Origin: Gammaproteobacteria bacterium
Lineage (GTDB): Bacteria > Pseudomonadota > Gammaproteobacteria > Eutrophobiales > Eutrophobiaceae
Direction of reading: 5' to 3'
Length of the DNA stretch: 64,000 nt
Assembly (NCBI GenBank): GCA_965243205.1
Contig: CBDEUK010000002.1
Coordinates: 1,152,001 to 1,216,000 of the forward strand
Shown here: positions 1 through 64,000 of the stretch, piece after piece
Layout: each line of letters starts with the position of its first letter
How positions within the stretch are numbered: the stretch's first letter is position 1
Notes under the pieces: generated by a model
The model's input: only the letters and a program-made list of their open reading frames with translations
What the model was told of the DNA's origin: nothing
Database searches by the model: none
Made by a program: the position numbers and the translations under genes

Positions 1-222
1 ATAAATTTCTATTCTATCGCCATCGTTTATTGAGTCAGTTAAAGTACGTAGCTCACTAAACACACCGATTTTATTTTTAGTAAGATCAATTTCAGGATAT
101 TGCTCAAGGATTGTAGATTGTTGAATCGCTTGTTCAATAGTGACTATAGGAAGTGTTAAAGGAATAATGGTTGTTGTATCTTCTGAAGCGTATACAACTT
201 CTATGGATACTTGCTTATCCAT
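1..222 (-). CDS. rnfH: RnfH/RatB family ubiquitin-like protein (runs off the left edge)
   Basis: Manual translation from ATG at 222: MDKQVSIEVVYASEDTT...IEQAIQQSTILEQYPEIDLTKNKIGVFSE...DGDRIEIY. Overlaps the ratA stop, the canonical arrangement. Not in the ORF track. Confidence 0.9.
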   Translation of the reverse strand, partial: MDKQVSIEVVYASEDTTTIIPLTLPIVTIEQAIQQSTILEQYPEIDLTKNKIGVFSELRTLTDSINDGDRIEIY

Positions 223-646
223 ACAGTTGTTTTGCTCGTTGGATAAATGAGTCTACCAAGGAATCAACAATCTTATTAAACACGGTACTTAGTGCCATCT
301 TCAATAATGCATTTTTATATTCAAAACTCATATCTAATGTAATTAAACAGCTATTGTCAGCTTTATCTTCGAATAACCAATGCCCAGTTAAATGTTTAAA
401 CGGCCCTTTGACTAATTTCACATGGATCTCTTTGCCTGGCTTCATTGTGTTCTGAGTTGAAAAGGATTGTTTTATTTTTCCAGCTTGCAAGGTTAATGAA
501 GCACTCAACTGTTCTTCACCAGGCACAAGAATTTTAGATTGAGTGCACCATGTTAAGAATTGTGGGTATGCCTCTATATCATTTACAAGATCGTACATTT
601 GCTGTGCGCTATAAGACACAGTCGCGGTTTTATGAATTGTCGTCAC
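215..646 (-). CDS. ratA: RatA/PasT family START-domain (Coq10-like) protein
   Basis: YSAQQMYDLVNDIEAYPQFLTWC, GPFKHLTGHWLF and FIQRAKQLYG motifs; near smpB. Confidence 0.92.
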   Translation of the reverse strand: MTTIHKTATVSYSAQQMYDLVNDIEAYPQFLTWCTQSKILVPGEEQLSASLTLQAGKIKQSFSTQNTMKPGKEIHVKLVKGPFKHLTGHWLFEDKADNSCLITLDMSFEYKNALLKMALSTVFNKIVDSLVDSFIQRAKQLYG

Positions 647-684
647 AATAATAAATTACAAAATAACTGGCTAAGTTTTATTTA

Positions 685-2049
685 CTAACTGCCTATAACA
701 CCTATGGCTTTTAAAAAGACCAGAGTCACACCAATCGGTGCAATAAATTTAACTAATAATTTCCATACATCATAGGCTACATTAGATAATGCTAATTCTT
801 CTTCTGTTGAATGTTGTTTCATTAACCAGCCAGCAAAAATAGCAACTAATAAACCACCCAATGGTAATAAAACGTTTGATGTCAATTTATCCATAACATC
901 AAAATATGTCATATCATTAAATTTATATTCTGACCATAGATTAAATGATAAAGCAGAACCTATGCCTAATAACCAAGCAATAACCCCAGCAATAAATGCT
1001 GATTTAAATCGACTGATACCTTTATTCTCAGATAACCATGCCACTGCGGGTTCTAATAATGAAATAGAAGAAGTCCACGCGGCGAATAATAATAAAATAA
1101 AAAATAATGTTCCCAATAACTGACCTATACCCATTTGGCCAAAAGCAATTGGTAACGTTACAAAGATTAATCCTGGTCCCCCTGAAGGTTCTAAGCCATA
1201 TGAAAATACCAAAGGAAAAATGGCTAAGCCTGCAAGTATGGCTACACATGTATCGGCAAACGCAATCGTGATAGAAGTACTGGTAATTGAGGTATTACTA
1301 GGAAGATAAGATCCATACACCATGATGGCTCCCATACCTAAACTCAAACTAAAAAACGCCTGCCCCATAGCAGCTAAGATACTGGTTCCACTAATCTTAC
1401 TAAAATCAGGATTGAACATATAACTCACGCCTTCGAAAAAACCTGGGGTTGATATCGCATAACCAACCATCACCAATAAAAGAATGAATAACGCTGGCAT
1501 TAAAAATTTAACTGCACGTTCTAAACCACTTTTAACACCTAAACTCACCACTAAAGCTGTTAAGAACATGAAAATAGTATGCAAGATTAGTAAAGTTTGA
1601 GGATCTTTTAATAAGGCATCAAATATTTGAGAAATATCTTCCGCACTGACTGAATTGAAACCCACTGTTGCGGTTTGAAAAATATAAAAAATCGTCCAAC
1701 CAGCGACGACACTGTAAAACGATAGAATTAAAAAACCTGCAACCACGCCCATCCAGCCCATCCATGACCAAAGGGGACTTTGATTCTCTTCAGCCGCTAA
1801 AGTCTTCATAGTATTAATTGGGCTTTGTCGACCACGCCGGCCTAATAAAATCTCAGCCATCATGATCGGTATACCAATCAAAGCGACACAGGCTAGATAG
1901 ATCAAAACAAACGCACCGCCGCCGTTTTCTCCAGTGACATAAGGAAATCGCCAGATATTCCCCAAACCAACTGCCGACCCTGTTGCTGCTAGAACAAAAA
2001 CCCATCTGGAGGACCACTGACCGTGAATTGAAGTGCGTTTAGTTGTCAT
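685..2049 (-). CDS. Sodium-dependent transporter, NSS/SNF family
   Basis: GSAVGLGNIWRFPY...ENGGGAF signature, GQAFFSLSLGMG, many hydrophobic helices. Confidence 0.93.
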   Translation of the reverse strand: MTTKRTSIHGQWSSRWVFVLAATGSAVGLGNIWRFPYVTGENGGGAFVLIYLACVALIGIPIMMAEILLGRRGRQSPINTMKTLAAEENQSPLWSWMGWMGVVAGFLILSFYSVVAGWTIFYIFQTATVGFNSVSAEDISQIFDALLKDPQTLLILHTIFMFLTALVVSLGVKSGLERAVKFLMPALFILLLVMVGYAISTPGFFEGVSYMFNPDFSKISGTSILAAMGQAFFSLSLGMGAIMVYGSYLPSNTSITSTSITIAFADTCVAILAGLAIFPLVFSYGLEPSGGPGLIFVTLPIAFGQMGIGQLLGTLFFILLLFAAWTSSISLLEPAVAWLSENKGISRFKSAFIAGVIAWLLGIGSALSFNLWSEYKFNDMTYFDVMDKLTSNVLLPLGGLLVAIFAGWLMKQHSTEEELALSNVAYDVWKLLVKFIAPIGVTLVFLKAIGVIGS

Positions 2050-2123
2050 CTTGGTGCATTCTCATCGTTTTCTGCCATTTTGTGATAAATCCCCCCCCGC
2101 CTCAAGTATCGAAGTGAATTATT

Positions 2124-2150
2124 TCAGAACTCAGACCAATTAGCCGATAA
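2124..2150 (+). promoter_or_regulatory. Putative sigma-28 (FliA) promoter
   Basis: TCAG-N15-GCCGATAA about 40 nt upstream of the kinase-HDOD gene; the -10 element is a perfect consensus match. Confidence 0.65.
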
Positions 2151-2192
2151 CCATTAATTACATTAAAAAACTGCGGGATTTTTTTCTTCCTA

Positions 2193-4562
2193 ATGACAAG
2201 CTCTAACGCATTCGATATGACCACTAGCAATACATCCGCTTTTATTGGGCGGTTTGAGTTGCTCAAAAAACTTGGTCAGGGAGCACAAGGTGTTGTTTAT
2301 CATGCAAACGATACTCAATTGCAACGAGAAGTTGCCATCAAGTTACTAAACAAGATCCATAAAGATTCAAAAATAATTCAAGAAGCGCGCAATGTCAGTA
2401 ATCTCAAACATAAAAATATTGTACAGCTCTATGAAATTGGCGTTCATGATGAAAAACCATACTTAGTCTATGAATATGAGAAAGGTGAATCTCTCAAAAA
2501 ATTTATAGAGCGTCATGAAAAACTAAAGCCTTTAGATGCAGTCAAGATCATCACTCAATTATTATCTGGTTTACAATTTGCGCATACTAATCAGATCGTA
2601 CATCGTGATATCAATCCAGCAAATATCTTAATTGACCAGAATCATAAAATAAAAATTATGGATTTTGGTATATCGCAACCTGTTGGAACAGAAACTTCAA
2701 CCAATGAAATAATAGGTACTGTTAATTACTTAGCACCAGAATTACTTTCAGGAAATAATATTTCACCCAGTGTGGATATATTTTCTACTGGTCTCATTTT
2801 ATATGAACTTCTTACTGGTAGAATGGTATTTGCAGCTGAAAATTCGATGGCTGTGATGTACAAAATCAGTCATGAAACTATCTCCCCACCAACAAAGTTC
2901 AACAAAAACCTCAGCAGTAAACTCAATCAGATTGTTGTCAAATCATTACAAAGAGATTTATCACAACGTTATGATTCTGCAGAATCGATGTTAAATGATT
3001 TAAATGCCTACATTGGAAGTTTTGAAACCGCTAAGGAATCTGAAACTTTAAACGGCTCAAATAATAGTACGATTGAATTTCTATTACGCAGGATGAAACG
3101 CAAACAGGATTTTCCTGCTATTTCAAAAAATATTTCTGAAATAAATAGTAAATCATCAATTGATGGTATGTCTTCGGCAAATGAACTATCAAATATTATT
3201 TTAGAAGATTATGCATTAACGACGAAGATATTACGTGCTGTCAACTCATCGTACTACGGCCAATTTGGCGGAGAGATTACTACGATATCCAGAGCCATTA
3301 TTATATTGGGATTTGAGCAAGTTCGATCCGCGGCATTAAGTATCATTTTGTTTGAACATCTGAAAGATGCAAAACAAGCGAATACAATAAAAAAAGAAAT
3401 TTACTGTTCGTTGATGAGCGCCATCATCGCACGTGAACATGCAAAGGATATGAATCTTAGTGGAAATGAAATTATAGAAACGGCCTTCATTGCTTCGATG
3501 TTTCATGAACTAGGAAAATTATTAACGATCTTTTATTTCGATGATGAATTCAATGAAATACAAAACCTCATTTCAACTCAAGGACTGGATGAGTTAAAAG
3601 CTTGTAAGAATATTTTGGGTGTCTCCTATTCCGAATTAGGCAAGGGAATTGCGAAAGAATGGCAGTTACCAGATGTAATTTCACAATCAATGGTAAAACT
3701 ACCGACTGGAAAGATTAAACCCGCTGAAGATAATGATACATTGATCAGACAACTCACTTGCTTTTCCAATGAACTTTGCCAAATTGGTATTTCTGAAAAT
3801 GATCAAGATGATGCTATTAAAAAACTAATTACCCGATACGCGAAAATTTTAGACATCAATAAAAATAAAATCGAAACACTCATAACCAACTCAACAAATG
3901 AACTCAATGAGTTTGTCAGAAATATCAATTTAAACGTCAGTGATATTTCATTTTTTGATAAGAAATCTAACTCTATTACTCATAACAAGAATGATATTAG
4001 TAATAGTGATAAGTTAGGTATCGAAGACAATAAATCCAATGAAAATAAACAAGACATATTAGTGAATGGTATCGCTGAAATCACTAATGCTATGTTGGGC
4101 GATTACCAAGTCAATAACATATTAACCATGGTTTTAGAAACGATCTATCGAGGCATGGCTTTCAATCGAGTGATGTTTTGTTTGTTTGATCCAAAAAAAT
4201 CAAAACTCATTGCAAGGTTTGGTTATGGGAAATCAATTAATGATCTAATACCTAAATTTCAACTGCCAGTATCTAAAGATAGCTCTGACGTTATTCACCA
4301 ATCCTGTATAAAAGGCAAAGAGTTTATTATTTTAGATGTTAATGATAATGAATATAAAAACAAGATTACAAATGATCTGAAGAAATTAACAAATCCAATA
4401 ACACTCGTGCTCTACCCGCTAATAGTTAACAAACGAGTACTAGGTGTCATCTACGCTGATATGGATGACGTCACGACAAAAATATCACTAGACGCATTAA
4501 AGTTTTTTAAGACTTTACGCAATCAAGCAGCCTTAGCAATATTTCAAAAACAAGCCAAATAA
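2193..4562 (+). CDS. Hanks-type Ser/Thr kinase fused to an HDOD domain and a C-terminal GAF-like domain
   Basis: GQGAQG, VAIK, HRDINPAN, DFG and APE kinase motifs. HDOD: DYALTTKILRAVNSSYY, TISRAIIILG, FHELGKL, EWQLP. GAF-like tail LYPLIVNKRVLGVIYAD. Confidence 0.88.
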   Translation: MTSSNAFDMTTSNTSAFIGRFELLKKLGQGAQGVVYHANDTQLQREVAIKLLNKIHKDSKIIQEARNVSNLKHKNIVQLYEIGVHDEKPYLVYEYEKGESLKKFIERHEKLKPLDAVKIITQLLSGLQFAHTNQIVHRDINPANILIDQNHKIKIMDFGISQPVGTETSTNEIIGTVNYLAPELLSGNNISPSVDIFSTGLILYELLTGRMVFAAENSMAVMYKISHETISPPTKFNKNLSSKLNQIVVKSLQRDLSQRYDSAESMLNDLNAYIGSFETAKESETLNGSNNSTIEFLLRRMKRKQDFPAISKNISEINSKSSIDGMSSANELSNIILEDYALTTKILRAVNSSYYGQFGGEITTISRAIIILGFEQVRSAALSIILFEHLKDAKQANTIKKEIYCSLMSAIIAREHAKDMNLSGNEIIETAFIASMFHELGKLLTIFYFDDEFNEIQNLISTQGLDELKACKNILGVSYSELGKGIAKEWQLPDVISQSMVKLPTGKIKPAEDNDTLIRQLTCFSNELCQIGISENDQDDAIKKLITRYAKILDINKNKIETLITNSTNELNEFVRNINLNVSDISFFDKKSNSITHNKNDISNSDKLGIEDNKSNENKQDILVNGIAEITNAMLGDYQVNNILTMVLETIYRGMAFNRVMFCLFDPKKSKLIARFGYGKSINDLIPKFQLPVSKDSSDVIHQSCIKGKEFIILDVNDNEYKNKITNDLKKLTNPITLVLYPLIVNKRVLGVIYADMDDVTTKISLDALKFFKTLRNQAALAIFQKQAK

Positions 4563-4638
4563 ATTCTATAAATAAAGCTCCCCTTTAGCACTAACAATCC
4601 TGATATAATAGTGCGTTTAATTGTTCCGTAAGATTCGC

Positions 4639-5118
4639 ATGGCCAAAAAACCGAAACAAAAAAAACCGGCTGACAATACGATTGCCCTAAATAAAAAAGC
4701 CAAACACGATTACCAATTAGAGGATCGCTTTGAGGCTGGCTTGGCCTTGGAAGGCTGGGAGGTAAAAAGCCTGCGTGCTGGTAAAGTGCAAATGCGCGAT
4801 AGTTATATCTTATTGCAAAATGGCGAAGCGTATTTATTCGGCACTTTGATCACACCTTTACCGACCGTCTCGACACATATCAAGCCTGATTCGCAACGCA
4901 ATCGAAAATTATTATTGCATCGTACTGAATTAAATCGATTGATTGGCGCAGTAGAACGCAAAGGCTACACCATTGTACCGACTGCACTTTACTGGAAGAA
5001 CGGTAAAGTAAAATTGGAAGTCGCCTTAGCGAAAGGCAAACAAGCTCACGACAAACGTCAAAGCGAAAAAGACCGTGATTGGCAACGCCAAAAATCCAGG
5101 ATTATGAAGTCTGGTTAA
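4639..5118 (+). CDS. smpB: SsrA-binding protein SmpB
   Basis: [40 protein letters not shown]. Start moved to ATG 4639. Confidence 0.97.
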
Positions 5119-5211
5119 CTCATTAAAACCATAGACTTCTAGTGAACTTAACCTATACTACTTTTCTCTAATATAAATATATGCAGGAAGCATATAGATC
5201 TTCAGAGTTTT

Positions 5212-5576
5212 GGGGGCGTACTTGGCTTCGACGTGGATTACAAAACCTGAGGGGCATGCCGAGGATGCAGAAACCCTCGTTAATCATATCTGTAACTTTA
5301 TAGTTGCCAACGATGACAACTACGCTCTAGCTGCTTAATAACCAGTCTTAGTGCCGTCTGCCCGAAGTGTGCTTGTGCGCTCGGTTCCAGGCGTCGACTC
5401 ACACAAGATCGCGATGAAGTTTGTCCGAGGTGGATTCGCTAAACTTTTTTCGGAATCGCTAGCAGTCTTCCCTGCCGTTCGGGTAGCTGTTAGTTAAACT
5501 TAAAGAGTCGGCTAAGCATGTAGAACCGAAGGCGGAGAATTTGCGGACGCGGGTTCAACTCCCGCCGCCTCCACCA
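5212..5576 (+). ncRNA. ssrA: tmRNA (SsrA), tag peptide ANDDNYALAA
   Basis: 5' GGGGGCG pairs with 3' CGCCTCC followed by ACCA; T-arm GGGTTCAACTCCC; tag ORF gccaacgatgacaactacgctctagctgcttaa at 5306-5338; follows smpB. Confidence 0.97.
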
Positions 5577-5581
5577 AAAAT

Positions 5582-5604
5582 AAAAGCCACATAAAGTGGC
5601 TTTT
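5582..5604 (+). terminator. Intrinsic terminator after tmRNA
   Basis: AAAAGCCAC-ataaa-GTGGCTTTT. Confidence 0.8.
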
Positions 5605-5963
5605 GTCTATATATGACATGGAGTTTCACTTCGGGAAAAATTATGTACAAAAACAGGGAACTAATCCTATTCAGAATATATTCATTTAGGCAGATACTTA
5701 CTATTAGAGTCTTTTTGGTTCTAAAGGAATACTCAAGGAATCTCTCAATTGTTTGTTTGAAACCATTAAGGAGCGATATAGGAGATGGGTTTCAAGCAAA
5801 CACTTAACAATTATCCCCTTCCCTAACTAAGACTATTATTTTTAATGGTTCCTTTTAAAAACTATTAGACCAAATAAATCATGAGTCAGGAATCAAATGG
5901 CTGCTGGAATTGATATTGGAGAAGCTTCTCTAATCTAATTAATGGACTTATTACCCATTCAAC

Positions 5964-5993
5964 AAAAAAGCCTGGATAAACACCAGGCTTTTT
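5964..5993. terminator. Bidirectional intrinsic terminator
   Basis: AAAAAAGCCTGG-ataaaca-CCAGGCTTTTT downstream of the 6019..6765 gene. Confidence 0.8.
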
Positions 5994-6018
5994 ATTTTCT
6001 AAAATAAACTTTTTAAAT

Positions 6019-6765
6019 TTATTTTTTTCTAGATACGCCTATCAAACCAAACAGAGCACTACCTAATAACCAAATCGCTGGTGGAAGAGGTACTTCTGAA
6101 GTTGTATAGAAAATACCTGATTGATTGCCTGTACCACCTGACGCAAAAACAAAACTTTCAGTGCCAATAAATAATTTATCCCAATTACTTGGCAATAGAG
6201 GTAATAAATAAGCAAACTGACCAATCACATCTGCAGCACCTGCAAATATAACACTAGGATCTTCACCATTATTTAGAAAGTTATAATTACCCGTCAATGT
6301 AAATACATCATTACCAGCAATACTTGATGTATTAATAATCATAGAAGATGAAGCAGAATTATTAGCAGCTAAAGTTATGGTACTTGTACCAGATGATGAT
6401 AACGTTTCTTGTACTTGTATGCCAAGTACTGGAGCAGGAACACTAAAATCATTCAGTAACACATCTGCATTTAAACTAGTTAATGTATTCACCCCAATTT
6501 GAACAGGACCACTCGTTTCAAATGAACCGACTACAGATCCAAATAAAACTGGCCCATTAAAAAGAAAGTTTGTTGCTCCACCTTGAGGATTAAACCCTGT
6601 AAACCCAGGAGGAATCACAGAAAAATCATCCGCTGTATTCCATAATAAATCAGGTCCATTAAGTATGCCTGATAGCGAGGGCGACTCTAAGTAATTAAAT
6701 GTTGCTGCGTTTAGGTTTACTGAACCAGTTAACATACAAAAGATAATAGCAAAATGCTTCATCAT
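6019..6765 (-). CDS. Secreted protein with VPLPA/PEP-CTERM-like sorting signal
   Basis: N-terminal signal peptide; C-terminus VPLPPAIWLLGSALFGLIGVSRKK (motif, TM helix, basic tail). Confidence 0.85.
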   Translation of the reverse strand: MMKHFAIIFCMLTGSVNLNAATFNYLESPSLSGILNGPDLLWNTADDFSVIPPGFTGFNPQGGATNFLFNGPVLFGSVVGSFETSGPVQIGVNTLTSLNADVLLNDFSVPAPVLGIQVQETLSSSGTSTITLAANNSASSSMIINTSSIAGNDVFTLTGNYNFLNNGEDPSVIFAGAADVIGQFAYLLPLLPSNWDKLFIGTESFVFASGGTGNQSGIFYTTSEVPLPPAIWLLGSALFGLIGVSRKK

Positions 6766-7222
6766 GATTTCATCTCCTAAAAAGATTGTTTATGTATTAA
6801 TTTGTTTATCGAAAACTAATACAAACCAACTTCAATTAGTTTTACGAAAAATGAAAAAATTTGAAAATATTAAAATATTTCACTTCTAAAATTGTTTGCT
6901 ATCAATCCAAACAAATCCTAGAGTGAAAAAGAATGAAGTGTAATTTTGAAATTTATCTATAGCGTTAGATTTACTACAGAATGTTTATAATATAATGACA
7001 ATAATTATTCTAAATATTTGTTATTAAAACAAGATTTAAAGATTAATTTTTTGTATTTTTCTGCTAAATAATAGTTTAAATGTGAACACTGCAACATTTT
7101 TTATAGAAAATAGTCATTTATTGTAAAAACCTGCTATTTCTAAATAATAAGATCCATATGTCTATTGATATCTTTTTTAATCTATAAATAATTAGAGCTA
7201 TTAAAAGAATATATAAAAATAA

Positions 7223-7990
7223 GTGAAAAAAACCTATCCGCTAAATAGACAAATATATCTATGGAAAGACAAATCAATATGCCTCGGCCCTTCAAAAACA
7301 GTCGAACCTAGACATTATGGTGCCGCAGCCATTCATATAGGTATTTATTCGCCATTTGAGATTATTATAGGTGATAAACATTCTATGGTTTCCCAATGTG
7401 CTTATGTACCCGTTAACACACAACATCGATTAATAATGAATGGAGCGGTACAAGGAAAGTTTTTTATCGAGAGAGATAACCCTTATTATCAATTGATATT
7501 GGATCAGTTACCAATCATTCCAGGAAAGATTTCTTGCTTTCATAATAAAAAGTTAATTGAGTTTACTCAGTGGATTTATGAAGAAAACCCTAGCAAAAAA
7601 TCGATTGATGAATACATGGCTCTTTTATTTAATTTCCCAGAGTTAAGCGGCTCTAATATTGATGGGCGAATTCATAAAGTCATTGAATTAACGAATTCTG
7701 AAGCGCACAGAAATTTATCTCAAGAGTATTTAGCAAACATGTTAAATATATCATCATCTCGTTTCTTGCATCTGTTTAAAGAAAACACGGACATGACATA
7801 TAGACGATATAGAATATGGAGACGAATACAAAAAGCGATGATGATTTACTATAAAACTGAAAATCTAACAAAAGCGGCATTGGAATCAGGCTTTACTGAT
7901 GTCAGTCATTTCAGTAAAGCATTTAAAAGTACTTATGGAGTTAATCCTGCTTTAGTCTTTAAAAAAATATCAACGTTTGAATTAGCATAA
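7223..7990 (+). CDS. AraC family transcriptional regulator
   Basis: LANMLNISSSRFLHLFKE and AALESGFTDVSHFSKAFKSTYGVNP double HTH. Confidence 0.92.
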   Translation: MKKTYPLNRQIYLWKDKSICLGPSKTVEPRHYGAAAIHIGIYSPFEIIIGDKHSMVSQCAYVPVNTQHRLIMNGAVQGKFFIERDNPYYQLILDQLPIIPGKISCFHNKKLIEFTQWIYEENPSKKSIDEYMALLFNFPELSGSNIDGRIHKVIELTNSEAHRNLSQEYLANMLNISSSRFLHLFKENTDMTYRRYRIWRRIQKAMMIYYKTENLTKAALESGFTDVSHFSKAFKSTYGVNPALVFKKISTFELA

Positions 7991-8010
7991 ATAAGATTAG
8001 AAAGTAGTAT

Positions 8011-9036
8011 TTAATGTTTTCTTTTAACCCCTAAGAGACCAAGTAAAGTCGTACCAAGTAACCAAATAGTAGCGGGCAAAGGAACTGGCGCAGCCATGAA
8101 TGGTTGATATGAAATATCTGAATCATCAAACAAGAGCGCTTGTCCAGCTACAATCTGTCCAAATACACCCGCGGAAGTAGGATCAGTAGCCCTTTCAGCA
8201 ATTGCATCAGCGGCTGTAACTTCAGTTGTGTTAGCAGCGCTGTTGTCATCATAAGTATGAAAATGATTACCTTGGATGGTTACGTCTCGTCCAACGGCTA
8301 ATAATGTGCCCTGAAAAATACTGTGGCTATTTACAGAAGAATTATCGTCAATAATAGTAGCTGATCCAACATTGCCTAAAACATTAAATAAAACTTCGCT
8401 AGCAGTGATGTCACCAGTAAGTTCAATGATTGAAGTATTAATATTGAATTCATGTTGATCAGAAATATTAAATACAAAAAAATCACCAACACCGCCATCC
8501 AAGACTAATCTAGCACCACTATTTAAAATAAAACCATCGGTAACATTGTAAACAGTTCCTAAACCACCTGATGCGGTTAAGGTTAATGTTGTGCCATTTT
8601 CATTAACGGCAACATCTGTTCCAGATTGGCCCGCCCAATATGAAGAAAGCGCTCTGGCATCAGCAGCGATCGTTTCAAAGGTAGTCGAATCTAAAGTGTT
8701 TTGTGATGCAACTTGTGAGGAACTTATATCATTTGAAACACCACTTTCTCTATCAAAGGAACCTGTTACTCTAGAGGAAGAAATTTTATTCAGTTCAGGT
8801 TTGCCATCGACACCTTTCAGTGTGCTTCCAAAAACAGTACTGTTTGATGTGATTTCCAGTTTATCACCTACCCCACTACCAGGATTAGACGTAGTATCAC
8901 CTCCATCATCACCTAGTTGGATTAAAGCATATGGTTTTCCCGCGCCGAGACTTAGTGTCGCACTTTGAACTGGTAATGAAACTGTCAATATAAGAAGTGC
9001 AATTAAGCAATAAGTTGATTTGAAACAGTTATTCAT
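8011..9036 (-). CDS. VPLPA-CTERM protein with a beta-solenoid domain resembling ice-binding (DUF3494) or choice-of-anchor A domains
   Basis: Signal peptide; FFVFNIS...LTGDITASEVLFNVLG...IFQGTLLA; C-terminus VPLPATIWLLGTTLLGLLGVKRKH. Confidence 0.75.
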   Translation of the reverse strand: MNNCFKSTYCLIALLILTVSLPVQSATLSLGAGKPYALIQLGDDGGDTTSNPGSGVGDKLEITSNSTVFGSTLKGVDGKPELNKISSSRVTGSFDRESGVSNDISSSQVASQNTLDSTTFETIAADARALSSYWAGQSGTDVAVNENGTTLTLTASGGLGTVYNVTDGFILNSGARLVLDGGVGDFFVFNISDQHEFNINTSIIELTGDITASEVLFNVLGNVGSATIIDDNSSVNSHSIFQGTLLAVGRDVTIQGNHFHTYDDNSAANTTEVTAADAIAERATDPTSAGVFGQIVAGQALLFDDSDISYQPFMAAPVPLPATIWLLGTTLLGLLGVKRKH

Positions 9037-9335
9037 GAGCTTTCCCCACAGCCACTATATATAACTAAACTACTATCTAAATTCGTTTATTTAAGAAAAT
9101 AGTACCTATTCTATATTACGCATGGATTAAATAAATAAGACAAATTCCTAAATTTGAGCATTTGAAAATGTTCGTTTGATAGCTAAAAACTATTGTTTTT
9201 TCGTTATAATTTAATAAACAAAGAGTTAGAAGACATAGCAAATTTTATTATCTAACAAATTATTAATTCGGCACTTCACTATTATATTCGCTAAAATACT
9301 TCTAAGTTGTATGAATTATTCTGGGGAGAATAAGT

Positions 9336-10412
9336 ATGGGTCTTGAAACCCAAAAAATTGCTCGCGAAGCTGTTGCCGAATTTGCCAAGCCGAATGATGG
9401 CCTTGCATATTTAATCCTGATTACGGATTTAGTCATATATGGTATATCGGTGTATTTCGCTGTGGTCAGCGAATCTTTAATGCTTAAAATTGGTAACGCC
9501 TCTTTAGCAGGATTTATGATTTCTCAGTTATTTGTGATTGGTCATGATGCAGCTCATCAAGCTTATGTTTGCAGTTCTTGGATGAATGCTTTTATTGGAA
9601 GACTTAGTTTTTTACCTTCTTTGCATAACTATAGCTTATGGATAGAGGCACACAATAAAGCACATCATAGCTATCCCAATGTAAAAGGTATGAATTCGTG
9701 GTGGCCTTTAAGTTTTGATGATTTCAAAAACTTATCTGCGTTTCAAAAAATTGTTTACCGACTCTATCGAAGTAGTATTGGTTTCGGCATTTATTATATT
9801 TTTGAACGTTGGTTGCCTGATAAATTCTTCCCTCGTAAACATCTACCTGAATCATGTCATTTCGAAGGCTGGAAAGATTTTATTTTGTTGTTTACTTATA
9901 TTGTATTATTCACATGTTTGCTCATTGCGTTAGCCAATTCCTCTAATCAAGGTTCCCTATCAGCAATTTTATTTGGCGCAATCATTCCTTTCGTTATTTG
10001 GAATTATGCGATGGGTTTAACCATCTATCAGCATCATACTCATCCTAAAATTAGATGGTATGCAACAATAGAAGAATGGAGAGAGTCTTTAAGTAATCAA
10101 GGTGAAGTCACTGTCTATGTGAAATATCCTGGTTGGTATAATTTTATAACTCATTACATATATGTACATCCTACTCACCACGTGAATACGAAAGTACCAA
10201 TTTATCATTTAACAAAAGCAGAGCAAGCATTAGAAGCTAAGTTACCAGAATCCATTTTAGTTATTCCGTTTAACCTATTTGATTTCATCAAAACTGTTCA
10301 TGTATGCAAACTTTATGATTACAAAGAACATCAATGGTTAAACTTTGATGGGACACCGAGTACTCAATTCATCAGTAAAACGAAACAAAACTTAGAGCAA
10401 TCTATTGCATAG
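9336..10412 (+). CDS. Membrane fatty acid desaturase
   Basis: Three His boxes HDAAH, HNKAHH and HPTHH, plus QHHTHP; TM helices. Confidence 0.92.
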   Translation: MGLETQKIAREAVAEFAKPNDGLAYLILITDLVIYGISVYFAVVSESLMLKIGNASLAGFMISQLFVIGHDAAHQAYVCSSWMNAFIGRLSFLPSLHNYSLWIEAHNKAHHSYPNVKGMNSWWPLSFDDFKNLSAFQKIVYRLYRSSIGFGIYYIFERWLPDKFFPRKHLPESCHFEGWKDFILLFTYIVLFTCLLIALANSSNQGSLSAILFGAIIPFVIWNYAMGLTIYQHHTHPKIRWYATIEEWRESLSNQGEVTVYVKYPGWYNFITHYIYVHPTHHVNTKVPIYHLTKAEQALEAKLPESILVIPFNLFDFIKTVHVCKLYDYKEHQWLNFDGTPSTQFISKTKQNLEQSIA

Positions 10413-10438
10413 ACTGAAAAAAGATATTTAAAAATACT

Positions 10439-10472
10439 AAAACCCACTTATCTACACAGACATGTGGGTTTT
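10439..10472. terminator. Bidirectional terminator-like hairpin
   Basis: AAAACCCAC...GTGGGTTTT between convergent genes. Confidence 0.6.
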
Positions 10473-10490
10473 GTTTATAGATACAATAAA

Positions 10491-11261
10491 TTAACTTTTT
10501 CGAATAGTGACTAGTGCAGCCAATGCTGTGATAAACATCCACATAGCAGGGGGTAACGGCACAGGACTATTATTTGAAATCACTTCTGTATAAGTAAAGG
10601 CTGAAAAATTAAGAACATCACCGGCTTCAACAGGTATCGCTAATGCTAAAATACCCGAGTCTTGTGAGGAAGATTCACCACCACCAACATCTGTATAAAC
10701 GTTAGCTGATGCATCAAAGTTTTTTGCTACTCCAGAATTTTCAACTGTCACTGAAAATCCTAAAACCGAATATGCTTCATAAAGCAAAGAATCTGTTACT
10801 TCAGCTAATAAACTATAACTCGCTGTTAACAACAGAATGTTAGTTCCTGTTGCTGTAATAGTAGCTTCCCGATATGATCCTCCGGTAATAATTGAACCAA
10901 CAGAAGACACTAGTTCACTACTACTCGATAACTCAGTAGCAGATCCATTTGCTGAAGAGATAGCCGTTGTAAAATTTGCATCAGAATAATTAATATTCGC
11001 ATCGATTGCAGTAGACCAATCAGAAATTGATGCAAAATCCGTATCTAACGATCCTAATTCATCTTCTAATTCAACAGATACTCCTGTTTCTTCATTTTCG
11101 GTAGAGGCAACTCCACCAAAAATAAAATTTAATGATAATGAGCCCCAATCAATATTTGCAATCGCTTGGTTAGTAGTAACAGCGGCATTAGTTGATTGAC
11201 TAAAAAGATTAAAAAATAAAAGACATGCTATAAGTTTTAGATTCAATTCAAGACGTTCCAT
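10491..11261 (-). CDS. Acidic Ser/Thr-rich secreted protein with VPLPP-CTERM signal
   Basis: Signal peptide ending TNA; C-terminus VPLPPAMWMFITALAALVTIRKS. Confidence 0.83.
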   Translation of the reverse strand: MERLELNLKLIACLLFFNLFSQSTNAAVTTNQAIANIDWGSLSLNFIFGGVASTENEETGVSVELEDELGSLDTDFASISDWSTAIDANINYSDANFTTAISSANGSATELSSSSELVSSVGSIITGGSYREATITATGTNILLLTASYSLLAEVTDSLLYEAYSVLGFSVTVENSGVAKNFDASANVYTDVGGGESSSQDSGILALAIPVEAGDVLNFSAFTYTEVISNNSPVPLPPAMWMFITALAALVTIRKS

Positions 11262-11300
11262 TTTTTCCTCACATATAAAATACAGACTTCAGACTGATTA

Positions 11301-11327
11301 ATGTCGACAAAACAACAATAATCTTTA
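11301..11327 (-). promoter_or_regulatory. Putative sigma-28 promoter
   Basis: Minus strand TAAA-GATTATTGTTGTTTT(15)-GTCGACAT, 40 nt upstream of the 11261 start. Confidence 0.55.
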
Positions 11328-11474
11328 GTTTTTTTGATACGAGCGCCTTATAGAATTATGTTTTATATAATAAAGCGCTATGAGAAGAGCAAAAAATAGA
11401 CCATTCAATGATTAATTAAGTTGAATATTATTTGATATACTTAAATTCTTTAATGAAAAGAAGAATTAACAAGA

Positions 11475-12527
11475 ATGTTCGATATTGATGATACTAGAAT
11501 TGCCGATGTAAGGCCGTTATTGCCGCCCGCTATTTTATTAGAAGAGCTACCCATTCCTGAGAAATCAGAATCTCTAGTAGCAAGTTCACGTGAAATTATG
11601 GGTAATATCATGCTAGGAAACGATGATCGCGTACTGGTTATTGTCGGCCCATGTTCGATTCATGACACTGAAGCCGCAATGGAATTCGCGAATAAATTAA
11701 AGCCATATGCAGAACAATTTAAGAATGAATTATTCATTTGTATGCGTACCTATTTTGAAAAGCCTCGTACAGTCGTCGGCTGGAAAGGTTTAATTAATGA
11801 TCCTGATATCGATGGCAGTTTTAATATTAATAAAGGCCTAAGAAAAGCCAGAAAATTGTTACTGGATGTTCTAGAAATAGGGTTACCGACTGGTACTGAA
11901 TTTCTAGATACCATTATTCCTCAATATATAGCAGATGCGATTTCCTGGGCTGCAATTGGAGCAAGGACAACAGAAAGCCAAGTACATCGTGAATTGGCTT
12001 CAGGTCTATCAATGCCAGTAGGATTTAAAAACGCAACGAGTGGTGATGTACAAATTGCGATAGATGCTGTTCGTTCTGCACGGCATGGTCATTGGTTTCC
12101 TTCGGTAACCAAGCAAGGTGTTTCTGCTATTTTTTCTACCACAGGTAACCCAACAGCGCATGTGATTTTACGTGGCGGTAATATCACGGGGCCCAATTAT
12201 GATGCTAAAAGCCTAGAAGAAGTAACTAATAAACTTTCTGCTGTTGAATTAGCCGAACAAATAGTGATCGATTGCAGTCATGGCAATAGCAATAAAGATT
12301 TTACCAAACAACCGATAGTAGCAAATGCCCTAGCTGAACAAATTTCCAATGGCAATAAAAGCATTGCTGGACTCATGTTAGAAAGTCATCTAGTAGAAGG
12401 TCGACAAGACTATAAAACAGATACTAACAATACCTATGGCCAAAGCATTACCGATGCTTGTTTAGGCTTTGAAGAAACCATTCCAGTCTTAGAATCTTTA
12501 GCCGATGCTGTTAAACAAAGAAGATAA
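11475..12527 (+). CDS. Class I DAHP synthase (AroF/G/H family)
   Basis: GPCSIHD, YFEKPRTVVGWKGLINDP, GARTTESQVHRELASGLS, DCSHGNS, YGQSITDAC. Confidence 0.96.
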   Translation: MFDIDDTRIADVRPLLPPAILLEELPIPEKSESLVASSREIMGNIMLGNDDRVLVIVGPCSIHDTEAAMEFANKLKPYAEQFKNELFICMRTYFEKPRTVVGWKGLINDPDIDGSFNINKGLRKARKLLLDVLEIGLPTGTEFLDTIIPQYIADAISWAAIGARTTESQVHRELASGLSMPVGFKNATSGDVQIAIDAVRSARHGHWFPSVTKQGVSAIFSTTGNPTAHVILRGGNITGPNYDAKSLEEVTNKLSAVELAEQIVIDCSHGNSNKDFTKQPIVANALAEQISNGNKSIAGLMLESHLVEGRQDYKTDTNNTYGQSITDACLGFEETIPVLESLADAVKQRR

Positions 12528-12548
12528 CTGTAACCTTATTGCAATCTT

Positions 12549-13283
12549 TCAAATAGCTTTACTCTGAACTCTACGAAGTCCAACTAAAGCGCATAGTAAT
12601 AACCAAAACGCTGCGGGTATTGGGACTGGGGTGCTGATAGCATTTCCTGAGATAGTTATATTATCAAATGCAATATCCTCATCACTTGCATCAAAATTAT
12701 TAAGTACCAACTCAAGCGTTAACTGGGCACCTGTACCATTAATATCCAAAGTATATTGAGTAAAAATATTTGTTAAATTAAAACCATCTCCTATACCATC
12801 GAAATCCATATCTTGAGAAGGTTCTGTATTGGTTGCTCCAGATGATTCGAATGCAAGTAGATTTTGTGCTGTGCCTCCATCAATACTGTATCGAGCCAGA
12901 AAAGAAGTCGAAGCATCCCAATCTTCTAAGGCATCACTCGCATCATCTTCAGCAAATAAACCTGAAAACTGCAAATCTACAAAACCCGTAATATCAACAA
13001 TAAACGTCAGTATTCCTTCATCTGCAGCTTCAGGTAATGCATCCGTATCCATTGCTGCAAAATAACCCTCGCCTTGTTGATTATCAAACTCGACTACAGA
13101 TGAGATAGATAAACCATTGGGCGCTATTCGGCCAAAATAATCCAAATCAGTATCCGATGCTTCTGTTATGTTAGTTGTATAAGTTGTTATTGGATTTTCA
13201 AAATCTTCGAATAATAAAATTTCTGCTGTAGAAACTTGACCATAAAAAAATATAATTAAAAATGAGATAGCTTGCTTTGACAT
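12549..13283 (-). CDS. Acidic secreted protein with VPIPA-CTERM signal
   Basis: Signal peptide; DMDFDGIGDG acidic loop; C-terminus VPIPAAFWLLLCALVGLRRVQSKAI. Confidence 0.83.
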   Translation of the reverse strand: MSKQAISFLIIFFYGQVSTAEILLFEDFENPITTYTTNITEASDTDLDYFGRIAPNGLSISSVVEFDNQQGEGYFAAMDTDALPEAADEGILTFIVDITGFVDLQFSGLFAEDDASDALEDWDASTSFLARYSIDGGTAQNLLAFESSGATNTEPSQDMDFDGIGDGFNLTNIFTQYTLDINGTGAQLTLELVLNNFDASDEDIAFDNITISGNAISTPVPIPAAFWLLLCALVGLRRVQSKAI

Positions 13284-13395
13284 ATTTCCACTCCTTGTTT
13301 ATTGGATGAATTTCCTATTTCGAATTCACTTTAGAAATAACACTAAAAAAATACAATCACTCATATGGGTGAATATTATGTGTTAGAATCTTCTA

Positions 13396-13665
13396 ATGAA
13401 TTCAGAACAGAAACGAAAACTAAAACAACGTTGTCATAACTTAAAACCCGTGGTTTGGATTGGTCAAAATGGCTTAACAGAGAATGTGTTGAGTGAAATC
13501 AACCAAGCATTGGATACTCATGAACTGATTAAAATTAAAATCGCTTCGGGCGATAAATCGATTAAAAACGATATCTCAAAAAATATCTGTAATGAAATGA
13601 ATGCGGAACTTGTCCAGGGCATTGGCAACATGTACTCGTTTTATCGAGAAAACCCAGACAAATAA
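13396..13665 (+). CDS. yhbY: YhbY (CRM domain) RNA-binding protein
   Basis: LKPVVWIGQNGLT, ALDTHELIKIK, VQGIG...YR. Confidence 0.92.
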   Translation: MNSEQKRKLKQRCHNLKPVVWIGQNGLTENVLSEINQALDTHELIKIKIASGDKSIKNDISKNICNEMNAELVQGIGNMYSFYRENPDK

Positions 13666-13728
13666 CGACCTAAAATTCCCTCAAAAGTATTTTTCACTCC
13701 TAGCTAAGCCATTAATAATTAAAAATAT

Positions 13729-13755
13729 TAAAGCTAATTATTAATCGGTCGATAT
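13729..13755 (+). promoter_or_regulatory. Putative sigma-28 promoter
   Basis: TAAA-GCTAATTATTAATCG(15)-GTCGATAT, 39 nt upstream of the diguanylate cyclase start. Confidence 0.65.
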
Positions 13756-13794
13756 CAAAGGCAATATCTGTAAATTGCTTAAAGAAGTTCAAAT

Positions 13795-15312
13795 ATGGAA
13801 TCAAAAACACAACAAGACGTTCAGCAAGAAGTCTTATCTAACGTAGAATCAATCGAGTTCCAAACGTTTGCTGAAGATGCGCCTGTGATGCTTTGGTTAA
13901 CCAATGCTGAAGGTAAAAATATTTTTTCCAATGCCAAATGGCAAAATTTCATTGGTCGTGATCTGGTCAGAAACTTAGGCGGCAAAGCTTGGTACGATGC
14001 TCTTCATCCGGATGATAGAGAGTTCTGCTTAAATATATTTAAAGATGCGTTTGATACACATAAATCATTTGAAATGGAATATCGAATCCGTCGCCGTGAT
14101 GGCGTGTATCGATATATGTTGGATCTAGGACAACCTTATATAGAAAAGAAAACCGGAAAATTTGCAGGCTTTATTGGTTCTTCAACCGATATATCTGATC
14201 AAAAGTTTTCTGAAGAGGAAATCACTAAATCACATAATGAATTAATTCAATACAATCAAGAAATGCGACTGGTTAACCAGTTGAACTCTTATTTACAAGT
14301 ATGTCGTACATTAAAGGAAACTTATCCGGTTATTTCTCATTATATGAGCAAAGTGTTTCCAGACTGCTCCGGAGCATTATTTTTATTTAATGAGAATAGA
14401 ACATTGGTAGAATCCGTGACTGAATGGGGTAATCCTGTAAATAAAAACTCTCCTGTCATAGCTGCGGATGATTGTTGGTCTTTGCGTCAAGGTAAAGAAC
14501 ATATTGTTTTAGATACTGATCAAAAATTATGCTGTAAACATATAGAAACAAATAAAGGAAGAAGTTACACATGTGTTCCTATCATTGCTCAAGGCGAAAT
14601 GATGGGTATGTTGCATATAGAATTTGGCAACACTGAAGAACTAGAAACTCAGGAAGATCTTGAACGATATTATGAATCACGCCAGCGTTTAATTATGATC
14701 AGTGCAGATAACTTGGCTTTATCATTAGTCAGTTTGAAACTTCGCGAAGCATTAAAAAACCAATCTATTCGTGATCCATTAACTAAACTTTATAATCGTC
14801 GCTACATGGAAGAAAGCCTTGAAAGAGAAATGACACGTTGTATGCGTTCAGAGCAAGGGATGGGAATCATCATGTGTGATATTGATCATTTTAAAACATT
14901 TAATGATGAATACGGACATGATGCTGGTGATCTAGTTTTAGTTGAAGTTGCCAAGTTTATTAGCGATTTTTTCAGAGAATACGATATTGTTTGTCGTTAT
15001 GGTGGCGAAGAAATTATTATCATTATGCCTAATTCAGAACAAAAATCAGTGGAAGAACGTGCAAACAAAATTTGCGAAGGTTTGCGTGAATTAGAAATTA
15101 TTTACGCGGGTAAACCATTACCTAAAATTACAGCATCATTTGGTATCTCACATCAACCTACAAATGGTGAACAAGCCAATGTATTACTAAAAGCTGCTGA
15201 CTCTGCATTATACGATGCAAAGAATGGTGGACGAGATCAAGTCGTTGCTGCGAAAGTTATTAACAACCGTAGAAAAATAACTAAAACAAAACTACAAAAA
15301 AAGGCGAGTTAA
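13795..15312 (+). CDS. PAS-GAF-GGDEF diguanylate cyclase
   Basis: PAS (LHPDD, EYRIRRRDG), GAF (DCWSLRQG, CVPIIAQGE), DPLTKLYNRR, DIDHFK, REYD I-site, GGEEI. Confidence 0.92.
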   Translation: MESKTQQDVQQEVLSNVESIEFQTFAEDAPVMLWLTNAEGKNIFSNAKWQNFIGRDLVRNLGGKAWYDALHPDDREFCLNIFKDAFDTHKSFEMEYRIRRRDGVYRYMLDLGQPYIEKKTGKFAGFIGSSTDISDQKFSEEEITKSHNELIQYNQEMRLVNQLNSYLQVCRTLKETYPVISHYMSKVFPDCSGALFLFNENRTLVESVTEWGNPVNKNSPVIAADDCWSLRQGKEHIVLDTDQKLCCKHIETNKGRSYTCVPIIAQGEMMGMLHIEFGNTEELETQEDLERYYESRQRLIMISADNLALSLVSLKLREALKNQSIRDPLTKLYNRRYMEESLEREMTRCMRSEQGMGIIMCDIDHFKTFNDEYGHDAGDLVLVEVAKFISDFFREYDIVCRYGGEEIIIIMPNSEQKSVEERANKICEGLRELEIIYAGKPLPKITASFGISHQPTNGEQANVLLKAADSALYDAKNGGRDQVVAAKVINNRRKITKTKLQKKAS

Positions 15313-16160
15313 TTTTTATTTTCTTGATTGGATATTTTTAATAAAAGACCATCCATCAACTTTTCAGGCAACAATCGTTTTAAATACGCAAAGGCATAAG
15401 TGGGTTTAGTCACATAATATCTTGGTTTAGGATATTTACTTTGTAAGGCGTGAATCACTTTTTCAGCCACAATATCTGCATCTAGAGTAAACGGCGCAGC
15501 ATCACCCTCTTTCTGTAATTTTTTTTCTATGCCTTCATATGTTTCTTTATGTGGGCTTGTTTGCTTGTTGATGTGTTTTTCATACATCTTCATTGCATTA
15601 TCACGAAATTTACTTCGAATAGGTCCTGGCTCTATTAAGGAAACAAAAATATTGCTGCCGGCTAACTCTAAACGCATGGTGTCACTTAAACCTTCTAACG
15701 CGTACTTACTGGCGATATACGCTCCTCGATATTTCAAAGCAATAAAACCTAATACTGAACTATTCTGAATAATGCGCCCTTGTTCTTGTTGTCGCATCAC
15801 AGGTAAAATTAAATTCGTTAATTCTTGTGTACCAAAGACATTCGTTTCGAATTGTTCTTTTAATGCTGTTCTAGATAAATCTTCTACTGCACCTGGTTGT
15901 CCATAAGCGCCATTGTTAAATAAACCATAAATTTTATGATCGGTTTTTTGTAAAATATTATCTACAGCAGTTTGAATTGATATAGGATTGGCTAAATCTA
16001 ACTGTTCTGATTCGAAACCTTGTTCTAATAAATTTTCAACATCTTGATGGTTTCTTGCGGTCGCAAATACTCGGTACCCTTGTTGCTTCAATATCTTTGC
16101 AGTAACTAAACCTATACCGCTCGAGCATCCAGTAATAACAACCGTCTTTTGCATACTCAA
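15309..16160 (-). CDS. Short-chain dehydrogenase (YbbO-like)
   Basis: TGCSSGIG, NNGAYG, YIASK; start overlaps the RND stop. Confidence 0.92.
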   Translation of the reverse strand: MSMQKTVVITGCSSGIGLVTAKILKQQGYRVFATARNHQDVENLLEQGFESEQLDLANPISIQTAVDNILQKTDHKIYGLFNNGAYGQPGAVEDLSRTALKEQFETNVFGTQELTNLILPVMRQQEQGRIIQNSSVLGFIALKYRGAYIASKYALEGLSDTMRLELAGSNIFVSLIEPGPIRSKFRDNAMKMYEKHINKQTSPHKETYEGIEKKLQKEGDAAPFTLDADIVAEKVIHALQSKYPKPRYYVTKPTYAFAYLKRLLPEKLMDGLLLKISNQENKN

Positions 16161-19100
16161 TGCTCCAATAAAGCTTTATTGTCAGATTGATATTCACCTA
16201 ACAATCGATGGCGAATATCATCAGCAATTAAATAAAAACATGGTAAGACTAATAAAATTAAAACAGTAGCAAACAATAACCCAAAACCTAAACTAACAGC
16301 CATTGGTGATAGAAAGGCTGTTTGTCCTGTAGCAAAAAATATCAACGGTGAAACACCAAGAAAAGTAGTAATCGTTGTTAATAAAATAGGTCTAGCACGA
16401 ACTTTACCTGCATCTATGACGGCTTGTATTCTCTCTATGCCTTCTGAGCGTAAACGTTTTATAAAATCGACAAGTATTAAAGAATCATTGACGATAATTC
16501 CCGATAACGCTAACACACCCACTGCAGATAAAAACTGCAAGTTATAATCAAATATCGCATGCCCAATAACTACACCTATGAGCCCAAACGGAATCGCTAT
16601 CATAATAACTATCGGATCAACTAGAGAACGAAACAATGCCGTTAACATAAAAAAGATTAATGCTAATGAAATGATCAGCGCCTGAAACATTCCACTAAAA
16701 GATTCTTCTGCGTCTTTCTTTTCGCCAAGATATAGCAAACGATAACCTTGCTGTTTTTCGCCACCAAATGCTTCTTCTATTTTTTCTGTTACTTGAATAC
16801 CTGTTATAACAGTACTATCTACTTCGCCAGTTATCTTTGCCATTCTTTGAGAATCACGACGACTAATTTTATTTAGCCCGCGATCAATAGAGATTGTCGC
16901 AACATCGCCTAAATAAACCGTCTCACCAGAAGGCAAAACAACAGGTAGTTTTTCAATACTGGAAGAATGTTTACGTGTTTCTTCATCGAAGATTACTCGA
17001 ACGGGAATACGTTTTTCGTTCCATGTCACATACACCACCTCATTACCAATAAAACCTGTACGTACTACATTTGATAATTGGGATTGTGTTAAACCTAATC
17101 GTTTACCACGTTCATTCAATTCATATTTATACTCAAGCTTTCCAGGTTCTTGATCATGTTGAATATCTTGTGTTCCAGGAAGACGTTGTAAGTATTCTTT
17201 AATTTCATCTGCTTTGTCTTTTAATAACGTCAAATCAGAACCTACAATACCAACTTCAATATCTGCTCCTGCAGGACCAGCTTCAGTCTTTTGAACATTG
17301 ATCCTTTGAATGCTAGGAACCTTAGATAATTCTTCACGAATATCAGAAATAATCTCATCAGAAGGTTTTTCCCTTGTGCCAAAATTTGAAAAATTTAAAC
17401 TGACTAAAGGCGTAATAAAATTTTCTATAAAACCTTGTGCAACTGGTTTTTCTAAATCAACAATAAATTGAATTTGATTACTGCCAAATTTAAAACGATT
17501 AAAATCAACAAACGTTAAGCCTACATTAGTAACCAAAGTTTTTAAGTCGTTATCATCAATCACCTCAAACAAGGTTTGTTCTAATTCTGATGCTAGTTCT
17601 AAGCTATCATCTAAACTATAAGTGTTCGGTGTTTCTACGTTAACAAAAAACTGTCCACTCTCAACATCACCAAATAATTGAAATGGCAAGCGTGTCTGAG
17701 CATAAGTTAGACTGATTGCTAAAATACCAATAACTAAAACAGAAACGAAATAGCGATTCATAACCGACCATTTTAATAAGACTGCGTATTTATCTAAAAT
17801 ACGTTTCCAACCCCAACCTGTTTCATTGGTTCTGACAACTTTTAAATAATGTCCTGCATGAGATGGTAGAACGATAAACGCTTCTAATAATGAACCCAAT
17901 AGAGCACAACAAACAACCACAGGAATAACTTTGATAAACTCACCCAATGTACTTCCTATAGCAAACATAGGAAGAAAAGCGGCAATAGTCGTGAACGTCG
18001 AAACCACAACAGGCCAAAACACCTCATTTGATCCATTAAAAGCTGCTTGATATCGCTCTTCACCTTTCTCCATATGTCGATACACATTTTCAGTTACAAT
18101 AATCGCATCATCCACAATCATTCCTAATACTATTAAAAACGCGAATAGTGAAACCATGTTAATGGTGAAGCCCAGGTAATACAGTAAGATAATTGAGAAA
18201 AGAAAAGAAACAGGGATACCAAAGGCAGTAACAATTGCAACTCTTAGGTTAAGTAATAAATACAAAGAGATTAATACTAAGACTAAACCAATTAATCCAG
18301 ATGACATCACTGTATTTAAACGTGTCTTTACGTATACCGACATATCTGTGTGATATGAAACATCAACGCTTGCAGGGACACGTTGTTGTAGATCTTCTAC
18401 CAATTGTTTCATTTCTTCTGAAACTTGTATGGTTGAAGCAGCAGCCGTTTTAGTAACTGTTAAATTAACAGAAGGCTTACCATTGAAACGTGCAAAAGTA
18501 ATGGGTTCTTCAAAGCGACGCTCAACGTTAGCCACTTCACCTAAGGTTAATTGACCACCTTCATCATTGGCGCGCAAAACAATTTTATTTATTGCTCCTG
18601 GTTCTGGAGCAGCACCTATACCTCTTAAACGGATATCACCTTCAGTCGATTTAATCGAACCGCCTGGTTGATCGACCAAATTATTTCTAACCGACGATAA
18701 TACTAATTCAAGCGGAATGCCCAATGCAGATAGTTGATTAGGATCGATCGTTATCCAAATCTCCCATTCACGATCGCCAGCAACTCCTACACTAGCCACA
18801 CCATCTATGGTTAACATTTCTCTGCGAACATCTTCTGCTAATTCATATAACTCTGCTTTTGCAATGTCGCCAAACAATGTAACGGTGATAACAGGAAAGC
18901 GAGTACGAACTCTTGTTAACTCGGGTTCTTCTGCTATATCAGGCAGATCATCAATGCTATCTAATATGGTTTGTGCATCTCGTAAAAAATCATCAACGTT
19001 CGAACCAGGTTTAAGCCTGATAAAAATACTCGAGAAACCTTCATTACTATTCGAATTGATATAATCAATATCCTGAGTGTCTTCAAACTCTTGTTCCAAA

Positions 19101-19297
19101 GGCAAGGTTACTTGCTGTTCAACTTCTAATGGAGAAGCACCTTCAAAAATGGTTTCTATTTTTATCAGATCTAAATCAACCACAGGAAAAATTTCTTGCG
19201 GCAATAACTTCCAGCTAAAAATTCCCATGATCATCACTATGATTAAACTCATATTGATGATGAGTGGGTTATTGATCGAAAAACGTATAAAAGGCAT
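16157..19297 (-). CDS. RND efflux permease (AcrB/CzcA superfamily)
   Basis: 1046 aa; GMIVDDAIIVTEN, RARPILLTT; 12-TM pattern with two large periplasmic loops. Confidence 0.95.
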   Translation of the reverse strand: MPFIRFSINNPLIINMSLIIVMIMGIFSWKLLPQEIFPVVDLDLIKIETIFEGASPLEVEQQVTLPLEQEFEDTQDIDYINSNSNEGFSSIFIRLKPGSNVDDFLRDAQTILDSIDDLPDIAEEPELTRVRTRFPVITVTLFGDIAKAELYELAEDVRREMLTIDGVASVGVAGDREWEIWITIDPNQLSALGIPLELVLSSVRNNLVDQPGGSIKSTEGDIRLRGIGAAPEPGAINKIVLRANDEGGQLTLGEVANVERRFEEPITFARFNGKPSVNLTVTKTAAASTIQVSEEMKQLVEDLQQRVPASVDVSYHTDMSVYVKTRLNTVMSSGLIGLVLVLISLYLLLNLRVAIVTAFGIPVSFLFSIILLYYLGFTINMVSLFAFLIVLGMIVDDAIIVTENVYRHMEKGEERYQAAFNGSNEVFWPVVVSTFTTIAAFLPMFAIGSTLGEFIKVIPVVVCCALLGSLLEAFIVLPSHAGHYLKVVRTNETGWGWKRILDKYAVLLKWSVMNRYFVSVLVIGILAISLTYAQTRLPFQLFGDVESGQFFVNVETPNTYSLDDSLELASELEQTLFEVIDDNDLKTLVTNVGLTFVDFNRFKFGSNQIQFIVDLEKPVAQGFIENFITPLVSLNFSNFGTREKPSDEIISDIREELSKVPSIQRINVQKTEAGPAGADIEVGIVGSDLTLLKDKADEIKEYLQRLPGTQDIQHDQEPGKLEYKYELNERGKRLGLTQSQLSNVVRTGFIGNEVVYVTWNEKRIPVRVIFDEETRKHSSSIEKLPVVLPSGETVYLGDVATISIDRGLNKISRRDSQRMAKITGEVDSTVITGIQVTEKIEEAFGGEKQQGYRLLYLGEKKDAEESFSGMFQALIISLALIFFMLTALFRSLVDPIVIMIAIPFGLIGVVIGHAIFDYNLQFLSAVGVLALSGIIVNDSLILVDFIKRLRSEGIERIQAVIDAGKVRARPILLTTITTFLGVSPLIFFATGQTAFLSPMAVSLGFGLLFATVLILLVLPCFYLIADDIRHRLLGEYQSDNKALLEH

Positions 19298-19319
19298 TTA
19301 AATAAAATACAAAGAGAAG

Positions 19320-20486
19320 TTATTGAATTGTTACTTCTTGGCCTTCACTCAAGGCCGCCACATCGGAAGCAACGATTTTCACACCTGACTGAATGCCTGA
19401 AACGGCTTGGATATTTTCATGTCTTGCTAATAATGTAATCGCAACACGTTGTAATTTTTGTTCTTCATCGACTAAAAAAAGATAGGTCTTACCTTCATCG
19501 TATAAAATAGCGCTTAATGGAACAACCGATACATCGTTAAACTTTTCTCCAGGTAATATCGCCTTTGCTAACTGACCCGAATATAAACCTTCACCTGACA
19601 TACGAATGAGTATGGCATGGGTCATCGTATTTGCATTGGGATCAGGTTCGATAGAAAGTATTTGAGCAATACGTTTATCTTCTTCAAATAGAATTTCAAT
19701 ATCTTGTCCGACCGAGAGCCTTGACATGGTTTTGCCTGTCACCTCTAAATACAAATCCATTTCATTCAGTTGAACCAATTCTAAAGCAATTTCACCAGAA
19801 CGAGCATAATCTCCAATTTCATACTCGACGGTATTAATTGTTGCATCAAACGGTGAACGTAATTCGGTTCTATCGATGTTCCGTTGCGCCATATTGACTT
19901 TGCTTTCTCGTAAAGCGATTTTGGCCTTAGCCACATTGACACTACTGCTTAAGCGAGATTTTTCAGATTTTAACTGCCATAAAGTAGTCAATGCTTTATC
20001 GTAGTTTGATTTAGAAGCTAGGGATTTTTGGCCAAGCTGTTCTAATCGTTTTACTTCGCGTTGTTGGATATCGATTTCTTTATTAATGATGTTTAGTTGT
20101 TGACGATCACGTGTCACATTTGCTTGCTCCAATTCCTTCTCAGCCATAGCTTCTTGTAACCGATCTTGATAATCACCATCATTGATAGTCAATAATAATT
20201 GACCTTGTTTGACCTCCTGACCCGGCTCGATGTATCGGGCAGAAACTTGCCCACTGATTTCAAAACGTAATTTTGAGCGTTTTGCTGGCTGAATTTTCCC
20301 CGTTAACACGCGTTCAGCAGCAAGATCTTGTTTGAGGACGTCAGTGACGGTGACTCGACTGATTGGTAATGCCCTTAATTCAGCCTTGGTTTCGGGTTTA
20401 GTCCAATCCAAAACCATGATAGAAGCTATCACTACAACTAAAACGACTAATATTCTAAATAATGCCATAATGTTAAATTTACCCAA
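19320..20486 (-). CDS. RND periplasmic adaptor (MFP)
   Basis: LRFEISGQV..., long coiled coil, LRSPFDATI, VPLSAI. Confidence 0.92.
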   Translation of the reverse strand: MGKFNIMALFRILVVLVVVIASIMVLDWTKPETKAELRALPISRVTVTDVLKQDLAAERVLTGKIQPAKRSKLRFEISGQVSARYIEPGQEVKQGQLLLTINDGDYQDRLQEAMAEKELEQANVTRDRQQLNIINKEIDIQQREVKRLEQLGQKSLASKSNYDKALTTLWQLKSEKSRLSSSVNVAKAKIALRESKVNMAQRNIDRTELRSPFDATINTVEYEIGDYARSGEIALELVQLNEMDLYLEVTGKTMSRLSVGQDIEILFEEDKRIAQILSIEPDPNANTMTHAILIRMSGEGLYSGQLAKAILPGEKFNDVSVVPLSAILYDEGKTYLFLVDEEQKLQRVAITLLARHENIQAVSGIQSGVKIVASDVAALSEGQEVTIQ

Positions 20487-20598
20487 CTAAAGTCCTTTTG
20501 ACTAAAAACTCACATAAAAATTTGATGCAAAATCAAATCTGTGCGATTTTAGCAAATATAACTCGTTAATAAGAATTCTAATTAATTACTATAAAGTA

Positions 20599-22863
20599 AT
20601 GCTGATAAGAAATACCACTGTATGTTTTTTACTATTGGGGGTGGGGAGTACTAGTTCAGTTTGGTCAGAGGAATCCGCTAAGGATTCCAGCTGGTCACAT
20701 TGCCCTAGCTCTCTTGGCATTCCTGCGCGCCCAATAATCAAAGATAAATTACTCGCCGATGACATTCTGATCACGGCAGATGAAGCTGAATTGGTGGATG
20801 AAGGCATCTCAGATCTCACTGGTAAAGTTGAAATTACACAGGATCAGCAACAAATTCAGTCCGATCGGGTTTTATACGACAAAACAAATAATTCCGCTGA
20901 TTTATCAGGCAATGTGAAATATTGGGATAATGCCCTATTCTTGGATAGTGACAAAGCCCATGTAGAAATGAATGATAATACGGGCACATTTACCAATACC
21001 GATTACCGCATTATCGATAATAGAGGTAGAGGCCAGGCTAAAACCCTTGAATATGTGAGTGGTATTAGCACGACATTACACAATGTGGACTTTTCCACTT
21101 GCCAACCTGAAGATAATTTCTGGAAATTGAAAGCCGATAAAATCAAACTGGATCATATAGATGAAGTTGGAAGTGCTCGAAACGTGGTACTTAAAATTAA
21201 AGATGTACCGGTTTTTTATACACCTTATATCTCTTTCCCATTAAGCGACAAACGTAAATCAGGCTTCCTCTCTCCAAGCGTAGGTACCTCAAACCAATAC
21301 GGTTTTGAAACCAGAACACCCTATTATTGGAATATTGCACCAAATATGGATGCTACTATCACACCAAGAGTTCTGACTGATAGTGGCTTAATGCTGATGA
21401 CAGAATACCGCTATATGTTTAGCCGAGGTTCTGGAGAGGTTAACTTTGAATACCTAGCAAACGATAGTAATTTCAATGATGAAGACCGTAATTTGTTCGG
21501 TTTACGTCATGAACAAAGTTTTTTGGATACCGGTAATCTATTTCTTACCTATAACCGAGTTTCAGATAATGAATATTTTGAAGACTTTGGAACGAATATT
21601 GAGATTACGAGTACTCGATTTTTAGAACAACGAGCTCAAGCTACCTACTATGGTAGTTGGTGGGATGCATCTTTGATGTTGCAAAATTTCCAAACAGTCG
21701 ATCGTTCTTTACCAACTACTTCAAGACCCTTTAAACGTTTACCTCAAATCCATTTCAATGCGTATTCACCATACAATAACAAGCAATTTAATTTTGGTTT
21801 TGAATCACAATTTTCTTATTTTGATCGCAGTGATAGTTCAGGTATTTCGACTGACGATAATGCTTACCGTATAGATTTATATCCTTATGTTTCTTATCCA
21901 ATACGCTCAATGGCGGGTTATATCGAACCTAAGATTGGCGTTCGTTATACCCAATACTCAATTGAAAACCCGTCTAATTTTGATTCAAGTCCATCGCGTA
22001 CCAGCCCAATTTTAAGTGTTGATAGTGGTTTATTCTTCGAACGCAATACAAACTTATTTGGTAATGCATTTATACAAACTTTAGAACCACAAGCCTACTA
22101 TTTATATATCCCTGAAGATGAACAAGACAATTTACCGATATTCGATACTGGGGTCTATGATTTTACTTATTACAGCCTGTTCAGGGAGAACCGCTTTAGT
22201 GGAGTTGATAGATTAGGGGATGCGAATCAATTTACACTAGCTTTAACCAGCCGATTTATTAATCACGATACAGGTGATGAACTTGGATATGTTCGTTTTG
22301 GTCAAATTTATTATATTGATGATCGCGAAACAACCTTCACCAACCTAGTCAACCGCGGAGAAAGCAGTTCTCCAATAGTCTCCGAACTGCAATTTAATTT
22401 ATATCAAAACTGGAAGGTACGTACAGAATATCAATGGGATCCAGATCAAAATCGTACACAAAAGCTTACCGGACAGGTTCAATATAATTCTGGCGATGGT
22501 AAAGTACTGAATTTAGCCTATCGTGTTAGACATGATCAGCAACAGTTCATTACCAGTCGATTTCCCAGTATAGAACAAAGTGATATTTCATTTAGATGGC
22601 CACTCAATCATAAATGGAACGTGGTTGGCCGTTGGAATCATGCAGTTCCTGAAAACCGTTCAATTGAAATGTTTGGTGGTGTGGAATATCAAGACTGCTG
22701 TTGGGGAGTACGAGCTGTTGCAAGACGCTATCTAACCGATATTACTGGAGAACAACAAACAGGGATTTTTTTACAGTTTGAACTCAAAGGCTTAGCAGGT
22801 GTCGGTAAAAAGACATCAGAATTTTTAAAACAAAATATCCGCGGTTACGACAGTGAATTTTAA
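20599..22863 (+). CDS. lptD: LPS assembly protein LptD
   Basis: PVFYTPYISFPLSDKRKSGFL, PYYWNIAPNMD, QTLEPQAYYLY, DCCW, FELKGL. Confidence 0.97.
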   Translation: MLIRNTTVCFLLLGVGSTSSVWSEESAKDSSWSHCPSSLGIPARPIIKDKLLADDILITADEAELVDEGISDLTGKVEITQDQQQIQSDRVLYDKTNNSADLSGNVKYWDNALFLDSDKAHVEMNDNTGTFTNTDYRIIDNRGRGQAKTLEYVSGISTTLHNVDFSTCQPEDNFWKLKADKIKLDHIDEVGSARNVVLKIKDVPVFYTPYISFPLSDKRKSGFLSPSVGTSNQYGFETRTPYYWNIAPNMDATITPRVLTDSGLMLMTEYRYMFSRGSGEVNFEYLANDSNFNDEDRNLFGLRHEQSFLDTGNLFLTYNRVSDNEYFEDFGTNIEITSTRFLEQRAQATYYGSWWDASLMLQNFQTVDRSLPTTSRPFKRLPQIHFNAYSPYNNKQFNFGFESQFSYFDRSDSSGISTDDNAYRIDLYPYVSYPIRSMAGYIEPKIGVRYTQYSIENPSNFDSSPSRTSPILSVDSGLFFERNTNLFGNAFIQTLEPQAYYLYIPEDEQDNLPIFDTGVYDFTYYSLFRENRFSGVDRLGDANQFTLALTSRFINHDTGDELGYVRFGQIYYIDDRETTFTNLVNRGESSSPIVSELQFNLYQNWKVRTEYQWDPDQNRTQKLTGQVQYNSGDGKVLNLAYRVRHDQQQFITSRFPSIEQSDISFRWPLNHKWNVVGRWNHAVPENRSIEMFGGVEYQDCCWGVRAVARRYLTDITGEQQTGIFLQFELKGLAGVGKKTSEFLKQNIRGYDSEF

Positions 22864-24160
22864 ACAGGTTTTAAAACGGGCCTGGAAACAATATGTTTCT
22901 GGCTTTCTACTTCTATTTTTTTCAATTTCTCTCTATTCAGGCACTCCGATCGATAGAATTGTCGCAGTAGTCAATGATGATATAATTATGGAATCTGAAC
23001 TCATAAACCGTATGCGTATCATCGCTGCTCAATTAAACCAAAAGAATCAATCGCCACCACCAAAACCTGCGTTTGAAAAACAAATTTTAGAAAGCATTAT
23101 TATTCAAAAAGTACAATTACAAAGGGCCGCAGAGACCGGTATCAGAGTTGATGATGAAACCTTAAACCGCAGTGTTCGTGGTATGGCTGAGCAAAATGGC
23201 GTGTCCTTAAAACAATTTCGTGACATCTTGGAAAACGATGGATTCAGCTTTGAACAATTTCGTGAAGACATACGTAATGAGATTATCATTAGCCGTTTGA
23301 AACAACGGCAAATTATCAATCGAATATCAATTACGGATAGAGAAATTGATAATTTCCTCGCCAATGCAGAAACTCAAGGTTTAATGGAGACTACCTATCA
23401 TATAGGTCATATTCTCATTGCTGCCACTGAAGGCTCTAACGAAGAAGATAAACAACAAAAAAAAATGATCGCGCAAAAAGCTGTTGAAGATCTTAGAGCA
23501 GGCCAAGATTTCGCTGAACTAGCAATTAGAATTTCTGATGGCCAACAAGCAGCTGAAGGCGGCGACCTTGGCTGGCGAAAAGGAAATGAAATACCGTCAT
23601 TATTCTCACGCTTTGTAAAAGACATGCAAGCAGGTGATATCAGCGATGTCATAGAAAATTCCAGTGGCTTTCATATAGTTAAGCTCTTGGATATATCTAG
23701 TGGCGATAAGAAAATGATTCGCCAAACACGAGCTAGTCATATATTGCTCAAAACAAATGAAGTCACTACGAATGAAGTCGCAATAGAAAAACTTGAACAG
23801 TTTCTTTATCGTATCCAACAAGGTGAAGATTTTGCGCAAATCGCTAAATCCAACTCTGATGACATGATCAGCGCCCTTGAAGGTGGTGACTTAGGTTGGC
23901 GTAGTCCAGGAGAATTAGTCCCACAATTTGAAGCAGAAATGGATGCGCTCGAAATTGGTGGAATTAGTGAGCCATTTCAAACTCAATTTGGCTGGCATAT
24001 TCTTACGGTATTGGAACGTCGCGATTTCGATAACTCTGATAATGCTAAACGTAGTCAAGCTAGAGAAGCAATTAGACAACGCAAAATACGAGAAAATGAA
24101 CAAGAATGGGTGCGTAATTTACGCGAAGAAGCTTTTGTAGAATATCGAATTGATGGCTAA
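22853..24160 (+). CDS. surA: Periplasmic chaperone/PPIase SurA
   Basis: DRIVAVVNDDII; two parvulin domains with GGDLGW; follows lptD. Confidence 0.96.
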   Translation: MNFKQVLKRAWKQYVSGFLLLFFSISLYSGTPIDRIVAVVNDDIIMESELINRMRIIAAQLNQKNQSPPPKPAFEKQILESIIIQKVQLQRAAETGIRVDDETLNRSVRGMAEQNGVSLKQFRDILENDGFSFEQFREDIRNEIIISRLKQRQIINRISITDREIDNFLANAETQGLMETTYHIGHILIAATEGSNEEDKQQKKMIAQKAVEDLRAGQDFAELAIRISDGQQAAEGGDLGWRKGNEIPSLFSRFVKDMQAGDISDVIENSSGFHIVKLLDISSGDKKMIRQTRASHILLKTNEVTTNEVAIEKLEQFLYRIQQGEDFAQIAKSNSDDMISALEGGDLGWRSPGELVPQFEAEMDALEIGGISEPFQTQFGWHILTVLERRDFDNSDNAKRSQAREAIRQRKIRENEQEWVRNLREEAFVEYRIDG

Positions 24161-25142
24161 TCGTTGCCCTCGAATTGCCATAACACCGGGTGAACCAGCT
24201 GGTGCTGGACCTGATATAGCGATTAAACTAGCGGTAGAAACTATCGATGCAGAATTAGTCTATATCGCAAGCCCTTCACTGTTAGAATCTCGTGCTAAGC
24301 AATTAGGTAAAAACATTATTATCGAAGAATTTAATCCTTCTGATTCTTCATCAATATCCCCTCCTAATACGCTCAAAGTATTACCTGTCGATTTAAATTC
24401 AGATGTGAAAGTTGGTGAACTTAGCCCGAAAAATGCGCATTATGTTTTAGAGACCTTAACGACTGCTGCTGAAGGCTGTTTAGACAAAACCTTCGACGCA
24501 ATGACTACAGGTCCAGTACAAAAATCTATTATAAATGATGCTGGCCATACTTTTAGTGGTCATACTGAATATTTAGCTGAACTATGCAATAACGCTTACC
24601 CAGTGATGATGCTTGCGAACAATCAAGTTCGAGTTGCATTAGTAACCACCCACTTACCATTAAATCAAGTCAGTTCAAGTATAAATAAAACAATCATTAA
24701 ACAAACTGTAGAAATCGTGAATAACGATCTCAAACAATGGTTTGGCATTAAACATCCTAAGATATTAGTCTGTGGTTTAAATCCACATGCTGGAGAACAA
24801 GGTCATTTGGGTATGGAAGAAATCGAAATCATTGAACCCGCTCTGAAAGCGTTAGAAGGAATAAATATTCAAGGCCCTCTTCCAGCCGATACTATCTTTA
24901 CCCAAGATTGGTTGAGCAAAGCAGATGTCGTTGTCTCCATGTTTCATGATCAAGGTTTACCTGCTCTAAAGGCTTTAGGCTTTGGCGAAACCGTTAATGT
25001 GACACTAGGTTTGCCAATTATTCGCACGTCGGTAGATCATGGAACCGCCTTAGATTTAGCAGGTACTGGCAAAGCCAGCCATTCAAGTTTAATGGCAGCG
25101 GTTAAGATGGCGATTGATCTAGCGAATAACCGTAAACTCTAA
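24153..25142 (+). CDS. pdxA: 4-hydroxythreonine-4-phosphate dehydrogenase
   Basis: ITPGEPAGAGPD, GHTEYL, GLNPHAGE, HDQGL, RTSVDHGTA. Confidence 0.97.
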   Translation: MANRCPRIAITPGEPAGAGPDIAIKLAVETIDAELVYIASPSLLESRAKQLGKNIIIEEFNPSDSSSISPPNTLKVLPVDLNSDVKVGELSPKNAHYVLETLTTAAEGCLDKTFDAMTTGPVQKSIINDAGHTFSGHTEYLAELCNNAYPVMMLANNQVRVALVTTHLPLNQVSSSINKTIIKQTVEIVNNDLKQWFGIKHPKILVCGLNPHAGEQGHLGMEEIEIIEPALKALEGINIQGPLPADTIFTQDWLSKADVVVSMFHDQGLPALKALGFGETVNVTLGLPIIRTSVDHGTALDLAGTGKASHSSLMAAVKMAIDLANNRKL

Positions 25143-25151
25143 ACTAGATTT

Positions 25152-25940
25152 ATGAATCAACATATTCCTCGCAAAAGGTTTGGGCAAAACTTTTTACATG
25201 ATAAAAGCTATATAGAGCGCATTATTAATAGCTTAAATATCCCTGAGTCGGAATCGATTGTTGAAATCGGCCCCGGCCAAGGTGCTTTAACTTATCCCTT
25301 GTTACAACAATATAAAAAACTTGCCGTTATTGAATTAGACCGCGACTTGTTGAGCAATCTTGAACAACAAGGAAAAGAATATGGAGATTTACAGATTTAT
25401 AATGAAGATGCACTGAAATTTGATTTTCACAAACTAAATACAAATTCACTGCATATTATTGGCAACTTGCCTTATAACATTTCAACTCCTATTTTATTTC
25501 ACCTCTTTCAGCATTTAGATTTAATCGCATCAATGACATTCATGTTGCAAAAAGAAGTGGTTGATAGATTAGCTGCGGATGTAAACGACTCTAATTTTAG
25601 CCGTCTATCCGTAATGGCTCAGTACTATTGCGATGTGGAAAAATTATTCGATGTACCACCAGGCGCGTTTTTTCCTCCGCCTAAAGTAATGTCTTCGGTT
25701 GTCAGTCTTCGCCCGAAAGAGCAATCTTCTTCATTGGAAGAACAGACTTTATTTTCTAAAATCGTAAAACAAGCTTTTTCCCAGCGACGAAAAGTCCTGA
25801 AAACAAATCTCAAACAATGGCTCTCAATTGAAGATTTCACTACCTTGGATATCAATCCAAGCTGTCGTGCTCAAGAGTTATCGGTTGAAGACTACATAGT
25901 AATCACTAACTATGTTAAATCGAATTCACTCACAGAATAA
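25152..25940 (+). CDS. rsmA: 16S rRNA dimethyladenosine transferase
   Basis: RKRFGQNFL, EIGPGQG, GNLPYNIS, FPPPKVMS. Confidence 0.97.
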   Translation: MNQHIPRKRFGQNFLHDKSYIERIINSLNIPESESIVEIGPGQGALTYPLLQQYKKLAVIELDRDLLSNLEQQGKEYGDLQIYNEDALKFDFHKLNTNSLHIIGNLPYNISTPILFHLFQHLDLIASMTFMLQKEVVDRLAADVNDSNFSRLSVMAQYYCDVEKLFDVPPGAFFPPPKVMSSVVSLRPKEQSSSLEEQTLFSKIVKQAFSQRRKVLKTNLKQWLSIEDFTTLDINPSCRAQELSVEDYIVITNYVKSNSLTE

Positions 25941-25943
25941 ACC

Positions 25944-26129
25944 TGTGGATAACTCTGTGAATTATCTCTCGCCAATAAACCGTTATTGTCAATAGTAAAA
26001 AAGTCTGCATTTTCTTAAAATTCAATTTTTATTTTTATCTTCAATTATTTAAAAGCTTTTTTAATACTAATACCTTTAATTTTGCATGTAAGTTTATCTA
26101 TTGAAGGCGAGTTAACTCTCTGTGAATAA
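25944..26129. promoter_or_regulatory. Cluster of DnaA-box-like sites
   Basis: TGTGGATAA (25944-25952, perfect), TGTGAATTA (25956-25964) and TGTGAATAA (26121-26129) around an AT-rich spacer. Confidence 0.55.
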
Positions 26130-26250
26130 CATTTTTATTTGAATCTATTTTTCTTATGAAAAAATAAAAATTATCTTTATAGTAAGTGATTACTTATAGC
26201 GATTTTAAGTCACAAAGTCGTTATACTCCCCACCACGAAAAGGCTCAAAA

Positions 26251-26793
26251 ATGCATAATAAAAATAATAATCTCATTCAACTGCTTAAGAGAATCCGATC
26301 GTTCATTGATTGCTTTATTGAATCATCTGGCAAGCTGATTTCCTGGCTAGTTATCATTCTAGTGTTATTGGTCAGTTACGACGTAGCAATGCGCTATATC
26401 TTCAATCAAGGTTCTATTGCCATCCAAGAATTAGAATGGCATCTGTTTTCACTAATCTTCTTGCTTGGTGCGGCCTACACCTTAAAACATGACGAACATG
26501 TACGTCTCGACTTATTTTATCAAAGCAATTTCAGCAGTGAACGCCTGCGTGCATGGATTAATTTAATCGGCTCGCTGGTGATCTTAATCCCAGTTTGCTG
26601 TCTTATTTTTAATACTTCCTGGTTTTTCGCGCTAAACGCTTTCAACTTTCAAGAAGGTTCCCCTGATCCAGGGGGCCTGCCCTACCGATGGATACTAAAA
26701 GCTGCAATACCTTTTGGTTTTCTATTATTAATTATTCAAGGCATTTCAGAAGCAATTAAAAACGCCCTATTCTTATTAGAGAACCGAACATGA
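26251..26793 (+). CDS. dctQ: TRAP transporter small permease
   Basis: QELEWHLF, GAAYTLKHDEHVRLD, EGSPDPGGLP; 4 TM. Confidence 0.92.
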   Translation: MHNKNNNLIQLLKRIRSFIDCFIESSGKLISWLVIILVLLVSYDVAMRYIFNQGSIAIQELEWHLFSLIFLLGAAYTLKHDEHVRLDLFYQSNFSSERLRAWINLIGSLVILIPVCCLIFNTSWFFALNAFNFQEGSPDPGGLPYRWILKAAIPFGFLLLIIQGISEAIKNALFLLENRT

Positions 26794-28103
26794 CTTTAGC
26801 CATACTGCTCATGTTTGTATGTCTGATGATCCTGTTACTAGTAGGATATCCAGTCGCCTTCACGTTGGGTTTTGTGGCATTGGTCTTTGGTTCAATCTTT
26901 CTAGGCATTGAATTCTTTAATCTATTGCCATTAAGAATTTGGGGCATCATGAATAACTTCACGCTACTTGCGGTACCGTTATTCGTATTTATGGGCATTA
27001 TTTTAGAAAAAGCAGGATTGGCTGAAGATTTACTCGAAACAATGGGTCGTCTATTCGGGAGGATGCGAGGCGGTCTAGCGATTTCAGTAGTCATCGTTGG
27101 TGCAATGCTCGCAGCAACAACAGGAGTCGTAGGTGCAACTGTCGTAACAATGGGCGTCATTGCATTACCTGCAATGTTAAAACATAACTACTGTCCAAAG
27201 TTAGCCACTGGGACTATTGCCGCCTCAGGCACATTAGGGCAAATTATTCCACCGAGTATCATTTTAATTTTATTAGGCGACGTAATCGGTGTGCCCGTGG
27301 GTCGATTATTTATGGGTGCCGTTGTACCAGGTGTTTTATTAGTGAGTTTATTTTTACTCTACATATCGATTCGAGCATGGTTACAACCTAACGTTGCTCC
27401 AGCCTTACAAAATAACGATGATGAGCATTTATTATCAAAAGTATTCTTCACCTTATTACCCCCATTGTTTTTAATCGTTGCAGTATTAGGCTCCATCTTC
27501 TTTGGTATTGCATCACCAACTGAATCCGCTGCAGTTGGCGCAGTCGGTGCTATGTTACTTGCGTTATCACATAAAAAATTAACCTTAAAAAATTTAACTG
27601 AGTCCATGCAATCCACTACACGTATTACTAGCATGGTATTTCTAATTCTGATCGGTGCAACCGCTTTTGGCATGGTGTTTACAGGAATGGGTGGTGAACA
27701 AATGGTGAAAGATGCTATTCAACATGTGCCCGGAGGTTCTTGGGGGTTCTTATTTATAAGTATGTTGATAATCTTTTTATTAGGTTTCTTTTTAGACTTT
27801 CTACAAATCTGTTTTATCGTAGTTCCGATCATTGCACCCATCGCACAAAGTCTTGGCATTGATTTATTATGGTTTGCGATCTTAATTGCCGTGAACTTAC
27901 AAACTTCGTTTTTAACACCGCCGTTTGGTTTTTCACTGTTTTATTTAAAAGCCGTTTGTCCTGAAAACATAAAAATTCAAGATATCTATTCAGGCATCAT
28001 TCCATTTGTAATCATACAAATACTAACCATTGCTTTACTAATGCTTATACCTGAATTAATTACGTGGTTACCTAACAAAATGGATGCCATGAGTGGTTTA
28101 TAA
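26790..28103 (+). CDS. dctM: TRAP transporter large permease
   Basis: LLAVPLFVFMG, ASGTLGQIIPPS, NLQTSFLTPPFGFSLFYLK. Confidence 0.94.
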   Translation: MTLAILLMFVCLMILLLVGYPVAFTLGFVALVFGSIFLGIEFFNLLPLRIWGIMNNFTLLAVPLFVFMGIILEKAGLAEDLLETMGRLFGRMRGGLAISVVIVGAMLAATTGVVGATVVTMGVIALPAMLKHNYCPKLATGTIAASGTLGQIIPPSIILILLGDVIGVPVGRLFMGAVVPGVLLVSLFLLYISIRAWLQPNVAPALQNNDDEHLLSKVFFTLLPPLFLIVAVLGSIFFGIASPTESAAVGAVGAMLLALSHKKLTLKNLTESMQSTTRITSMVFLILIGATAFGMVFTGMGGEQMVKDAIQHVPGGSWGFLFISMLIIFLLGFFLDFLQICFIVVPIIAPIAQSLGIDLLWFAILIAVNLQTSFLTPPFGFSLFYLKAVCPENIKIQDIYSGIIPFVIIQILTIALLMLIPELITWLPNKMDAMSGL

Positions 28104-28310
28104 TTTTCAAATTAAACAGCCACTTATTGGGAAGCTTTATTGTAATAAGTCAAATTAGATATAGATTAATAGGTCATACTCTATTCATAAAATAATATTT
28201 TTGTCGATAGGGTATACTTACGAATCCAATGGATATTGGAATCAGCTAAGAATATAGGTTTTATATATTCGGTTCAGATATTTAATATTTGAATATGATT
28301 TTGATTAATA

Positions 28311-30527
28311 TTGAGAACAGTTTTGATCGGTTATTTTAAAAAATATAATTATTTCATTTCACCTATTTTAATCGGCGTTATTTGTCTTATTGCTTCTATC
28401 AAAGCAATTAATTTTTACGACCAGTCATGGAAAGATAGACTCTTATCGTCCTTAAACAAAATGGGTGTGAGTAACTGTGTATACCTAACACGTCAAATAG
28501 AAAAATCTTTATCCGCTGCATATATCATGGGTAGTTTGATTAAGCAAAACAACGGTAACATTGATAAATTTGATGAATATGCAAAAGATATTTACAGTTC
28601 TTTTAGAAACATTACAAATATACAATTAGCACCTAATGGCATTATTGAAAAAATATATCCTCTCGAAGGTCATGAATCTGCATTAGGTCATGATTTAATC
28701 CATGATGATAAAAGGAAGAAAGAAGCAAAATTAGCCATTGAAACTAAAAAATTAACATTAGCAGGCCCGTTTAATTTAATTCAAGGTGGCGAAGGGATTA
28801 TTGGTCGCTATCCAATATTTATCTCATCAAGCCAAAATGAAGAAAAATTTTGGGGTTTTTCATCCGTCTTGATTTATTTAGAAGATGTTATCGTTATGTC
28901 AGGGTTGGATAATTTATCCGAAGAATATGAATATCAATTAAAACGATTACATCCCGATACATCTGAATTAGAAGTTATTGCTGGGGAAACCAACTTATCC
29001 AACTTCCAGTCTGATGAGTTTTCTGTTGCGGTCCCAAATGGAGAATGGTTTTTAACCTTGGCAATGAAACAACCATGGACTCATGCACCTTTCTATAATG
29101 CAGGTATCTCATTAGCATACATTTTATCAACACTAGTCGCATTATTATTATTCTACATATTAAGACAGCCGCTGTTATTACAAGAACTTGTTAACACGAA
29201 AACTGAACAACTAAGAAAACTCGCTCTCTATGATTCTTTAACTGGATTGTATAACCGTTATGAATTTGAAAGCCGAGTAAATTCAGTTCTTAAAAGAATA
29301 CATAGAGACAATACACAACATGTTTTGTGCTACATGGACTTGGATCAATTTAAAATAGTAAATGATACTTGTGGTCACGTAGCAGGTGATGAATTACTAA
29401 AACGAATAAGTGCTTTAATTAATAATAAAATTAGAGAAAGCGATATTCTTGCTCGATTGGGAGGAGATGAATTTGGTATTTTATTTGAAAACTGCTCTGT
29501 AAATGATGCTCAAAGAATTATGGATACGATCAGACAAGATATTCATGATTATCGATTCCATTGGAAAAATAAAATATTCAGAGTAGGTGTCAGTATTGGT
29601 CTAATTAAATTAGATAATAAGATATCAGATATTAATCAATTACTGAGCTTAGCAGACACTGCTTGTTATGTTGCTAAAGATAAAGGCCGCAATCGAATTC
29701 ATGTCTACACATTAGATGACGGAGATATCGCACAACAATTTAATGAAATGCAATGGACGACAAGAATTCATGAAGCTATAAAAAATAATCGTTTTTGTTT
29801 ATGCGCGCAACCTATTGAACCTACCTTAGATGAAGAAAAATTTTGTTATGAAATTTTACTGCGCATGGAAGATGAGGACGGTAGCATTATCTACCCCGAT
29901 CAATTTATTCCATCTGCAGAACGATATGGTTTAATGGAAGAAATTGACATGTGGGTCATTAATGAAACATTTAAAAACTTGGCGGCATTTCCAAACTTTT
30001 TACAGAATATAAAATACGTTTCAATTAATCTTTCAGGTTATGTGTTATCGAAAGACAATATGCTTGAATACATTGTCGAATCATTAAAAAAACACCATAT
30101 CAATGGCGAAAAAATATGTTTTGAAATCACAGAAACTGCTGCTGTGTCAAATATACAAAAAGCTGAAAAATTTATAAACGCATTGAAGAAACATCAATGC
30201 AGTTTTGCATTGGATGATTTTGGAAGTGGTTTATCATCATTTGCTTATCTTAAGTCATTATCTGTTGATTACTTAAAGATTGATGGTCTATTTGTAAAAA
30301 ACATGGACACACAAGAAATGGATTACGCAATGGTAAAATCTATTAATGAAATCGGCCAAATACTGGGATTAAAAACTATTGCAGAATTTGTCGAAAATAA
30401 CAAAATAAAAGCGATGTTAAAATTGTTGGGTGTCAATTACGCCCAAGGTTACGCAATAAGCAAGCCTATTGAGTTTGAATTAATTTTAAATCAATCACTC
30501 GAGCTCGAAAAAAAAATGTTTGAATGA
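28311..30527 (+). CDS. CHASE-GGDEF-EAL membrane signalling protein
   Basis: CHASE (GPFNLIQGG...GRYPIF...FWG), intact GGDEF, EAL domain (EILLR, EITET, DDFGSG, KIDG, AEFVE). TTG start uncertain. Confidence 0.9.
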   Translation: MRTVLIGYFKKYNYFISPILIGVICLIASIKAINFYDQSWKDRLLSSLNKMGVSNCVYLTRQIEKSLSAAYIMGSLIKQNNGNIDKFDEYAKDIYSSFRNITNIQLAPNGIIEKIYPLEGHESALGHDLIHDDKRKKEAKLAIETKKLTLAGPFNLIQGGEGIIGRYPIFISSSQNEEKFWGFSSVLIYLEDVIVMSGLDNLSEEYEYQLKRLHPDTSELEVIAGETNLSNFQSDEFSVAVPNGEWFLTLAMKQPWTHAPFYNAGISLAYILSTLVALLLFYILRQPLLLQELVNTKTEQLRKLALYDSLTGLYNRYEFESRVNSVLKRIHRDNTQHVLCYMDLDQFKIVNDTCGHVAGDELLKRISALINNKIRESDILARLGGDEFGILFENCSVNDAQRIMDTIRQDIHDYRFHWKNKIFRVGVSIGLIKLDNKISDINQLLSLADTACYVAKDKGRNRIHVYTLDDGDIAQQFNEMQWTTRIHEAIKNNRFCLCAQPIEPTLDEEKFCYEILLRMEDEDGSIIYPDQFIPSAERYGLMEEIDMWVINETFKNLAAFPNFLQNIKYVSINLSGYVLSKDNMLEYIVESLKKHHINGEKICFEITETAAVSNIQKAEKFINALKKHQCSFALDDFGSGLSSFAYLKSLSVDYLKIDGLFVKNMDTQEMDYAMVKSINEIGQILGLKTIAEFVENNKIKAMLKLLGVNYAQGYAISKPIEFELILNQSLELEKKMFE

Positions 30528-30609
30528 CAAAAAGATTAAAAGATATAACCTTATTAACTCTCTATCTTTAATAACCGAAAAGATCGATTTAATCAGAAAA
30601 TTATAAATG

Positions 30610-31533
30610 CTAGTTGATCATATATTTTAAATCCTCTTTTTTAGTTTTTAATAATAACAATCCAAATATAAAACCAATTAATGCTCCAATTAAGTGAGCG
30701 ATGAAATTGACATTAGAATCTGATTGTTGCGAGAGATAATAAATATTCCATCCAATATAAAACACAGCTAAGATCCAAGCCGAGAGACTAATCTTTTTAA
30801 AAAATATTAAAACCCATAATATGGCTCTAATCCTTGCCTTTGGCCAAAGGTAAACTAATGCTCCCATCATTCCAAACACTATGCCTGAAAGCCCTAAAAA
30901 TAAATTAGGAATTTCTGATCCTCCATACCAAATTGAAGATGCAATACCCACGCCTAAACTGATCGCAATAAAAAGTACAACAAATATTATTGGCCCAATA
31001 ATTAACTCAACTAATAAACCAAATGATAAATAGCCTAATATATTTCCAATTAAGTGATCCCAACTTCCATGAGCAAAAGATGATGAAATCATTTTCGTAA
31101 CATCCCAAGAACCTCCTACATAGATATATTCATTACGTAAATATTTTGGCGGATTACTTTTTTGAAATTTTTCATATCCTTTAGTTAAATATTTTTTTAC
31201 AAATTTTTTTGATTGTTCTTTTGAATAAATCGATAATTTTTTTGATTTCGAAACAAACTCATCAATAATAATTTTTGAATTTGGGTAAGTGTAAGTCTGC
31301 ATAAAAAAATACGCGCACGCTTCATTAGAATACTCTCCATAAATACTTTTTATTGCGATTTTAAATTTTCGACTTTTAATTTTTTCACAAGTCTCAATGG
31401 CTGACATCGATATATCTTCAATATTATTCTCAACACGCAAATGCAAAATTACACATAAGACAATAATGAAAATACTTAATATTGGATAGTAATTAAGCTG
31501 GACTTCAGGACGATAAGGAATAACTGCAAACAT
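30610..31533 (-). CDS. Rhomboid family intramembrane serine protease
   Basis: HGSWDHLIGN, catalytic GLSG and AHLIG; about 100-aa soluble insert after the first TM helix. Confidence 0.88.
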   Translation of the reverse strand: MFAVIPYRPEVQLNYYPILSIFIIVLCVILHLRVENNIEDISMSAIETCEKIKSRKFKIAIKSIYGEYSNEACAYFFMQTYTYPNSKIIIDEFVSKSKKLSIYSKEQSKKFVKKYLTKGYEKFQKSNPPKYLRNEYIYVGGSWDVTKMISSSFAHGSWDHLIGNILGYLSFGLLVELIIGPIIFVVLFIAISLGVGIASSIWYGGSEIPNLFLGLSGIVFGMMGALVYLWPKARIRAILWVLIFFKKISLSAWILAVFYIGWNIYYLSQQSDSNVNFIAHLIGALIGFIFGLLLLKTKKEDLKYMIN

Positions 31534-31574
31534 GATATTTCCGTATTTTTTAATTTTCCAAATATATTATTTAT

Positions 31575-32405
31575 TTACTTTAAATCATTAATTATATAAT
31601 GTGTGTCGGGCCTAAATCCACGCCAAATAAAAAACGCCTCTGCAGCCTGTTCAACTAACATACCCAAACCATCTAAGGCTTTTTCAGCACCATGTTGTAA
31701 GCTCCATTCTTGAAACACAGTCGTTTCTTTTGAATACATCATGTCGTAACTAGTTGCATGCCCATTAAAAATAGTTTCGGGTAATGGTAAAAGTTCTTTA
31801 TGCAAAGAACTCGAAGTTCCGTTAATAACTACATCAAAAGTTTGATTAACTAATGCATCATAATTTTGCGCAACTACTTTATTTTCATCGTTAAATAAAT
31901 CAGCTAATGCTTGGGCCTTGGAAACAGTTCGATTGCAAATGGTAATACTCTTAGGCTGTTGTTCTAATAAAGGTCCCAGTACACCTCTCACTGCACCACC
32001 AGCACCAAGAATTAAAATGGATTTACCATTTAAATCAACTTGGTGATTCTTAGTGAGATCATTGACTAATCCAATACCATCAGTGTTATCACCTAAACAC
32101 TTTTCTCCATCATAACTTAACGTATTAACGGCGCCTGCTAGCTTTGCTCTTTCTGTTAATTGATCGGCATATTTATAAGCATCTTCTTTAAAAGGTACCG
32201 TAATGTTAAATCCCTTACCGCCTTGTTGAAAAAAATGGTATGCCGCTTCGTCGAATTTTCCTTCTTCAACTAAGGTTGCTTGGTAATCAATAGATTGATT
32301 ACATTGCTCAGCAAATAAAGAATGAATTTTAGGGGAAAGTGAGTGTGATATGGGATTACCAAAAACCGCATAGTGATCTATTTGGTCAAACTTGGTATTA
32401 GACAT
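31575..32405 (-). CDS. aroE: Shikimate dehydrogenase
   Basis: GNPISHSLSP, NITVPFK, GAVNT, NTDGIG, GAGGA, DGLGMLVEQAA. Confidence 0.96.
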   Translation of the reverse strand: MSNTKFDQIDHYAVFGNPISHSLSPKIHSLFAEQCNQSIDYQATLVEEGKFDEAAYHFFQQGGKGFNITVPFKEDAYKYADQLTERAKLAGAVNTLSYDGEKCLGDNTDGIGLVNDLTKNHQVDLNGKSILILGAGGAVRGVLGPLLEQQPKSITICNRTVSKAQALADLFNDENKVVAQNYDALVNQTFDVVINGTSSSLHKELLPLPETIFNGHATSYDMMYSKETTVFQEWSLQHGAEKALDGLGMLVEQAAEAFFIWRGFRPDTHYIINDLK

Positions 32406-32439
32406 TACTTAAAATGTTAGTGAGGTAAATTATTTATTA

Positions 32440-33510
32440 CTAACTGCCACTGGATAAGGCATTTAATCCACCTTGTAAACAGAAAGATTTTAATCCGCGT
32501 TCACTTAAGAGATACGCTCCTGCACTACTACGACGTCCAGTATCGCAATAAGTAATGTATTGTTTATTCGGGTCTAAACTATCGGCTTTTAGTCTTAACA
32601 TAAATAAAGGTATATTCATGCTGCCTCGAATATTAGAATTTTTATGTTCACTTTCTAAACGAACATCGATTAAAACTGCTCCCTCTTTGAGCATTTGTTT
32701 CGTTTTGTCTTTATCAACCCAAGTTAACATCGGTTCTTTTAATAATTCGTTGAAATCTTTTTTCGCCAACCTCATTAAAACACCGTCTTTTGCCATGACA
32801 ATATTGGCATTGCGTTTTGCTTCTGACAGTAATGATTCTTCACCAAAAGCATCGCCTGGTCTAAGTGTGGCTAAAACTAATTCAGATCCTGTTTTAGAAG
32901 CCCTAGTGACTTTTGCTTTACCTTTTTTAATTAGATAATAATAGTCACCTTCCTCTCCTTGGTTGATGATCACATCATCTGCTTTGACTTGAAGCTCATC
33001 CATACGCATGAACATAGCTTGAATATTGGCAGGAGGAACTTGTAGAAAAGCCTTTGATTGTAGAATCCGCGTCATCCAATCATCACCGACTAAACCAACT
33101 TCTTCATCCAACGTTTCTTCTTCGACTTGAATATCACTGACATAAATACCAGACATTTGATCCCAAGTAAGAAGAATATCTAATAGGTCGCTATCAATCC
33201 GTATGATTTCACAAGCAGATTGGGTAACGGCATTGAATTGACGAGGCTGTTGATTCGCAATAGGGTGCTTTGCTGTATCAGTACCACCTTGTATTACTTT
33301 GGTTTGACCAGAACGTGAGGTTAAGCCAACCTTTCCTTGTAAAATGTAAACGGATTTACGATCACTATCCCCTTCTTTGAATAATGTGCGCCCAGAAGCG
33401 ACACTCTCTACAAATGTCTTACTGGCTAACTCTTGGAAATTCTCTCGATTCAGGGCATTGGGCGGCACTAAAGTTTTGAGTAAATCTCTATCGACTAATA
33501 CATCTGCCAT
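32440..33510 (-). CDS. Tandem cyclic-nucleotide-binding domains plus C-terminal rhodanese domain
   Basis: LFKEGD... (degenerate first domain); IINQGEEGDYYY...FGEESLLSEAKRNA (conserved second domain); rhodanese LIDVR...YCDTGRRS. Confidence 0.88.
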   Translation of the reverse strand: MADVLVDRDLLKTLVPPNALNRENFQELASKTFVESVASGRTLFKEGDSDRKSVYILQGKVGLTSRSGQTKVIQGGTDTAKHPIANQQPRQFNAVTQSACEIIRIDSDLLDILLTWDQMSGIYVSDIQVEEETLDEEVGLVGDDWMTRILQSKAFLQVPPANIQAMFMRMDELQVKADDVIINQGEEGDYYYLIKKGKAKVTRASKTGSELVLATLRPGDAFGEESLLSEAKRNANIVMAKDGVLMRLAKKDFNELLKEPMLTWVDKDKTKQMLKEGAVLIDVRLESEHKNSNIRGSMNIPLFMLRLKADSLDPNKQYITYCDTGRRSSAGAYLLSERGLKSFCLQGGLNALSSGS

Positions 33511-33542
33511 ATTGTTATCTCAAAAAATTTGGCCTCTAATGA

Positions 33543-33902
<360 letters not shown>

Positions 33903-34022
33903 TTATAAATTTATTAAACACTAAGGCTAACAATAAATACCACTTTACGCACCAAAAAATTCACTTTAATCAGTGTATTATTTTAGCCCAAGGAAAATTG
34001 ATAAAACGGTTAAAAATTGTAT

Positions 34023-34055
34023 AAAAAAACCCCTCAAACAACGTTTGAGGGGTTT
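34023..34055 (-). terminator. Intrinsic terminator of glnK-amtB
   Basis: CCCCTCAAAC-aac-GTTTGAGGGG with a T7 run on the minus strand. Confidence 0.85.
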
Positions 34056-34091
34056 AGAGTAGTAAAACTTATTTTATTAAAAGTTATATTA

Positions 34092-35354
34092 TTATTTACT
34101 GCCAGCAAATTCAGGATAAGCTTCAACACCACATTCACTGATGTCGACACCATTCACTTCCTCTTCTTCGCTAACACGGATACCCATAACTACTTTTAGG
34201 ATTGACCAAACAATCAAACTGGTAACGAATACCCAAATGAAGATAGTTGCAGCACCAATTAATTGGCCTGACATGCTAGAGCCATCGTTAGTAAACGGTA
34301 CTAAGATTAGACCAAGTAAACCAACGGTTCCGTGAACTGAGATAGCGCCCACAGGGTCATCGATTTTCATTTTATCTAACGTAACAATACTGAATACCAC
34401 TAGCACACCGCCTAAAGCACCGAAAATAGTTGCTTGTAATGCGGTAGGAGTTGAAGGCTCAGCGGTAATTGCTACTAAACCAGCCAAAGCACCGTTTAAA
34501 GCCATGGTTAAGTCCGCTTTACCAAACCATAAACGTGCTACTAATAAAGCAGCAATACATCCACCAGCTGCCGCCGCATTAGTATTCATAAATACGACAG
34601 CCACTGAGTTAGCACTTTCAACTGTAGCCGTAGCTAGCACCGAACCACCGTTAAAACCAAACCATCCTAACCAAAGTACGAATGTACCTAATGTGGCTAA
34701 TGGTAAGTTACAGCCAGGAATCGCAATGATTCGGCCATCGGCACCGTATTTACCTTTACGAGCGCCCAGCACCAATACACCTGCAAGTGCAGCTCCTGCA
34801 CCAGCCATATGCACAATACCTGAACCCGCAAAGTCAGAGAAACCTAAGTCGCCAAGGGTATACATACCAAAAACAGAAGCACCACCCCAAGTCCAACTAC
34901 CTTCCATTGGATAAATGAAACCAGTCATGACTACTGCAAAGGCTAAGAATGCCCATAGCTTCATACGCTCAGCTACAGCACCTGAAACAATTGACATTGC
35001 AGTTGCTACGAATACTACTTGGAAATAGAAATCCGCTGATGGTGCATAAGTCGCTGGCTCTTCAGCGCCCGTATATCCATCACCTGTAATTCCACTTAAA
35101 AACATGACGAATTCATCACCGCCATACATGATTGAATAACCACACACCATATACATGATGCTGGCCACTGCAAATAATGCGATGTTCTTGGTTAAAATTT
35201 CAGTGGTATTTTTAGCTCGCACTAAACCTGCTTCGAGCATGGCGAAACCAGCCGCCATCCACATAACTAGGGCACCGCAAATTAGAAAATAGAAAGTGTC
35301 CAGCGCATATTGTAACTCTGTCACCGCTGAAGCAACTGATGCTAATTCTTCCAC
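34092..35354 (-). CDS. amtB: Ammonium transporter
   Basis: GFAMLEAG, SGAVAER, DFAGSGIVH, WFGFNGGS, DDPVGAISVHG. Confidence 0.97.
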   Translation of the reverse strand: MEELASVASAVTELQYALDTFYFLICGALVMWMAAGFAMLEAGLVRAKNTTEILTKNIALFAVASIMYMVCGYSIMYGGDEFVMFLSGITGDGYTGAEEPATYAPSADFYFQVVFVATAMSIVSGAVAERMKLWAFLAFAVVMTGFIYPMEGSWTWGGASVFGMYTLGDLGFSDFAGSGIVHMAGAGAALAGVLVLGARKGKYGADGRIIAIPGCNLPLATLGTFVLWLGWFGFNGGSVLATATVESANSVAVVFMNTNAAAAGGCIAALLVARLWFGKADLTMALNGALAGLVAITAEPSTPTALQATIFGALGGVLVVFSIVTLDKMKIDDPVGAISVHGTVGLLGLILVPFTNDGSSMSGQLIGAATIFIWVFVTSLIVWSILKVVMGIRVSEEEEVNGVDISECGVEAYPEFAGSK

Positions 35355-35409
35355 GATATTATCCTCCCAATAGATTTATCTATAGTATTTATAAGTAATT
35401 GTTTATTGA

Positions 35410-35796
<387 letters not shown>

Positions 35797-35831
35797 TTAA
35801 TTATTGAAGTAATGATTACAGGCAAGGAATC

Positions 35832-35847
35832 AGCAGCATTTGTGCCA
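35832..35847 (-). promoter_or_regulatory. Sigma-54 promoter of glnK-amtB
   Basis: Minus strand TGGCAC-AAATG-CTGCT (GG-N10-GC). Confidence 0.85.
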
Positions 35848-35932
35848 TTGAAATATTATCTATATATTTCAATATGTTACTTGAGATTTTAGATAAAAAT
35901 TATGCGGATTTAGTTTAAAAATATTAAATATT

Positions 35933-35981
35933 TGCACTTATTTTGTGCGCTTATAAAAAGACTTTGTATTGATTTGGTGCA
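35933..35981. promoter_or_regulatory. Tandem NtrC binding sites
   Basis: TGCACTTATTTTGTGCG (35933-35949) and TGTATTGATTTGGTGCA (35965-35981), 32 bp apart, about 100 bp upstream of the sigma-54 site; IHF-like TTTCAATATGTTA in between. Confidence 0.8.
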
Positions 35982-36121
35982 AAGATAAAACTAGATTTTA
36001 ATGAGTTCTAAAACAAACTACATATTTTTAAATCATGTATTTTTACTGAGTATTTAACAGAAAAAGACTAAGATTAAACATACATTAACTATTCACAACA
36101 CTTAATACTCATTTTTGAACT

Positions 36122-36370
36122 ATGGACTCTATAACAGCCGAAAAGATTAAATTATTCACTCAACAAATCAGTCAATTAATTCCTGATGATATGCAAAGTA
36201 TAAAAATGGACTTGGAAAAAAATATTTATATTGCTATTGAATCTACATTCAAACAAATGGATCTAGTGACTAGAGAAGAATTTGATACACAGACTGCTGT
36301 GTTAAATAAAACTCGTCAATTGCTTGAAGAATTAAAACAAAAAATAACTGAATTAGAAGATACGCCTTAA
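36122..36370 (+). CDS. ubiK: UbiK/YqiC (BMFP) family accessory factor
   Basis: MDLVTREEFDTQTAVL...LE coiled coil; divergent from glnK and upstream of comM. Confidence 0.85.
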   Translation: MDSITAEKIKLFTQQISQLIPDDMQSIKMDLEKNIYIAIESTFKQMDLVTREEFDTQTAVLNKTRQLLEELKQKITELEDTP

Positions 36371-36579
36371 AATAGTGCAAAAAATTATTATTATCTATTC
36401 TCAAATTAAATTTTACATATAATTTACTCAATATTATTTTATTTCATTCAATTTCCCACATGAATATGTAAAGTTGAATTATCAATAAGTCATTTTGCTT
36501 AATCATCATTAGTAAAAACACTCATAACGAATTCTATATTCAAAATTATGTTAACTTATTCACGTTTTTTGCTAAAAAA

Positions 36580-36718
36580 CGCACCAATACATAACAAATA
36601 ACGCATTTTATTAGTGCGAATCTCTATTAAAAATTAGTTTTTTTTTCTTTTTTTTCATCATTTTTTTCTAATTCTCTTTTAAATTCAAAAACATACCGAT
36701 TATGGTCTAGTCCTTGCT
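36580..36718 (+). promoter_or_regulatory. NtrC-like sites and sigma-54 promoter of the porin gene
   Basis: CGCACCAAT half-site (36580), CGCATTTTATTAGTGCG (36602-36618), TGGTCT-AGTCC-TTGCT (36703-36718; GG-N10-GC). Confidence 0.65.
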
Positions 36719-36811
36719 GATTGAAGCTTCATCTAGTCGATATTCATATTGATTAGCAACATTAAGTCATTACTTATTTTTTCACTCTAAAAAACTACAC
36801 AATAGGAGAAA

Positions 36812-37564
36812 ATGATGAAGGTTCATCTAATAAAAAAACTGGTTGCTGGTTTTGCATTAGCTAGCGCTACTTCACTAGCTCACGCTGAGTTCTCTGGCAA
36901 CATCGGCATTTCAAATAACTATATCTGGCGTGGTTTAACCCAAACCAATGATGAACCTGCTATCTCAGGTGGTTTGGATTGGGCACATGATTCAGGATTT
37001 TATATCGGTACATGGGTCTCAAACGTACAATACGCTTCAGATGACGCGTTCTCATACGAACATGATATGTATGCCGGTTATGCTGGTGAATATAATGGCG
37101 TTAGTTACGATATAGGATACTTGTACTATAACTATAACGAAGAAGCTAAATTCGACTTTAGTGAAATCTATGGTAGCTTAGGTTATGGTGGTTTCAGTAT
37201 TACAGCATTTATCTTTGCACACACTCAAGCTGAAGAGAGCGCTGGTTTAACTACAGCTAACGTAGGTCGTAACTACGATTATGGTTTTGGTGAAACCTAT
37301 TACATCTCTCTTGATTATGGCTTTGCAATTCCAAACTTAGAAGGTTGGGAAGGTGGCTTACACGTTGGTTACCATGATGGTGACTTCGTTGACGGTTTTA
37401 ACTTTGCAAACGGTGTATTTGAATACCTGGATTGGAATGCTTCAATTGCTAAAGGTGGTTTCAGCTTTATGATCAGTGGTACCGATTTAGATGCTAGCGA
37501 TACTGGCCCAAGCTTAAACAACGATGACCTTAAATTTGTTGTGGGCTATTCAGTAGACTTTTAA
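36812..37564 (+). CDS. TorF-family putative outer-membrane porin
   Basis: Signal peptide; SNNYIWRGLTQT, PAISGGLD, GFYIGTWVSNV, DMYAGY; C-terminal Phe. Confidence 0.88.
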   Translation: MMKVHLIKKLVAGFALASATSLAHAEFSGNIGISNNYIWRGLTQTNDEPAISGGLDWAHDSGFYIGTWVSNVQYASDDAFSYEHDMYAGYAGEYNGVSYDIGYLYYNYNEEAKFDFSEIYGSLGYGGFSITAFIFAHTQAEESAGLTTANVGRNYDYGFGETYYISLDYGFAIPNLEGWEGGLHVGYHDGDFVDGFNFANGVFEYLDWNASIAKGGFSFMISGTDLDASDTGPSLNNDDLKFVVGYSVDF

Positions 37565-37587
37565 TTGAATATTCAATTATAAGTATT

Positions 37588-37615
37588 AAAAAAGGCCGAT
37601 TTAATCGGCCTTTTT
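37588..37615. terminator. Bidirectional intrinsic terminator
   Basis: AAAAAAGGCCGAT-tta-ATCGGCCTTTTT. Confidence 0.85.
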
Positions 37616-37632
37616 ATTAGTCTAAATAAAAG

Positions 37633-37983
37633 CTAGTTCCTTAATCTTTTTAAACGCTTATTACCAGGTTTCTCTTCTTGGTCTTGAGTTAATAAATCCC
37701 AAGTGCTCATTTTCTTTTCCTCTTCTTTCTTAGCAGTGCTACTTTCCTCATTACCAATATCCGTTAACTCTTCATCTGTATAGTTTTCTAATACAGCTAT
37801 ACAAGCTCTGCGTGCAGCCAATAGAGCCGCTTGAGAAGCTTCCTCGCCTTTCACTTCATCTTTGGCTTTCATAGATGACACAATTCCAATTGCAATACCA
37901 CGACATTCTCCTGCAGCATCCGCTGAGACTAAAACCGGTGATAACAAAGATATGCCTAAACCTAAAATAATTGTTTTTTTCAT
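37633..37983 (-). CDS. Hypothetical secreted protein with two cysteines
   Basis: Signal-peptide-like N-terminus; AAGG RBS; no family recognised. Confidence 0.65.
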   Translation of the reverse strand: MKKTIILGLGISLLSPVLVSADAAGECRGIAIGIVSSMKAKDEVKGEEASQAALLAARRACIAVLENYTDEELTDIGNEESSTAKKEEEKKMSTWDLLTQDQEEKPGNKRLKRLRN

Positions 37984-38083
37984 ATGTTTTACCTTACATA
38001 AAATGATTAATTTGATTCTATCAAAAATACTTCATAGAAGGTTATAATCTCTTCTAATAAAAATAGATTTCATGGAAGAAGTT

Positions 38084-39592
38084 ATGAGCCTAGCTATTGT
38101 TTACAGCCGCGCCCAAATTGGTATTGAAGCACCACTTGTCACTGTTGAAGTTCACCTAACAACAGGATTACCACAACTATCCATCGTTGGCTTGCCTGAA
38201 ACAGCGGTTAAGGAAAGCAAGGATAGAGTACGCAGCGCGATTCTGAATAATCATTTTGAATTTCCCTTAAAACGTATCACTATAAACCTAGCACCCGCAG
38301 ATTTACCCAAACAAGGTGGAAGATACGATTTAGCCATTGCTATTGGCATACTCGCCGCCTCAGAACAAATTGATGCAACTTGTTTAGAAAAATATGAGTT
38401 TCTTGGCGAACTCGCGCTTTCAGGAGAGGTGCGCCCAATCAGCGGTGCTCTTGCTTCTGCAACAGCGCTTAAAACGACTTCAAGAAGCTTAATATTACCA
38501 ACAGCAAATATTCAAGAAGCCGCTCTAGTAAAGAATCTAGAACTTTATAAAGCAGAACATATAACGCAAGTATGTGCTCACTTATCTAATATAAATCCTA
38601 TAAAGAACTATCAAGGATCATGTACACCAGCTAAAGCAAAAAAGCTAAAAGATATCTCAGATGTGAAAGCACAATATCATGCGAAAAGAGCTCTCGAAAT
38701 CGCTGCGGCTGGTGGACATAGCCTGTTAATGGCAGGACCACCTGGCACTGGAAAAACCATGTTAGCCGAAAGGCTTATAAGCATATTACCAGAGTTATCA
38801 GAAGACCAAGCACTTGAAACTGCAACAATTGCTTCGATAAGTCAGTCTGGATTTGAATTAGAAAATTGGTTACAACCTCCGTTTCGCGCGCCTCATCACA
38901 CCGCTTCAGCAGTGGCCTTGGTTGGTGGGGGCAATATTCCAAAGCCAGGGGAAATATCTCTCGCTCATCATGGCGTGTTATTTTTGGATGAGTTGCCAGA
39001 ATATTCCCGGCAAGTATTGGAAGTATTAAGAGAGCCATTAGAGTCTGGAAAAATTTGTATTTCCAGAGCCTCTAACCAAGCAACATTCCCTGCACAGTTT
39101 CAGTTAATCGCCGCAATGAATCCTTGTCCTTGCGGTTATTTAGGAGAACCTGGCAACCGTTGCCAATGCTCTGAAGATAAGATCCTTAAATATCGCAATC
39201 GTATTTCAGGCCCATTACTCGATCGTATCGATATTCATGTAGAAGTACCCAATATAACCGAAAAAATTTTACAAAATAGTCATGATGAAAACCGTGAAAC
39301 GAGCTTAGCTGTTCGTAAAAGAGTTGTAGCCGCTCGAAATAAACAACATAAACGTAATCAAACTCTCAATTCGAAACTATCTAGTAGAGATATAGAAAAT
39401 TATTGCACATTGAATAATGAAAACCTTCAATTACTTCAACAAGCTATCATCAAATTAAGAATTTCTGCTCGAGGTGTGCATAGAATATTAAAAGTCGCTC
39501 GCACCATTGCGGATCTTAATGATTCAGAACACATTCAAACATCGCATCTAACTGAAGCTTTGAGTTTTCGGGGTGTAGTGTACAAAAACTAA
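38084..39592 (+). CDS. comM: ComM/YifB Mg-chelatase-like AAA+ ATPase
   Basis: IVGLPETAVKESKDRVR, GPPGTGKT, PFRAPHH, LFLDELPE, AAMNPCPCG. Confidence 0.95.
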   Translation: MSLAIVYSRAQIGIEAPLVTVEVHLTTGLPQLSIVGLPETAVKESKDRVRSAILNNHFEFPLKRITINLAPADLPKQGGRYDLAIAIGILAASEQIDATCLEKYEFLGELALSGEVRPISGALASATALKTTSRSLILPTANIQEAALVKNLELYKAEHITQVCAHLSNINPIKNYQGSCTPAKAKKLKDISDVKAQYHAKRALEIAAAGGHSLLMAGPPGTGKTMLAERLISILPELSEDQALETATIASISQSGFELENWLQPPFRAPHHTASAVALVGGGNIPKPGEISLAHHGVLFLDELPEYSRQVLEVLREPLESGKICISRASNQATFPAQFQLIAAMNPCPCGYLGEPGNRCQCSEDKILKYRNRISGPLLDRIDIHVEVPNITEKILQNSHDENRETSLAVRKRVVAARNKQHKRNQTLNSKLSSRDIENYCTLNNENLQLLQQAIIKLRISARGVHRILKVARTIADLNDSEHIQTSHLTEALSFRGVVYKN

Positions 39593-39645
39593 ATTCGAGA
39601 ATTTGATGACTTGCGAATAGATGAAGTTTCAGGTCAAATAACACT

Positions 39646-40026
39646 ATGGATACTGAAGATAACGCAATACATATTGAAGTAGAAACCAACTACATCGAAG
39701 AACAATCAGAACCTGAATCTGAACGTTTTGTCTTTGCTTATACCATAGAAATCATTAATAACAGCGATATCGCTACTCGCCTTTTAAGTCGTCATTGGAT
39801 CGTAACAGATGCAAATTACAAACAACAAGAAGTGAATGGTGAAGGTGTTGTTGGTCAACAACCTTATATACTTCCAGGTGAATCCTTTAAATACACCAGT
39901 GCGGCAATGATAGAAACACCTGTAGGAAGTATGCATGGGAGTTATCAAATGGTTGATGATGAAGGTCAAATCTTTGATGCACCAATCCCAGCGTTCAATC
40001 TTTCCACTCCTAATAGTATTCATTAA
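39646..40026 (+). CDS. apaG: ApaG protein
   Basis: FVFAYTI, RHWIVTD, GEGVVGQQP, GSMHGSY. Confidence 0.96.
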   Translation: MDTEDNAIHIEVETNYIEEQSEPESERFVFAYTIEIINNSDIATRLLSRHWIVTDANYKQQEVNGEGVVGQQPYILPGESFKYTSAAMIETPVGSMHGSYQMVDDEGQIFDAPIPAFNLSTPNSIH

Positions 40027-40034
40027 TCTTTTTC

Positions 40035-40868
40035 ATGGCTATCTATGCCATAGGTGATTTGCAAGGCTGTTACGATGAGTTAATGGATTTATTGCATGAA
40101 ATCAATTTTGATGAAAGGAATGATCAACTTTGGTTTGCTGGTGATCTCATTAATCGTGGCCCAAAATCTTTAGAGTGCTTAAAGTTTGTTTTCAATCACC
40201 CTATAAATTGTAAGACTGTTTTAGGTAATCATGATTTGCACTTTATTGCTTTGTCTTATGGCGTTCGACAACCTCATAAAAGCGATACACTGGATGAACT
40301 CTTAAATTCAAAAAACAGAAATAAATATATAACATGGTATAAACAACAACCATTTCTATTGCATGATGAAGATTCAAATTTTTATTTACTTCATGCAGGT
40401 TTACCACCTCAATGGGATATACAGCTTAGTATTGAATTAGCAAACGAAACTTCGCAATTCTTACAAAGCAATGAGTTCGATAAATTTATTCACTCTATGT
40501 ATGGAAACAAACCTGTTTTATGGCAAGACGATTTAATTGGTTATGAACGTTTTCGATTTATTATTAACTGCTTCACTAGATTAAGGTATTGCAATAAAGA
40601 CGGTTCATTAGAATTTAAATATAAAGAAGCTCCAGGGACACAAAACGAATATTTATTTCCCTGGTATTCTCATAAAGCAAGAAAGAGTAAAAACAGCAAG
40701 ATTTTATTTGGTCATTGGTCTACAGTTACTTTGGGGAAAGATAAGGACTTTTCAATTTGGAATGCGTATCCTCTAGATACAGGTTGTTTATGGGGAGGAA
40801 GTTTAACGGCATTACGACTTGAAGATGAGACCTTATTTAAAGTTCCTTCACGACAAAAAAACAAATAA
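40035..40868 (+). CDS. apaH: Symmetrical Ap4A hydrolase
   Basis: GDLQGC, GDLINRGP, LGNHD, HAG, FGHW, LDTGCLWGG. Confidence 0.96.
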   Translation: MAIYAIGDLQGCYDELMDLLHEINFDERNDQLWFAGDLINRGPKSLECLKFVFNHPINCKTVLGNHDLHFIALSYGVRQPHKSDTLDELLNSKNRNKYITWYKQQPFLLHDEDSNFYLLHAGLPPQWDIQLSIELANETSQFLQSNEFDKFIHSMYGNKPVLWQDDLIGYERFRFIINCFTRLRYCNKDGSLEFKYKEAPGTQNEYLFPWYSHKARKSKNSKILFGHWSTVTLGKDKDFSIWNAYPLDTGCLWGGSLTALRLEDETLFKVPSRQKNK

Positions 40869-40885
40869 AAACTAGAGATAAATAA

Positions 40886-42952
40886 ATGTTAAAAAAACTC
40901 TGCTTTTCACAAGAAGTATTGAAACAGTGTTTTTGGTTTTTAATTCTCACCTCTTGGATTCCTATCATTGCTTCTTATCTAGTGTTCCCTGAGTTGGAAC
41001 TAAGCAATGAATATAAATTTACCATTCTCATACCAGAACCAATTCAGTTGAATAACAGTTGGTTCAGTATCAATTATGTATTTTTCATATTGTGTGTTGG
41101 CTTAGGATTCTATTTAAAAAATGTAAAAGATGATAATAAAACACCTTATTTCATAATCACGCTCTCTTTATTATTTAGTGGATTCATTCCCTATTTTAAT
41201 GGTTTGAATTCTTTAACTCCCACTCAAGCGATCTTTTATACATTATATCTCCTAGCTTTTTTAATTTCTTTTTACAACTATTTAAAATATTCGTCTCTGT
41301 TTAGTATCTCTTTCGGTGTATTTTGTACGCTGTTATTTTTTGATTCGCTTATTCCCTATCTAATCTGGTTTACAAGTCTTATTGGCATTATCAGCAGCGA
41401 ACAAAAAGAATTATTTCTGATTGACAATCATTCTTTTTTTGGATTGTTTTATGAGTTGTACTCTATCGGTTTTATAAAGACGATTTTATTTATTTTATCT
41501 TTTGTATTGGTACGAATTTTTTATAAGGCTTGGTCAGATAACAAACAGTTTTATAAAAAATTAAATACAGCGGATAAATGGTCATACTTTATTAACACAC
41601 TAAAACTTTGGTATCCCGTATTTGTATTTTTTATAACCTGTACATTATTTTTTCAGTATTTCATGAATCCTTGGATAGCATCCTATACGCTAGATAAGCT
41701 TAATGAACATACTATATTAAACACATTAAACGAGAAGAAACGTCCTGATAATCTTGAATTAGCATTTTTAATGATTAATCAAATATCGATTGATAAACAG
41801 ATTAAAGATACTAAAACATACATAAAAAAACTAACGAAAGCCGTAGACCAGTCACCACAGGGCATACATGACAAACTTGATAAGGATTTACCCAATACGA
41901 TATTTAAAAAGAAAGAATGTGGTTGGGATCCCGTTTTATGTCCGATTATTAATGCCACTAAGTCTTTGGGTAATAAAATATATCGTTCTTCGAAACGAAA
42001 AAAACTACGCTCGATAAAATATGAACTGGAAGAATTAGCCGATGGTTCTAATAAACTATCAAAGAAGATGCAAGATGCTATTATCTTAAAATTAAATCAG
42101 TTAAAAAATATCACAACCACAGCGATTAATTCATTATTTAAACTCTGGGGATTATTTTCATTTTTAATGTTTCTTTATGGCGTGATTATTTTAATCAAAA
42201 CATTTTTAATGGTTTGCTCTCGTATCTGTTTTTCTCCAGAAACGGAAAATACAGCGTCATTCAATACTGAATCTTATAAAAACAAAACGGGTAAAATAAT
42301 TCGTCTTAAAGATAAATTTACCTTAAAACCATCTGACAACAATAAATTCTATTTTTGTAGAAACTCTATAACTGTATCAGGCGCACCTCCAGCCAGAAAA
42401 ACACCGCAAATATTTACTGCAATTTTACAACGTCTATTTCATAAACGATGGGGATTGAATTATGTCGATCCTAGTTTAACTAGTGATGGCGTTACAATTA
42501 CTGTTGCAAAACCCAGCGAATTTGTGAGGTGGAATATTGCTGAAGGTGAAAAAGTCTTTTTTCACTTTGCAGACTTCGTTGGTATGTCAAGCAATGCAAA
42601 AATCAAACGCCATGTCTCATTAAGTGTCTCTACACTATTGTTTGGTCGCATTATTTATCATTACATCGAAGGGCCAGGAATATTATTTTTAAAGACCAAA
42701 GCTCAACCCACAGTTTCTCCTGAAAAAGAAGCTTTGTCAGGCCAGAATTCGGCACTGCTAGTTGCTTGGAATAATGATGTGAATTTTAAGATCAATGCTA
42801 GTCGCACTGTAGTCGACACTTTATTCAGTGATTATCACATTAAACCAAATAAAGAAAATGAGCTCATTGTTATGGATTTATCAGAAGAACGCGGTACCTC
42901 GACAGCAGCAGGCGTTGGTCGATTTTTAAAAAGCTTTGCTTTTCCAGTATAA
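40886..42952 (+). CDS. Polytopic membrane protein with a C-terminal AIM24/DUF124-like region
   Basis: About 8-9 hydrophobic segments; C-terminal IAEGEKVFF...FVGMS...TLLFGRIIYHYIEGPGILFLKT resembles AIM24 repeats. Confidence 0.55.
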   Translation: MLKKLCFSQEVLKQCFWFLILTSWIPIIASYLVFPELELSNEYKFTILIPEPIQLNNSWFSINYVFFILCVGLGFYLKNVKDDNKTPYFIITLSLLFSGFIPYFNGLNSLTPTQAIFYTLYLLAFLISFYNYLKYSSLFSISFGVFCTLLFFDSLIPYLIWFTSLIGIISSEQKELFLIDNHSFFGLFYELYSIGFIKTILFILSFVLVRIFYKAWSDNKQFYKKLNTADKWSYFINTLKLWYPVFVFFITCTLFFQYFMNPWIASYTLDKLNEHTILNTLNEKKRPDNLELAFLMINQISIDKQIKDTKTYIKKLTKAVDQSPQGIHDKLDKDLPNTIFKKKECGWDPVLCPIINATKSLGNKIYRSSKRKKLRSIKYELEELADGSNKLSKKMQDAIILKLNQLKNITTTAINSLFKLWGLFSFLMFLYGVIILIKTFLMVCSRICFSPETENTASFNTESYKNKTGKIIRLKDKFTLKPSDNNKFYFCRNSITVSGAPPARKTPQIFTAILQRLFHKRWGLNYVDPSLTSDGVTITVAKPSEFVRWNIAEGEKVFFHFADFVGMSSNAKIKRHVSLSVSTLLFGRIIYHYIEGPGILFLKTKAQPTVSPEKEALSGQNSALLVAWNNDVNFKINASRTVVDTLFSDYHIKPNKENELIVMDLSEERGTSTAAGVGRFLKSFAFPV

Positions 42953-42961
42953 ATTTAAATC

Positions 42962-43405
42962 CTAACCTAACCAATTATTATATTTTATTGCACATTCTTT
43001 TATATATTCAGCTCTCGATGCTGGATCGCCTGTAATGGGTACGTCACCAGAACCATTGGTTAATAAGTTATAAGCTGCTAAAACCGATTCTGGTTTTACA
43101 TACCTTGCAGCCCAACAATCAGCTCTATCTTCTAAACTTTTAGGATAAACATTAGGCGGTAGAGGGGTATCGTAATACACGTGATGAGCATAGGTTTGAC
43201 TCATGAAAAAATCACAGGCTTCCCCTATTTGTTCACAATAAACAGGATTATAGACAACGGATGTTCCAAACTCAGGATGCGCTCGATACAAAGAAATATA
43301 TTTTAGATTTTTATCAGGTACTTCCCAAATATGCCTAGTTGCTGGAGCACATGCAAAGAGTACTGAAGTAAGAACGAATAATAATAATAGCTTTAATGGC
43401 TGCAT
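42962..43405 (-). CDS. Hypothetical lipoprotein
   Basis: Lipobox LFAC; four further cysteines; EDRADCWAA. Confidence 0.7.
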   Translation of the reverse strand: MQPLKLLLLFVLTSVLFACAPATRHIWEVPDKNLKYISLYRAHPEFGTSVVYNPVYCEQIGEACDFFMSQTYAHHVYYDTPLPPNVYPKSLEDRADCWAARYVKPESVLAAYNLLTNGSGDVPITGDPASRAEYIKECAIKYNNWLG

Positions 43406-43433
43406 AATTCTTGTCTCACTTGTTGGATTTTGT

Positions 43434-43931
43434 TCAACTTACATTGTTAATCTTCTCTAGGACAACAAAACTATAATCATGTTCATTTTTTTCATCGGCA
43501 AAATGATCTTCTCTACTGATTTCTTGCCACTGTGAACGATCTAGCTCAGGAAATTCGATATTACCTTTCACTTCAGCATATACTTCCGTCAAATAAAGCT
43601 TATCAGCTTTGGATAAAATTTGACGATAGATTTCTGCACCTCCCATGATCATAACTTCATCCTGTCCTTTACAAAAAATAACTATATCATCGATATCATG
43701 GATCACAGTACATCCTTCAGCACTATACGATCTATCGTGAGTGATGATTATATTTTCTCTACCTGGTAATGGCCGACCAATCGATTCATGAGTTTTCCTT
43801 CCCATAATAATAGGCTTGCCCATTGTAATTTCCTTAAAACGTTTAAGATCGGACGATAAACGCCAAGGCAAATCATTGTCCATACCAATAATATTATTGC
43901 GATCCATCGCTACAATAATTGAAATTTTCAT
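43434..43931 (-). CDS. folA: Dihydrofolate reductase
   Basis: IGMDNDLPW, IMGRKT, GRPLPGRENI, IMGGAEIY. Confidence 0.97.
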   Translation of the reverse strand: MKISIIVAMDRNNIIGMDNDLPWRLSSDLKRFKEITMGKPIIMGRKTHESIGRPLPGRENIIITHDRSYSAEGCTVIHDIDDIVIFCKGQDEVMIMGGAEIYRQILSKADKLYLTEVYAEVKGNIEFPELDRSQWQEISREDHFADEKNEHDYSFVVLEKINNVS

Positions 43932-43943
43932 TTAATAGATATT

Positions 43944-46900
43944 TTAATATTTATAATTTTTATAATTTAATCGGAATAAGAAACTATATAACACAGGCAC
44001 TAATATCAAAGTTAGTAATGTCGCAAATGCTAAACCAAAGATAATTGAAATCGCCATAGGCTTAAACATTGCTGTACCACCCCACCATAAAGGCAGCAAA
44101 CCTAATATTGTGGTTGCTGTCGTTAATAAAATAGGTCTTAATCGTTGCAGACACGCAGAGATAACAGCTTCTTGAGCTTGTTTACCCAACTCTTCCATTT
44201 CAATTTTTATACGATCTAACAAGACGATTGCATTATTAATGATAATGCCAGATAAAGAAATCACACCTAGGATTGTAAAAAAACCAAATGAAGAATTAGC
44301 AATGAATAACCCATACGCAACACCAATAATACCCAGAGGTATGGTTGTTAAAATAATAAATGGTCGACGTACTGAATTAAATTGGCCAACTAATAATAAT
44401 AAAATCACCATTAAGGCTATCGGTAATTTTGCTCCAATAGATGCATTGGCATCACCAGAATCTTCTGTTTCACCGCCTTCTTCGTATATATAACCTTTCG
44501 GCCATTGAGTTTGAGCTTGTTGCAACCAAGGTGAAAACGTCTCATTAATTTCAGCTGCTGTTGCATCAGCATGAATTAGTGCTTGGATAGTCATAGTACG
44601 AGTACGATCACGCCGTTCAATTTTTCCTGGTTCAAAAACCAATCGCACATCAGCAACTTGCTTCAAGGGTACTGAATTACCAGTCGATTGTGAATATACA
44701 CTCGTACCATCCAACTTACTGATATCTTGTCTATCAGCAGCTATTGAACGTAACGTAACAGGAATGATCTTATCGCCTTCTCGATATTCAGTCATTTCTA
44801 TTCCAGATAAACTGGCCTTAAGTGAATAAGCAACATCATCACTAGTAACACCAGCTCGTCTCGCTCTTTCTTGATCAACTTCAACCAATAGTTTTTTGGT
44901 TTTTTTCCCCCAGGTATTTTTAACCGATGATACTAAGGGTTCTTCATATAAACGATTAACAACTTCTTCAGAAATTTTATAGAGTTGATTAAATTCAGGA
45001 CCTGATAAACGCACTTGTATAGGATAACCAACCGGCGGACCATTTTCTAAACGGCTTAGCTTTATTCGTAAATCAGGATGATGAGTTTTCGCATAATCTT
45101 CAATACCTTTGATTACCTCTTCTACGTATTTTCCATCCGTTGTATTAGCAATAAAAAATGAATTGGCAGGATTCGAATTAGGAGGATCAATACCAAGAGC
45201 AAACCTTGGCCCACCATCACCAATATAGCTTAACCAATTACTCAACTTAGGCGGCTGTTCTTTAGAATTAACAAAGGTTTTTTCTATATACTGATCTACA
45301 TCAGCCATTACCGCTTGGCTTGTTTCAATTGATGTGCCTAATGGCATTTCAAATGAACCATTAAAAACTGGATCTTCAGATGGCTCAATGAATATTTTTG
45401 GAACGACACCTAATACTTGAATCGATGAATAAAAGATACCAACAATTAATAATCCAAAAATAAATTTATGTTTTAAAGAAGCAATTAATAATCTCTTATA
45501 AAAACTATAATAGATTGAATTAAACTGTTCTTGTATAGGTTTTGAGTTAGTCTTTTTTAATGCCTTCGCCGACAACATCGGAATGATCGTCATCGCCAAG
45601 AACCATGATGTTAATAACGTAATCGTAACGACATAAAAGATATCTGCAGTATATTCACCGACTGCAGATTCAGCCAATGCTATAGGCATAAATGCTGCAC
45701 CTGTCGTTAAAGATGACACTAGTAATGGCAATAATAACTCTCTTCCAGATTCAATCGCTGCATCAACAGACGACAAACCTTGTTCAGATTTTACAATCAC
45801 CGATTCCACCATGACAATTGCATTATCAACCAGTAAACCTAAGGAAATAATCAATGCTGCTAATGAAATTTGATTAATAGTAATGCCAAATATTTGCATG
45901 ACATATAATGAAATAATCATTGCACTTGGGATTAAGGTTGCAACAACAATACCTGTACGTAATCCTAAAAATAAAATCATTACTGCACAAACAATAACTA
46001 TGGCTTGTAATAAATTATTTAAAAAATTATTAACATTCGTTTTAACTAAATTTGCTTGAAACCAGATTTTTTCCAACTCAATACCCCAAGGATATTGAGC
46101 TTGTATATCAGGTATCACTCTATCTAAGACATCACCTAGTTTTAAGATATCACCTCCCTCTTGCATGGAAATTGCGATAGATAAAGCAGGCTTACCATTA
46201 ACTCTCGCAATACTTTTAGGAGGATCAGTGTAATCTCGATAAATATTTGTAATATCACCTAAATATACGACTTCACCATTAGGTAATTGGATCACTGTTC
46301 TTTGTAAATCTTCTAATGATTCAAAGTTTCCAGTAGGTTCTAGTACAATACGTTCACGGCCAGTTATGATATTACCGCCTGATGAAAGTATATTAGCTGT
46401 TGTTAAAACCCCTGATAACTGTTGTGGAGAAACACCAAGCTCAGTTAAGCGTGCATTATTATATTCAACGAATATAACTTCTTCTTGGGCACCATGAATT
46501 TCTACTTTTGCGACAGCAGGTATCTTAAGTAATTGATCTCGAATATCATCGGCAACCGTTTTTAATTCAGCATAACTATATCCATCGCCTGTTAAGCTAT
46601 AAACACTGCCAAATACATCACCAAATTCATCATTCACATAAGGTCCATCAACTCCTTGAGGTAGATCTGGTGTTACATCTTCTACTTTACGCCTTAAATC
46701 ATCGAAAATTGGGCGCATGTTTTTATAGGATTCAAGAAAGTTAACATTAATGATCGAAATACCATTACGCGATTCACTGGTAATAAAATCAATTTCCGGC
46801 ATTTCTTGAATTTTCTTTTCAAGTTTATCGGTAACTAATAATTCAACACGTTCAGGATTTGCGCCTGGCAGACGTGTTGTAACGACAGCGACTCGAATAG

Positions 46901-47021
46901 TAAAGCCAGGGTCTTGTGCCTTGGGTAATTGAACAAAAGCCGATATACCACTTAAGATTAAGATCGTAACTAAGATCAAAACCACGCGGTCATAACGAAA
47001 TGCAATCTGCGTTAAACTCAT
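43944..47021 (-). CDS. RND efflux permease
   Basis: 1025 aa; GLLVDNAIVMVE, RLRPILLTT. Confidence 0.95.
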   Translation of the reverse strand: MSLTQIAFRYDRVVLILVTILILSGISAFVQLPKAQDPGFTIRVAVVTTRLPGANPERVELLVTDKLEKKIQEMPEIDFITSESRNGISIINVNFLESYKNMRPIFDDLRRKVEDVTPDLPQGVDGPYVNDEFGDVFGSVYSLTGDGYSYAELKTVADDIRDQLLKIPAVAKVEIHGAQEEVIFVEYNNARLTELGVSPQQLSGVLTTANILSSGGNIITGRERIVLEPTGNFESLEDLQRTVIQLPNGEVVYLGDITNIYRDYTDPPKSIARVNGKPALSIAISMQEGGDILKLGDVLDRVIPDIQAQYPWGIELEKIWFQANLVKTNVNNFLNNLLQAIVIVCAVMILFLGLRTGIVVATLIPSAMIISLYVMQIFGITINQISLAALIISLGLLVDNAIVMVESVIVKSEQGLSSVDAAIESGRELLLPLLVSSLTTGAAFMPIALAESAVGEYTADIFYVVTITLLTSWFLAMTIIPMLSAKALKKTNSKPIQEQFNSIYYSFYKRLLIASLKHKFIFGLLIVGIFYSSIQVLGVVPKIFIEPSEDPVFNGSFEMPLGTSIETSQAVMADVDQYIEKTFVNSKEQPPKLSNWLSYIGDGGPRFALGIDPPNSNPANSFFIANTTDGKYVEEVIKGIEDYAKTHHPDLRIKLSRLENGPPVGYPIQVRLSGPEFNQLYKISEEVVNRLYEEPLVSSVKNTWGKKTKKLLVEVDQERARRAGVTSDDVAYSLKASLSGIEMTEYREGDKIIPVTLRSIAADRQDISKLDGTSVYSQSTGNSVPLKQVADVRLVFEPGKIERRDRTRTMTIQALIHADATAAEINETFSPWLQQAQTQWPKGYIYEEGGETEDSGDANASIGAKLPIALMVILLLLVGQFNSVRRPFIILTTIPLGIIGVAYGLFIANSSFGFFTILGVISLSGIIINNAIVLLDRIKIEMEELGKQAQEAVISACLQRLRPILLTTATTILGLLPLWWGGTAMFKPMAISIIFGLAFATLLTLILVPVLYSFLFRLNYKNYKY

Positions 47022-47023
47022 AA

Positions 47024-48124
47024 CTAATCAATTAACACTTCTAAGTTATCTCGAATCACATTAACGCCAGCAGTAATAACTTTATCACCTTCACTCACAC
47101 CATCTATTATCTCTAAACCTTGAGGTGTAAGTTCACCTACAACAACGGATCGTCGTTTAACAACAGCTATACCTTCTTGATCTGATTGAGTTGCTAAAAA
47201 AACATATTCACCAATAGTATCTTTACCAACTGCAACTGCAGGGATAATAATATGCTCTTGCTTTTTATCAGCATCAAATTCAAATGAAACTTGGGCTGCC
47301 AGCCCTGAACGAAAACCATCAGGTTTATCGTTTAATGCTACTGTTACAGGATACGTTGCACCTGAAGTGGCCGCTACTCCAACCTCAGTTACTGTAGCGG
47401 CATAACGTTTATTAGGCATTGCACTAAAACTTACTGTTGATTTCATACCGCGTTTGATCAATGCGATCATACTTTCCGGTATGGACAAATCGACTTCTAA
47501 ACGGTCACCACAAGTTACAGCAACAATGGTTTGACCTGCTGTAATATTTTCATTGACCTCAGTCAATACCTGAGCCACGTTACATGCTTCATTAGCTTTT
47601 AATTTGGTATAAGAAACATTTAAGCGCGCTAGCTCAAGTGCCTTTCTAGCGGCACGTACTTGTGCAGCACTAGATTCTGAGGAAGCTCTAGCTGCATCTA
47701 AATCGTTTCTCGAAGCATTATTGTTTTCATACAAGCCTTTTACACGTTCAAAGCTTGCTTGCATATTTCTTAATGTTGACTCTGCTTGTGAAAGGTTAGC
47801 TGAAGCTTGTTGAGCTTCTAGTTGATATTGTGAAGGATCAACTTGCGCTATTAATTGTCCTGACTCTAATTGTTGTCCTACTTTGATTGGGATTGATTGT
47901 ATAGATCCACTAACACGAAAACTTAAATTGGATTCTTGCCCAGCTTTTGCAAGCCCAGAAAAAGTACGTATAGTTCCTAAGTCTAATGGCGAAACAGTAA
48001 CGTACCTTACAGGCCTTAATGCTGGTTCAATGATTTGTTCATCATCAGTATTATTGTTACAAGCTGTTAACAATAGAATGAATGCAAACATAAAATATTT
48101 ACATAATCGATTCATAAACTTCAC
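47024..48124 (-). CDS. RND periplasmic adaptor (lipoprotein)
   Basis: Lipobox LTAC; LSFRVSGSI; coiled-coil hairpin. Confidence 0.92.
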   Translation of the reverse strand: MKFMNRLCKYFMFAFILLLTACNNNTDDEQIIEPALRPVRYVTVSPLDLGTIRTFSGLAKAGQESNLSFRVSGSIQSIPIKVGQQLESGQLIAQVDPSQYQLEAQQASANLSQAESTLRNMQASFERVKGLYENNNASRNDLDAARASSESSAAQVRAARKALELARLNVSYTKLKANEACNVAQVLTEVNENITAGQTIVAVTCGDRLEVDLSIPESMIALIKRGMKSTVSFSAMPNKRYAATVTEVGVAATSGATYPVTVALNDKPDGFRSGLAAQVSFEFDADKKQEHIIIPAVAVGKDTIGEYVFLATQSDQEGIAVVKRRSVVVGELTPQGLEIIDGVSEGDKVITAGVNVIRDNLEVLID

Positions 48125-48143
48125 CTTAGATAAAAACTATTTA

Positions 48144-50486
48144 CTAATTATTTGATTGATAATATAGATTCAAATCTTGATACCAAGAGTCTAGACCTCC
48201 AGGACTAAGTAACACATCAAAATTTGCAACTGCTCTTTGTATATTGATCCAATCAATCATAAATGAATATTGAGCCTCTATAGAGGACAAATTTGCAGCT
48301 AATGTAGCATCTTGAGCATTGATTAAATCAGTAATTGAAACAACACCTTTCGAATATGAATCAATCACTAACGATAAGTTTTCTTCCGCTGCAGTGGCAG
48401 CATCTCTAGACAATCTTATAGCAGGATAACTACCACTGGCTTGTTGTAACGCTGCTAGTACTCTCGTTTCAATTTGTTGTTTAATATTGTGCATACGATA
48501 TTGGCTTTGGACCAAACTATTATTGGCTCGTGAGACTTCAGCTTTACGTGCACCACCAGCAAACAATGGTAAAGTGGCTTGCAAACCAAGAGTCCAATTA
48601 TCATCTGTAAAATTATTATTATTCTCACCTAAACCACCGCGTTCAATGTTACGACCATACTGAGCATTGACACTGACATCTGGTACATAATATGCCCTCT
48701 TCGCAGCTAAAAGCTCACGTTGATTAGAAGAAATCAAATAATTAATTTCTTGCAATTCAGGCGAGTTATCTAATGCACGCTCTACTTCAAACTGAGTAAA
48801 CCGTTCAAAACTTAAAGGGTTATCAAAAAATCTTTTAAATCGATCACTGCCTAAGATGGTTAATAATTCTGAAATACCTTCATCACTAACAGCAATTTCC
48901 TCTGATTGTTCCATGTTTAAGATACGTTTGAGTTCAGTCTCGGCCTGATCTTTTTGAGCTTGAGAAATATAGAGATTACTTCTGTCTGTTGCCAACTGAC
49001 TTTTCCAACGTAGCATATCAGATCGATCAGAGTATCCAATCTTTAAACGTGTTTCTGCTAACTCTAAATTAGTTTCAGTAACATTGAGATTAGACTCGCG
49101 AATTTTTTCTGTTGCTTGAGTCAATAATAATTGTAAATATGCAGTAGCACTGGTTTGTATAACATCAAGTATGCTTGCTTTTAGAGCAGCATCCTCAGCT
49201 TGCTCTAAATACTTTGCAACGTCATAACCAGATCTTGCTGTTTCGGAATACAATAATTGACTAGCTGTAATGTCAGCATCTGAAGAACGTTGAGCTTGCT
49301 GAAATCCTGCTCTATCACGATCAATCTGAGTAACACCTGCACCTATATCAATTTGTGGTAATAATGGTGAGCGCGCATTATTAACTTGGTCTTGTGCTAT
49401 AGCCAAATCAAGTTTATCGATTTGTAAAGATAAGTTTGAATCAATAGCCTGTTCTACAGCATCAAGTAAATTAATCTGTGTTTTAATACCATTATCTTCT
49501 TTATACAATAAATCGGCTATCTCTAAAATTCTCCATGTAGGTGAATAACCAATAGCCCTAGCAGTTTGCATATTGATAGCTAATTTAGATGGCTGTTCTA
49601 AACCCACTTTTAAATCAGCAGGATCTGCACCTAATAAAATGCTTTGTACATATAAAGCAATTCGCCTTGCATATCGAATCGTATCAACTTCACGACCGCT
49701 TAAGGTCGCCAATAAACCTAACTCTAATTCTTGTCTTCCAAGTAAGGAAAAACTTGGAAGCTTTAATTCAATTAACCGATCTGCAACCTCAGTCATTACC
49801 GATTCATTAAAACGAAACAATGGTGGAAAATAGATTGCGTCTATACTTTGAGGTAAATCATCTGCTAATAATGAGAAAGGATCATCCATAACAGGTAAAA
49901 ATGTAATTTCAAATCCTAAATCTTTTTGTACTTGGTATGTGGTGCCTTTTAATTCAGGTAACGCTTCAATGAATAAGCGATCCACCATAATTGCCAGATG
50001 TTTAAAATTGATTAATTCGTAAAACTGGTTTAGATCTTGGGCAACCGTTCTATCATCACTGATATAAACATAATTATGTTTTCCAGTTTTACCATTATCA
50101 TATGGCAGTTTTTGCAAAGCTCGATCAGCTACAACAGGAGCAATAATCGGCTTTTTTAAATTTTTTATTTTTGAAGCTTCATGTGAACTAAGCAAGCCAT
50201 TAGCAATAATTAAATCTACATCAGGATCATTTAATAAATTATTAAGCTGAGCTTTGATGCCTGAAACTTTCCAATCACCATGCACAAGTTTGCTTTCTGG
50301 AAACTCAATTTTGAATTCTCCAGCTATCAGTTCAGTGATTTCTTTTTTTATTTGCTGAAGCGGTAATATTTCTCTTTGAATATCACCATCTAAAACGATA
50401 CCTATATTGATGGTAGATTTAGCATGTAAGCTTATATTGAAAAAAGTAAAAAAAATAAATAGAAAATATTTTAAGTTATTTTTCAC
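48144..50486 (-). CDS. TolC-family outer membrane factor with an N-terminal solute-binding-like domain
   Basis: C-terminal ~450 aa OMF repeats (PLLPQIDI, YYVPDVSV, LPLFAGG); N-terminal ~330 aa ending LAINMQTARAIGYSP, typical of ABC_sub_bind domains. Confidence 0.85.
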   Translation of the reverse strand: MKNNLKYFLFIFFTFFNISLHAKSTINIGIVLDGDIQREILPLQQIKKEITELIAGEFKIEFPESKLVHGDWKVSGIKAQLNNLLNDPDVDLIIANGLLSSHEASKIKNLKKPIIAPVVADRALQKLPYDNGKTGKHNYVYISDDRTVAQDLNQFYELINFKHLAIMVDRLFIEALPELKGTTYQVQKDLGFEITFLPVMDDPFSLLADDLPQSIDAIYFPPLFRFNESVMTEVADRLIELKLPSFSLLGRQELELGLLATLSGREVDTIRYARRIALYVQSILLGADPADLKVGLEQPSKLAINMQTARAIGYSPTWRILEIADLLYKEDNGIKTQINLLDAVEQAIDSNLSLQIDKLDLAIAQDQVNNARSPLLPQIDIGAGVTQIDRDRAGFQQAQRSSDADITASQLLYSETARSGYDVAKYLEQAEDAALKASILDVIQTSATAYLQLLLTQATEKIRESNLNVTETNLELAETRLKIGYSDRSDMLRWKSQLATDRSNLYISQAQKDQAETELKRILNMEQSEEIAVSDEGISELLTILGSDRFKRFFDNPLSFERFTQFEVERALDNSPELQEINYLISSNQRELLAAKRAYYVPDVSVNAQYGRNIERGGLGENNNNFTDDNWTLGLQATLPLFAGGARKAEVSRANNSLVQSQYRMHNIKQQIETRVLAALQQASGSYPAIRLSRDAATAAEENLSLVIDSYSKGVVSITDLINAQDATLAANLSSIEAQYSFMIDWINIQRAVANFDVLLSPGGLDSWYQDLNLYYQSNN

Positions 50487-50488
50487 TA

Positions 50489-51283
50489 TTAAACCGCGAT
50501 AGGTGCTTTGATATTAGGATGCGCTTCGTAATTGATTAACTCAAAATCTTCATATTTAAATGAAAAAATATCTTTAACCTCTGGATTGATTTTCATCTTT
50601 GGTAAAGATAAAGGCTCACGTAGCAATTGTTCATCTACTTGCTGCAGATGGTTCATATATAAATGTGCATCACCAAAAGTATGAACAAACTCTCCAGGTT
50701 TTAAATCAGTCACTTGAGCAATCATCATTAATAATAATGCGTAAGAAGCAATGTTAAATGGAACACCTAAAAACACATCAGCACTGCGTTGATATAATTG
50801 ACAAGAAAGTTTTCCATTCGCAACATAAAACTGGAAAAAAGCATGGCAAGGCATTAATGCCATTTTATCTAGTTCACCTACATTCCATGCGCTCACAATC
50901 AAACGTCTTGAATCTGGATTTATTTTTATTTGTTCAATAACATCTTTAATTTGATCAATGGTTCTACCGTCGATGGTTTTCCAACTACGCCATTGCGCTC
51001 CATAAACAGGACCAAGTCCACCATCTTCATCCGCCCATTCATCCCAAATACTTACACCATTATCTTTAAGGTATTGAATATTAGTATCGCCATTTAGAAA
51101 CCATAAAAGTTCATGAATAATGGATTTTAAATGTAATTTTTTAGTCGTTAATACAGGAAACCCTTCCTCCAGATCAAAACGCATTTGGTAACCGAAAACA
51201 CTCAAAGTCCCAGTACCTGTTCTATCATCTTTTTGTACACCATGTTGTTTAACATGTTGCATTAATTCTAAATATTGTTTCAT
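50489..51283 (-). CDS. thyA: Thymidylate synthase
   Basis: [35 protein letters not shown]. Start at 51283 gives 264 aa. Confidence 0.97.
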
Positions 51284-51288
51284 ATATT

Positions 51289-51897
51289 CTATTTTATTTT
51301 TCTTACTTTTCTTTCTAAGTATTTTACAAGGCCATTCGTAGATTTTCTTTTTAAGATTTTTCGGTATTCTTTTTTGTAGTTCTCTAGCCAACTTTCTCCA
51401 TTCGCATGCAGATCATATATCATCCATGTACCAGAAGATTTTTTTAATTTAACTTCTAATGAAGATATTTTTTGCTCTTCTTTTTTTACGTTCAATGATA
51501 AAGAACTCAAATCTCCTCCAAAAAACTCTATTTTTGATATTTCGACTACTTGTATATTGTAATCTTTTAAATCACTCCATAAATCAAAAGGAATTATTTG
51601 TCTTAATAAATTTGGAATTACTCTTTTTTGTTCGGAAGAAATCCTATTGAATTTTGCACCTATTATATCATGTGCAATATATTCAAAATCTATAAGTGGT
51701 ACTAATTCATTATTTAGTTTTAAACGTTTAATTACATCTGGGATTGAGTCATCTCCTAATATGTTAATAACGTTCTTATGTTTTATATTTAAGGTTTCTT
51801 TAATTTTTTCTTCATCAAAAGATTGTAAAAATTCTGTACAAGAAGTTGTCAGTAAAATTAAAAATAAAATAATTAGTTTTTTAAAAACGAAATTCAT
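51289..51897 (-). CDS. MlaC/Ttg2D-like protein, probable lipoprotein
   Basis: PLIDFEYIA...S.EQKR and [21 protein letters not shown] resemble MlaC; start 51897 gives [20 protein letters not shown]. Confidence 0.7.
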
Positions 51898-51920
51898 ATT
51901 GCTACACCAAAAAAAGACGT

Positions 51921-52697
51921 TCAGTGAGAGCGCCAGAATAATACTAATCCAACGATTATCATTGGTACTGACAACAATTGCCCCATAGTGATCCAATCAA
52001 AAGCTATGAACCCTAAATGGCCATCTGGTTGCCGGAAAAACTCTACAATAAATCGGAATAAACCATAAAAGATCAAAAATAATGCGGAAACGCTCATCAA
52101 CGGCCTAGGGCGAGAAGAATATATCCATAATATGACAAATAAAAGAACACCTTCGAGTAAGAATTGATAAATTTGCGAGGGATGCCTTGCAAGCCCTATA
52201 GGCTCAGCGTTTGGAAATACCATTGCCCATGGTACATCGGATATACGACCCCAAAGCTCACCATTAATAAAGTTGCCAACCCTACCTGCACCGAGTCCAA
52301 TCGGCACCACAGGCGCGATCAAATCAGTTGCGGCAAAAAACGACTTTCCTATACTGCGACAATACAAATAAACAGCCAATAAGACACCTATTAAACCACC
52401 ATGGAAAGCCATACCACCTTTCCAAATCTTTAATATTTCCAATGGGTTATCGAGATAGAAAGGGAAATTGTAAAATAATACCGAACCTAAACGGCCCCCG
52501 ACAATAATCCCAATTGTGGCATAAAACACTAGATCTGAAACCTGCTCAGTAGTCCAGTTATATTGGGGCTGTTTGATCCTCTGATTCATCAAATACCATG
52601 CAGCCAGAATTCCAACCACGTAACACAGCCCATACCAGCGAATTTCTAGTGGGCCTAGGGCAATCGCAACTGGATCAATTTCAGGAAATTTCAACAT
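51921..52697 (-). CDS. lgt: Prolipoprotein diacylglyceryl transferase
   Basis: [47 protein letters not shown]. Confidence 0.97.
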
Positions 52698-52751
52698 ATA
52701 AACAATTTATAACCCATATGGATTAGATATAAAAAAATAAACGAATAGTTC

Positions 52752-52778
52752 TCAAGGATTTGGATATTGTGTCGATAG
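52752..52778 (+). promoter_or_regulatory. Putative sigma-28 promoter
   Basis: TCAA-GGATTTGGATATTGT(15)-GTCGATAG immediately upstream of ATG 52787. Confidence 0.6.
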
Positions 52779-52786
52779 TTCATAGT

Positions 52787-53716
52787 ATGAATACAACAAT
52801 AAGTAACTCTTTTCCAATACAAATATCCGAAAACCAATCTGACATGTTAGCAACAGACATCTTATATGAGCCTAGAGTCGATATCCAAAAAATCGACGAA
52901 TTACCACCGATGCCGGCTATTGCTAATGAATTATTAACTATTTTAAACGACCCCGATGCCGAAATAGAAGATATCGCAGATATCATCATCAAAGATCCCG
53001 GACTCGCCGCAAAACTACTGGGCCTAGCTAATTCAGCTTTTTTCAGCTTTGGTCGCTCAGTGAACACGATTACTGAAGCCATTATCAATGTACTTGGCCT
53101 TGAACTTGTGAAAGGTTTATCTATTGGGCTTATCATGAGCAATTCATTTGATAGTAATAAATGTAAAAGCTTTGATATTTCTCAATACTGGTCTAATGCC
53201 TTACTCACCGCCAATTTAACTCGCGGTATTGGAAAGATTGGTGAATTTAATGAGGATATTAACCCGGCATTTTTCTATCTATATGGATTACTACATAATT
53301 TAGGCATTCTAGTATTAGCCGATTGCTTCCCTGAGGAAATGGACAATGTCTTCTCTATTAAAGGAAAACATCCTGAAGAAAAACTAAGTATAATTGAAAG
53401 AGAAGAATTAGGAATCACACATTATGAAGCTGGTGTTTTTCTCTCAGAAAGATGGGGGCTTCCAGAAGACATAACCGTTGCTATTGGAGAACATGCGAAC
53501 TTTGATTATAGAAGTTCCCATCATGAAGTAGCACAATTAACCGGCTATTGTTCAAGAATGAGTCAACATGCTTTACACAATACTCCTATTGAAGATAGAA
53601 ATGCACTTATACCTAATTTAATTAATCTGCCTATTGATAAATGTGAAAGCATTATTGAAAAAACAAACTTAAAAATAGATGATGTCAAAGCAATTGCAGC
53701 CAAGATGAATAATTAA
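52787..53716 (+). CDS. HDOD domain protein
   Basis: LPPMP, DPGLAAKLLGLANSAFF, GLLHNLGIL, THYEAG...WGLP. Start probably ATG 52787. Confidence 0.9.
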   Translation: MNTTISNSFPIQISENQSDMLATDILYEPRVDIQKIDELPPMPAIANELLTILNDPDAEIEDIADIIIKDPGLAAKLLGLANSAFFSFGRSVNTITEAIINVLGLELVKGLSIGLIMSNSFDSNKCKSFDISQYWSNALLTANLTRGIGKIGEFNEDINPAFFYLYGLLHNLGILVLADCFPEEMDNVFSIKGKHPEEKLSIIEREELGITHYEAGVFLSERWGLPEDITVAIGEHANFDYRSSHHEVAQLTGYCSRMSQHALHNTPIEDRNALIPNLINLPIDKCESIIEKTNLKIDDVKAIAAKMNN

Positions 53717-53726
53717 TGCCGTAACT

Positions 53727-54932
53727 ATGAATATGTTAAATGAAGAAATCTCTGATATGAATTACGCTGTACAAAAGCAGCTAACGAAATTCATTCATGC
53801 GTTATCTGGTATACGTTCATTGAGTAATATTGAGATTGGAGATTGCTTGGAGCACGAGCTTTATCGTTCTATTGTAAAAGCGGTATTAACAAATATTGAT
53901 ATGGATAGTTGTTCTATTTTTCTTTATGAGGATGAAAAATTCAAATGCGTTGCTGGAATTTCTTGGGACGATAGAAATCAGAACAATATCATTCGATTAT
54001 CAAATTCAAGTCATACCTTTAATAAATCTGAAGGTATCATTGGCCAATGTGCTGATAATAAAACGTTAGTACATATTAAAGATTGCTCTGAAGAACCAAA
54101 ATATAAATTATTTGGTGATGGTGTTTACAGTAAAGCTAAAGGTTCTCTAATTTGCACACCTCTCATATCAAATAAAAAATTCATTGGTGTTTTAAATACT
54201 TCACATCCATATGCTGATTTTTTTGAACCATGGCATGAAAAAGTCATTATGACTTATGCAAACTTCATAGCTAAATTGATTATGAATCATCGTATGTTTC
54301 ATTCAATGGAAGCAGAGATATATTCTCAAACACGTGAATTACAATCTGCTCTACGTGAATCTGAAAATTTGAAACAGCGGTATCAAGAACTATCATCCAT
54401 AGATTATTTAACTGAATTGCATAACCGTCGTTATTTCTTTCCAGAATTAGTGAAAAGTATTTCTAATGGTAAACGACACAATCAACCACTATCATTATTA
54501 GTATTGGATTTAGATTCGTTTAAACTAGTGAATGATACTTATGGGCATGAATTGGGTGACGCAGTATTGATTGGCGTCAGTCAGTTATTAAAACGACAGA
54601 TCCGAAAAGGCGATTTATTAGCACGCCTTGGCGGTGAAGAATTTGTTATTGCCCTAGTTAATACAGATACCCAAGGTGCCATTCAGTTTGCTGAACGACT
54701 TCGTGTCATGATCAGTGAATTAAAATGGTCTTATCAAAACAAATCTATTCAAATAACTACTTGTATTGGCATTAGTTCTTTAAATCATGATGATGAAAAT
54801 GTTGAAAATATATCAAGAACTTTAGTTGCTGATGCTGACAAAGCACTTTATTACTGCAAAGAAAATGGTCGTGACCAAATCAAAGCCCATAGCGATTTGG
54901 AATACGCGAGTAGTGATAGTAATATTCACTAA
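53727..54932 (+). CDS. GAF-GGDEF diguanylate cyclase
   Basis: GAF (GSLICTPL...IGVLN), [15 protein letters not shown]-site, GGEEF. Confidence 0.92.
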
Positions 54933-54958
54933 ACGATTCATTACTATGCTCATTTTTG

Positions 54959-57046
54959 ATGCAAAAAGAAAAAGGCTTAAACGCACTTAAAGAAGAAACC
55001 AGCCCTTATTTACTTCAGCACGCTGAAAATCCAGTACATTGGTTCCCTTGGTCAGAACAAGCTCTGACACTTGCGAAAGAACAAAACAAACCGATTCTTT
55101 TATCCATTGGCTATTCTGCATGTCATTGGTGTCATGTAATGGCACATGAATCCTTTGAAGACGAAGAAACAGCAGAATTAATGAATACGTATTTCATTAA
55201 TATCAAAGTTGATCGAGAAGAACGACCTGATATTGATAGCATCTATCAAAAAGCTCAACAACTGTTAACACAACGGACTGGCGGCTGGCCTTTAACCATG
55301 TTTTTAACACCCGATGATCATATACCTTTTTTTGGTGGTACCTATTTTCCTAAAGAAGCAAAGTTTGGTTTGCCGTCTTTTAAAGAACTACTTATAAATA
55401 TTTCAAATTTTTATTTAACTCGCGAAGATGATATACGTAAGCAAAATGCTTCTTTTCAAAGTGCGTTAAGTCGATTTGAAGTCAACAGTTCAAATATAGA
55501 ACAATCGATTAATGAAGAACCTCTTCAAGAAGCCTATTATCAATTACAACAATCGTTTGATCATGCTTACGGTGGATTTGGGCAGGCACCTAAATTTCCT
55601 CATCCAAGTAATATAGAACGTTTATTACTACATGCATTTTCAGTCAATGAGAAAGATGAATCTCAACAAGCCATGCAAATGGCATTATTCACTTTAGAAA
55701 AAATGGCTATCGGTGGAATTTACGATCATGTTGGTGGTGGTTTTTCCCGTTATTCCGTTGATCAATATTGGATGATTCCTCATTTTGAAAAAATGCTTTA
55801 TGACAATGGGCCATTATTATATTTATATGTGAGTGTATGGAATATAACCGGCTTCTCATTTTTTAAAAACGTAACTGAAGAAACCGCTGATTGGATCATA
55901 AAAGAAATGCAATCAGACGAAGGTGGTTATTATTCTGCATTAGATGCAGACTCAGAAGGCGAAGAGGGGAAATATTATGTCTGGCAACGAGATGACATTC
56001 AAAATATCTTGGATAAAAATACCTTTGAATTATTTGCACATACATATGGCTTAAATCATGAACCTAATTTTGAAGGCAAATGGCATTTATACTTAAAAAA
56101 TAATCTCGAAGAAACAGCAACTCATTTCAAAAAAGATGTACTTGAATGCAAAGAATTAATATCAAACTGTAAAACACGTTTATATGAAAAACGTGAACAA
56201 CGTATTCGACCAGGTTTAGATGATAAAATACTTGGATCATGGAATGGACTCATGGTCAAAGGTATGGCTCAAGCAGGACGACTGCTTAATAATGAATCCT
56301 ATATAAACTCTGCAAGCAAAGCGTTAGATTTTATAATAGATAATTTATGGAAAAATGCACGGTTACTAGCGACCTATAAAGATGGTAAAGCACATTTAAA
56401 TGCTTACTTAGATGATTATGCATTTTTAATCGATGCCTGTTTACAACTCTTACAAGCAAAATGGAATTCAAGATATTTAACTTTTGCTACTCAATTAGCT
56501 GAAACATTAATCGAACAATTCTATGATGAAGAAAATGGTGGGTTCTTTTTTACAAGCCATGATCATGAAAAACTGATTAATCGAGAAAAACCATATATGG
56601 ATAATGCAACGCCAGCAGGTAATGGCATTGCTTGTATTACTTTACAACGTTTAGGTCATTTAGTTGGCGAAACTAAGTACAATGATGTCGTCGAAAATAC
56701 CTTAAAAGCATCGTGGTCATCCATCAATTCTTATCCATCAGCACACAATACTTTGCTACAAGCCTTACAAGAATATTTAGAACCACCTCAAACAATTATT
56801 CTTCGTGGTGAACAAAAAACTATGCAGCAATGGCAACAAAATATTTTAGAAAAAACATTTTCATTATCAACATTGGTATTTTGCATTGATAAAGAAATGA
56901 AAAATTTACCTGAAATCATTCAAGCAAGATCCGCTGACTCAGAATGCACTGCCTATTTATGTAAGGGGCATAGTTGTTTACCGCCATTTAACAATATAGA
57001 AAAGTTGTTAGAAAGTTTAAACACAATCTCAAAGTCACCACCCTAA
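54959..57046 (+). CDS. YyaL/SSP411 family protein (thioredoxin plus six-hairpin domain)
   Basis: [45 protein letters not shown]. Confidence 0.94.
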
Positions 57047-57313
57047 ACTCTTTTATTTTCTGACTTGAAATAACGCTCGATTTGCCTTATGCTGCGCCGC
57101 AATAGTTGGTATTGAATTAGATTCATTTATTGCTCAATTAACAACTATTATATACATACAGCTCCTGGGCAGATGTGCCGGTGCTATAGTAAGTTTGGTT
57201 GCGTGCTAATAGTTTTGAAAAAAACTCAAGCCAAAACCATAGCCAAGTAGTGTCTGTTGCTCTGTACCTGGAACTGTTTTTAATCAACTAACAGTTAATT
57301 GGTGAAGGTGAAG

Positions 57314-59119
57314 ATGAATACAGAAAACCAAAAACTGCTGGCATGGGTAAACCAAATTGCCAACTTATGTAACCCCGATAATATCCACTGGTGTGATGGC
57401 TCTCAAAACGAATGGGAAGCTATGTGTAATCTCATGGTAGAAGCCGGCACAGCAAAACAACTCAATACTGAAAAACGTCCTAACAGTTATTACGTCCGTT
57501 CTACCCCTGAAGATGTTGCTCGCGTCGAAGACCGGACTTTTATTTGTTCTCAAAACCAAGATGATGCTGGACCAAATAATAATTGGTGTGAACCAAAAAC
57601 TATGCGACAAACATTAAGCAATCTTTTTAATGGTTGTATGCAAGGTCGAACCATGTACGTCATTCCTTTTTGCATGGGCCCCATCGGTTCTAATATTTCA
57701 CAAATTGGTATTGAGATTTCCGATTCACCCTATGTTGTTGCAAACATGCACATCATGACACGCGTTGGTGAACCAGTACTTAAAGCATTAGGTACAGATG
57801 GTGACTTTGTACCTTGCATTCATTCTGTTGGGGTTCCGTTATCTGAAAATGAAATTGATGTTGCATGGCCTTGCAACCCTGATAATCGTTATATTATTCA
57901 CTTTCCCGAGTCACGTGAAATTTGGTCTTATGGTTCAGGTTATGGTGGTAATGCCCTATTAGGCAAAAAGTGTTTTGCACTTCGAATAGCCTCTACCATG
58001 GCAAGAGATGAAGGTTGGTTAGCTGAACATATGTTGATCTTAAAACTGACGAATCAAAACAATGAAGTTAAATACATAGCGGCTGCATTTCCAAGTGCGT
58101 GTGGGAAAACCAATTTAGCGATGTTAATACCAACCATTCCCGGTTGGAAAGTTGAAACAATCGGTGATGATATTTGTTGGATGAAATTTGGTGATGATGG
58201 ACAACTTTACGCAATTAACCCAGAAGCTGGTTTTTTTGGTGTTGCACCTGGTACAGGCATGAACTCAAACGCTAATGCAATGTTAGCCATGAGTAAAAAT
58301 ACAATCTTTACCAATGTTGCAGAAACAGATGATGGAGATGTGTGGTGGGAAGGCATGACAACACAATCACCAAAACACTTAATCGATTGGCAAGGTAATG
58401 ATTGGACTCCAAAATCAGAATCGGTAGCAGCACATGCCAATGCTCGATTTACAACCCCTGCTGTTCAATGTCCAACGATCGCTGATGAATGGGACGATCC
58501 GAAAGGTGTTCCAATCAGTGCTATTTTATTCGGTGGTAGACGTGCATCCGTTGTTCCACTTGTAACAGAAGCATTTGACTGGGAACATGGGACATTTATG
58601 GGAACGATCATCGCTTCTGAAATGACGGCTGCAGCGTTTGGTACTATCGGCAAATTACGTCGCGACCCAATGGCCATGTTGCCATTTTGTGGCTACAACA
58701 TGGCTGACTACTGGAATCATTGGTTAAGCATTGGTAAAAAAGTTGATGCCAAGCTGCCTAAAATCTTTTATGTAAACTGGTTTCGTAAAGATAAAGAAAG
58801 AAAATTTATGTGGCCGGGCTTTGGAGAAAACAGCCGAGTATTAAAATGGATATTTGATCGTTGTAATGGTACAGCGAATGCTGTTGATACAGAGATTGGT
58901 AGAATGCCTTTAATTAACGATATAGATTTTAGTAATCTTGATGTCACTGCTGATAATGCCATTAAACTTTTGAGTGTCGATGTTGATGGTTGGCTTTCAG
59001 AGTTACCTGATATCGAAAACTACTATGCAAAATTTGGTGAACGATTACCTAAAGAACTCAATAAACAAATACAAATGTTACGTTCACGTTTAATGGACAA
59101 TAAACAAGCTGTTGCTTAA
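57314..59119 (+). CDS. pckG: GTP-dependent phosphoenolpyruvate carboxykinase
   Basis: [56 protein letters not shown]. Confidence 0.96.
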
Positions 59120-59141
59120 ATCTATTCTCTTTATCTAGTAC

Positions 59142-59174
59142 TATCCCGCTACTTATATATAAAGCAGCGGGATA
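59142..59174. terminator. Hairpin between convergent genes
   Basis: TATCCCGCT...AGCGGGATA. Confidence 0.65.
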
Positions 59175-59190
59175 ATAAATCCTTTAAGTA

Positions 59191-59934
59191 TTAGCCTTCC
59201 ATCAAATTAGCTTCAACAATATTTTTTGCGAATGTAGAGTATTGTTCTTCAAACATTTTAGCCATACTATCTGGAAACGCATGAAACTCACCGGCTTTTA
59301 AAGCAGAAATAATACTTTCACTTACCAAAGAGCTTGGTTCAGCAATTTCTCCTAAGCCTGCATTGTTTGCCATATCAGTATCAATAGGTCCCGGATGTAC
59401 ACTCACTACATGTGTTCCTTGTTCGGCGAGTTTATCTTTTAAACCTTGCGTCAATGAATAAGCCGCTGCTTTAGAAGCAGAATAAGTTGCAAAATCTGCA
59501 AAGTTTTTCATCGAGGCAACTGAATTCAATTGCACAAACGCACCTCCACCATTCTGTTTTAAGATCGGTGCAAACGCTTGTGCTATGTGTATAAGACCAT
59601 AAACATTTACATCGACTTCTTTTTGAAACGCATCAACGGCATTCTCAGATAAAGGTGATGCCGTTTCTAAAATCCCAGCATTATTAATTACTAAATCAAC
59701 ATCACTTGCAGTATTAGCTGCCGCTTTAATGGTATCTGGTTTTGACATATCAACGTATATTGGCACAACCTTATTGCCATGCGCTGCAACTAATGCTTGC
59801 GCACTATCGATGTTACGAACCGCTGCATACACTTTACTCGCACCATGCTCGATAAGTGATTCAACAATGGATTTTCCAATACCACGATTGGCACCTGTTA
59901 CTAATGCTGCTTTATTACTTACATTAAAACTCAT
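59191..59934 (-). CDS. Short-chain dehydrogenase
   Basis: [17 protein letters not shown]. Confidence 0.92.
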
Positions 59935-59970
59935 AACTATTTCTCCTAATTATTAATTGAACAATAAAAA

Positions 59971-60831
59971 TTAAAATCGGTTATTTTCAAAATCATTAAA
60001 AGCTTGAATGATTTGTTCACGCGTATTCATTACAAACGGTCCTCCACGCGCGATGGGTTCGTTTAATGGCCTTGCAGCTACAAATAAAAATTGTGCATCT
60101 TGATTCGCAACGACATCAACTTGATCGCCTTGTTGTAATACCCCTAATTGCTTTGCATCTAGACGTCTTTTGTCATCACCTACTAATAAGCTGCCTGAAA
60201 TAACATAGATAAAAACGTTATCTTGGTTATCAATTTGTTGTGTAAAGCTGTGCTCTGTTTTTAGTATCACATCAAAAAAATGTGGATAAACGAAATGATT
60301 GTTTATGGGTCCTTGGGTACCTTGATTGGTTTGTCCTGCAATGACTTTAATCGTCGAACCGTCTTGATTCGATTCTAAACTAAGAGCACTTTTTCCAAAC
60401 TCTTTATAAACAGGTTCTGTCATCTTGTGACTAGCAGGTAAATTTACCCATAGTTGAAAACCATGTAATAAACCATTTTCTTGTTCAGGCATCTCTGAAT
60501 GAATAATACCTTTGCCGGCTGTCATCCATTGCACACCACCTGCTTCGATCACACCTTCATTGCCTGCATTATCTTTATGGCGCATACGACCATTAAGTAG
60601 ATAGGTAACTGTTTCAAAACCACGATGCGGATGACTCGGAAAACCACCAATGTAATCAGTGTTATCATCACTCTCGAACACATCCAATAATAAAAACGGA
60701 TCTAGTGTATTTAATTCAGACGTACCGAGCATACGAGTAAGCTTTACTCCTGCGCCATCATTTGTTGCTTCACCATTGGTAATAAAACGTAACTCTCTTG
60801 TTGTCGCGGTTATTTGTTTTGCAGTATCCAT
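59971..60831 (-). CDS. Pirin family protein
   Basis: DPFLLLD, HPHRGFETVTY, WMTAGKGIIHSE, GPFVMN. Confidence 0.95.
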   Translation of the reverse strand: MDTAKQITATTRELRFITNGEATNDGAGVKLTRMLGTSELNTLDPFLLLDVFESDDNTDYIGGFPSHPHRGFETVTYLLNGRMRHKDNAGNEGVIEAGGVQWMTAGKGIIHSEMPEQENGLLHGFQLWVNLPASHKMTEPVYKEFGKSALSLESNQDGSTIKVIAGQTNQGTQGPINNHFVYPHFFDVILKTEHSFTQQIDNQDNVFIYVISGSLLVGDDKRRLDAKQLGVLQQGDQVDVVANQDAQFLFVAARPLNEPIARGGPFVMNTREQIIQAFNDFENNRF

Positions 60832-60920
60832 AACAACCTCCAAAATTGACTCTCATTCATTAATTGTTGATAAGTTTATTAGTTGACAATTAGTGAATAA
60901 AGATTAAATTAGTGAATTAA

Positions 60921-60941
60921 TTGTTTACTAAAAGAGAACAA
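60921..60941. promoter_or_regulatory. Putative LysR operator
   Basis: Inverted repeat TTGTT-N11-AACAA between the divergent pirin and LysR genes; AATTAGTGAAT is directly repeated at 60888 and 60907. Confidence 0.55.
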
Positions 60942-60945
60942 TGAT

Positions 60946-61854
60946 ATGGGTCAACTAGAAGACATGGGATTATTTATTCGGATTATTGAGGCTGGCAGCA
61001 TCAGCAAAGCCGCTGAACAATTGAATCTAGCTAAGTCAGCGGTCAGTAAACGCTTGAATGAACTAGAAATTCGACTGGGCACTAAATTGATAAACCGAAC
61101 TACCCGAACCTCAAATTTAACCGAAGCTGGAAAACTCTACTACGAACGAGCCAACCAAATTATAGATGATGTTGCTGAGTTAAACGGTCAAACTTCTGAG
61201 GATAAAACAGAATTAAAAGGCATGATCAACTTAGCCGCGCCTTTATCATTTGGTCTTTGTCATTTATCGAAAGCGATCGATATCTTTTTAAAACAACATC
61301 CAACAATTTCTATCAATATAGATTTTTCTGATAGACAAATTGATTTAATCGAAGAAGGTTTGGATTTAGCATTTCGTATCACTCGTGAACTGAATGATTC
61401 GACATTAATTGCCCATCGCATAGCACCGATAAAAATGATGATATGTGCAAGTCCAGACTATATAAAAAAATATGGTGAACCAAACTGTCATCGTGACTTA
61501 ACTGAACATCGATTATTACGATTTAACTTAGTATCACCAAAGTGGTTGTTAACTGATCCAGCAGGTAAAGAGCACACCTTGCATATCAATGCAGATATCG
61601 CAGCAAACAATGGAGACTTTCTACATCGTATGGCAGTTTCAGGACATGGCATTGTTATATTGCCAACTTTTCTATCGTGGAGATCCATCGCAACAAATGA
61701 TTTAGTTCAACTTTTACCTGGATATACCATCAGCCCTTTAACAGCATATGCCGTTTATCCTCAAAATCGTTATCTATCCAAACGTACTCGGGTATTTATT
61801 GAATTTCTAAAAGAACATTTTGGTGATAATCCTTATTGGGATCAGGCTTTATAA
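60946..61854 (+). CDS. LysR family regulator (CrgA-like)
   Basis: GSISKAAEQLNLAKSAVS, LINRTTR, DLIEEGLDLAFRI. Confidence 0.95.
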   Translation: MGQLEDMGLFIRIIEAGSISKAAEQLNLAKSAVSKRLNELEIRLGTKLINRTTRTSNLTEAGKLYYERANQIIDDVAELNGQTSEDKTELKGMINLAAPLSFGLCHLSKAIDIFLKQHPTISINIDFSDRQIDLIEEGLDLAFRITRELNDSTLIAHRIAPIKMMICASPDYIKKYGEPNCHRDLTEHRLLRFNLVSPKWLLTDPAGKEHTLHINADIAANNGDFLHRMAVSGHGIVILPTFLSWRSIATNDLVQLLPGYTISPLTAYAVYPQNRYLSKRTRVFIEFLKEHFGDNPYWDQAL

Positions 61855-61917
61855 AAAAATATAAAACTAATAAGAACTAAAATTCAATGAATCTACAGCA
61901 GATCAGATAGTAATTAT

Positions 61918-63078
61918 TTATAGCTTCTTTAATGAGTAAGCGTAAGCCCACTCTAACCAAGGCAATAATTTTTCTAAATCCATTTTCTCAACCGTTGGGC
62001 CGCTCCAAACTCGTAAACCAACAGGAGCTTTGCGATAAGCGGAAATATCATAAGCAACGTCTTCTTGTTCTAACACTGTTACCATTGAATTGATAAACGT
62101 TTTTTGTGCAGTTTCATCTAAAGCTTTAAACGCATTTGAAACTATTTTTAAACATAATGATGTATTGGAATAAGTACCGTGATCATTAGGTAACCAATCA
62201 ATCCAATCAGTATCTCTAACCCATTCGTTAATCACTTGGAAGTTTTTATCGCACCGTTGAATTAAATTTTCTAAACCTCCAATTGACTCTGCCCAGTCTA
62301 AACTAGAGTGCAAATCTTCAACCGCCAATAAGCTTTGTGTATTCAACGTTGAACCAATAAATGTTTCTTTATTAAACACACCGTCTTCCGTTATTCGAAA
62401 ATTTTTGGGGATTGGTCTATCAGGTTTAAAAGTTTCAAACCGTTGAATTGCATTAGGACTTAAGGCCAACATGCCATAGCCAGCTTCGCCGCCTAAAGCT
62501 TTTTGCCATGACCATGTCACGACATCTAACTTTGAATAATCTAATTCATTGGCAAACACAGCTGACGTTGCATCACAAATAGTTAATCCTGTGCGTTCAC
62601 TTTGGATCCAGTCTAAATTCGGTACTCGAACACCACTCGTTGTTCCGTTGTAAACAAATACACAATCACGATTAGGATTGGCCAATGATAGATCTGAAAT
62701 ATCACCATACTCCGCACGATAAATATTCACATCGTCTAGCTGCAGCTCACGCTCTATATCATAAGCCCAATCATTGGAAAAACTTTCCCAAACAAAGGCA
62801 TCAACTCCCCTCTCGCCAAGCAGATTCCATAAAGCCAATTCAAACGCACCAGTATTCGAACCTGGGATCACAGCCATGCCCCAATCACCAGGAAGTTGCA
62901 TCAACTTTGAAGAACGTTGAATTGCTTGATGAATTCTAGCCTGGGCAGTTTTCGAACGATGGTTACGTCCCAACACATCTAATTGAAACGTTTTAGGATC
63001 CCAGCCTGAATGTTTACGGCACGGCCCACAGGAAAAACGTGGGTTATCTGGCTTTATTGTTGGTTTTTTAGCATTCAT
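61918..63078 (-). CDS. serC: Phosphoserine aminotransferase, alphaproteobacterial/Methanosarcina type
   Basis: KPDNPRFSCGPC, NGTTSGV, CDATSAVFA, TWSWQKALGGE (PLP lysine), YRKAPVGLRVW. Confidence 0.85.
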   Translation of the reverse strand: MNAKKPTIKPDNPRFSCGPCRKHSGWDPKTFQLDVLGRNHRSKTAQARIHQAIQRSSKLMQLPGDWGMAVIPGSNTGAFELALWNLLGERGVDAFVWESFSNDWAYDIERELQLDDVNIYRAEYGDISDLSLANPNRDCVFVYNGTTSGVRVPNLDWIQSERTGLTICDATSAVFANELDYSKLDVVTWSWQKALGGEAGYGMLALSPNAIQRFETFKPDRPIPKNFRITEDGVFNKETFIGSTLNTQSLLAVEDLHSSLDWAESIGGLENLIQRCDKNFQVINEWVRDTDWIDWLPNDHGTYSNTSLCLKIVSNAFKALDETAQKTFINSMVTVLEQEDVAYDISAYRKAPVGLRVWSGPTVEKMDLEKLLPWLEWAYAYSLKKL

Positions 63079-63188
63079 TTAAAGATATTACACAATCTAT
63101 ATTGCATCGCACAAATTTCTATTCTATTATGTTGCATTGCATTATTTTGAAACAAATTATCTTACACGAAGAAGAAGGTAGTGAGGAT

Positions 63189-64000
63189 ATGACAAACAAT
63201 AAAACCCCATATAAAAAACTGGGGCAGCTTAGTATTGCCCAAACTCTTTATGACTTTGTAGAACAAGAGCTCATTCCAGAGACTGAGGTTGGAATCGAGA
63301 AGTTCTGGTCATCCCTAGAACACATCATTGATCAAATAGAACCCAGAAATTCTGAACTATTGGCATTTCGCGATGAACTACAAACTAACATTGATCAATG
63401 GCATAAAAACAATCCTAATCATGACCATGAAGCATACAAATCCTATCTGCAAGAGATAGGCTATTTAGTAGAACCCCCAGCCGATTTCCAAATTGATACA
63501 AATAATCTAGACAAAGAAATTGCTGAAGTCGCAGGACCGCAATTAGTCGTTCCATTAGACAACGCGCGTTATGTACTAAACGCTGCTAATGCCCGTTGGG
63601 GTAGTTTATACGATGCCTTTTACAGCACCGATACCATTACCGAAGCCAATGGTTGTCGGAAGATAAAAAAATACAATCCCATCCGTGGTGAACGTGTTAT
63701 TGAACGCACTCGCCATTTTCTCGATCGTCACTTTGCACTAGAACGTGATACACATAAACATGTTGTTTTATATTTTGTAAAAAATCAACAACTGCATGTT
63801 GAGTTTGGTGATGGAACAGGAACGACTTTATTAAAACCCGATCAATTTATTGGCTACACAGGTGCAGCAGAAAAACCCGATTCCGTTTTGCTCAAACATC
63901 ATGGTTTACATGTCGAAATAAAATTTGGTGAAGGTTACTTTATAGGCCGTCGCGATCACGCCAATGTTTATGATGTTCAAATTGAATCCGCATTAACTAC
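63189..64000 (+). CDS. glcB: Malate synthase G (truncated by the window edge)
   Basis: Manual translation: ...YLQEIGYL...EIAEVAGPQLVVPLDNARYVLNAANARWGSLYDAFY...IESALT. Not in the ORF track. Confidence 0.95.
   Translation, partial: MTNNKTPYKKLGQLSIAQTLYDFVEQELIPETEVGIEKFWSSLEHIIDQIEPRNSELLAFRDELQTNIDQWHKNNPNHDHEAYKSYLQEIGYLVEPPADFQIDTNNLDKEIAEVAGPQLVVPLDNARYVLNAANARWGSLYDAFYSTDTITEANGCRKIKKYNPIRGERVIERTRHFLDRHFALERDTHKHVVLYFVKNQQLHVEFGDGTGTTLLKPDQFIGYTGAAEKPDSVLLKHHGLHVEIKFGEGYFIGRRDHANVYDVQIESALT

What the first reader, a model, noticed from the sequence alone, without database searches (positions are those of the whole stretch)
57158..57281. ~120-nt nested hairpin with a GAAA tetraloop and U-tail in the pckG leader: candidate new cis-regulatory RNA
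Seen, nested from the outside in: ACAGcTCCtGG/CCtGGAaCTGT; GCAGATG/TGTCTGT; GCTATaGT/ACcATAGC; TTTGGTT/AGCCAAA; AGTTTT-GAAA-AAAACT; then TTTTT, ending about 33 nt before the start codon. Several G-U pairs work only on the plus strand, and the segment is richer in GC than its flanks. It lacks the SRP core motif and I cannot match it to a riboswitch I know. Inference: an attenuator, riboswitch or sRNA controlling GTP-dependent PEPCK.
Basis: partly seen in the sequence, partly recalled or inferred. Interest (0 to 1): 0.7.

Follow-up and report, generated by a model that had tools for sequence, protein, structure and literature searches.

The report
Species-specific hairpin in pckG leader
A real but only modestly unusual 120-base RNA hairpin with a U-tail sits just upstream of a gluconeogenesis gene, but it has no relatives anywhere searched, so it is at best a lineage-specific leader structure and not a demonstrable new RNA class.

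Summary
The hairpin exists: 57158-57277 folds into one imperfect stem-loop (44 pairs, 8 G-U, -35.7 kcal/mol), followed by T5 and ending 32 nt before the pckG ATG. Its outer stem and apical GAAA hairpin are robust.

It is only modestly unusual. The fold z-score is -1.9, and it ranks 21 of 573 intergenic regions for a single long hairpin.

It matches no Rfam family, is single-copy, and has no homolog in 125 genomes of its order, or in plasmids or phages. The nearest pckG relatives are only 73-76% identical, so covariation cannot be tested. No RNA data exist.

A promoter-like box recurring in 23 of 29 family loci places the hairpin inside a ~214-nt pckG leader.

Best reading, at low confidence: a lineage-specific leader stem-loop acting in cis as a leaky terminator/attenuator or a stability or processing element. 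A neutral hairpin is about as likely. A riboswitch is disfavoured.

The parts
54956..57046 (+). Upstream gene: thioredoxin-like DUF255 protein (696 aa)
   Evidence: Pfam Thioredox_DsbH 1.5e-71; ORF list
57065..57093 (+). Best sigma-70-like promoter candidate (TTGAAA, 17-nt spacer, TATGCT); predicted start near 57100
   Evidence: Consensus scan, 9 of 12. A CTTGAWW box with a -10-like hexamer 16-19 nt later occurs upstream of pckG in 23 of 29 family loci; 300 shuffles gave mean 0.37, max 4. The pattern was defined after seeing the data. Such 9/12 sites are not enriched in this DNA: 69 found against 80.5 expected per 20 kb.
57090..57104 (+). 15-mer at the predicted transcript start; 14 of 15 identical to a 15-mer in the pckG upstream region of relative L026. 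Possible operator.
   Evidence: blastn-short hit, E 0.66; not followed up
57101..57149 (+). AU-rich upstream hairpin closed by a perfect 8-bp inverted repeat (57101-57108 / 57142-57149)
   Evidence: MFE of the 241-nt leader
57135..57303 (+). Possible outer 8-bp helix (57135-57142 with 57296-57303) enclosing the main hairpin; its 3' strand abuts the Shine-Dalgarno region
   Evidence: Present in the centroid structure, not in the MFE
57158..57277 (+). Main imperfect stem-loop, 120 nt, 44 pairs (19 GC, 17 AU, 8 GU), -35.7 kcal/mol
57211..57226 (+). Apical 6-bp stem with GAAA loop
   Evidence: Pair probabilities 0.92-1.0
57277..57281 (+). T5 (U5) run directly after the stem; its first U pairs with A57158
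   Evidence: Sequence; pair probability 0.75
57305..57311 (+). Shine-Dalgarno-like purine stretch
   Evidence: Sequence; GAGG-type sites at the same place in relatives
57314..59119 (+). pckG, GTP-dependent PEP carboxykinase (601 aa from this ATG)
   Evidence: Pfam PEPCK_GTP 5.5e-172 and PEPCK_N 1.4e-104. Relatives align from residue 1 of this start.

Best explanation
The element is a species-specific, imperfect 120-nt stem-loop inside the long 5' leader of the pckG mRNA. It is inferred to be transcribed from the promoter-like site at 57065-57093, which gives a leader of about 214 nt.

The stem is followed directly by U5 and lies 32 nt before the start codon. The most likely action is therefore in cis on the nascent or mature pckG transcript. 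It could be a leaky intrinsic-terminator-like attenuator that limits read-through into pckG. Alternatively, it could be a structural leader hairpin that affects mRNA stability or processing, or, through the optional outer helix next to the Shine-Dalgarno site, translation.

What is shown: the structure, its position, its single-copy status and its lack of homologs. What is inferred: the promoter, transcription through the hairpin, and any regulatory effect.
For: - The hairpin persists in isolation and in the 241-nt leader, in both the MFE and the centroid.
- The outer stem abuts a U5 run.
- It ranks 21 of 573 intergenic regions as a single long hairpin, and it is the only one of the 24 top-ranked windows printed whose tail is a T5 run.
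- GC is 45% against about 30% in the flanks.
- A promoter-like box recurs upstream of pckG in 23 of 29 family loci. In several loci whose upstream ORF ends with a GGDEF-like peptide rather than a DUF255-like one, the box lies in non-coding DNA.
- The intergenic region before pckG is long (132-316 nt) in all 22 loci measured.
- A hairpin abutting a T-run 35-55 nt before the ATG also occurs in the only same-genus genome (54 nt, -14.7 kcal/mol, T6 at -43) and in 5 other loci, 7 of 63 in all including ours.
- Five relatives share a leader hairpin with compensatory changes, 11 of 22 pairs. This shows that pckG leaders can carry selected structure in this family.
Against: - The fold statistics are weak: z -1.9, with 4.2% of shuffles as good, and z -1.08 for the whole leader.
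- There is no homolog anywhere, so no covariation.
- The similarity to the same-genus leader is top of 62 by a hair only: score 32 against 31 and 30 for distant genomes.
- The stem is far longer and weaker at its base than a textbook terminator, and the terminator scan does not call it.
- Terminator-like and promoter-like consensus sites are no more frequent than in shuffles in 20 kb of this DNA. Both the U-run and the promoter match therefore carry little weight alone.
- Part of the promoter-box conservation overlaps the 3' coding end of the DUF255 gene in relatives, and the pattern was chosen after seeing the data.
- Family leaders are only slightly more structured than shuffles, and hardly strand-specifically: mean z -0.98 forward against -0.69 reverse complement.
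- No expression data exist.
Confidence: 0.35

Rival explanations
1. It is a neutral, unselected hairpin: an imperfect inverted repeat that arose by chance or local duplication in a fast-evolving non-coding leader and has no function.
For: - z is only -1.9, and 3.5% of GC-matched genomic windows are as stable.
- It ranks 120 of 573 for any fold.
- 93 of 573 intergenic regions reach its GC content.
- No conservation was found in 125 genomes of the order.
- The middle of the stem has two competing registers.
- Minus-strand folding is nearly as good.
Against: - A single 44-pair hairpin at this energy occurs in only 0.22% of GC-matched windows.
- It ranks 21 of 573 among intergenic regions.
- It ends exactly at a U-run at a position where the same-genus relative also has a hairpin plus T6.
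Confidence: 0.35
2. It is the intrinsic terminator of the upstream DUF255 gene, or of read-through from it. pckG would then be transcribed from a weak promoter overlapping the 3' arm and the T-run.
For: - It is a hairpin plus U5 lying 112-235 nt after the DUF255 stop codon, on the same strand.
- By eye, a TTG-type hexamer at 57257-57262 and a 5-of-6 -10-like hexamer at 57279-57284 are 16 nt apart. This is my reading and is not called by the scan.
Against: - A better and recurrent promoter-like box lies between the DUF255 stop and the hairpin.
- The proximal promoter candidate fails the scan's threshold.
- The terminator after pckG itself is a compact GC-rich stem, unlike this one.
Confidence: 0.1
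3. It is an independent small RNA gene of about 125-185 nt that ends at the U-run, started either at the 57065-57093 site or at a weak -10-like hexamer just before 57158.
For: - Promoter-like site, then structured RNA, then U-run.
- The hairpin begins about 7 nt after a 5-of-6 -10-like hexamer at 57146-57151 (my reading).
Against: - There is no homolog and no Rfam match.
- It has no typical compact GC-rich terminator.
- Only 32 nt remain for a separate pckG promoter and leader.
- No expression data exist.
Confidence: 0.1
4. It is a ligand-sensing riboswitch controlling GTP-dependent PEPCK.
For: Only the architecture: promoter, structured leader, hairpin with U-run, then the gene.
Against: - Riboswitch aptamers are conserved across species. 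Here the covariance model found 0 of 125 genomes in the order and the pckG leaders of relatives share no 10-mer with the hairpin beyond noise, at most 5 of 62.
- The fold is a plain rod with no multi-helix junction or conserved internal loop.
- There is no Rfam hit even at E 10.
Confidence: 0.03
5. It is a decayed relic of a small mobile element or recombination site (MITE-like or attC-like) inserted into the leader.
For: - It is a long imperfect inverted repeat, GC-richer than its flanks.
- It is enclosed by a perfect 8-bp inverted repeat.
- Removing it would bring the leader nearer to the spacing seen in some relatives (my reading).
Against: - It is single-copy in the genome by blastn and by covariance model.
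- There is no match in plasmids or phages.
- I saw no target-site duplication.
- The outer repeat misses the recalled attC core consensus at one position.
Confidence: 0.05

Closest known systems
Rho-independent terminator / leader attenuator (general class; properties recalled from textbook knowledge)
   Same: A stem directly followed by a U-run, placed between a promoter-like site and the start codon on the gene's strand.
   Different: The stem is 120 nt, with many bulges and an AU/GC-mixed base, instead of a short GC-rich stem with a 3-8 nt loop. The scan does not call it. No alternative anti-terminator pairing was found, and termination is untested.
RLE0239-type candidate regulatory 5'UTR upstream of Vibrio cholerae pckA (VC2738), listed by Livny and Waldor, PMC2836559 (I saw only the table passage)
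   Same: A candidate cis-regulatory leader upstream of a PEP carboxykinase gene in a gammaproteobacterium.
   Different: That gene is listed only as phosphoenolpyruvate carboxykinase, VC2738. That it is the ATP-type enzyme is my recollection. I have no sequence or model of RLE0239, so no comparison was made. Nothing shows a relationship.
Conserved pckG-leader hairpin in five relatives of the same family (L004, L009, L014, L017, L027)
   Same: A hairpin roughly 50-95 nt upstream of the pckG ATG, downstream of the same type of promoter-like box.
   Different: It is short (about 30-45 nt) and shows compensatory changes, 11 of 22 pairs. A profile built from it finds only its own five sequences among 63, and not this window.
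Long leader hairpins that stabilise mRNAs or are cut by RNase III (ompA and pnp leaders; recalled, not tested)
   Same: A long quasi-continuous duplex in a 5' leader.
   Different: No 5'-end or cleavage data exist. The resemblance is by shape only.

Membership tests
Any Rfam 15 family | Covariance-model score at or above the gathering threshold | tested here: not met
   The only hit in the window is tmRNA at 5212-5576. At E up to 10 on 56950-57400 there were two chance hits, at 57305-57380, neither overlapping the hairpin.
Intrinsic terminator / attenuator | U-run immediately 3' of a stem | tested here: met
   T5 at 57277-57281; stem closes at 57158/57277
Intrinsic terminator / attenuator | Compact GC-rich stem with a 3-8 nt loop | tested here: not met
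   0 terminator-like sites in 56900-57400. The stem is 120 nt, with only 19 of 44 pairs GC.
Intrinsic terminator / attenuator | RNA 3' ends at the U-run; conditional read-through | not testable with these tools
   No RNA run holds the region
Riboswitch | Aptamer sequence and structure conserved across species upstream of related genes | tested here: not met
   0 of 100 family genomes and 0 of 125 order genomes by model R1; 0 of 29 further loci; no shared 10-mers beyond noise
Riboswitch | Ligand binding | not testable with these tools
   Needs in-line probing or similar
Multicopy repeat / MITE | Two or more copies in the genome | tested here: not met
   1 match in the own genome by blastn and by R1
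6S RNA | Match to RF00013 | tested here: not met
   The genome's 6S is elsewhere (G000:C2:1612219-1612396, 66.4 bits); there is no hit at this locus
Independent sRNA gene | Own promoter, discrete transcript, terminator | tested here: inconclusive
   There is a promoter-like site upstream and a U-run, but no expression data

The most novel reading that the evidence does not exclude
The hairpin is the terminator arm of a lineage-specific transcription attenuator that gates GTP-dependent PEPCK. It would be one instance of a family-wide habit: pckG is driven from a promoter embedded at the end of the upstream DUF255 gene, through a long leader that evolves quickly but carries selected structure. 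The same-genus hairpin plus T6, and the covarying hairpin in five relatives, would be sister solutions.
Probability: 0.1. Interest if true: 0.5.

Novelty: new member of a known kind. Interest (0 to 1): 0.22.

Why it matters
If the hairpin is functional, it would add post-initiation control to a key gluconeogenic step in a poorly studied gammaproteobacterial order. It would also show that pckG leaders there are regulatory hot spots. As it stands, it is a single-genome structure without expression or comparative support. Its main value is as a cheap target for 5'/3'-end mapping. The recurrent promoter box and the covarying leader hairpin in relatives are better starting points for RNA discovery than this hairpin.

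Tried and rejected
**Searches for homologs**
- Rfam at gathering threshold and at E 10 found nothing at the locus.
- blastn in the own genome found one copy.
- blastn in 60 relatives gave one 34-nt match, E 0.002, on a contig (C13) other than the two (C30, C10) that hold that genome's pckG pieces.
- The single-sequence covariance model R1 was run on 100 family genomes and on the 125 other genomes of the order, and found none.
- On 20 pckG loci with filters off it gave 51 hits at E up to 10, all generic hairpins. The best was 17.5 bits, downstream of a pckG. One 13.6-bit hit lay upstream of the pckG of L019.
- On 29 more loci it found none.
- Genome contigs and metagenome-contig scans for closer pckG relatives found none above 76% identity.
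- blastn against plasmids and phages found nothing.

**Comparison with the same-genus genome**
- Pairwise MAFFT with the same-genus intergenic region gave no convincing alignment.
- The local alignment of the last 100 nt looked significant against mononucleotide shuffles (0.6% of 1000). It was not an outlier against the 62 real leaders, so I treat it as a lead only.

**Expression**
- No RNA holder is listed.
- The three runs guessed as RNA laid no contig on 56000-59500. One DNA contig covers the stretch identically and may be the source of the assembly.

**Ideas rejected**
- 6S RNA: it is found elsewhere in the genome.
- CsrA sponge or site: I count only one GGA in the intergenic region.
- Small proteins: a 25-aa ORF at 57173-57250 and a 49-aa minus-strand ORF have no convincing ribosome-binding site and were not pursued.
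- Sigma-54 promoter and attC readings: checked by eye against recalled consensus motifs and dropped.
- Family-wide leader structure: mean z is only -0.98, against -0.69 for the reverse complement.
- A profile of the five-relative leader does not hit this window.

**Literature**
- Three searches found no described pckG-leader RNA among the titles listed. I did not read beyond the listings, except for passages of PMC10746170 (GacA and the pckG promoter in Acinetobacter baumannii) and PMC2836559. Supplements were closed, and subscription journals are not covered. This is not proof that nothing is in print.

**Tools**
- The look-up of encoding contigs, protein homology, structure and complex tools were not used.

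Full report
**What is there**

The window carries three genes on the plus strand: a GGDEF/GAF gene (53727-54932), a thioredoxin-like DUF255 gene (54956-57046) and pckG, encoding GTP-dependent PEPCK (ATG at 57314, ending at 59119). The DUF255-pckG spacer is 267 nt.

Within it, 57158-57277 folds as one imperfect stem-loop of 44 pairs (19 GC, 17 AU, 8 GU) at -35.7 kcal/mol. It is followed by a T5 run at 57277-57281, whose first U closes the stem, and then by 32 nt before the ATG.

In the ensemble, the outer stem (9 pairs) and the apical AGUUUU-GAAA-AAAACU hairpin (6 pairs) have probabilities of 0.75-1.0. The rod-like shape is kept when the whole predicted leader is folded, in both the MFE and the centroid.

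**Is it more than chance?**

Only moderately.

- The 141-nt segment has z -1.62 on the plus strand (11 of 200 shuffles as good) and z -1.15 on the minus strand (29 of 200).
- The exact 119-nt element has z -1.90, with 4.2% of 1000 shuffles as good.
- Among 2280 GC-matched random windows of the same genome, 3.5% are as stable and 0.22% are as stable as a single hairpin.
- I made a crude ORF-based partition of the 2.79-Mb genome into 573 intergenic regions of 130 nt or more. This region ranks 120th for any 120-nt fold and 21st for a single-hairpin fold. The windows above it include stretches that I recognise by eye as rRNA, tRNA, SRP-like and TPP-riboswitch-like, plus several unexplained hairpins. 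Those labels are my reading and were not tested.
- The element's GC (45.4%) exceeds its flanks (31.5% and 29.7%) and the genome (36.7%). However, 93 of 573 intergenic regions contain a window that GC-rich.

**Is it known, repeated or conserved?**

- No Rfam family matches, at gathering thresholds over the window or at E up to 10 over 56950-57400. The genome's 6S RNA is elsewhere.
- The element is single-copy in its genome and absent from the plasmid and phage collections.
- pckG is present in 50 of 61 family genomes searched, including the window's own. The best protein identity is 76%, and the single same-genus genome reaches only 73%. Scans of genome and metagenome contigs found nothing closer.
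- blastn with the element found no counterpart at any pckG locus in 60 relatives.
- A covariance model built from the single sequence found nothing in 100 family genomes at E up to 1, or in the 125 other genomes of the order at E up to 0.1. It also found nothing in 29 further pckG loci. It found only generic hairpins in 20 pckG loci with filters off.
- No 10-mer of the hairpin recurs, with one mismatch allowed, in more than 5 of 62 other pckG upstream regions.

Covariation therefore cannot be tested with present data. The hairpin is, as far as can be seen, specific to this species.

**Context: is it in a leader?**

- The best sigma-70-like site in the spacer is TTGAAA, a 17-nt spacer, then TATGCT, at 57065-57093. 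By itself this means little. Such 9-of-12 sites are no more frequent than in shuffles: 69 against 80.5 +/- 9.9 per 20 kb.
- Its -35 box with one preceding base is the only piece of the spacer that recurs in relatives. TGACTTGAAA occurs in 7 of 62.
- A pattern of CTTGAWW followed 16-19 nt later by a -10-like hexamer occurs upstream of pckG in 23 of 29 family loci. In 300 shuffles the mean was 0.37 and the maximum 4.
- Two cautions apply. I defined the pattern after seeing the data. In loci that keep the DUF255 gene, the box overlaps its last codons, so part of the conservation may be coding constraint.
- In favour of a promoter: in loci whose upstream ORF ends with a GGDEF-like peptide rather than a DUF255-like one, the same box lies in non-coding DNA about 200-250 nt before pckG. 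Those labels come from the C-terminal peptides only.
- The spacer before pckG is long (132-316 nt) in all 22 loci measured.

I therefore infer, but have not shown, a start near 57100 and a leader of about 214 nt with the hairpin at about +58 to +178.

**Do relatives have an analogous element?**

- A hairpin of -7 kcal/mol or better abutting a T-run occurs somewhere between -170 and -10 in 19 of 63 upstream regions. It occurs between -35 and -55 in 7 of 63. These are this window, the same-genus genome (54 nt, -14.7 kcal/mol, T6 at -43), L005, L014 (a compact terminator-like stem), and L039, L040 and L117.
- The 3' arm, U-run and following AT-rich stretch align locally with the same-genus leader at a colinear position (score 32; 0.6% of 1000 mononucleotide shuffles). 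Distant genomes score 31 and 30 in the same test, so I count this as a lead and not as evidence of homology.
- Five relatives share a short leader hairpin with compensatory changes, 11 of 22 predicted pairs. A profile from them finds only themselves among 63 regions.
- Across 23 predicted leaders the mean fold z-score is -0.98 (SE 0.23), against -0.69 (SE 0.19) for the reverse complements. This window's leader scores -0.83 and -1.47 respectively. Family-wide selection for structure is therefore weak at best.

**Mechanism**

The anatomy is a promoter-like site, an AU-rich small hairpin (57101-57149), a long hairpin, U5, 32 nt, then a Shine-Dalgarno site and the ATG. This is the layout of a leader attenuator. 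I commit to a cis-acting leader stem-loop that either terminates a fraction of transcripts at the U-run or shapes mRNA stability or processing.

An optional 8-bp outer helix (57135-57142 with 57296-57303, present in the centroid only) would place the region next to the ribosome-binding site in a duplex. That could add a translational effect.

I found no alternative anti-terminator pairing. The stem base is weak, and the terminator scan does not call the element. The terminator after pckG itself is a compact GC-rich stem of a different style. My confidence is therefore low (0.35), about equal to the neutral-hairpin reading.

A riboswitch is disfavoured because nothing is conserved and the fold is a plain rod. 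The other rivals cannot be excluded without RNA-end mapping. They are a terminator of the upstream gene with an overlapping weak pckG promoter, a separate sRNA, and a relic of a mobile element.

**Expression**

No run on record as RNA holds the region. The four holders belong to one study and may be the source of the assembly. Three small runs guessed as RNA laid nothing on 56000-59500. This says nothing about expression.

**Literature**

A full-text search for pckG, and two searches combining PEP carboxykinase or pckA with riboswitch, leader or attenuator terms, listed no paper on a pckG-leader RNA. I read only the listings, plus the following:

- Passages of PMC10746170. In Acinetobacter baumannii, GacA is reported to be needed for pckG expression and to bind its promoter region.
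- The table passage of PMC2836559. A candidate regulatory 5'UTR, RLE0239, is listed for the Vibrio cholerae PEP carboxykinase gene VC2738.

Supplements were closed and might hold relevant motif lists.

**Verdict**

The interpretation as a new cis-regulatory RNA can be neither supported nor refuted with available data. If functional, it is a lineage-specific member of the known class of leader hairpins or attenuators.

Noticed in passing
window 57065-57093, and pckG upstream regions of L004-L032: A CTTGAWW box followed 16-19 nt later by a -10-like hexamer recurs 90-310 nt upstream of pckG in 23 of 29 family loci. In loci with the DUF255 gene it overlaps that gene's last codons. In loci whose upstream ORF ends with a GGDEF-like peptide it persists in non-coding DNA. 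This suggests a pckG promoter embedded in the end of the upstream gene.
   Followed up: partly
L004:1375-1441, L017:3330-3396 (minus), L027:1412-1472, L014:1408-1469, L009:1406-1467: Five relatives share a conserved pckG-leader block: an AAUUCUGAUA-like stretch, a short hairpin with compensatory changes (11 of 22 pairs), then an AUAGCUA-like box. Four of these five leaders have fold z-scores of -2.4 to -3.3; L009 scores -0.82. This is a better candidate for a conserved leader RNA than the hairpin in the window.
   Followed up: partly
pckG leaders of relatives (for example L004, L008, L013, L015, L019, L029): The A-rich motif AACAATAA occurs exactly in 6 of 29 family leaders (shuffle mean 0.6, max 4) and with one mismatch in 17 of 29 (shuffle mean 9.1, max 17). 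By eye it often sits in predicted loops. It is absent from this window's leader. It resembles AAN-repeat Hfq-type sites; that resemblance is recalled and not tested.
   Followed up: partly
window 57090-57104: A 15-mer at the predicted transcript start matches 14 of 15 bases at the corresponding place in L026. Similar TTGC...GCAA-like palindromes are visible by eye in several relatives' leaders. Possible operator of a transcription factor.
   Followed up: no
window 5212-5576 (+): tmRNA gene, 222 bits, full length.
   Followed up: no
G000:C2:1612219-1612396 (+): Canonical 6S RNA, 66.4 bits.
   Followed up: no
G000:C2:663953-664332, C2:127484-127795, C2:34876-35326, C2:1070100-1070555, C2:77867-78133: Other intergenic regions with long, partly perfect hairpins of unknown nature. 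One is a perfect palindrome of about 20 bp next to a tRNA-like sequence, and one is an AT-rich perfect palindrome.
   Followed up: no
window 59130-59175: A compact GC-rich inverted repeat lies between the convergent pckG and short-chain dehydrogenase genes. It is likely a bidirectional terminator without a clear T-run.
   Followed up: no
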